From IMG/VR virus record IMGVR_UViG_3300044970_002245, positions 1 to 39,944 of that record: a DNA stretch of 39,944 bases; one strand, written 5' to 3'. The translations under genes and the position numbers were made by a program. Below, one piece after another: positions 1 through 39,944 of the stretch. How positions within the stretch are numbered: the first letter of the stretch is position 1; each line of letters begins with the position of its first letter. The notes beneath the pieces were generated by a model. It saw nothing but the letters and a program-made list of their open reading frames with translations, was not told the DNA's origin and ran no database searches. This stretch comes from a virus (lineage: Duplodnaviria > Caudoviricetes).

Positions 1-26
1 AGCGGAAAAACAAAACAATTAAGCAT

Positions 27-102
27 GGTCCATTAGTGTACGGGTTAGCACACTGCGCTCATAACGCATGAGGATAGGGTTCAACTCCCTGATGGACTAC
101 CA
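27..102 (+). tRNA. tRNA with CAT anticodon (Ile2-like or elongator Met)
   Basis: 76-nt cloverleaf: acceptor GGTCCAT/ATGGACT, D-stem GTGT/GCAC, anticodon loop CT-CAT-AA, T-arm TAGGG-TTCAACT-CCCTG, encoded ACCA end. Confidence 0.92.
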
Positions 103-116
103 ACAAGCAAAGGAGA

Positions 117-560
117 ATGATTATGACTAAACTATACCCTATAGGCACACAGCTTATAACGCATCGGCTCAGTCAAGCGGCACTTTTTGTTGATGTGTTT
201 CCAGAATCTAGCACAGAATTTGCCTCATTTTTTGATCCAGATGATGAGGTGGGTGTAAGGCATCTTGTTGGGTTTTGTTTAAGTGCGGATGAGTGGCGCG
301 TCATGGTTACCGAAGATAATCAAAAATGGCTAAGTCCTGTACCGATGGTAGGGGATTTGGTGGATGTTGATAAGAGATATTCAGTACCTACAATTATATA
401 TGTTTCTAAGTATGATGTTGGATTATTAGACAACCCTAGTGCAGTCGTTAAACGCATCATTGAACGCACCTACCCCAACGGACAACGCGCACCGTTGATT
501 GAGTGGGACGAAGTGATCCTGCCTACTGGTCAAACACCAAACACCCACCCTGCTCCCTAA
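117..560 (+). CDS. Hypothetical protein (true start probably ATG 123)
   Basis: 147-aa ORF after AGGAG RBS directly downstream of the tRNA. Confidence 0.7.
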   Translation: MIMTKLYPIGTQLITHRLSQAALFVDVFPESSTEFASFFDPDDEVGVRHLVGFCLSADEWRVMVTEDNQKWLSPVPMVGDLVDVDKRYSVPTIIYVSKYDVGLLDNPSAVVKRIIERTYPNGQRAPLIEWDEVILPTGQTPNTHPAP

Positions 561-780
561 CCCTATCCAGCAGATCGTCAATCTCTTGCCTAATGCTTTC
601 TAGGCAATGCACAGATGCGTTAATGTGGTAATCGTCAACCGTGTTGGCATGGAAACGCGCAACACGGCATAAACACTCTATCGTCTTCAGGTGGTTGTTT
701 TTCAGGATTATGTCCTGAACGTTTTTTAAAGGCTCTTGCTTTTTCTTTTTATACTCAAAAAGATCAATGACCTTCCTCAT
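523..780 (-). CDS. Hypothetical protein (MRKVIDLFEYKKKK...)
   Basis: Internal Met of the 523..852 ORF, overlapping the end of the HTH gene. Confidence 0.6.
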   Translation of the reverse strand: MRKVIDLFEYKKKKQEPLKNVQDIILKNNHLKTIECLCRVARFHANTVDDYHINASVHCLESIRQEIDDLLDRVREQGGCLVFDQ

Positions 781-1042
781 ACTGAATCTTGCCCTCAAAG
801 TATGCTTTTTTAATCTTCTCCGGCACGATCTCAAGTTCTCTAGCCACATCATCGAAATTTAAATCCAATACTTTACAAAGGCAACGTAAAAATGCTTCGT
901 CCTGACTTTTTGTGCGTCGGTCTTCGATAAAAAGAATCTTGTGACCCGATCCCGAAAAACCATAGTCTTTCATCAAATCAAGAACATGACCTCTTGACCA
1001 ACCCAACGATTCCCTGCGACTTCTTAAAAGCGTTTTGTGCAT
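764..1042 (-). CDS. XRE-family HTH transcriptional regulator (CI/Cro-like)
   Basis: LLRSRRESLGWSRGHV...IEDRRT...FLRCLCKVLDL is an HTH_3-like pattern; divergent from the rightward operon; 6 of the 7 codons that differ between the two copies are synonymous. Confidence 0.8.
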   Translation of the reverse strand: MHKTLLRSRRESLGWSRGHVLDLMKDYGFSGSGHKILFIEDRRTKSQDEAFLRCLCKVLDLNFDDVARELEIVPEKIKKAYFEGKIQYEEGH

Positions 1043-1058
1043 AACATCCTTTTTCTTC

Positions 1059-1102
1059 TTGACTTAGTCTTTGTCTATTTGGTATGTATATCACACACAC
1101 AC
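1059..1102 (+). promoter_or_regulatory. sigma70-like promoter/operator between the HTH gene and the rightward operon
   Basis: TTGACT-18-TATGTA followed by a (CA)n tract. Confidence 0.5.
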
Positions 1103-1121
1103 AAAAAAAGAAAGTGTTTTT

Positions 1122-1358
1122 ATGTCTACAAAAACGATAGTTGAAACAAAGCAACAAGCCTTCCCATTTTTGGGCCTTGATGTGCCTATTGAGAAAACAA
1201 ATCCTTATTTAAAGGAAATGGCAGAAAAGGGTTATAAACTGGATTCCGAACAGCTTGTTCTTACCAGTGAAGGTGGGATTCAGACGTATCACCACAAGAA
1301 AATTGTGGACGTTATTGAAGGTCCCGTTGAAAAATCGGAAGATTTGCCGACGTATTAA
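1122..1358 (+). CDS. Hypothetical protein
   Basis: ATG 1122 (MSTKTIV...) in the 1071..1358 frame; abuts the next gene. Confidence 0.65.
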   Translation: MSTKTIVETKQQAFPFLGLDVPIEKTNPYLKEMAEKGYKLDSEQLVLTSEGGIQTYHHKKIVDVIEGPVEKSEDLPTY

Positions 1359-1598
1359 ATGATATGCGATCACTCTTTGGATGATGCGGAAATAGACGTG
1401 GTTTTTGAAGTGTTGCCTAGGCCGCACTTCATCATCACGTTTTCCCCGTTCCCAGATGAGCCTGATTGCTTTGTTAAATGCGAGTTACCAGATTTGATAT
1501 GGCAAGTGGTTTGCGACAAGATAGACGCTGGAGAAGACCCGCGCACGCTATCAAACTGGCTTAGAATGTTATCTTATGAAATAGATGGGGCCGTGTGA
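1359..1598 (+). CDS. Hypothetical protein
   Basis: 79-aa ORF starting immediately after the previous stop. Confidence 0.65.
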   Translation: MICDHSLDDAEIDVVFEVLPRPHFIITFSPFPDEPDCFVKCELPDLIWQVVCDKIDAGEDPRTLSNWLRMLSYEIDGAV

Positions 1599-1744
1599 TG
1601 ATTGATTTTTTTAATTATTATGGAAACGCAGTTGTGGGAATCGACGTAGAGTTTACGTTGTATGAGGCGTTTCTTGCCTTTCTTGCACCGATTAGTGTGT
1701 ACTTTTTTTTCAAAGCCCTAAAATCTTTCAATAAAAAACAATGA
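1598..1744 (+). CDS. Small membrane protein, 48 aa (not in ORF track)
   Basis: Hand-translated MIDFFNYYGNAVVGIDVEFTLYEAFLAFLAPISVYFFFKALKSFNKKQ; TGATG and ATGA overlaps with both neighbours. Confidence 0.6.
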   Translation: MIDFFNYYGNAVVGIDVEFTLYEAFLAFLAPISVYFFFKALKSFNKKQ

Positions 1745-1899
1745 TTCTTAAAGCCGCCTGTTTTGTTTTGATTGTCACGGTGCTGGCTTTGGTGTCTCTG
1801 ATAGTGCTGGACGATCAAAAGGTGTGTTTTGATTATGGCCGCCTGAAAGATAAAATGGTGTCTATGGTTGTGGATTCTGAAACGGTGCCTGTGGAATGA
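1741..1899 (+). CDS. Small N-terminally anchored membrane protein, 52 aa (not in ORF track)
   Basis: Hand-translated MILKAACFVLIVTVLALVSLIVLDDQKV...; ATGA overlaps at both ends. Confidence 0.6.
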   Translation: MILKAACFVLIVTVLALVSLIVLDDQKVCFDYGRLKDKMVSMVVDSETVPVE

Positions 1900-2288
1900 T
1901 ACGCTTGCCAAAAGCCTTTTTTAAAGGCAAAAAACCACCTAAGGCAGCTAAAGCACCTAAAGTCAAAAGCATTGAGGAATCCTCGGGACTTGAATGCAAG
2001 TTTCTTTATCTTTGGGAAATGCTTTCAAGGCACAAACTGGAAAAGGAATACAAGTTTCACCCTGTGAGAAAATGGCGGTTTGACTACGCGCACCCCAAAA
2101 GCAAAATAGCCATCGAGATTGAGGGCATCAATACGCACAAAATGGGCCGTCACCAGACGCTTGTGGGATACTCAAAGGACTGTGAGAAATACAATCAAGC
2201 GCAGTTTATGGGCTGGAAAGTCTACCGCCTTACACAAGTCATGATAACCGAAGACTGGATTCTGTTTGTCAATAACCAGATAAAATAA
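1896..2288 (+). CDS. DUF559/Vsr-like PD-(D/E)XK endonuclease
   Basis: EYKFHPVRKWRFDYA...IAIEIEG...H...DCEKYN.AQFMGWKVYR motifs. Confidence 0.8.
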   Translation: MIRLPKAFFKGKKPPKAAKAPKVKSIEESSGLECKFLYLWEMLSRHKLEKEYKFHPVRKWRFDYAHPKSKIAIEIEGINTHKMGRHQTLVGYSKDCEKYNQAQFMGWKVYRLTQVMITEDWILFVNNQIK

Positions 2289-2291
2289 ACG

Positions 2292-2335
2292 TTGACTTGG
2301 TTTGCTTTGTTGTGTATTGTATACAAGCAACAACA
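2292..2335 (+). promoter_or_regulatory. sigma70-like promoter with shared operator-like motif
   Basis: TTGACT-17-TATTGT; 2306-2335 matches 38028-38057 at 28/30. Confidence 0.7.
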
Positions 2336-2356
2336 CCAACACAAAGGAACCATGAT

Positions 2357-3274
2357 ATGTTTACAAAAGCCGAGAAGAAAAAACAGAAATTGAGACTTGC
2401 CTTAACGGGGCCATCGGGAAGTGGAAAGACGTATTCCGCGCTTACAATGGCTTTTGGCATTTTTGGGAAGGATGCCAAGGTTTGCGTTATTGACACTGAG
2501 CATGGTTCTGCGGAACTTTATAGCGATAAATTTCCTGAGTATTATGTATCTCAGTTTTCGCCTCCGTATGCCCCTGAAGCTTATATAAAGCGCATTAAAG
2601 AGGCAGAAGCATTTGGGGCGGATGTTATCATCATTGACAGCATAAGCCATGAATGGAACGGCCAAGGCGGGTGCTTAGAGCAGGTGGACACCGTGACAAA
2701 AGCTTCATCGTCAAGAAATAGCTACACGTCATGGAAAGACGTAACGCCAAAACACCAAGCCTTTATCGACGCTATTTTAGCCTCTAAATGTCACATTATT
2801 GCAACAATGCGGGCCAAACAAGAATATGCGCTTGTTGAGAAAAACGGTAAAAAAATGCCAGAAAAAATAGGGCTGGCCCCTATCCAACGGGAAGGCATGG
2901 ACTATGAATTTACGCTTGTCTTTGATCTTCCTGGCGGCGGGAACTTCATGGCTTCCTCTTCTAAGGATAGAACGGGATTCTTTTCTGGGAAGATATTTCC
3001 CATTGATGAAACGTTGTGTTCAGGCATTTTAAACTGGCTTAACTCTGGGCAAGAACCCGAGAAAAAGACGACGATGCCACCAGAGTTTATAGCGCAAAAG
3101 ATGGTTGAAAAATTAAGAACTATTGAGAATGAAAGAGACCTTAATGCTTCCATGGAAAAAATTGAGGAAAAGTACAAAGACAACCAAGTGATTATGGACA
3201 TTATCAACCCCGTGTACTTTGAAATGGTAAATAAACTGGAAAAACCATTTGAAAATCAAGACAATGGTGTATAA
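2357..3274 (+). CDS. AAA_24 / Sak4-like P-loop ATPase (putative recombinase)
   Basis: Walker A GPSGSGKT, VIDTE, Walker B IIIDS, REGMDYEF; RBS AAGGA before MFTKA. Confidence 0.8.
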   Translation: MFTKAEKKKQKLRLALTGPSGSGKTYSALTMAFGIFGKDAKVCVIDTEHGSAELYSDKFPEYYVSQFSPPYAPEAYIKRIKEAEAFGADVIIIDSISHEWNGQGGCLEQVDTVTKASSSRNSYTSWKDVTPKHQAFIDAILASKCHIIATMRAKQEYALVEKNGKKMPEKIGLAPIQREGMDYEFTLVFDLPGGGNFMASSSKDRTGFFSGKIFPIDETLCSGILNWLNSGQEPEKKTTMPPEFIAQKMVEKLRTIENERDLNASMEKIEEKYKDNQVIMDIINPVYFEMVNKLEKPFENQDNGV

Positions 3275-3306
3275 AGTTATGTAAAACCTGCCAAAGGAGA
3301 GATGAA

Positions 3307-3594
3307 GTGAGGTTCTTTTTTTCACTCTCTAAACCTAAAAAACCCCAAATAAAGGAAGACCCCATGTCTGAAGTTCAACAACACTTAGCCGCTATTGATG
3401 AAATTTACAAAAAATCTTATTTTGATCTGTCGCAAAACCTGATTTCTATGGCTTTTCGCATTATCAATTGTCCTGAGATGAGTAAAATTAGCGCAGAAAA
3501 AGGGCAACAACTGATTCAGTTTGCTGCTTCCGATCAGCAAAATTTTGCTAACCAAGCCAAATCCATTGTTGCACACGTGCAACAGGGAAACTAA
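3307..3594 (+). CDS. Hypothetical protein (alternative start 3364)
   Basis: ORF after candidate promoter TTGAAA-17-TAAAGT (3249-3277) and AAGGAG. Confidence 0.55.
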   Translation: MRFFFSLSKPKKPQIKEDPMSEVQQHLAAIDEIYKKSYFDLSQNLISMAFRIINCPEMSKISAEKGQQLIQFAASDQQNFANQAKSIVAHVQQGN

Positions 3595-3605
3595 GGGCCC
3601 CTGTT

Positions 3606-3851
3606 GTGGATGACAGCAGCAATACAAATACCAAATTGCTTATAACGCTTATTGGTATTGTCATCGCCACCATTGCGGGGGCTGGAACCTATTTTCTGAA
3701 AACGCAAGCGGACATGGATAAAAACCTTGCCGTAATGGTGGCGATTATGAAAAAAGAAGATGAGCAATCCGATTTTGCCAAACTCGAAGAGCGCGTTACC
3801 AATATCGAAAACGCCATCCCAACCCTTATCGCTAACCAAGGGGCTAAATGA
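3606..3851 (+). CDS. Single-TM coiled-coil protein, holin/antiholin-like
   Basis: Hydrophobic LLITLIGIVIATIAGAGTYFL, coiled-coil tail, overlaps the lysozyme start. Confidence 0.55.
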   Translation: MDDSSNTNTKLLITLIGIVIATIAGAGTYFLKTQADMDKNLAVMVAIMKKEDEQSDFAKLEERVTNIENAIPTLIANQGAK

Positions 3852-4315
3852 TGCTAACTCTTTCTCAAGATGGAATTGACCTGATCCATGCTTTTGAAGG
3901 GTGCGTGTTAAAGATTTACAAGGATTCTGCTGGCATTGACACCATTGGGTGGGGTCACAGAGTATGGCCAGAGGAAATACCTCAATTCCAAAACGGAATC
4001 ACTCAAGAACAAGCGGATGCTTTGTTTTTAAAAGATGCGGCAAAGAAAGAAAACTCTGTTCGGGATTTGATTTTTTATCCCATAAACCAAGGGCAATTTG
4101 ATGCGCTTGTGTCCTTCACCTTTAACCTTGGGCGCAGGAACCTTGAACAATCCACCCTTCGTCGCATGGTGAATGAAGGAAGAATTGACGGAGCAGCCAG
4201 AGAATTTGAACGCTGGATTTATATAAACAAAATCCCCTCTAACGGCCTTCGCAGACGCAGAAAGGCAGAATCTTTGATGTTTATGGGAGACTTAAAGTGG
4301 CGAGACCTGATTTAA
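3848..4315 (+). CDS. Endolysin, GH24 phage lysozyme
   Basis: E-x8-D-x5-T catalytic motif (FEGCVLKIYKDSAGIDTIGWG), QFDALVSFTFNLG, GLRRRRKAE. Confidence 0.93.
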   Translation: MMLTLSQDGIDLIHAFEGCVLKIYKDSAGIDTIGWGHRVWPEEIPQFQNGITQEQADALFLKDAAKKENSVRDLIFYPINQGQFDALVSFTFNLGRRNLEQSTLRRMVNEGRIDGAAREFERWIYINKIPSNGLRRRRKAESLMFMGDLKWRDLI

Positions 4316-4602
4316 ATAAATATGAAAAAAGAGACAACTTTATGGGCGAAACAAATGTGCATTGGCTGTGCGTGGATTTGAATAAAATGCTAAAAGCAAT
4401 GCACTATATTTTGCCAGAAATTGCCCATGCTATGCGTCTTAATTTGGAGGATGTGGACAAAAAAAAGAGGGAAACCTTAGAGGATATTATTGAATTTACA
4501 GATGATCTTGCTCAATATATCCGCCGTGAACAAGAAAGAAACATTGATAAAATGAGAGAATTTTCAGGGTTAAGGGAATACGGGAAAGGCATGAAACTAT
4601 GA
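4297..4602 (+). CDS. Hypothetical protein in lysis cassette
   Basis: 101-aa ORF overlapping both neighbours; GGAG before GTG. Confidence 0.6.
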   Translation: MARPDLNKYEKRDNFMGETNVHWLCVDLNKMLKAMHYILPEIAHAMRLNLEDVDKKKRETLEDIIEFTDDLAQYIRREQERNIDKMREFSGLREYGKGMKL

Positions 4603-5114
4603 GTACATGGAAGGACGTAGGCGCATGGCTAAGCAGAAACGGCACGGAAGGCGCAAACCTTGTCGGTTCACTTTTAACTGGAAACCTTGGAAATGCTGTA
4701 GAGGCTGGCGTAAAGCTGGTTTCAGGGGCAACACACTATGCAACGCCTGACCAAGCACTATCCGTCCTGCAAAACGATCCACAGGCTCTAGAGCGGCTTA
4801 AAAAGATGGCTTACGACAATGAAGCCTCTATTCGCTCTCACCTGCTGGAAATGGAACGCATCCGACTACAAGATGCCCAGCTAGAGCAAAAGGAAACGCA
4901 AGACACCATTAGAGCAGGGGACAAAGCAGATGATATTTTTGTGCGCTCTACCCGCCCTGGTATGGCGTGGCTAGGACTCTTAGGAAGCATTGCTTATGTT
5001 ATTCTTATGCCCAGCCCCAACGAAAAGGTATTTGATGGGCTTATGATGCTGCCCTACATTTACATGGGGCTGAGAACGTTTGATAAGTTTTCATCATTAA
5101 GAGCAAAAGCATGA
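4599..5114 (+). CDS. Holin-like protein (GTA 3TM-holin-like)
   Basis: N-terminal Gly-rich helices, coiled coil, RSTRPGMAW + TM segment, C-terminal YMGLRTFDK. Confidence 0.65.
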
Positions 5115-5365
5115 AATACAAAACAAAACCCGTTGCAATTGAGGCTATGCAATATGATGGGACATACGAGTCCTACAATGCAATGGTAAACCACTGGGGT
5201 AAAGATTTTTTCAGAATGTGCCACCACCATGACGGGTTATTTCAAATTGAAACTTTAGAGGGGAGAATGCGTGCCGCTAAAGATGATTTTATCATTAAGG
5301 GTATGGAAGGTGAATTTTACCCGTGCAAACCGAGCATTTTTCACAAAAAATATGAACCTGTATAA
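5111..5365 (+). CDS. Conserved phage protein (KPVxIEA / TLEG / GEFYPCKP family)
   Basis: [10 protein letters not shown]...IETLEG...[24 protein letters not shown] is a widespread phage motif of unknown function. Confidence 0.75.
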
Positions 5366-5410
5366 AAGCGGGTCTGGTTCAGTCTAGCCTTAGAAAGCCA
5401 ACGACCCGCA
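5364..5410 (-). ncRNA. Candidate small RNA or terminator at the convergence of lysis and virion operons
   Basis: GCGGGTC/GACCCGC stem followed by TTTT; own promoter TTGCTA-17-TATAAA (5444-5416). Confidence 0.4.
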
Positions 5411-5489
5411 CTGTTTTTATACAGCAAAAACGATTGACTAGCAACCCTTTCCTCCGCCTTTTCCTTTTTTCTTTTTCATAAAAACTCCT

Positions 5490-6110
5490 TTAATTCCAGT
5501 CTACGGTTGGGGCATTTCTATCCCCTGTGGGAGACGTTGATGCCTGTGCAAATACGGTTGTACCATCCAGTTTATAAATTGTCACTTGTCCTGTTGTTTC
5601 GTTAATATCAACTCTAGCAAGCTGCGTTCTTGTTACGCCTCTAAGCATTTGACCCGCAGAAACAGAGCCTTCTAAAATATAATTCCACACCTCTTGAGCA
5701 ATCTCTTGGGCTGTGGGGCATGGACCCGTAACAGTTGTTAGTGTACCTGTCCCTGAACCCGTTAAAGCCCCAAGCGTGACGTTTCCTGTCCCCGTTATGG
5801 GTGGCGTGCCCAAAACCCCCGTGCCCGATCCTGTGAGGCTCCCAAGGGTTACAGACCCTTGCCCCTTAATCTGCAAAGACCCTGTCGCCGTACCCGTCAA
5901 GGCCCCAAGCGTAACGCTGGCCGCGCCTGAAATTGATAGGGTACCCGTTCCCGATCCTGTCACGGGACCAAGGGTAACGCTACCCGTGCCCGTAATTGTA
6001 CTGCCAAGAACCCCCGTACCCGATCCCGTGAGAGGCCCTAAAGTTACGGATGCTGTGCCTTCAATAGGCCCCGCCGCCCCTCCTTGGTTGAACAAGACAA
6101 GAAGCGACAC
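5490..6110 (-). CDS. Gly/Thr-rich repeat virion (fibre-like) protein
   Basis: Five VTLGx(L/V)TG(S/T)xTG repeats and a C-terminal EIAQEVW domain; last gene of the virion operon. Confidence 0.65.
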   Translation of the reverse strand: MSLLVLFNQGGAAGPIEGTASVTLGPLTGSGTGVLGSTITGTGSVTLGPVTGSGTGTLSISGAASVTLGALTGTATGSLQIKGQGSVTLGSLTGSGTGVLGTPPITGTGNVTLGALTGSGTGTLTTVTGPCPTAQEIAQEVWNYILEGSVSAGQMLRGVTRTQLARVDINETTGQVTIYKLDGTTVFAQASTSPTGDRNAPTVDWN

Positions 6111-6116
6111 GGCATG

Positions 6117-7904
6117 TTACCTTTGAATGGCAATGTCAAAAGAGTATACTGAGCTAGAACTTAGATTCGTCAAAAACCCTAGTTTTGTTGATTCATCAAT
6201 CATAAAAGACATGGCACATTTACCACCAACGACGGCTGTTGACGGCGTAAAGGGAAGAAATGTTCCCGGGTCCAAAATCCTATTTTTAAGGTCTAAACGG
6301 GCAAACCTTTGCGTGGCATTGACGCAAATATGCAAAAACCGACCACCAAATGTAACAGGGTCATAGGCCCCACTAGTGCCCGTGGTAAACGCTTGGCCTT
6401 TGTTGCCATACCATATATCCGCTGTCCACACACCTGTTGACCCCGCGGCAATATCAAGCACGTCAATAATTGCACTGTTACCACCGCGAATACGGTAAAT
6501 CATAGAGTGCCTTACGGACTTCTGATTACCAAGGGAAATCCCGAAGGATTGCGCCGCAACAATCCCAGCACCACCAGCAGCCGGCGAGGCAGCAAATGTT
6601 GTGGTGTCCCAAGCGTTGGTTGAGGCGTTATAGGTATAAACCGCGGTTTGGTTGGTAAACAAAAGAATCTTATCATCATCATTTTCAACAACAAATTTCG
6701 CTGATGAGGATGGGGTTACGGCAAAAGCTGGCACCGTAAAAACACCCGCTGCGCCGCTCGTGTGTGATGTGATCCGTCGTCTTTGACCTACGGCTGTTGT
6801 GTTGACCGTATCCTCGACAATCCGAATTTGGAAGTTTCTGTACTCGTCCGCTAAAAGAGTGGTCGGCATTCCACTGCCTGTGATGGTTGTGCTTGTCGCT
6901 GCCGTAGCGGCAATACAGTTTTTTCCACCATCATAAGTCGTTCCACCACTTACAAAACCAATGCTTGGGCTTCTGTCGTTTTGAACATAATCCTCACACA
7001 GATGAAGAAAAGTGCTGTCTGTACCGATGGTTGGTAAGTTTGTTGTGGCCAAGTTACCGCTGTAAGTGTTTGTTGCCGAATCATAATACTTAAACATTCC
7101 AGCCGTTGGTGCGCCCGTGTTAATCATAAAAACACGCCCAGAGCGTATTTCAAAGGTCGAACCCGCTACGGGCGTAAAGGTTAAAGCAGCGGATAACTCC
7201 ACCGTTGGGGCAGCCCCGAAAGTGTTACCTATGATCTTTCTTTCCTCGACTTTCCCAGACCCACCAGACCCGTTATCAATAATGCGAATGGTGTACCCCA
7301 CCCCATCCCCGCGGTTGGCAAGCTGATTGTTTGCAGCTGCTGGCCCTACGGTCAATGTGCCCGATGCAGCTCCAGCGTTTAAACACGTGAAGGTAAATGT
7401 GGTTCCTGTGGGGACTGTAAGAATAGACACAAGGCCAAGAGGAATTGCCGTGGCATCCGACGTTATGGAAACAAAGACCTGTTGTCCAATTTGGTAGTTG
7501 TGGTTGCGGGTTGTTGTCACCGTCGCCGTTGTTGTTGACCGCGCCCAAGTAGCCGCCGCAGGAACATCATTACCCAAACCATCCAAATTGATCAACGTGG
7601 TTGTTGAACCCGACAAAATACGTGATCTTGGGCCATAAGAGGCTGCAAAAACACACGCAGAACCAGCCCCAAAAGTCCCCGCCAAAGCCGGAGACGATAA
7701 AGGAATCCACTCGTCCGTTGTGGTATCTTTTTTATCCAACGCCGTGGCTGACCTAAACAAGTAAATGTTTTTTGTTCTGTCAGCACTGGAATTGCTCATA
7801 TCGTAAGCAAGGCACATACCATTGTTTACTGCTGCCAATACCGGTGCGCTAGGTCGCCATTTTGGCAAGTCAACAATGTCTTTAAAATTTAATGTCGTTG
7901 CCAT
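6117..7904 (-). CDS. Large beta-rich virion/receptor-binding protein
   Basis: ~595 aa, T/G/A-rich beta-strand composition, in the tail-fibre region. Confidence 0.6.
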   Translation of the reverse strand: MATTLNFKDIVDLPKWRPSAPVLAAVNNGMCLAYDMSNSSADRTKNIYLFRSATALDKKDTTTDEWIPLSSPALAGTFGAGSACVFAASYGPRSRILSGSTTTLINLDGLGNDVPAAATWARSTTTATVTTTRNHNYQIGQQVFVSITSDATAIPLGLVSILTVPTGTTFTFTCLNAGAASGTLTVGPAAANNQLANRGDGVGYTIRIIDNGSGGSGKVEERKIIGNTFGAAPTVELSAALTFTPVAGSTFEIRSGRVFMINTGAPTAGMFKYYDSATNTYSGNLATTNLPTIGTDSTFLHLCEDYVQNDRSPSIGFVSGGTTYDGGKNCIAATAATSTTITGSGMPTTLLADEYRNFQIRIVEDTVNTTAVGQRRRITSHTSGAAGVFTVPAFAVTPSSSAKFVVENDDDKILLFTNQTAVYTYNASTNAWDTTTFAASPAAGGAGIVAAQSFGISLGNQKSVRHSMIYRIRGGNSAIIDVLDIAAGSTGVWTADIWYGNKGQAFTTGTSGAYDPVTFGGRFLHICVNATQRFARLDLKNRILDPGTFLPFTPSTAVVGGKCAMSFMIDESTKLGFLTNLSSSSVYSFDIAIQR

Positions 7905-7905
7905 A

Positions 7906-8091
7906 TTAAGCCACCTCTGTGTAGTCATTTAAGGTTAAAGAAATTTCGGGTAGTTGGCCTTCCCTGCGAATGATGTACAAGGCTTGACCAACATCAAAAG
8001 TTTCTCCGGGCTTGGCATAAATCAATGCCCGATCTGCGGAAACTTGCTCCACCTCACACAAAGCACCATTTTTGTCACGGTAAAGACTCAT
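7906..8091 (-). CDS. Hypothetical protein
   Basis: MSLYRDKNG... start overlapping the upstream stop. Confidence 0.55.
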   Translation of the reverse strand: MSLYRDKNGALCEVEQVSADRALIYAKPGETFDVGQALYIIRREGQLPEISLTLNDYTEVA

Positions 8092-8423
8092 GTAATTTGC
8101 CCTCTTAAAGACGTTGCCCAAGCTGTTTGCATATTGTCCAAAAATATCTGATCGGTAGAACGGCTGTTCAAATTATTTAACGTCCCCGTTGTAGTCACGG
8201 TACTCACAGTGTTCACTGTGTTTAAAGTACCGCCAGAATTAGAAACCCGCAGATTCCCCGTCGTCCCATCAAGCCAAATGGGATGCGCTATGTTTTTTAA
8301 AACCGATAAAAGAGCCGCACATTCTGTTTCCCCAAGAACAATGACCTGACGCTGCGATCCATCCTGCTGCTCTCTTGTTTCAACAGATGAACCTGCTCCG
8401 GGTAATGTGACGTTATCTGCCAT
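8088..8423 (-). CDS. Hypothetical virion protein
   Basis: MADNVTLPG..., VxTVxTV repeats, GGGAAG RBS. Confidence 0.6.
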   Translation of the reverse strand: MADNVTLPGAGSSVETREQQDGSQRQVIVLGETECAALLSVLKNIAHPIWLDGTTGNLRVSNSGGTLNTVNTVSTVTTTGTLNNLNSRSTDQIFLDNMQTAWATSLRGQIT

Positions 8424-8443
8424 GTTCTTCCCCTAAATGAGAA

Positions 8444-8851
8444 TTAAGCGTTAGCATCGGTCAAAGAAAAAGCTGTGATGGTAAATTGCTGGCCCGTGGC
8501 AAAAGATACGTTATCCACGGTTATATCACCACCGCCACCTGTGGCTGTCACGCTACCTTGAAGGTGACACGTTGTTCCTGCACTGTCGTAAATACGGTAG
8601 TGCGCCGCTGTTCCTGTAGCATCCGCAGCCGTATCTTGCCATGTTCCTAAAAGGGATTTTGTTCCCCCCGATGCGTTCGACATCCAGTCGCTAGGTAAAG
8701 TAAGCGTGGCAAGAACAGTCCCAGAATCAGCGGTAGCGCATGTGGCTGGCTGCGCTCCTGTACGGATTCGCATAATAGCCCCTGTTCCTGTTGTCGTTTC
8801 GATCGCTTCAAGCCGCGCATTGCGAACTGCTACCGATAATTGAATCGCCAT
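8444..8851 (-). CDS. Conserved small virion structural protein
   Basis: RNARL...GAQPA...GTVLATLTL...ATGTAAHYRI...QGSV...GGGGDI pattern, seen in phage fibre modules; GAGG RBS. Confidence 0.65.
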   Translation of the reverse strand: MAIQLSVAVRNARLEAIETTTGTGAIMRIRTGAQPATCATADSGTVLATLTLPSDWMSNASGGTKSLLGTWQDTAADATGTAAHYRIYDSAGTTCHLQGSVTATGGGGDITVDNVSFATGQQFTITAFSLTDANA

Positions 8852-8870
8852 AAAAACCTCGTATTTTTAA

Positions 8871-9254
8871 TTATTGCTTCCGAAAAGCACGTCTCACTCT
8901 TGGTATAACACCAAAAACAAGAAACACAAGAAAAGAACCTATGGTTAAATTCAAAAGATCCATGTTTTTGATAAAAAATACAATAGAAAAGATTCCCCCC
9001 ACACCTTGAAATATCCAATCAATCAAAGAATCTTTAAAAGAAGAATTTTTAAACATATCAATGCTTTCTTTGATTCCAGCAAAAACCAAAGCAGGAAGAA
9101 TTGCAAAATGAACAGGCAAAAGCTGAAGGGCAATAGCGGTGATAATCACACCAATAGTAAAATGCCCCGTTTGATTTGTCGCCCACCCGTACCAGTCACG
9201 TTTCTGATCGTCTGGGCGATTTAATTCTTGAAGGATTAAGGTGATGATTCTCAT
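8871..9254 (-). CDS. Multi-pass membrane protein (VanZ/YfiM-like motif)
   Basis: ~4 hydrophobic segments with H-x3-G, KE-x2-D and D-x3-D motifs. Confidence 0.6.
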   Translation of the reverse strand: MRIITLILQELNRPDDQKRDWYGWATNQTGHFTIGVIITAIALQLLPVHFAILPALVFAGIKESIDMFKNSSFKDSLIDWIFQGVGGIFSIVFFIKNMDLLNLTIGSFLVFLVFGVIPRVRRAFRKQ

Positions 9255-11350
9255 CAGGGAATATCCGTATTAGGAGTTAGCGTTGCACCCGTATTGCCCG
9301 AAACGTCATTGATTGCCGAAGATACACTTATCAAATCCACAAACGTATTATCAATAATTCTGGCCGATGGGCAATCCTGAATCCTTACAGCGCGTTGCGT
9401 TTTTTCAAAATAATTCTGAGAAACTCTCAATCCCAACACATTAGTAGCATCTACACAAAAAGGATAAGTTGTCGTGTCCCCTGGACGTATCACTTGGCAA
9501 TCCTTAATCAACACGTTTTCCGCTTGGACAAGGTCAATGTGGCGCGTGCATCCATACATTTTGATATTGATTAACTCCAAATCTTTGATGATGCGGGTTG
9601 TGGACCCATTAGCATTGCCGCGCAATCTCATGGCACGATCGGACGCATTGTAAATGTCCACGTTTTCAATTTTATTAAATTCTGCTTTTAGATTAGCATC
9701 CCCAGGAAGAGCATCATCGTCTTGGTCTATGATTAAAATGCCAGTCGAAGGATTTTTAATGACCACATTTTTAACGATGTTGTAGTTGCTGGTAGGCAAT
9801 ATATCAATGCCATTGGTATCATGGGTGGTATCAAAAAAATCAATCTCTCCGTTTTCAATAATGTTGTGGGAAGCCCCTGCTAAGTGAAATTCATTTCCTA
9901 ATTTAATTGCGCTTTTGTCATTGGCATCAGCTGAAATTGTGGGACCTGCAACAATTTTGAACCCACGAAAGGTATTGTAAATTTCATTGGCCCCATGCAA
10001 ATCAATGTCTGAAATAGTAGAATTAACAATGGTGGTGTTGGTAACCAAACATCCCGCTGTTCCTTTAAAAAGAATAAACCCATGACGCATTCCGTCCATG
10101 TGGCAATTATCCGAAATGCACGATGTGGAACCGTACATAGAAACTCCATACCCAAGTCCAGGGCCGATAAGATAAGGATTCCGCCCAGAACAATTTTGAA
10201 TCTTGTTATTATAACCAATGTCTAAACGGAAACACGATCCAATGTTTCCAAATCCTGCCTCATCAGAAACATGGCAATTATCAATCATGGAATCATAAGC
10301 ATACCCCACAAAAAAGGCATGATTATCTCTTTCCGATGACGGCGTGTTCCATGATACTCTAGCGTTTGTGATGCGAGCATTCCCTACGGCATCCAAACGG
10401 GTAACTCGTGCTGTTTTGCTGGTAAGATATTGATGGTACACACCATGATTTAAAGTAACGTTAAGACCGTTAATAGCAATAATTCTTCCCACCTCTTGAC
10501 GAATAAAGTTTCCAGACGTGCCTCCGACATTTTTGGCCACCCCTTCGTCAAATAAATACATCCAGTCGCCAACCGCCAACCCTGTTGTAGATACCAGAGA
10601 AATAATCGGGCTGCCGACCGTTGTATTGGCCGTCAGGTCATAAGAGATTAAGCGCGTGACAAACGACCTATCGGGTATCCCTTGCTTGGCCTCAAAGTCC
10701 CCTGGTGGATACACAGGCAAATAAGTAAACTCTAAAGGGTTTAAAACAGTCAAGGTGTTCAGGCTGGTGTTAATGGCCGTTACAACATTGTCTTCTTTTT
10801 GCAAAGCCACGCCGTTGGCATCCGTTTTTCCACGAATAATGATCCGTTGTCCCACTTGAAATAAAGAGGCATTGCTTTCTGGTTCAGGCCCCATAAAAAG
10901 CGTTGTGCTGCCTTCTGTAGACGTTGCGCCTAACTTAGGCAGGTTTTCATCAGGGTCTTCATCCAATCCGCCAAAAATCCGCATTCTTCCATTGGGACCA
11001 AAAGTGATATTGTTTTTTTCTGAACGGCTAGAAAAGATAACCCATTGGTTAGAGCGAACGTCCACACTGGCATTAAAATAGAATGATTTTCCCTCTTGTG
11101 GGTCTAGCCAGAACACAGCACTTAGCCCATCATCCCACAATTCCCGCATCTTTCTATTTAAAAGAAACGAATCATCTGTGACACCATCCCCTGCCAGTCC
11201 TATATCTTGCCGTGTGATAAATGGTAATGCCAAAAAAGGCTCCTTAAAAAAATTGGCAACAAATTCAGGTAAATCTATATTAAACGGAAACCCAAGTGTG
11301 TCAAACTTAGATTGAAAGTATCCATTAAAAGGAACTTCAATAATAGGCAT
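9254..11350 (-). CDS. Tailspike with pectate-lyase-like parallel beta-helix (putative depolymerase)
   Basis: GLAGDGVTDD motif followed by repeated I-x-N-C/V beta-helix rungs. Confidence 0.8.
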   Translation of the reverse strand: MPIIEVPFNGYFQSKFDTLGFPFNIDLPEFVANFFKEPFLALPFITRQDIGLAGDGVTDDSFLLNRKMRELWDDGLSAVFWLDPQEGKSFYFNASVDVRSNQWVIFSSRSEKNNITFGPNGRMRIFGGLDEDPDENLPKLGATSTEGSTTLFMGPEPESNASLFQVGQRIIIRGKTDANGVALQKEDNVVTAINTSLNTLTVLNPLEFTYLPVYPPGDFEAKQGIPDRSFVTRLISYDLTANTTVGSPIISLVSTTGLAVGDWMYLFDEGVAKNVGGTSGNFIRQEVGRIIAINGLNVTLNHGVYHQYLTSKTARVTRLDAVGNARITNARVSWNTPSSERDNHAFFVGYAYDSMIDNCHVSDEAGFGNIGSCFRLDIGYNNKIQNCSGRNPYLIGPGLGYGVSMYGSTSCISDNCHMDGMRHGFILFKGTAGCLVTNTTIVNSTISDIDLHGANEIYNTFRGFKIVAGPTISADANDKSAIKLGNEFHLAGASHNIIENGEIDFFDTTHDTNGIDILPTSNYNIVKNVVIKNPSTGILIIDQDDDALPGDANLKAEFNKIENVDIYNASDRAMRLRGNANGSTTRIIKDLELINIKMYGCTRHIDLVQAENVLIKDCQVIRPGDTTTYPFCVDATNVLGLRVSQNYFEKTQRAVRIQDCPSARIIDNTFVDLISVSSAINDVSGNTGATLTPNTDIP

Positions 11351-11754
11351 TAGGCGGTAAGCGCACGCTGCCTAAACAGAATACGAAGTTTGGTGTATTG
11401 ATCTCCTTTCAAAAGGTAACTTAATTCCGTTGGTCCTTGGCTATCTAGTTTAAATCCCACTACAAGGATGTATTCTTCCACCGATAAATTCGCCCAATTT
11501 GCCGGCAAAAGGACCACGGAAAACCTTACAAGGCTTTCCCCATTTTCAGCCGTGATATTCTCTTTGGTCACACCGCCAGTTGTGAATTGTTTTAAAACAT
11601 ACTTGTTATCTGCATCTCTATCGGAACGTTTTAAAGACCAATACACTTCTGTAATGTTTGAAGCAGATTTGCCTGGAAACTCGCTGGCAAGATTGAAGTC
11701 CAAGCGAATAGGGGCAGGCGACCCAAAATCAACTTGTAGGGATTTTACCGACAT
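11350..11754 (-). CDS. Hypothetical tail-associated protein (possibly BppU-like Ig fold)
   Basis: Beta-rich 134 aa immediately upstream of the tailspike. Confidence 0.5.
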   Translation of the reverse strand: MSVKSLQVDFGSPAPIRLDFNLASEFPGKSASNITEVYWSLKRSDRDADNKYVLKQFTTGGVTKENITAENGESLVRFSVVLLPANWANLSVEEYILVVGFKLDSQGPTELSYLLKGDQYTKLRILFRQRALTA

Positions 11755-12037
11755 AACCTTTGATTCCTTCTACTTGGGTACGGGCATTCAATTCAGATTG
11801 AACTTGTCCCTTATTGATAAACTCTTTTCTAAAGAATGCTTTAAAAGGCGTATTCACAATTACTTTACCTATTAACGGCAAATTGTGAATAAAAAAAGTC
11901 TTTTGCGGTGATGGAACAAATAATTGCCCATTGATAGGGGGATAGACATGAACATAAATAATTTCTTCCTCAGTGTCACTGGGTGCCCAATACCGGCCAC
12001 TCCAAAACCGTTTACTCCAAAATCTAGCCGCCCACAT
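11729..12037 (-). CDS. Hypothetical protein with N-terminal W-x-x-R-(F/Y)-W repeats
   Basis: MWAARFWSKRFWSGRYWAP; fills the gap between structural genes. Confidence 0.55.
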   Translation of the reverse strand: MWAARFWSKRFWSGRYWAPSDTEEEIIYVHVYPPINGQLFVPSPQKTFFIHNLPLIGKVIVNTPFKAFFRKEFINKGQVQSELNARTQVEGIKGYVGKIPTS

Positions 12038-14486
12038 CGGGTATTCCTTTGGTTACAACAGGCTCTCTTGTTGGCAATGTGGATGTTCTTGGCCACCAAA
12101 AACCTTGGCCTGTTTCACGACGAACCCTAGCTTCATTTCTGGCAACCTTCTTGTCAAAATCAGGGTCTACCAGTCTTTCTATGTTATCCCAAATAAAGCG
12201 ATCCGTGAACATTTTGGAATACCAAAGGTTTTTAGCAGGGATAAAATTTTGCGCGTATTTGTAAAAATCTCTTAACCAGTTTGTTTCCTTTTCGGGGTCT
12301 AAGGCCTTTCCAAAAGAACCACTAATAATATCCACAAGCGTGATCCCTGTATTGCCTAACCATCCACCTAAAAGGTCGGATGCTTTCTGCCCATTGCGTG
12401 TGTATTGTCCAAATAATAAATCCCCCACAATCGCCAAACCACCCGATGACAAAAGCCCCGCCGCCCACGTTTTTGGATTATCCCATTCTCTCATGTCTTT
12501 CCCTGAAACTACTTCTCGTAATTGCGATGTCATGGTCCCTATAATTGTCCCACCAATAAGCAAAACGCCAAGACTTCCAAACTCTCCCCTTTTAAACGCT
12601 CTTCCAAAAGCAGGGATTAAATGGTTAATCACCGTTGACATGGCAAAACTTTTTAGAAAAAAAGCATCCGTTGCTATTAAACGTTTCAGAGAGTTTTTGT
12701 TTGACCCAAATCCTGTACGGGCACTGCGCAGCATAATAGATGGTTCGCTAGACGCTTTCCGCATCATCTCTGCGGCAAATGTGCCATATTTTGTGGCCAG
12801 CTCTTTATCCGTCCATTCCGTGACGTTCATAAAGGCCGTGTTGCCTTGCTCGTCCAAGGATAGCGTGCCCGTTTCAAGGGTTTTTGCCCAATCATCTTGC
12901 GTAATATTATATCGGTTAAAAGCTTCTAATAGATCGCGGTCTAACTCTGCCCAGGGCGTTTGGGCCTTAATATGCGCCCCAAAATACCCATAAAACTCTA
13001 ACCCCGTTATTTTTTTAACGTGGTTGGTCATGGTTTTTAAGCCCGAAAGATGGATTACTGCCGATGCAGCTTTTTGTGAAAACTCTACGACTTTTGATTT
13101 CCCAATAGCCTCTATTTCCCCATATCGGGACGCCATGATAAATCCATCTGTCACAACATCCCCTGCTAAAGCAAGATTAGCTGCCAGTATTCTATCGCTT
13201 TGCTTTAAAGGATTAAGGCTACCAAAATAACGGATAAACCCCTTGGTTGCAGACATGCCATTCATTTTAAGAGCGTTGGCAGCAAAAACGGCATCTGATG
13301 GAGTAAGAAGGGCTGCTGATCCCAAACGGGCCGCTGTAAATAAATTCCGCATGGTTGAATAAGTGTTAATGGACCAATGGGGATTGCCTACGGCATAATC
13401 TTTTCCTGTAAGAATACGGAAAGCCCCTTCGATTTGTTCTTGGCGGTAATTGCCCCACTCATTGCTTTTGTCTGGATCAAAAGAAATGCGGCTCATCATG
13501 TACTTATGTACGTCTTCGGGATTTGGGCCCATGACTTGCAATACCGCCAAATCCTCTGCCATGCCGCCTAATTCATCAATCATGGAATTATAAAGGCCCT
13601 CGTCTCCGCTGCCAAACATATCGTTATAAGCAAAGAATGAATCCGCATCCTTAAAAACAAAAAACCGTTTATCAGAATATCGGTCCACAATGCTTTTGGG
13701 TTTTACCGTAGCAGGATCGCCGCTGCTTAAACGAAGAAGATTTCCCTCACCAATACCCGTTGTAATTTCATCATATATTTTTAAAGAAATTCTTTTCAGG
13801 TTTGCATCATCAAGCGGTGCGCCCGTTTTTTTATCAATCATTGCCGTTCTATCCAACAAAGGGGATATGCGGCTCCACCATTCTTCCGGCGATACAGATT
13901 TTAATAATTCACTGTCATGAAACTGGCCTGGTTGGCGTTTTGCTCTTTTGTTGATAGACGCACCATGAGCATTAAGTTGGTCTATGAGATAATTTTGCGT
14001 GTCATCATAAGATTTGTAAAACCCCTGAGCATCAACATCGCCCGTATTTTCTAAAAACATCTCACGATAAACTTGCTTTGTCATAAATATGTTTTCAGCA
14101 GGACGAAACACACCCAAACGGGGTTTGTATTTCTCAATAAACGCATTCATCACTTTGGCAACAAGGCCGCGATTGTAGGCTTGTTGGTCGCCGATTCTTT
14201 CCAAAATGACGTTGGCATAAGCCCAATCGGATGTTTTATTGCCTTTAAGGCGATTCACCTCATCCCACATCTCTAAAGAACGCTGGGCGGTGGTAAGGAG
14301 ATTGTTCTTTTGCTTTTTTAGGTATTCGTCAAAAAACTCTGTTGTGCGCTGCGTGGCCTTTACTTTGGCTTCCTCTGATCCCATTTCGGATTCAAAGGCT
14401 TTGCGATTTTGCTCATAAGCCTTTTCTGCCCGTTTATAGAGGTCGTTAGGCAGTTGGCCTTTTAAGCAATCTAAGAAATCCGTCAT
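12024..14486 (-). CDS. Large internal virion (ejection) protein
   Basis: ~820 aa helical protein in podovirus core-protein position; C-terminal GGLAIVGD...NLWY...DPD...GQGFWW resembles BPP-1/epsilon15-type proteins. Confidence 0.7.
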   Translation of the reverse strand: MTDFLDCLKGQLPNDLYKRAEKAYEQNRKAFESEMGSEEAKVKATQRTTEFFDEYLKKQKNNLLTTAQRSLEMWDEVNRLKGNKTSDWAYANVILERIGDQQAYNRGLVAKVMNAFIEKYKPRLGVFRPAENIFMTKQVYREMFLENTGDVDAQGFYKSYDDTQNYLIDQLNAHGASINKRAKRQPGQFHDSELLKSVSPEEWWSRISPLLDRTAMIDKKTGAPLDDANLKRISLKIYDEITTGIGEGNLLRLSSGDPATVKPKSIVDRYSDKRFFVFKDADSFFAYNDMFGSGDEGLYNSMIDELGGMAEDLAVLQVMGPNPEDVHKYMMSRISFDPDKSNEWGNYRQEQIEGAFRILTGKDYAVGNPHWSINTYSTMRNLFTAARLGSAALLTPSDAVFAANALKMNGMSATKGFIRYFGSLNPLKQSDRILAANLALAGDVVTDGFIMASRYGEIEAIGKSKVVEFSQKAASAVIHLSGLKTMTNHVKKITGLEFYGYFGAHIKAQTPWAELDRDLLEAFNRYNITQDDWAKTLETGTLSLDEQGNTAFMNVTEWTDKELATKYGTFAAEMMRKASSEPSIMLRSARTGFGSNKNSLKRLIATDAFFLKSFAMSTVINHLIPAFGRAFKRGEFGSLGVLLIGGTIIGTMTSQLREVVSGKDMREWDNPKTWAAGLLSSGGLAIVGDLLFGQYTRNGQKASDLLGGWLGNTGITLVDIISGSFGKALDPEKETNWLRDFYKYAQNFIPAKNLWYSKMFTDRFIWDNIERLVDPDFDKKVARNEARVRRETGQGFWWPRTSTLPTREPVVTKGIPDVGG

Positions 14487-15904
14487 AGAATCCCACAAGT
14501 TTTAAACGCATTCACATGGTTATCAAATTCCCTCACCGTTTCCAAGATGTCTGCCACGCGCGTTGCATTGCCGTCAATCACAACAAACGCCTCGGGGTCG
14601 CGCTCTACCATGCCCTCAAAAGCACTCAGTTTAAGGTCAGCGGCCCGTTCAATTTCTGTTTGTGGGGATAATGCTTGTTTCGGTGGTGGATTGACTATTT
14701 GTTGGGGATTAAAGTCTTCTCTGGCCTTGGGGAAAAAAGCCGATTCTTTTTGTACGTCGAACTGATTGTCTGCCGCCGCAACGTTCACAGCAGTGTTTTG
14801 TTTAATCGATTCTTTTAGCCCCCTATAGGAATTGGGCATATCGTCCGTTATGATGTTTTTAGAATTGATAATATCATCCTTAAACCGCTGATTATCCACA
14901 CTTGGAACATCCAGCTTCCCATTATCCAAATCACGCAAAGCCGCTTCATGATTCCTTAATCCATTGATAGAATTATCAGAGGCCGTTTCCATGATATGCG
15001 CTTGTCTGGCCTTAATCGCCAATTCATCCGCCAAGGTTTGGGTGTTTATACCGCCACCAGCACTAGCTTTCTTGTTTCTGAATAAATGCTCCGCCGCCGT
15101 CATGGATACACTTGGCAGGGCTTTTAAACCACGCGCAATGCCTTCAAAAGCAGAACCCGCAAACCCTGCAAAGGCAATGTTAGAAAGACGCTCCTCTATG
15201 CCCCATTCCGCGCCTAGTTGCTGCTTCCATTCTCGAAACTCATTCGTTTCTTGCTGGACGGCCTGAACACCTGCATTGAGCGCAAATCCTTGCAATAGTG
15301 CCTTGCCTAGCTTGACACCCGCGCTTGGCCCTATAAAGGTGGCTACTGCATTGACGGGGTCCACCAATGATCCCGCTGCACCACCCGCCAAAAGCCCCCC
15401 AATGGCACTGAGATTCGTTGAGCCACGAAATTTGACGTTGGCCTCTTGTTGGTAGGTTTTGGCTTCTTCAACAATGGTGGACATCATCTCTTTAGATGTT
15501 TTCAGGTTTTGCCCTTGTCCTTGCGCTCTTAGCCCATCCACAACGCCATCAAGAAGGGTGTTTCTGATTTGATTTGCTTTTAATGCGGCTTCTTTGCTAT
15601 TGCCTAAAAACACTCTCGATAAAGAAAATTCCCCACGTACAAGGGCCTTGTCTTCCTCTGCCAGCGTCTCAAACCCCGCCATTTTGCTATAATCAGGGTT
15701 GTCACCGATATAAGGACGCAGCGCATCTAAGCGGTCGGATTCCATTCTGATCTGGCGTAAATCACGATAGGTGGTGGTTTCGTTAGAGGCCATGCTCCAA
15801 AACTGGGCCTGAGCGTTCTCCAAAAAAGAATCGGGGTTATAATCAACAGCAATGTCTGGCCTGCTGGGGGAATAGGGTTTTAAAAAAGAGGCAATGCCGT
15901 CCAT
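14483..15904 (-). CDS. Internal virion protein
   Basis: Gly/Ala-rich hydrophobic GGLLAGGAAGSLVDPVN segment; synteny. Confidence 0.65.
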   Translation of the reverse strand: MDGIASFLKPYSPSRPDIAVDYNPDSFLENAQAQFWSMASNETTTYRDLRQIRMESDRLDALRPYIGDNPDYSKMAGFETLAEEDKALVRGEFSLSRVFLGNSKEAALKANQIRNTLLDGVVDGLRAQGQGQNLKTSKEMMSTIVEEAKTYQQEANVKFRGSTNLSAIGGLLAGGAAGSLVDPVNAVATFIGPSAGVKLGKALLQGFALNAGVQAVQQETNEFREWKQQLGAEWGIEERLSNIAFAGFAGSAFEGIARGLKALPSVSMTAAEHLFRNKKASAGGGINTQTLADELAIKARQAHIMETASDNSINGLRNHEAALRDLDNGKLDVPSVDNQRFKDDIINSKNIITDDMPNSYRGLKESIKQNTAVNVAAADNQFDVQKESAFFPKAREDFNPQQIVNPPPKQALSPQTEIERAADLKLSAFEGMVERDPEAFVVIDGNATRVADILETVREFDNHVNAFKTCGIL

Positions 15905-15907
15905 GGG

Positions 15908-17893
15908 CTACATCCCTAGACTTTTTTCTAAATCTTTAATAACAGAATCCGCATCACTTTTCAGTTTATCAATTCCCGTTGATCCACGTTGATCTTGAGT
16001 TGGCAAACCTTCAAAAGGATTTATATTTTTTGGTATATTAAACGGAACTTTAGAGGGCTGTAATGGCTGTGGCTTTGTAGGCTGTATATTATCTTTTTTG
16101 GTAATCTGAATCATATTCAGCATAAAAGGCTTCACGTCCCCAAAATCATCCACAAGAGGCTGCCCGTTAGCATCCAAGGCTGCCCATTCAATAGTGGAAT
16201 CCTTGACGTTATACATGCCGTTGGAATACGTCCCTAGCGTGGCTTTGTTCAGCACGTCTTCCACGTCAATAGTGACAAACTTCTTTTGCTTAGTGTCAAA
16301 ATAACCAGGTACGGCATGGCCTATGCTTTTTAGGAAGGTGTTATCCAAAGTATTCAAAGTATCTTTTAATTCCGTTTGTGTGACATATTTGCCATCTTTC
16401 CGAAAAGGAAGAACGCGCCCTCCTTTGTATTCTAAGACGTTTAGGCCCATTTTTTCTTTGATAGCTTTTATAGCACTATCATCATTGGCTATATCTTTTC
16501 CGTTGGCAGCCTCTACAGCGGCCATGTTTAAGATTCCCTGAATGGCCATTTCCCTAAACTCTGGGTTTTCTACGCCATTAAGGTCTGCAATAGCATCTTT
16601 TTTAATTGCGGCTTCATCCATTTCTACGGATTTTGATTTTCTTAACTCCTGCCCAAAAATGATGTTGTTAGTGATGCCATCATCAATTTTGGAATAGCTT
16701 GTGGCTAAAGCAAGGTTAGGGTCTTTTTCAAAAAGAGAAGAAAGAATTTCATCGTTAATGGCGTTAGAGTTTTTTTCTGTTAATTCCGATAAAAACGCCC
16801 CGCGTTGGTTGGCTGGTAAAGATTCCACCTGCGACGCGATGCCATCCACTTCCTCTTTCATTAAAAGAGGAAAAAAAACACCACGAAGATTAGGATCGTT
16901 TTGACTTTGGTCATCAAAAAACTTTTTTCTTTCCACAAAAGATGCTGGGTCTGCTAAATCCAAAGACGGAATAGGCGTACCTTTGAGGGCAAAATACTTA
17001 GCATATTCTTTCTTTTCTAAGGCAGTATTGATTTTATTGAATTGCCCTTCTTTACGGGCAATAATTTTTTCTTGGACATTCTGTAAATACTTGGGGTCCA
17101 TGCCAGACAAAACATTGATAGTGTTTATTCCTCCTTGTCCGTCCGGCAATAACACGTTTAATTGTCCGCTTTGAAGGACACGAAAAATCTCTTCCTCGCT
17201 TGTTTGACTGTTTAACCACCCATTAAATAGGCTTTCATTTAAGTTTTTGTCCGCTTGTTGTATGCCATTAACAATCTGTAACGGGGTAAAAATCAAATTG
17301 CCGTCGGAATCCGTTTGATTGTATGCCTGCAAAATACCATTGTAAGCCTGCATAATAGCCATGGAACTCGTGACTTGCGCGGATTGCTCTTGCCCAAAAA
17401 ACTGAGATGCCGTTTGGCTCATGGCATTTAAATTTGAATCCACCAATTTACGGGCGTTCAATTCGGTAAACTGCACGTTTTGCTTTTTATAATTCTGCAA
17501 AGCGGCATTCACCGAAGACATTTTCTTCATTTCAAAAGCATTTTCAAAAACAGCGTATTGCCCTGGATCAATAATGTTTTTCATGAAGTCTTTTTTGTAG
17601 GCATCAATAGCCTGCCCTAAATCATCGGGGGCATAAGTATATTTATTATTTAATTCAAAAATCTGCGTTGTCATTTCAGTCTCTAATTGCATAGACTGAA
17701 TTTTTAACTCTTGTTCATATTCTCTTTGGGCGCGTATCTGAGATTCTTCATTGGCTTTATCAAGAGCACCCGCCGCCCCAAAAGCTGCTCTGGCAAAACT
17801 TTCCATGCCTGTTTGGATTTCAACGTTGGGCGCATTGGGCAAATCAACAAGACCTTGGGTTCTTTGCTGTTCAATAGGGATTAAGGAAGCCAT
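15908..17893 (-). CDS. Internal virion protein
   Basis: 661-aa helical Q/N/E-rich ORF; synteny after the tail nozzle. Confidence 0.6.
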   Translation of the reverse strand: MASLIPIEQQRTQGLVDLPNAPNVEIQTGMESFARAAFGAAGALDKANEESQIRAQREYEQELKIQSMQLETEMTTQIFELNNKYTYAPDDLGQAIDAYKKDFMKNIIDPGQYAVFENAFEMKKMSSVNAALQNYKKQNVQFTELNARKLVDSNLNAMSQTASQFFGQEQSAQVTSSMAIMQAYNGILQAYNQTDSDGNLIFTPLQIVNGIQQADKNLNESLFNGWLNSQTSEEEIFRVLQSGQLNVLLPDGQGGINTINVLSGMDPKYLQNVQEKIIARKEGQFNKINTALEKKEYAKYFALKGTPIPSLDLADPASFVERKKFFDDQSQNDPNLRGVFFPLLMKEEVDGIASQVESLPANQRGAFLSELTEKNSNAINDEILSSLFEKDPNLALATSYSKIDDGITNNIIFGQELRKSKSVEMDEAAIKKDAIADLNGVENPEFREMAIQGILNMAAVEAANGKDIANDDSAIKAIKEKMGLNVLEYKGGRVLPFRKDGKYVTQTELKDTLNTLDNTFLKSIGHAVPGYFDTKQKKFVTIDVEDVLNKATLGTYSNGMYNVKDSTIEWAALDANGQPLVDDFGDVKPFMLNMIQITKKDNIQPTKPQPLQPSKVPFNIPKNINPFEGLPTQDQRGSTGIDKLKSDADSVIKDLEKSLGM

Positions 17894-17895
17894 GG

Positions 17896-18447
17896 TTACA
17901 ATGCCTCAGCCAAAAACGAAAGCGCATTGCCAAAACCACTTTTTACAGCTTGTTTTGATTGGCTTTTTAAACTCATGCCTGTACGTTTTGCCTGACTTGA
18001 ACGCACTAAACCTGATATTCTTGCCGTCTCAATATCTTTCGTTGTGTTTTGCGCCGAACGACTGGCAAAAGCAAATGAAGATGGACCCGTTGTAAGAATA
18101 CCCCTTGCCGCCAGTTTTGCCGTTTGTGAAGCGAAATTCTCAGACAAGGCTTGCTGAAAGAAATTCTGCTGAGAAAGAGCATTTAATTCTTCTTGTTTGG
18201 CTTGCAATTCAGCATCTCGCGCTTGAGTTTTTAAACTGTATTTTTCAGCATATCCTGCGCCTATTTGACTTCCCGCCCCAAATCCTACTAAAGCAGGTTT
18301 AGCAATGTTTGATAAAAGACTTTGCTTGGCCATAAACCCCGATGTGCTTAAAGCCGTCAACCCACCAACACCTTGTGGCTTAATGCCAACAAGACCCGCA
18401 ACATTTGTCGCTATGGATGTCATTGAAGGAAGAAAGCTAGAGGTCAT
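17896..18447 (-). CDS. Small internal virion protein (T7 gp14-like position)
   Basis: Ala/Gln/Ser-rich, QTAKLAARGI motif; directly after tail tubular B. Confidence 0.65.
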   Translation of the reverse strand: MTSSFLPSMTSIATNVAGLVGIKPQGVGGLTALSTSGFMAKQSLLSNIAKPALVGFGAGSQIGAGYAEKYSLKTQARDAELQAKQEELNALSQQNFFQQALSENFASQTAKLAARGILTTGPSSFAFASRSAQNTTKDIETARISGLVRSSQAKRTGMSLKSQSKQAVKSGFGNALSFLAEAL

Positions 18448-20783
18448 GTATCCACGTATTTACTGATTTCTAAAATTTCCATAGAACCTGGTTTTGTTTG
18501 CGTTATCGAAATAATCCCATCATTATCCCATCCTCTATTCCCATAAACAGAAACAACCCCCGTATACGGAGATATAGCATTGGTTGTCGGCGTGTTGGTG
18601 ATTTTAAAGAAATTCACCTCGTTCCCATTCACATTCATAGATGTTGTATCATATACACGAATATGAATCTGATTTACATGCCTTTTAACGCCAAGCCTCG
18701 CCTCACTGGTTTCTTTTGTCAATGGTAAATCTTCTATTATAGGCGTAAAATCAAATCCAAATTCCACAAAAGAGGATGCGGGTGCCGATATTGTCGCAAT
18801 CCCATTGGTTACTGTCACATCAGGCAATAGTTTGTTATCCGCCCACACTTTGACTGTTTTACCATTAAGATAGTCCAGTCCTGAAAAAGATTGTGACGGC
18901 AAACCCGTAGTTATGCGAGTAGAGGAATCTAAAATATGATTAAAATTAAATTCCTCAATTTCAACTTCTGTGCCTCTTCTTATCGCTACATACATTTTAT
19001 CAAAAACCGTCCCCGCTTGCAAAAAATAGCCACCAGACGTTTCTCTTTCAAAAAAAGCAAAGATTTCTTCTTCTGTGGATATGTTAGCAATGGTCAACGA
19101 TCCATCGCCATTAACAATTAGCAAATATGATCCTTGATTTGTAGATATAGCTTTTCTTAAAGCCATAGAAATAGGGTTTTTTAAAAGATGGGAACTTAAT
19201 CGTGATGCAATAGGAGACGTATAGGCGGCTTGGGTGTCTGTATAAACAAATTGCCGTAAACTGGACCCGCCGCGCTGAATATAAAAAACAATTCCCTCAA
19301 TATCCGCCAACCGGACATTTTCTGCCGCACCTATGTTGGTTTGTGGGGGCAAATAAGCATTGGTCGGTGTTATCACTTCATCTAAATTTTTAGTAAACGC
19401 ATACGCCGCGCCCGTGGTAAAAACCAGTAAATCTCTACCGCCAAAAATACCCGTTATAGAATTTAACTCATTATTGGAACCCGCGACATCAATCGTAATA
19501 GCATCCGTGTCTAAAGCCGTGCCAGCATTAAAATTGTAATAATCATTGACCCGACTCCCCCAAACTGTTCTTGGCCTATCCTGAGAGCCTCCAAACCAAA
19601 GCCTACCCTCATAAAAAACAGCAGTTTTAGGCCACCCTTTACCGCCACCCCATGTGTTAATAAAATCACCCACAATGCTCCACGAGCCGCTTGTCATGGC
19701 ATCTGTATTAAAAAAAGGAATTTCCATATAGCAAATGACAGTTGTAGAATTGATATACTTCACAATCCTGCCATACCCTCCATTGCCATCAATGTATTGA
19801 TTTATATCACCAGAAACAAAGGCAGACACTGACGATGTTAATCGCACATTCCCTGAAACAGCAGAAGGCGTTAATGTGGCATTTGGAAATGCCTCGGTTT
19901 GCGTAAAATCATATTTAGGAATATAATCAAACGTAATTGTTTCAATAAGCCACGATGTATTTGAAAATCTTGTAATTTTCAAAGGTTGCAAGGTTTGCTC
20001 AACCAAAATCAAAGTGTCTGCATTCTGCGTCCAATTTAAAAAAGGTATTTTGGAATTAAAAAGTTGAGGGGCATACAAATCCACCTGATACACGCTGTTT
20101 CGATACACAGCAATGTTAAATTCCGTTACAACCAAAAGATAAGTGTCATCTGTATTAAACTCAAAATTTATGTATTTAATAGCACTTTCTGCCCCTTCGC
20201 TCCACACTTCTAATTCATCTATAGCAAGCGTGGTCGATGGCAAGTTTGTTGTTCCAATGCGAGCAATACGAATATACCGCGCGTTTGTTTGGATTCTTGC
20301 CGTATAACTCAAATCAGACGTGGTTAATGTGTCTGTCCGAATGTTTGTCCAAACGACACCATCTACACTCCGCTGAAGAATAACATCCGCAACCGATCCC
20401 GTGGAACACCGCAAGCCCGTAACACGAACATAACCAACACGAATGGAAGCCCCAATATCATACTGAACAAACACATAAGGGTTTTGCGTCCCTATATTCG
20501 TTGTCGACACAAGCTCTGTGGCCGTATTGGCATCATTGGCATTGGCTCCCGTTCCACCATTGGGCGTAGTGATAAGCGTTGGCGTGGCCCGTGTAACGCG
20601 TTTTAAGGCCCTTCCAACCCATTTTAACCCTGGACTGCGCTGTACCCCACCTTGAGGCAGCGTAAAGACGTTTAAAAGCTTTGAGGATGCGCCGTAATAG
20701 GGCTCAACATCACCACGCCCCAACATTTCAGGGTCAAGTTCACCCTTGGTCCATTTTCTTTGGTCAACTCTTACGACAGGCAT
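18444..20783 (-). CDS. Tail tubular protein B (nozzle)
   Basis: KGELDP...GR.D...Y...N...PQGG..R.PG N-terminus; WPKTAVFYEGRLWFGG...WGSRVNDYYNF. Confidence 0.88.
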   Translation of the reverse strand: MPVVRVDQRKWTKGELDPEMLGRGDVEPYYGASSKLLNVFTLPQGGVQRSPGLKWVGRALKRVTRATPTLITTPNGGTGANANDANTATELVSTTNIGTQNPYVFVQYDIGASIRVGYVRVTGLRCSTGSVADVILQRSVDGVVWTNIRTDTLTTSDLSYTARIQTNARYIRIARIGTTNLPSTTLAIDELEVWSEGAESAIKYINFEFNTDDTYLLVVTEFNIAVYRNSVYQVDLYAPQLFNSKIPFLNWTQNADTLILVEQTLQPLKITRFSNTSWLIETITFDYIPKYDFTQTEAFPNATLTPSAVSGNVRLTSSVSAFVSGDINQYIDGNGGYGRIVKYINSTTVICYMEIPFFNTDAMTSGSWSIVGDFINTWGGGKGWPKTAVFYEGRLWFGGSQDRPRTVWGSRVNDYYNFNAGTALDTDAITIDVAGSNNELNSITGIFGGRDLLVFTTGAAYAFTKNLDEVITPTNAYLPPQTNIGAAENVRLADIEGIVFYIQRGGSSLRQFVYTDTQAAYTSPIASRLSSHLLKNPISMALRKAISTNQGSYLLIVNGDGSLTIANISTEEEIFAFFERETSGGYFLQAGTVFDKMYVAIRRGTEVEIEEFNFNHILDSSTRITTGLPSQSFSGLDYLNGKTVKVWADNKLLPDVTVTNGIATISAPASSFVEFGFDFTPIIEDLPLTKETSEARLGVKRHVNQIHIRVYDTTSMNVNGNEVNFFKITNTPTTNAISPYTGVVSVYGNRGWDNDGIISITQTKPGSMEILEISKYVDT

Positions 20784-21409
20784 TAATAACCATAGCCTCG
20801 CCACCCATAACGAGAGGCAATAATAGGGTTGCCATTAAGCATAACTGGGGGCTTTTGACGGGAATCTGAACCCACCGCCCGTGCAAATAATCCGCCCTTT
20901 CTTACCGATTGCTGGGGACCATAAGCTTTTTCATCATACAATCTTGCCAAATCAGCATTGTGCGTCACAGGCACGGCAATGGTTGCTGCAAGGGCATTGA
21001 CGGCAAATTCCGCAAAATAGCCAGGCCAAAGATTTTCCTCTTTGTAAACAGAATACTGTGCTATAATGGGGTCATCGTAATTGCAAAGGACAAAATCCTC
21101 TAGGGTGTCAAAATCTGTAATGGCTTGAGCATGATATTCTAGGGAATTAAATAGCTTAAAAATATACAAAGCCTGATCGGGCCGCACATATTGAAAAGAA
21201 AATTCATTAAGAGGATTGCTGCTGTATTGCTCTAGCTGCACCTTGCGCGTGGCAAAAGACCAGGGAAATACACTAAACATATTCCGAATAAACTGGTCAT
21301 AATGATCGTTTATGATGTTGGCTTCATTGGTGCCTTCATCAAAACTTGAAATAGTGTTGGCCCCCAAAAGGGATAGGGCTTGCGATGCGATGCTTTCACG
21401 CGAACTCAT
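20783..21409 (-). CDS. Tail tubular protein A (adaptor)
   Basis: IASQALSLLGANTISSFDE...EA...Y...WSFATRKVQL pattern. Confidence 0.85.
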   Translation of the reverse strand: MSSRESIASQALSLLGANTISSFDEGTNEANIINDHYDQFIRNMFSVFPWSFATRKVQLEQYSSNPLNEFSFQYVRPDQALYIFKLFNSLEYHAQAITDFDTLEDFVLCNYDDPIIAQYSVYKEENLWPGYFAEFAVNALAATIAVPVTHNADLARLYDEKAYGPQQSVRKGGLFARAVGSDSRQKPPVMLNGNPIIASRYGWRGYGY

Positions 21410-21424
21410 AACAAGCCCAAATTA

Positions 21425-21757
21425 TTAAGTGTTTGTTAAACCAATAGATGATCCGTCCGATAAGTCCACAACACCGTTGACGCTCGTTAAGACAACCATG
21501 TTTTGATAACCAGAAATAGTAACGGCAGCGTTTGTCTCAAAATCAGCACCTGAGTAACTGGTAATTGTCACTAGATCGCCCTTTCTAAGAAGATTAGCTG
21601 CATTGTTAAAATATCCACTGGCACGACATGTGGTAATAGAATCCGATGTTCCATAAGTAAATTGCATAGGAGCGCGGCGAGCCACGCCCGATGTAATAAC
21701 TGATGTTCCTGAGTGTTCGCCCCCAACGGAAACGAGATTTCTTGCGATATAAGGCAT
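21425..21757 (-). CDS. Minor capsid/decoration protein
   Basis: 110 aa between the major capsid and tail A; SGYFNNA..LL..GDLV motif. Confidence 0.6.
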   Translation of the reverse strand: MPYIARNLVSVGGEHSGTSVITSGVARRAPMQFTYGTSDSITTCRASGYFNNAANLLRKGDLVTITSYSGADFETNAAVTISGYQNMVVLTSVNGVVDLSDGSSIGLTNT

Positions 21758-21765
21758 AAGTTCTC

Positions 21766-22647
21766 CTAAACTGCTTCGTCAATTAAGTATCTGTAAATTC
21801 CTTCTTTTCCAGCTTGCGTACTGCCAATACCAACAGCACCTACCGAAACAGAAGCCATAATCTGCCATGAATCTTCACGGTCAATCATAGACACTTTTGT
21901 GCGAATGTCTCGATTAAAAGCAAGACCTACATGATCCGCACAAACAGCAAAGTTTGTCCGCACGTTTGTTGTACCGTTAAACGGCAATCCACCTTCCGGT
22001 GTATCTAAGTTACCCATGACAATAAACTCAAAACCAAGGTAAGATTTGCCCGTTAAATCACCTGTGGACCCCATAAGAGCCATCAAAGTGTTAAAATCAG
22101 CACTTGTTACCGTGCTTTGCTGCAAAGCCGCTTTTAAGCTGTTTGGGTGAACAACAAAGTAACGCCCTTGCTGCGGCATGTTCAATCGGTCAAAAATGTT
22201 TGCCAACTCAATCATGTTTGCCAATGTCCAGTTTGTGCCATCCGCACCCACTGAAATTGTGGCACTTGCACCCGCATTCATAGCATTGATAATGACCTGT
22301 TCAATACGGTTAATCACCGCTGATCTGGCTGCTTTAATCAAATACGATTTCAAATCATATGTAATACGATCCATTTCCGTGTCATCAAGCATTGTGACGG
22401 CATCAAACACGCTAATAGTCGCAACAACGTGGCTTTGGGCCACATCTTGAGCCTGTAACGGGCCAGCACCCACTGTACGCTGGTTTGTCGTCATTAAACC
22501 AACTCTGTTAAACGTGGTGGTTGAACCCACAACACCTTGACGAACCTGGCATATTTTCCGTAATTTTGTATCTTCTAATGTTGCATCGAGTTTTGTTTTT
22601 AGATCAAACTCAATAGCAAAGTTATTGGCCTGCTGTAAAGACGACAT
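21766..22647 (-). CDS. Major capsid protein
   Basis: Position after the scaffold; HK97-like features (GSTTTFNRVG, GRYFVVHP, YLGFEFI, VGLAFNRDIRTKV). Confidence 0.85.
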   Translation of the reverse strand: MSSLQQANNFAIEFDLKTKLDATLEDTKLRKICQVRQGVVGSTTTFNRVGLMTTNQRTVGAGPLQAQDVAQSHVVATISVFDAVTMLDDTEMDRITYDLKSYLIKAARSAVINRIEQVIINAMNAGASATISVGADGTNWTLANMIELANIFDRLNMPQQGRYFVVHPNSLKAALQQSTVTSADFNTLMALMGSTGDLTGKSYLGFEFIVMGNLDTPEGGLPFNGTTNVRTNFAVCADHVGLAFNRDIRTKVSMIDREDSWQIMASVSVGAVGIGSTQAGKEGIYRYLIDEAV

Positions 22648-22744
22648 AAGTCCCTCTTTTTAAATTGATTTTTCACGATCAACGAGAGGGCTATTTTTTT
22701 ATTAGGGGCAAGATGCGGGCCTAAAAATAGGTCGTTTTTTTATC

Positions 22745-22773
22745 AACATAAAACAACAATAACGCTTTGTAAA
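22745..22773 (-). promoter_or_regulatory. sigma70-like promoter for the capsid gene
   Basis: TTTACA-17-TATGTT, ~90-nt leader. Confidence 0.55.
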
Positions 22774-22776
22774 TAT

Positions 22777-23622
22777 CTATTTTTGCATGCGTTTTTTTTG
22801 TTCCCCGTATTGCTCTATCATTCGTTGGGTTTCTTGATAAAATGCTGAATTTGTTGCGTTTCTTCTATCATCAAGACGATCTTTTAAAGCATCTTCCGTG
22901 ATAACACCAAAAGACGATGCTTTCACATCAAAATTCGTAATGGCCGTCTTTTGCCCAAACATCTTGGTAAACATCTTATCTAAAACCAACACACCATCCG
23001 CCGATGACCCTAGGCCATTTTGAATCAAGTCTAACTCTGATTCTGTAAAGATGTTCTGCGATTTAATGGTTTGAAGGTTGGCTCTTACGTTGGCAATAAT
23101 TCTATCCGCGCCATCTCCTAATTTTTGAAATTCTGCTTGCTTGGCTTCGGCAATCTCTTTTTGTTGGGCCTCAATCTCTTCAGGCGTTGGCTCTCTGTTA
23201 TCTAAGTTGATCCCGTATTCATGTAACTGGGGAATAATTCTTCCCATAAAATTATTAAATTGCTCTTGAGAAAGGCCAGACTCAAACGCTGCTGCTTTGG
23301 CAAAATCCACCATTTCTTCGTTTAATTCACCGTCTGCCAACGTTTCCTTAAAAGTGTCTGGCAATTCAAAGGCATATTTTGTGGCATCGTCAGGCACGTT
23401 CTGCCAACCTTTAGCCAGTTTGTCCCGCAATCCTTTGGCGCGTTTTTCTGCATCATCATAGGATTTTAACAAATCATCCGTTTTAAGGGCATTTTTCTCT
23501 GCATCCCAGAAAGATTCAGGGATATTATCAGGACGGGTAACAATAGTAGGCTCTTGGCCTTCTGTGGTGGCAACAGGGGCCGCTAAAGACGCATCGCCTA
23601 ACAAACTTTCAGCATCACTCAT
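22777..23622 (-). CDS. Capsid assembly scaffolding protein
   Basis: RPDNIPESFWD...LLKSY...EK, P...Y, A...GLSQEQF; acidic and helical. Confidence 0.8.
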   Translation of the reverse strand: MSDAESLLGDASLAAPVATTEGQEPTIVTRPDNIPESFWDAEKNALKTDDLLKSYDDAEKRAKGLRDKLAKGWQNVPDDATKYAFELPDTFKETLADGELNEEMVDFAKAAAFESGLSQEQFNNFMGRIIPQLHEYGINLDNREPTPEEIEAQQKEIAEAKQAEFQKLGDGADRIIANVRANLQTIKSQNIFTESELDLIQNGLGSSADGVLVLDKMFTKMFGQKTAITNFDVKASSFGVITEDALKDRLDDRRNATNSAFYQETQRMIEQYGEQKKRMQK

Positions 23623-23899
23623 TGGGTGTTTCCTTTCCAAATTGTATCATTTTGATGATTTCACGAACGATATTATTCTGCCCCTCTCGTGCATAGGCAG
23701 TCCTTTCGGCATTCTCTCCATAACCAGGATTCCAGCAAGGCTGGTCCAATGTTTTTGATTTCAAGAACGCCAAAACTCTTTCCCCTGCTGGGGAATTAAA
23801 TACATGGTAAAAATCCAAAGCCAGCCTTTTATGTTGCTGTAAAATAGGGTTTTCTTTTTGCCCTTTTAAGGTAAAATTCAAAGGATTGTCTAAATTCAT
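23615..23899 (-). CDS. Bbp19-like protein
   Basis: VFNSPAGERVLAFL...AYAREGQNNIVREI motif between portal and scaffold. Confidence 0.75.
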   Translation of the reverse strand: MNLDNPLNFTLKGQKENPILQQHKRLALDFYHVFNSPAGERVLAFLKSKTLDQPCWNPGYGENAERTAYAREGQNNIVREIIKMIQFGKETPNE

Positions 23900-25497
23900 G
23901 CAACGCCTAACGGTTGTGGTTGACTTTGTTGTTGTATTTGCGCCGCACCCTGCGCCGCCGCCTGTTGTATCATTGTTTGCAATTCTGTCAATTTATCTTC
24001 AGTTAAAACAAGGCCATTGGGTGCTCCTAGCTTGTTAAAAATATAATGGATTATTTTTGGAAAATTTATTGCCATTTGTGCAATCTCTGGCGACATGCCT
24101 TGTACAATACTAAACGCTTGCGTTAACGCTTGCACATCCTGAACAGACTGCAAACGCGATATAGGGCTGGTGATTTTGATCTTTAAAGCATAACCATTGA
24201 GCCAATCCGCAAGGTTAATGCCCTTGATAGCCCCTAACTCTTTCTGCAAAATACCGTTCAAATGACCACTTTCTTGCAATATCGAAACAATACGGCGCGT
24301 GGCTGGCATTACATCCTCATAATACAACTGCGGCAAGGCTGCCCCAATGTCTGTTTCCAGTTCTTTCAACCGTTCGGCAATCTCAAACGCTGTTTTAGGT
24401 TGCGCTGTTTCAGGAGGCAATCGACGATCTAGCATAATCTGCCTAACCTGATCTTGCATCCCTGAAATCATATATTCCTGTGACTGGAAATTTCCCACAT
24501 TTGGAAACGGCGCAATGCTTGGACCATCTGGCCCACCATTTCGCTCTACGGGAAAGAATGACATGGGCTGCATAACCCAATTTGTCGGGTTCATCGTGTC
24601 CATACCCGCCACAGTATAGGCCCCAAACGTGCTAAACGCCGCTGATTGATGCTCTAACATTCGCAAAGAGTTCAATTGCCGAATGTCCGATAAAGCCAAC
24701 GTGAACGGCCCTACACCAAACGATTGCCCTGGTATCGTCAACCATCGCGGCGTGATGCGTGGACACTCACGGTAAGGGATACTAAGCATCTTGTGCTTTA
24801 GCTGGTGGTGAATAACCTCAAAATACCATAGCTTCTTTTCATCCGACCAATAGACAGCCTCCACAATCTTGATATTGACATCAGGCTTTTCTTTAATGCT
24901 CCGCTCTATTTCCCCCGTTAAATCTAACTGGCCCCCATAAATGGCTTTCAAGTCACAATTTTTGACGGTTTTATCAATAAATTTCATGCTGATAAAACCA
25001 TCGGCACGACTAACAAGGCTTAAATCCACAAGCGGCTGATCCAAAAACAGCAAGGGGTTTTCATTGCGATTCGGATTTGGCATGATGTCATAACATCCCG
25101 TGCCAATACCAAGATCAAAATATACCCTTGGCTTAATCGCCGCATAATTGCTGGTTTCAATAAACGAAAACACGAGTTCATTTATTTTTTCCAAGGCACT
25201 ATCAAACGTATTGCGGTATTCATCAGGCATACCAGGGCCAACCTCAAGTTCAACCCATCGCGTAAACTGCGGCGTAAACTTCTTTGAAAGGGTGTTGATG
25301 AAATTGATAGCAGACACAAGCGGCGTGCTGTCATGCTGCAAGGTGTTTGATTGATTCGCTTCGTGCGATGAGTTTTTGTTATAGGTGTTTTTGAACGGGT
25401 GAACGTAGTTTATCACCTCTTCAAACAAAGACCTGTTTTCGTCTTTTTCGCCTTGGGCTTTTTGGTGTCTTTTTAAGACTGTTTCAACGTCTAACAT
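23896..25497 (-). CDS. Portal (head-to-tail connector) protein
   Basis: DST, SNY...YFDLGIGTG, PRW....GQSFGVGP...AL.DI..LN, TAFEIAER, SPISRLQ motifs. Confidence 0.9.
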   Translation of the reverse strand: MLDVETVLKRHQKAQGEKDENRSLFEEVINYVHPFKNTYNKNSSHEANQSNTLQHDSTPLVSAINFINTLSKKFTPQFTRWVELEVGPGMPDEYRNTFDSALEKINELVFSFIETSNYAAIKPRVYFDLGIGTGCYDIMPNPNRNENPLLFLDQPLVDLSLVSRADGFISMKFIDKTVKNCDLKAIYGGQLDLTGEIERSIKEKPDVNIKIVEAVYWSDEKKLWYFEVIHHQLKHKMLSIPYRECPRITPRWLTIPGQSFGVGPFTLALSDIRQLNSLRMLEHQSAAFSTFGAYTVAGMDTMNPTNWVMQPMSFFPVERNGGPDGPSIAPFPNVGNFQSQEYMISGMQDQVRQIMLDRRLPPETAQPKTAFEIAERLKELETDIGAALPQLYYEDVMPATRRIVSILQESGHLNGILQKELGAIKGINLADWLNGYALKIKITSPISRLQSVQDVQALTQAFSIVQGMSPEIAQMAINFPKIIHYIFNKLGAPNGLVLTEDKLTELQTMIQQAAAQGAAQIQQQSQPQPLGVA

Positions 25498-25498
25498 G

Positions 25499-25909
25499 CT
25501 AACCAATCAATTTTTTTACGGTCATTCCTCTAAAGCGTGGTCTTTTCAAGCCACCACTTACAGGTGTTCCTAAAGGTTTATCAACCAACAAAGATTGTTC
25601 CGGCATTGCATAAAGTCTGCGTCGCGGGTCATCTGGCTTTATATCTGCGGTTCTTACCCGACTAAATTTTGTGCGTTCCGCTAAAATCTGGTCAGGAGAC
25701 ATATTCAGACGCGGATCATTTGGCTTTATGTCTGCGGTTGTTGCTGTTGTTGGTTCATTCCTATCCCCTCTAGGGGCTTCAATAATGGGCTGTTGCGGCT
25801 GTGGGATTTTAGGCTTTAAAATGCCTGTAACTGGTTTAAGGATATTCTCTATTGGTTTTGTTAGTGGTTTAATAATTTTAGTAAGAGGTTTTGTTATTGG
25901 TCTTGACAT
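25499..25909 (-). CDS. Hypothetical Pro/Lys-rich protein
   Basis: KP repeats; duplicated TADIKP(N/D)DPR. Confidence 0.55.
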   Translation of the reverse strand: MSRPITKPLTKIIKPLTKPIENILKPVTGILKPKIPQPQQPIIEAPRGDRNEPTTATTADIKPNDPRLNMSPDQILAERTKFSRVRTADIKPDDPRRRLYAMPEQSLLVDKPLGTPVSGGLKRPRFRGMTVKKLIG

Positions 25910-25912
25910 AAT

Positions 25913-26188
25913 TTACCCCATTAACCCTGATAATCCAGTTTCACCCGTTGCAATTAAAGAACGCGCTCCGCTTCTGCCCCGCAATGCTCTTAATTGCTCA
26001 GCTCGCAGTCTTTTTTGTTCGTTTTCTTGGTCTTTTAACGTGTTTTCTTGCTGCACTTGCACTTGCGCTATTTTGTCCTGTTCCACAGTTTGTTCTTTGG
26101 CCACACTTTGGGCTACTTTCTTTTGTTTTTTGGCGGCATAAGTGCCCGCGATTGCTCCAAACGCCAAAGGCAAAACACTGCTAACCAT
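25913..26188 (-). CDS. Small pre-portal virion protein
   Basis: Coiled coil plus RGRSGARSLIATGETGL, typical of genes upstream of podovirus portals; AGGAG RBS. Confidence 0.65.
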   Translation of the reverse strand: MVSSVLPLAFGAIAGTYAAKKQKKVAQSVAKEQTVEQDKIAQVQVQQENTLKDQENEQKRLRAEQLRALRGRSGARSLIATGETGLSGLMG

Positions 26189-26687
26189 TTGAATGCTCCT
26201 TAACCACAAAAGACCCATTTTTTACCAAGTATTTATACAATCCATAAGGACTTTTTATCTTTTCCGCAATACCTAAGACATTACAAGCCACATGATGACA
26301 TAAATTCCCGCTGTGTATCGTCTTCTTGTAAAACCTTTTGGGCGATATTGTTGTCTTAACGGACACAATGGCGTTGCTTTGTGGATATTCTTTTTTCAAA
26401 ACAACCCCAAAAGCCTCTTGCTCTGTTAGCAAAAGAGATTGAGACAGTGCCCCCATACGCTGCGCGTCCAAATAATAGCCCCATTGCGTACGACTCAAAC
26501 AAACGTACATATCCGCCTTTTTCAGAAAAATATACACATGGCCAAAATCATTAAAATCACCTTTGCCTTTATCGTAAAGCCATGACAAAGCCCTAAACCT
26601 TACCCTGTCCCATCGTGTGGTAAATTCAGACTTATCAAAAGGCAAAAACACTAAATAGAATTCCTGTTTAATGCGTAGGCTTCTCAT
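26181..26687 (-). CDS. Hypothetical protein, possible permuted papain-like (His before Cys) fold
   Basis: FGHVYIF ... NLCHHVACNVLGI ... SPYGLYKYL. Confidence 0.5.
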   Translation of the reverse strand: MRSLRIKQEFYLVFLPFDKSEFTTRWDRVRFRALSWLYDKGKGDFNDFGHVYIFLKKADMYVCLSRTQWGYYLDAQRMGALSQSLLLTEQEAFGVVLKKEYPQSNAIVSVKTTISPKRFYKKTIHSGNLCHHVACNVLGIAEKIKSPYGLYKYLVKNGSFVVKEHSNG

Positions 26688-28012
26688 CAGTAGAACCTAT
26701 AGTTGGCGTTAAGTACCACGGGCTTAGTAAACTTCGGCTTACCCTTGGCAAGCTGTTCAAAAAGCTGCGAGAATCCCCACACAAGCGCATCCACCCTATC
26801 AGGCGATCCCTCCCCATCATATCCCGCCGCCGTCATTTTGCACATCTGCGCCTCTAAATCAGGAAACGTGCCCACATGGGATATACGGCCAAGGTTATAT
26901 AAGGCACTGATAGGCTCCGCCCTCACATGCTTACCCTTTGACGCTCTTACCTCTATCACACGCACGTTGGGACGCACGGCCATGATGGTATTCTTGACCA
27001 TTAAACCACCCTGATTTACCTCTGCCACAATAGCATCAGCCTGATATTGGTCATAAACGGCTATGGCTCTTTGTGCCCATTGTGCAGGTGTGCCTTTCAA
27101 ACTCACATCATCCAAAACATACCCGCGCCCATCTGCTCCCTTGCCCACAACAATAATACCGTTTTCGTCTGCATTCTCTCCCGCTGTCACACTAGGGTCA
27201 ACAGCGACAAGGATACGCTCCATTTCTGGCTTTTCCCATCGCCTACCTTCATGGATGATCTGTCGCGACCATATAGCCCCTACGGCTGTCGGTTCGTATT
27301 CACCAAGCCATATATGGCCATATCTGTCTGGTTTGAATTGCTGGTCATAAAGCCGCTCTTCGTTTAGAACATCGGGCATCCAAGGGTTGTCGTTGTAGTT
27401 GGCCTTGATGACAATGGCATCCTTTGGTGGATTCTCACACCGCAAGAGTTGATCGACTGGATCACTGGCGTTTCTTGGGTTCCACGTAAACCACAATTCA
27501 CTGCCTATCTTTCGAATGGTTGGCCGCAATATCTCCAGTGACCTGCTTGACATGGTTTGGGCCTCTTCACACCATGCAATGTCAAAGCCTTCAAGAGATT
27601 TGATACTTTCGGCCGTGTGGTCCTGCATCCCTGCAAAGATAATCAATCCATTTCCGGGTGTGATAATGCGCGACGATTGCACGTTGAACGCTGAGGCAAC
27701 GCCTAGCTTGTTTATCTGGTCCACAATCAACTGGTAAACCGATTCTTTCAAGCTGTTTTGCGTCTCACGCACACACACCACACGCAATCCAGGGCGAAAA
27801 AGACACTGCGTCACCACGGCCTGTGCTGCAAAGGTTGATTTACCTGATCCCCTGCCGCCGTGAATACCTTTGTATCGTGCGGGCTGCAAGAGAGGCTGAA
27901 ACACCCTAGCAACGGGGATGTCAAGCGTGCGCCCTGTTATCTCTTCCACCTTTGGCATCTCTGCTTTGGGTGCGCGTGCTTTAGCTGTTTTGGCTTTGGT
28001 CAATTTTTGCAT
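26687..28012 (-). CDS. terL: Terminase large subunit (PBSX/Terminase_3-like)
   Basis: Walker A HGGRGSGKS, Walker B AWCEEAQ, LRPTIR, TWNP, nuclease VAVDPS...PDRVDALVW. Confidence 0.95.
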   Translation of the reverse strand: MQKLTKAKTAKARAPKAEMPKVEEITGRTLDIPVARVFQPLLQPARYKGIHGGRGSGKSTFAAQAVVTQCLFRPGLRVVCVRETQNSLKESVYQLIVDQINKLGVASAFNVQSSRIITPGNGLIIFAGMQDHTAESIKSLEGFDIAWCEEAQTMSSRSLEILRPTIRKIGSELWFTWNPRNASDPVDQLLRCENPPKDAIVIKANYNDNPWMPDVLNEERLYDQQFKPDRYGHIWLGEYEPTAVGAIWSRQIIHEGRRWEKPEMERILVAVDPSVTAGENADENGIIVVGKGADGRGYVLDDVSLKGTPAQWAQRAIAVYDQYQADAIVAEVNQGGLMVKNTIMAVRPNVRVIEVRASKGKHVRAEPISALYNLGRISHVGTFPDLEAQMCKMTAAGYDGEGSPDRVDALVWGFSQLFEQLAKGKPKFTKPVVLNANYRFY

Positions 28013-28388
28013 CTACGATCACATGCTTGATTGCTGCTAGAGCGTTAATGGTGTCCTCTACGGCCTGTCTGGATGCGTTCTTGCTCTCTAGCTTCTTGGC
28101 AAGCCTAAAGATGATCTGGGCGGCTGTGAGGCTATCAGAGTCCTTTTCGTTAAGAATGCCCCACACCACCTGCGTTGCTCTATAGCAAGCGTTCTCTGCC
28201 CATTTCTCAACGTCCCATCCTTTAGGCACTGTCGGGCTGTCTTCGTATGCTTTGCCGGTTAACAATGTGAGAGTGTCTTCCACGTCCTGCATACGTTGCG
28301 GCGTTAAGTATTTCTTCTTTGTGCTGCCTGTAGGCCGTCCAGCCCTGCGCGTGATCTCGGGCGTTTTTGATACCATCTTGCAATCCAT
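27981..28388 (-). CDS. Putative terminase small subunit
   Basis: Immediately upstream of and overlapping terL; N-terminal AGRPTGSTKK motif. Confidence 0.6.
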   Translation of the reverse strand: MDCKMVSKTPEITRRAGRPTGSTKKKYLTPQRMQDVEDTLTLLTGKAYEDSPTVPKGWDVEKWAENACYRATQVVWGILNEKDSDSLTAAQIIFRLAKKLESKNASRQAVEDTINALAAIKHVIVDAKIDQSQNS

Positions 28389-28428
28389 AATTAGGTTTTC
28401 TTATATGTATATAATACACAACAAAAAC

Positions 28429-28458
28429 AAAAAAAAGCCCTATGCAAAAGCATAAGGC
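28429..28458 (-). terminator. Intrinsic terminator upstream of the packaging operon
   Basis: GCCTTATGC-TTTT-GCATAGGGC followed by T8. Confidence 0.8.
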
Positions 28459-28487
28459 AATTTTTCGTCAAAAAAACCAGAAAGAAA

Positions 28488-36005: not shown

Positions 36006-36100
36006 ATGGGGCAACCCGTCCGAGGAAGGAAGAATTGGGCTTTCGGTCTTGCAAAACCTAGCCCCATGTTGTTGGTATACTATATAGGTAGAAAAGTCAA
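36006..36100 (-). promoter_or_regulatory. Initiator promoter and structured 5' leader
   Basis: TTGACT-17-TACCAA; ATGGGGC/GCCCCAT stem enclosing two hairpins. Confidence 0.55.
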
Positions 36101-36140
36101 CCCACAAAATCCCATGATTTCCCATCTATGCCCATGATTG
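36101..36140. repeat. Four 10-bp-phased CCCA(T) repeats
   Basis: cccacaaaat cccatgattt cccatctatg cccatgattg. Confidence 0.7.
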
Positions 36141-36196
36141 GTTATTTCCATTTTGGAAATAGTTGACAAAAAAGGAAGTCTGTTGTACGTTGACAG

Positions 36197-36275
36197 TTGA
36201 CACGTTTGATTGTCAGTGGGACAGGTTCTTTGATCCCGTTTAAGGCCGCTTGCTCTAACAAGTGGCCTTTATAGT
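36197..36275 (+). ncRNA. Candidate three-hairpin small RNA
   Basis: Promoter TTGACA-17-TACGTT (36163-36191), no ORF, ends in an 11-bp hairpin. Confidence 0.5.
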
Positions 36276-36276
36276 T

Positions 36277-36651
36277 TTAGATTGTCTCAGCACGACTAAA
36301 ATCTACAATAATACGATTATCACTATCTTTTTTAACTGGAAACCTCGTTGTTTTTTCTTTGCAAATTCCTAAAAATTCCAAAAAAGTCTTTGCGTTAATA
36401 GAGGCTCCAGTCGGATGGTTTGTTATTTTATGTAAATACTGTTCTTTCAGAGCGGCTTCATCGCAAAGAAACTCTATACAAAAAAGTTTATTTTCTAAAT
36501 CATGATAAAGCACGGCAAAATTGTACTTATCTAAAGAAAATTCTTTTTTTATCCCTGAGTTAAGGCTAATTCTTCCTTTATTGTTTATACTGCAAATTAA
36601 AAGTTTTTTTGTTCGTCCATTGTGAATTGTTGTAAATTTTACAAAGTTCAT
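36277..36651 (-). CDS. Hypothetical AT-rich protein
   Basis: 124 aa, AAGGA RBS. Confidence 0.65.
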   Translation of the reverse strand: MNFVKFTTIHNGRTKKLLICSINNKGRISLNSGIKKEFSLDKYNFAVLYHDLENKLFCIEFLCDEAALKEQYLHKITNHPTGASINAKTFLEFLGICKEKTTRFPVKKDSDNRIIVDFSRAETI

Positions 36652-36664
36652 ACAATTTCCTTTA

Positions 36665-37111
36665 TTAAAGATGTTTAATTTCTTTTTGAATCTCTGCCAC
36701 CAAAGATTCGTGCATGGTCACGCCCTCAAGGGCGGGGATGCAACGTTTAAGAAGTTGCTTTGCCCGTTGCTGGGCAGTAAAAGGCTGCTGTTCAGGTGTC
36801 TTTCTTTTTTCAGGATGCAGCACCCACGTCCTAAAGTTAATGCCCTCTTCTTTGCCTTGTATCGCGCATTGAAGGACGTATTCATAATGTGAATCCATAT
36901 CTTCAAACGTGGCATCTAGCTTTAAGCACTCTTGGACAAAATCGATGGTGTAATACCTGTCGCAGCATTCAAAAACCATGGTGTGATCGTTTTCGTCCCA
37001 CCCAACAAAATATACCGTGGCCAAAGATTCTTCAGGGTAGTATTTCTTAAGAAACGCAATGATCGTTTTTTTACACGCATCATTATATTTTAACCATACA
37101 TCATTTTTCAT
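36665..37111 (-). CDS. Hypothetical protein
   Basis: 148 aa after a leftward promoter. Confidence 0.7.
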   Translation of the reverse strand: MKNDVWLKYNDACKKTIIAFLKKYYPEESLATVYFVGWDENDHTMVFECCDRYYTIDFVQECLKLDATFEDMDSHYEYVLQCAIQGKEEGINFRTWVLHPEKRKTPEQQPFTAQQRAKQLLKRCIPALEGVTMHESLVAEIQKEIKHL

Positions 37112-37121
37112 AACTTATCTC

Positions 37122-37174
37122 TTGATTTTGTCATTGTGTTGGTGTATGGTATACATAACACAAACGAAAGTCAA
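37122..37174. promoter_or_regulatory. Overlapping opposed promoters sharing the -10 region
   Basis: + TTGATT-17-TATGGT (37122-37150); - TTGACT-17-TACCAT (37174-37146). Confidence 0.6.
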
Positions 37175-37183
37175 GAGAAAACC

Positions 37184-37447
37184 ATGCTACATAGACTTAA
37201 TGATACCTGTATCCTTAAAAAAAGTGATTGTGGTGAAATTTTGTTGATTCTTGCCAAAAATGGATACGCTGATCTTGCTAACGCGGTTAATAATGCTGGC
37301 TGGGAATCATGGGATGGCTGGGTAGCTGTTCCTTATGAGGCCAGTAAAAAACAACTTAGGGGGAATACAAACCACCCTATATCGTTAGGTCGCTGGCAAT
37401 CTATTCTTGCATTAAGCCCTGAAAATCCACCAACAGAAAGCATGTGA
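37184..37447 (+). CDS. Hypothetical protein
   Basis: ATG 37184 in the 37136..37447 frame. Confidence 0.6.
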   Translation: MLHRLNDTCILKKSDCGEILLILAKNGYADLANAVNNAGWESWDGWVAVPYEASKKQLRGNTNHPISLGRWQSILALSPENPPTESM

Positions 37448-37683
37448 TTATGATTTTATCATACTATTACACAGGGATTCACAAAGATGAATTGCCAACC
37501 TTTGAAAAGAAGGCAAAGAAACTACAGGCTGATTATAAATCGTTCGTGGTCGGCGGTATCGAAAGAACAATGCGGGTTCATTTCACGGGTGATGATTTAA
37601 CCGAGTGTGAAAAAAAGGCATCTGTTTTTCGTAAAGTTTATGCAAACAAAAAGGAGATTGGTCCATGGTCAAAAGAACTTTAA
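37444..37683 (+). CDS. Hypothetical protein
   Basis: Overlap-coupled ORF. Confidence 0.55.
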   Translation: MIMILSYYYTGIHKDELPTFEKKAKKLQADYKSFVVGGIERTMRVHFTGDDLTECEKKASVFRKVYANKKEIGPWSKEL

Positions 37684-37922
37684 TTTTAATCGCTTTGCTT
37701 TCAGGCGATGCTATGGCGCAATATTATAGCCCACAAACCTACATGCCATTAAACTGTAGTACAATGTGGACGGCAGAATGTGAGTCGGCTGCAAGAACAT
37801 CTGAATTGCAAAATCAACAAGAAATGCTTGATTTCATGAGAAAACAAGAAGCCAACCGAAGCCTTGAGCAGATCAATGAAAGTAGCGATAGGTTTTGGAG
37901 AGAATTTCGTTTGCCAAAATAA
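37665..37922 (+). CDS. Secreted protein (signal peptide)
   Basis: MVKRTLILIALLSGDAMA|Q with A-x-A site; AAGGAG RBS. Confidence 0.65.
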   Translation: MVKRTLILIALLSGDAMAQYYSPQTYMPLNCSTMWTAECESAARTSELQNQQEMLDFMRKQEANRSLEQINESSDRFWREFRLPK

Positions 37923-37931
37923 TCACAGAAT

Positions 37932-37987
37932 AAAACGACACCGTGTCTGGCCAAGCAAAATCCTACAAAACGACGTAGTCACGGTGC
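37932..37987 (-). ncRNA. Candidate small RNA
   Basis: Promoter TTGTGT-17-TAGTAT (38022-37994); GCACCGTG/CACGGTGT stem followed by CGTTTT. Confidence 0.4.
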
Positions 37988-38013
37988 TTGCTTATACTAT
38001 ACAAAAAAACCCA

Positions 38014-38057
38014 TTGACACAAGTCCTTTTGTTGTGTAGTGTATACAAACAACAACA
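38014..38057 (+). promoter_or_regulatory. sigma70-like promoter with shared operator-like motif
   Basis: TTGACA-17-TAGTGT; 28/30 match to 2306-2335. Confidence 0.7.
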
Positions 38058-38072
38058 AACAGGGAAACCCTT

Positions 38073-38471
38073 ATGGTATCATTAACAGATTTTAACAAGC
38101 CTTTTGAGTGCACAGACGTGTACGAAAGAGAAAAATACACACTGGAACACGTAGAACTTTCTGATGATGAAGATTTGATCGGAAAAGATGTTACTTTAAT
38201 GGCGTATGTTTTCTATCCGAACAGGCTTTCTAAAAGTCTTTTTCGTATCCGCTCAAAAGAGCAAGAGGGCACAGTAAATTTGGGCGCGTTAGAGTTTCTT
38301 TTGACTTCTGATGAATATAAAGATTTTTTAGGTGGATTGCTGGATGTTTGCAGTGATTTTTCTGTAGAAGAGCCAAACAAATGGCGCACAAACATCAAAT
38401 ATGTTTGGTCCACAGAGGAAATTGAAAAAACTGACGGGCTTCTCTATGACCCAGAATACAAAACCCTGTAA
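38073..38471 (+). CDS. Hypothetical acidic protein
   Basis: 132 aa, AGGGA RBS. Confidence 0.7.
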   Translation: MVSLTDFNKPFECTDVYEREKYTLEHVELSDDEDLIGKDVTLMAYVFYPNRLSKSLFRIRSKEQEGTVNLGALEFLLTSDEYKDFLGGLLDVCSDFSVEEPNKWRTNIKYVWSTEEIEKTDGLLYDPEYKTL

Positions 38472-38511
38472 ACCCCTTGACAATGGTTGGTGTGTGTGTC
38501 ATAACAACACC

Positions 38512-38590
38512 AACGCTCATAAGTGGTTTTGGTTTCTTGCCACTTAAAACTGGACGGGGTTTCTTTGTTGATGGGAAGCCCCGTTTTTTT
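38512..38590 (+). ncRNA. Candidate two-hairpin small RNA or attenuator leader
   Basis: Promoter TTGACA-17-CATAAC (38477-38505); TAAGTGG/CCACTTA hairpin; terminator ACGGGGTTTC...GAAGCCCCGT+T-tract. Confidence 0.55.
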
Positions 38591-38623
38591 ATTGATCGAA
38601 TACCAACAAACAAAGGAGTAGTT

Positions 38624-38839
38624 ATGGTGCAGTTTTTAGGCATAGAAAGCGAAAACGGCAAGGTCGACATTAAGGTCCTTTGGTATGACCAAAGGTGTTC
38701 TTTTACTGGAGGAAACAGCCGTATTTTTGAGACAAAGGGAGAAGATTTAAAAAAAGATTTGTTTTATATGGAAGCCGTACTTGGGATGGAGCGCATAAAA
38801 TTAGAACGAAAAGAAGCAGCGGAAAAACAAAACAATTAA
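38624..38839 (+). CDS. Hypothetical protein
   Basis: AAGGAG RBS before MVQFLG; upstream part of the track ORF is promoter/terminator sequence. Confidence 0.65.
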   Translation: MVQFLGIESENGKVDIKVLWYDQRCSFTGGNSRIFETKGEDLKKDLFYMEAVLGMERIKLERKEAAEKQNN

Positions 38840-38843
38840 GCAT

Positions 38844-38919
38844 GGTCCATTAGTGTACGGGTTAGCACACTGCGCTCATAACGCATGAGGATAGGGTTCA
38901 ACTCCCTGATGGACTACCA
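38844..38919 (+). tRNA. tRNA(CAT), repeat copy
   Basis: Identical to 27-102. Confidence 0.92.
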
Positions 38920-38931
38920 ACAAGCAAAGGA

Positions 38932-39375
38932 ATGATTATGACTAAACTATACCCTATAGGCACACAGCTTATAACGCATCGGCTCAGTCAAGCGGCACTT
39001 TTTGTTGATGTGTTTCCAGAATCTAGCACAGAATTTGCCTCATTTTTTGATCCAGATGATGAGGTGGGTGTAAGGCATCTTGTTGGGTTTTGTTTAAGTG
39101 CGGATGAGTGGCGCGTCATGGTTACCGAAGATAATCAAAAATGGCTAAGTCCTGTACCGATGGTAGGGGATTTGGTGGATGTTGATAAGAGATATTCAGT
39201 ACCTACAATTATATATGTTTCTAAGTATGATGTTGGATTATTAGACAACCCTAGTGCAGTCGTTAAACGCATCATTGAACGCACCTACCCCAACGGACAA
39301 CGCGCACCGTTGATTGAGTGGGACGAAGTGATCCTGCCTACTGGTCAAACACCAAACACCCACCCTGCTCCCTAA
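38932..39375 (+). CDS. Hypothetical protein, repeat copy of 117..560
   Basis: Identical translation. Confidence 0.7.
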   Translation: MIMTKLYPIGTQLITHRLSQAALFVDVFPESSTEFASFFDPDDEVGVRHLVGFCLSADEWRVMVTEDNQKWLSPVPMVGDLVDVDKRYSVPTIIYVSKYDVGLLDNPSAVVKRIIERTYPNGQRAPLIEWDEVILPTGQTPNTHPAP

Positions 39376-39595
39376 CCCTATCCAGCAGATCGTCAATCTC
39401 TTGCCTAATGCTTTCTAGGCAATGCACAGATGCGTTAATGTGGTAATCGTCAACCGTGTTGGCATGGAAACGCGCAACACGGCATAAACACTCTATCGTC
39501 TTCAGGTGGTTGTTTTTCAGGATTATGTCCTGAACGTTTTTTAAAGGCTCTTGCTTTTTCTTTTTATACTCAAAAAGATCAATGACCTTCCTCAT
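39338..39595 (-). CDS. Hypothetical protein, repeat copy of 523..780
   Basis: Identical translation. Confidence 0.6.
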   Translation of the reverse strand: MRKVIDLFEYKKKKQEPLKNVQDIILKNNHLKTIECLCRVARFHANTVDDYHINASVHCLESIRQEIDDLLDRVREQGGCLVFDQ

Positions 39596-39857
39596 ACTGA
39601 ATCTTGCCCTCAAAGTATGCTTTTTTAATCTTCTCCGGCACGATCTCAAGTTCTCTAGCCACATCATCGAAATTTAAATCCAATACTTTACAAAGGCAAC
39701 GTAAAAATGCTTCGTCCTGACTTTTTGTGCGCCGGTCCTCGATAAAAAGAATCTTATGACCCGATCCTGAAAAACCGTAATTTTTCATCAAATCAAGAAC
39801 ATGACCTCTTGACCAACCCAGCGATTCCCTGCGACTTCTTAACAACGTTTTGTGCAT
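39579..39857 (-). CDS. XRE HTH regulator, variant allele (D26N)
   Basis: Repeat copy of 764..1042 with 10 nucleotide changes. Confidence 0.8.
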   Translation of the reverse strand: MHKTLLRSRRESLGWSRGHVLDLMKNYGFSGSGHKILFIEDRRTKSQDEAFLRCLCKVLDLNFDDVARELEIVPEKIKKAYFEGKIQYEEGH

Positions 39858-39944
39858 AACATCCTTTTTCTTCTTGACTTAGTCTTTGTCTATTTGGTAT
39901 GTATATCACACACACACAAAAAAAGAAAGTGTTTTTATGTCTAC

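Follow-up and report, generated by a model that had tools for sequence, protein, structure and literature searches.

A putative small antisense RNA directed at the shared leader of early genes in a tailed phage

The stretch of DNA analysed here, referred to as the window, is the complete 39,944-nucleotide virus record IMGVR_UViG_3300044970_002245 (Duplodnaviria; Caudoviricetes). Positions 38512-38590 of its + strand probably encode a stand-alone, trans-acting antisense small RNA (sRNA) that represses the early cassette genes of the phage through the leader they share, and so ends the early burst of expression. A preliminary description of the sequence had already proposed a trans-acting sRNA at this site. 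The proposal gains support from the conservation of the unit as a stand-alone element, from early-specific pairing in relatives and from the loops of a diverged homologue, but its focus on the anti-restriction gene ardC did not hold, and gene 38073 is a weak target. What carries the case is the presence, within a single conserved unit, of two early-specific seeds in neighbouring loops; the pairing energy itself is not extreme.

The phage genome is complete, at about 38.8 kb, and the terminal repeats measure about 1.1 kb. Protein family searches of the window identified a head, portal and tail of the T7/BPP-1-like type; a replication initiator, a Sak4-like AAA protein, lysis genes and a tRNA-Met are encoded as well. 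Terminase relatives at 36-65% identity have no other gene in common with the window, and six of them, scanned with a covariance model of the sRNA, gave no match. The only hint of a host comes from the relative G001, which encodes a GapR-like DNA-binding protein (L071 82-342, - strand; Pfam E 2.7e-12), a domain that points to Alphaproteobacteria. Between the two end copies of the record (1-1129 and 38818-39944) there are some substitutions and, in the ribosome-binding site (RBS) of the gene that follows the tRNA, a 2-nt difference; the record may therefore be a composite of two strain variants.

The predicted promoter of the sRNA (38477-38505, + strand) is of the sigma70 type, with a -35 hexamer TTGACA at 38477-38482, a 17-nt spacer and a -10 hexamer CATAAC at 38500-38505. 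A start placed 7 nt after the -10 element gives an RNA of about 79 nt. Neither hexamer varies among the 20 contigs, in contrast to four positions of the spacer. The consensus scan did not list this promoter, whose -10 element lacks the -7T. This base is absent from most alphaproteobacterial sigma70 promoters (PMC8407463). In G006, a similar TG-rich promoter stands upstream of an ordinary gene. An inverted repeat at 38486-38513 overlaps the -10 element and the start of the sRNA, and similar repeats occur at 38027-38055, 2306-2337 and 39894-39920; the one at the sRNA may serve as an operator or, in RNA reading through from gene 38073, form a hairpin.

For 38511-38590 the + strand gives a two-hairpin fold of -29.2 kcal/mol (z -4.06), a value attained by none of 200 shuffles; the - strand folds more weakly (-20.0 kcal/mol). 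Hairpin 1 (38520-38546, + strand) exposes an open loop at 38528-38538 (UUUGGUUUCUU), which is seed 1. It costs 0.2 kcal/mol to open and is complementary to AGGAAACCAA(G/A), that is, to the Shine-Dalgarno (SD) sequence and spacer of the targets. The loop is predicted to pair between positions -13 and -3 relative to the start codon, and the pairing can be extended into the stem, up to the AU of AUG. Hairpin 2 (38552-38590, + strand; fold z -5.26) is a predicted intrinsic terminator with a U7 tail, which the terminator scan found. Seed 2 consists of the loop and the stem top of this hairpin (38564-38573, UUUGUUGAUG) and is complementary to CAUCAACAAA; a second copy of GGUUUCUU sits in the 5' arm. 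Opening costs 3.2 kcal/mol at 38564-38573 and 12.4 kcal/mol at 38557-38569. The search of 38477-38590 against Rfam gave no family at the gathering score and none at E up to 10. A small - strand ORF with a leader-like AAGAAA..ATG was rejected because its start is not conserved, position 38519 being C in 11 of the 20 contigs.

Sequences of such phages also occur in lake metatranscriptomes, 24 of which contain 9-15% of the sampled words. In the four that were examined, a G003-like phage at 99% identity fills 28-30 of 30 bins. The contigs of these RNA libraries span the sRNA terminator; they carry no strand, ends or level, and DNA carry-over is possible.

The unit is conserved as a block. Besides the window, 24 loci were examined, and 19 of them (12 viral and 7 metagenomic contigs) hold the sRNA unit. 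Together with the window these are 20 contigs with 15 distinct unit sequences, some contigs being identical and possibly derived from the same phage. Identity over 38511-38590 is 95-100% in the 19 other contigs, and over the next 60 nt the ungapped identity falls to 22-57% in 14 of them. Of the remaining five loci, L063 stops short of the site, as L065 and L052 apparently also do, L059 covers the site without the unit, and L066 has a diverged copy. The unit is retained across three head modules (T7/BPP-1-like, SU10-like and P22-like), to which one early, replication and lysis module is joined in the genomes G001-G013. Both loops are invariant across the 15 distinct sequences. The covariation in relatives that had been suggested as a check was found at one stem-1 pair, a two-sided G-C to C-G change in L062, but this single event in one sequence is equalled by 35 of 500 shuffles. 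Two pattern scans of IMG/VR yielded no new homologue: a degenerate pattern gave 65 stretches, of which 12 were the known clade and the rest were unrelated or repetitive by folding, and a second gave 13, namely the 12 known ones and L168, a chance terminator. A covariance-model match in L079 (23 bits) was likewise rejected, as it covers the promoter only. L004 (10001-10091) carries a tandem duplication of a 66-nt part of the sRNA that runs from loop 1 through the terminator; the copies are joined at a TTG microhomology.

What lies downstream of the unit varies. Its 3' neighbour is a gene of the 38624 type in seven of the 20 contigs, another gene in seven, a directly convergent gene in five and the tRNA itself in one. 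These counts bear on the alternative named in the preliminary description, a cis-acting attenuator or leader of gene 38624 and the tRNA. In the window the unit does lie directly upstream of both, and if formation of the terminator is disallowed, pairing of hairpin 2 with the 38624 leader is possible (-29.7 vs -35.3 kcal/mol). This alternative fold requires sequence past the U-tract, however, and so cannot pre-empt termination. Moreover, gene 38624 is present in 3 and the tRNA in 4 of 14 records against 12 of 14 for the sRNA, and a convergent gene follows directly in the five contigs just mentioned and also in L066. Attenuation in cis is accordingly very unlikely. In five contigs, a leftward operon of helix-turn-helix (HTH) genes ends at the U-tract of the sRNA (L001 10033 onward; G003 10794), so that transcripts reading through its end would run antisense to the sRNA, with the potential to neutralise it.

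Targets were ranked over the 59 called genes of the window by a scripted sum of hybrid and opening energy. The gene-calling script mis-picked some starts, and rank 4 is an internal ATG of the terminase gene. The first rank, at a net -9.9 kcal/mol, is held by the leader, RBS and start of the ArdC-like gene (29565-29590, - strand). The gene itself, at 28782-29567, matches Pfam ArdcN (E 2.6e-8, above the cut-off) and an anti-restriction PHROG. Here 38523-38538 and 29581-29566 form a helix of 16 nt with three G:U pairs over the RBS and start, the strings and coordinates of which agree with the preliminary description. The pairing with a 2-nt bulge that it gave for the leaders of genes 29941 and 30144 is also present; the RBS of gene 30144 (30131-30146, + strand) is ranked third (-9.2 kcal/mol) and the rightward early mRNA leader of gene 29941 (29919-29943, + strand) fifth (-8.1 kcal/mol). 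The second rank (-9.7 kcal/mol) belongs to a predicted target not named before, the RBS of gene 30578 (30563-30580, + strand), whose product shows a weak HTH_3 match (Pfam E 2.5e-4, below the cut-off). A possible target at rank 7 (-6.8 kcal/mol) is the RBS of gene 2357 (2344-2359, + strand), which encodes an AAA_24/Sak4-like recombinase; in G008, the RBS of the Sak4-like recombinase gene scores -10.5.

Two further pairings of the preliminary description are present but have to be qualified. One joins 38558-38573 to 29919-29936 over 6+10 nt; its 6-bp half lies in the terminator stem, with an opening cost of 16.3 kcal/mol, and position 29919 is the 5' end of the rightward mRNA only approximately, as relatives have 4 nt more. 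The other joins 38557-38569 to the RBS of gene 38073 (38058-38070, + strand) over 13 nt with two G:U pairs. As a target this site is doubtful (rank 20 of 59, net -4.5 kcal/mol), because the seed lies within the terminator stem that costs 12.4 kcal/mol to open.

The best sites have in common a leader of the class CAACAAAGGAAACCAA(G/A)ACCAUG, which recurs upstream of numerous unrelated genes of the early cassettes. The early region of relatives is an array of cassettes, with the leader CAACA(C)AAAGGAAACCAA(G/A)(A)CCAUG repeated from gene to gene. The promoters of the array in relatives carry a TGCAA-N-TTGCA palindrome, and this promoter family occurs in 11 records. In the window, the predicted leftward early promoter (29626-29654, - strand) matches the consensus at 11 of 12 positions and has the palindrome in its spacer, and the predicted rightward one (29886-29914, + strand; 10 of 12 positions) belongs to the same family and forms a conserved island in relatives. 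In these early promoters the palindrome sits between -35 and -10, and there is another TGCAA upstream. The palindrome is likely an operator, and its regulator is perhaps the HTH-like protein of gene 30578. Twelve records cover the early region: five have ardC and divergent promoters; in six that have the sRNA the promoters are tandem and ardC is missing; G001, the twelfth, has neither ardC nor the sRNA. The preliminary description held that the sRNA is aimed at ardC and both divergent early operons. The ardC site does rank first, but ardC and the divergent layout are found in only 5 of the 12 records. As six relatives bear the sRNA without ardC, the target appears to be the repeated leader class, rather than ardC as such or the divergent layout.

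Specificity for this leader class is best seen in the relatives. Among start regions taken from relatives only, with early-region limits set by hand from promoter positions, -8 kcal/mol or lower was reached by 38 of 85 early regions against 10 of 273 others. These 38 early regions span 19 unrelated protein families; because the leaders of the relatives share ancestry, the counts do not amount to independent trials. Pairing by loop 2 alone is modestly enriched in early regions (25/85 vs 34/195). In a first shuffle test (500 dinucleotide shuffles, no accessibility term, two of 62 starts mis-set), the observed energy was reached by 2 shuffles for ardC, 0 for 29941, 12 for 30144 and 57 for 38073. 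The summed energy of these four named targets was reached by none of the 500, and 9 of them matched the value when the four best start regions of whatever gene were taken. A second test included accessibility and compared 20 early with 20 other regions from relatives in 90 shuffles. No shuffled RNA reached the gap between early and other regions, while nine of the 90 reached the absolute net early energy. Composition-matched random RNAs, a comparison proposed in the preliminary description, thus fail to reproduce the gap and the four-target sum but do reproduce the absolute early energy in a tenth of cases.

The single seeds behave similarly. With 30 early and 30 other regions, the early score of each 16-nt seed was reached by 3 and 6 of 1000 permutations, and the score on other regions by 621 and 120 of 1000; for the gap between early and other regions, the figures of the two seeds were 2 and 9 of 1000. 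Loop 1 alone ranks 43rd among 2860 permutations on early leaders, but also 84th of 2860 on others. Among the U/G-rich 16-mers of the genome, the seeds take only the 16th and 17th places, below windows that are antisense to leaders and windows in coding sequence; hairpin 1 as a whole is second of 19,216 windows of 30 nt against the three early leaders of the window.

The arrangement of the two loops fits one leader. On the rightward leader, loop 2 faces 29919-29928 and loop 1 faces 29929-29938; the sites are adjacent and in antiparallel order, so that both loops can bind with their stems closed. In 17 distinct first-gene leaders, hairpin 1 pairs over at least 10 bp in 15 and loop 2 over at least 8 bp in 12, both contacts being found in 10. 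When all early regions are counted, 15 of 85 show both contacts, compared with 6 of 195 other regions having AGGA. From this geometry we infer simultaneous binding of both loops to one leader.

The most distant copy of the unit lies in L066, a contig about 68% identical to the clade, where the covariance model found a diverged homologue at 34.9 bits. It has the same position, the TTGACA hexamer, the two hairpins and the terminator, but both loops are changed, loop 1 to AUUUCUCCUUUG and loop 2 to UUAUGGUG. On 373 start regions, the four best sites of the L066 RNA are all early and of the AAACAAAGGAG and CCACCAUG type (AGGAG type). The L066 RNA favours AGGAG leaders (mean -7.45 vs -5.28), whereas the window RNA favours AGGAAACC leaders (-10.24 vs -5.98). 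Its loop-2 seed is early-specific (2/1000), and its loop 1 is a generic anti-SD sequence (gap reached by 157/1000). A longer contig of the L066 lineage with its own early leaders was sought and not found. The comparison suggests that seeds and leaders covary between the lineages of the window and L066. The complete relative G001, a single lineage, lacks the sRNA and has mostly GGAGUAA or GGAGAA leaders. Only 2 of its 15 early starts reach -8 or lower, compared with 36-67% in the 11 other records, and neither a duplex scan against its own GGAGUAA leaders nor the covariance model (best 15.1 bits) gave a counterpart RNA.

A plainer reading would make the unit a mere terminator of the 37184-38471 operon, perhaps weakly bidirectional, with loops that match leaders through composition or as relics of inverted leader copies. 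Hairpin 2 is indeed a strong terminator, convergent genes end at the U-tract in five of 20 contigs, the promoter fails the consensus scan, the absolute energy is matched by nine of 90 shuffles, and the close relatives differ so little that conservation by itself is no proof of selection on the loops. A terminator leaves hairpin 1, its compensatory change, the invariant promoter hexamers and the early-specific gap unexplained, however, as it does L066, where both loops differ and still match early-type leaders. This reading is accordingly considered unlikely.

The c4 RNA of phages P1 and P7 is cut by RNase P from the operon of its own target. It carries looped stretches complementary to sequences around the RBS and blocks translation (Rfam C4, RF01695; PMC12197685, PMC8201110), and its specificity can differ between relatives (PMC12197685). 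The putative sRNA is like c4 in its looped complementary stretches, but it consists of two simple hairpins with an intrinsic terminator, and 38477-38590 gave no match to the C4 covariance model at the gathering score or at E up to 10. Whereas c4 is aimed at one antirepressor mRNA, the predicted targets here are many unrelated genes 8-9 kb away, and no antirepressor (ant) family was found among the 65 proteins of the window. The CI RNA of P4 is likewise a small phage RNA that pairs with two stretches of a transcript of its own phage. It arises by processing of the transcript under its control, in which it brings about premature termination through the flanking seqA and seqC (PMC4825925). The predicted targets of the sRNA, by contrast, are distant, the best of them 8-9 kb away, and overlap the SD sequence and AUG, and the genes downstream of it vary or are absent.

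Among host RNAs, RsaE/RoxS and RNAIII of Staphylococcus also have a duplicated SD-directed seed with one copy sequestered in a stem (PMC9217828), as GGUUUCUU is here. They are encoded on the host chromosome, have UCCCC seeds and share no sequence family link with the sRNA, the seed of which is suited to a phage-specific AGGAAACC signature and forms G:U pairs with it. Repression of phage genes through pairing, which is predicted here, is also exerted by OOP and aQ of lambda and by sar and sas of P22 (PMC12197685). Each of these is described as an antisense RNA and has a single target, whereas the sRNA has many predicted targets, which lie 8-9 kb away and would pair with it imperfectly. PreS of lambda and VpdS of VP882 are phage-encoded, trans-acting and directed at several targets, which is also predicted here, but they depend on Hfq and largely target host mRNAs. 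Other reports concern host-directed or uncharacterised phage RNAs (PMC10914365, PMC2864571). By this analogy, the sRNA would work like c4 of P1 or RsaE, yet it belongs to neither. It shows two features of trans-encoded sRNAs, namely a conserved structure with a conserved single-stranded seed (the loops being invariant and the architecture kept in L066) and seed complementarity to several mRNAs beyond chance, as judged by the gap (0/90) and less so by absolute energy (9/90).

PreS and VpdS point to a further alternative, in which the sRNA is genuine but acts mainly on host mRNAs or a protein, the match to phage leaders being secondary. Host targets are documented for phage sRNAs (bioRxiv 10.1101/2024.10.31.621285; PMC12197685), and loop 1 of L066 is a canonical anti-SD sequence. 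Both seeds, however, specifically match the phage's own early leader class, which makes this alternative very unlikely.

The same pairing could also serve another purpose. In a carrier or lysogenic state, or soon after a first infection, the RNA could silence the early genes of a resident or superinfecting phage, as in immunity of the c4 or CI kind. The leader is common to the clade, so the sRNA would act on relatives; L066 has different loops, as would be expected of a second immunity type; and HTH genes are present, as is an int-alpA-like structured RNA, described below. The heteroimmunity of P1 and P7 rests on the specificity of c4 (PMC12197685). Against this stands the absence of integrase and partition families, none of which was found among the 65 window proteins or among 102 of 128 further protein families of relatives, the other 26 being mostly short or doubtful ORFs. 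Likewise, searches of GTDB genomes with the capsid and an HTH alignment gave no prophage relative, and no host. Immunity as the main function is thus rather unlikely.

Under the preferred reading, repression of the early cassette genes during lytic growth, pairing would begin at AGGAAACCAA through the open loop 1 and, where the leader fits best, zip up as far as the AUG. On promoter-proximal leaders, a further contact would come from loop 2 immediately upstream, at the CAACAAA part. The 30S site would then be blocked, and translation of the early cassette genes would be repressed as a group. The sRNA is expected to accumulate after the early burst and to end it; this timing is suggested by its promoter, which resembles the middle-type promoters of gene 38073 and the recombinase gene and lacks the palindrome of the early promoters.

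The end of the early burst of host takeover and anti-defence is usually explained by proteins. The phage sRNAs described in a review and a preprint either hit one phage gene or act on host mRNAs (PMC12197685; bioRxiv 10.1101/2024.10.31.621285), and no sRNA aimed at a shared early-gene leader was found in the openly accessible literature on phage sRNAs and c4/CI. If true, one sRNA against a leader that precedes 19 or more exchangeable families of early genes would form a compact switch for a whole regulon. The constancy of the leader despite the turnover of the genes downstream would then be accounted for, and groups of phages that exclude one another on superinfection could be defined in this way. 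A more far-reaching proposal, offered tentatively, is that of a protein-free RNA address system. Any gene entering the array behind the standard leader would at once fall under one two-loop sRNA that recognises the leader all the way from the 5' part to the AUG, and lineages would re-code loops and leaders together, as in the window and L066 types, giving both early shut-off and RNA-defined exclusion groups.

Two other candidate structured RNAs lie near 36 kb, back to back. The one at 36163-36275 (+ strand) begins with TTGACA..TACGTT, followed by three hairpins (z -3.2). It is present by pattern in 5 of 14 records, shows stem-preserving changes in L083, and could represent a cluster of terminators belonging to the convergent operon. 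Pairing between the two RNAs, looked for at 36.0-36.3 kb in five records, gave no clear co-change. The second structured RNA, at 35991-36068 (- strand), has its own TTGACT promoter, leads the replication operon and is also found in G001. It matches Rfam int-alpA weakly (30.2 bits, cut-off 35.8; E 0.0014). A UUCUUCCUUCCUC stretch in it shows complementarity to the RBS region GAGGGAGAAGAGGAAGG downstream, and in L067 and L090 the two partners have changed together; by analogy, the RNA resembles a P4 CI-type or c4-type control of replication. Contig depth at 35991-36068, a poor measure, is 142 and 63 in two RNA libraries, compared with 5-19 nearby.
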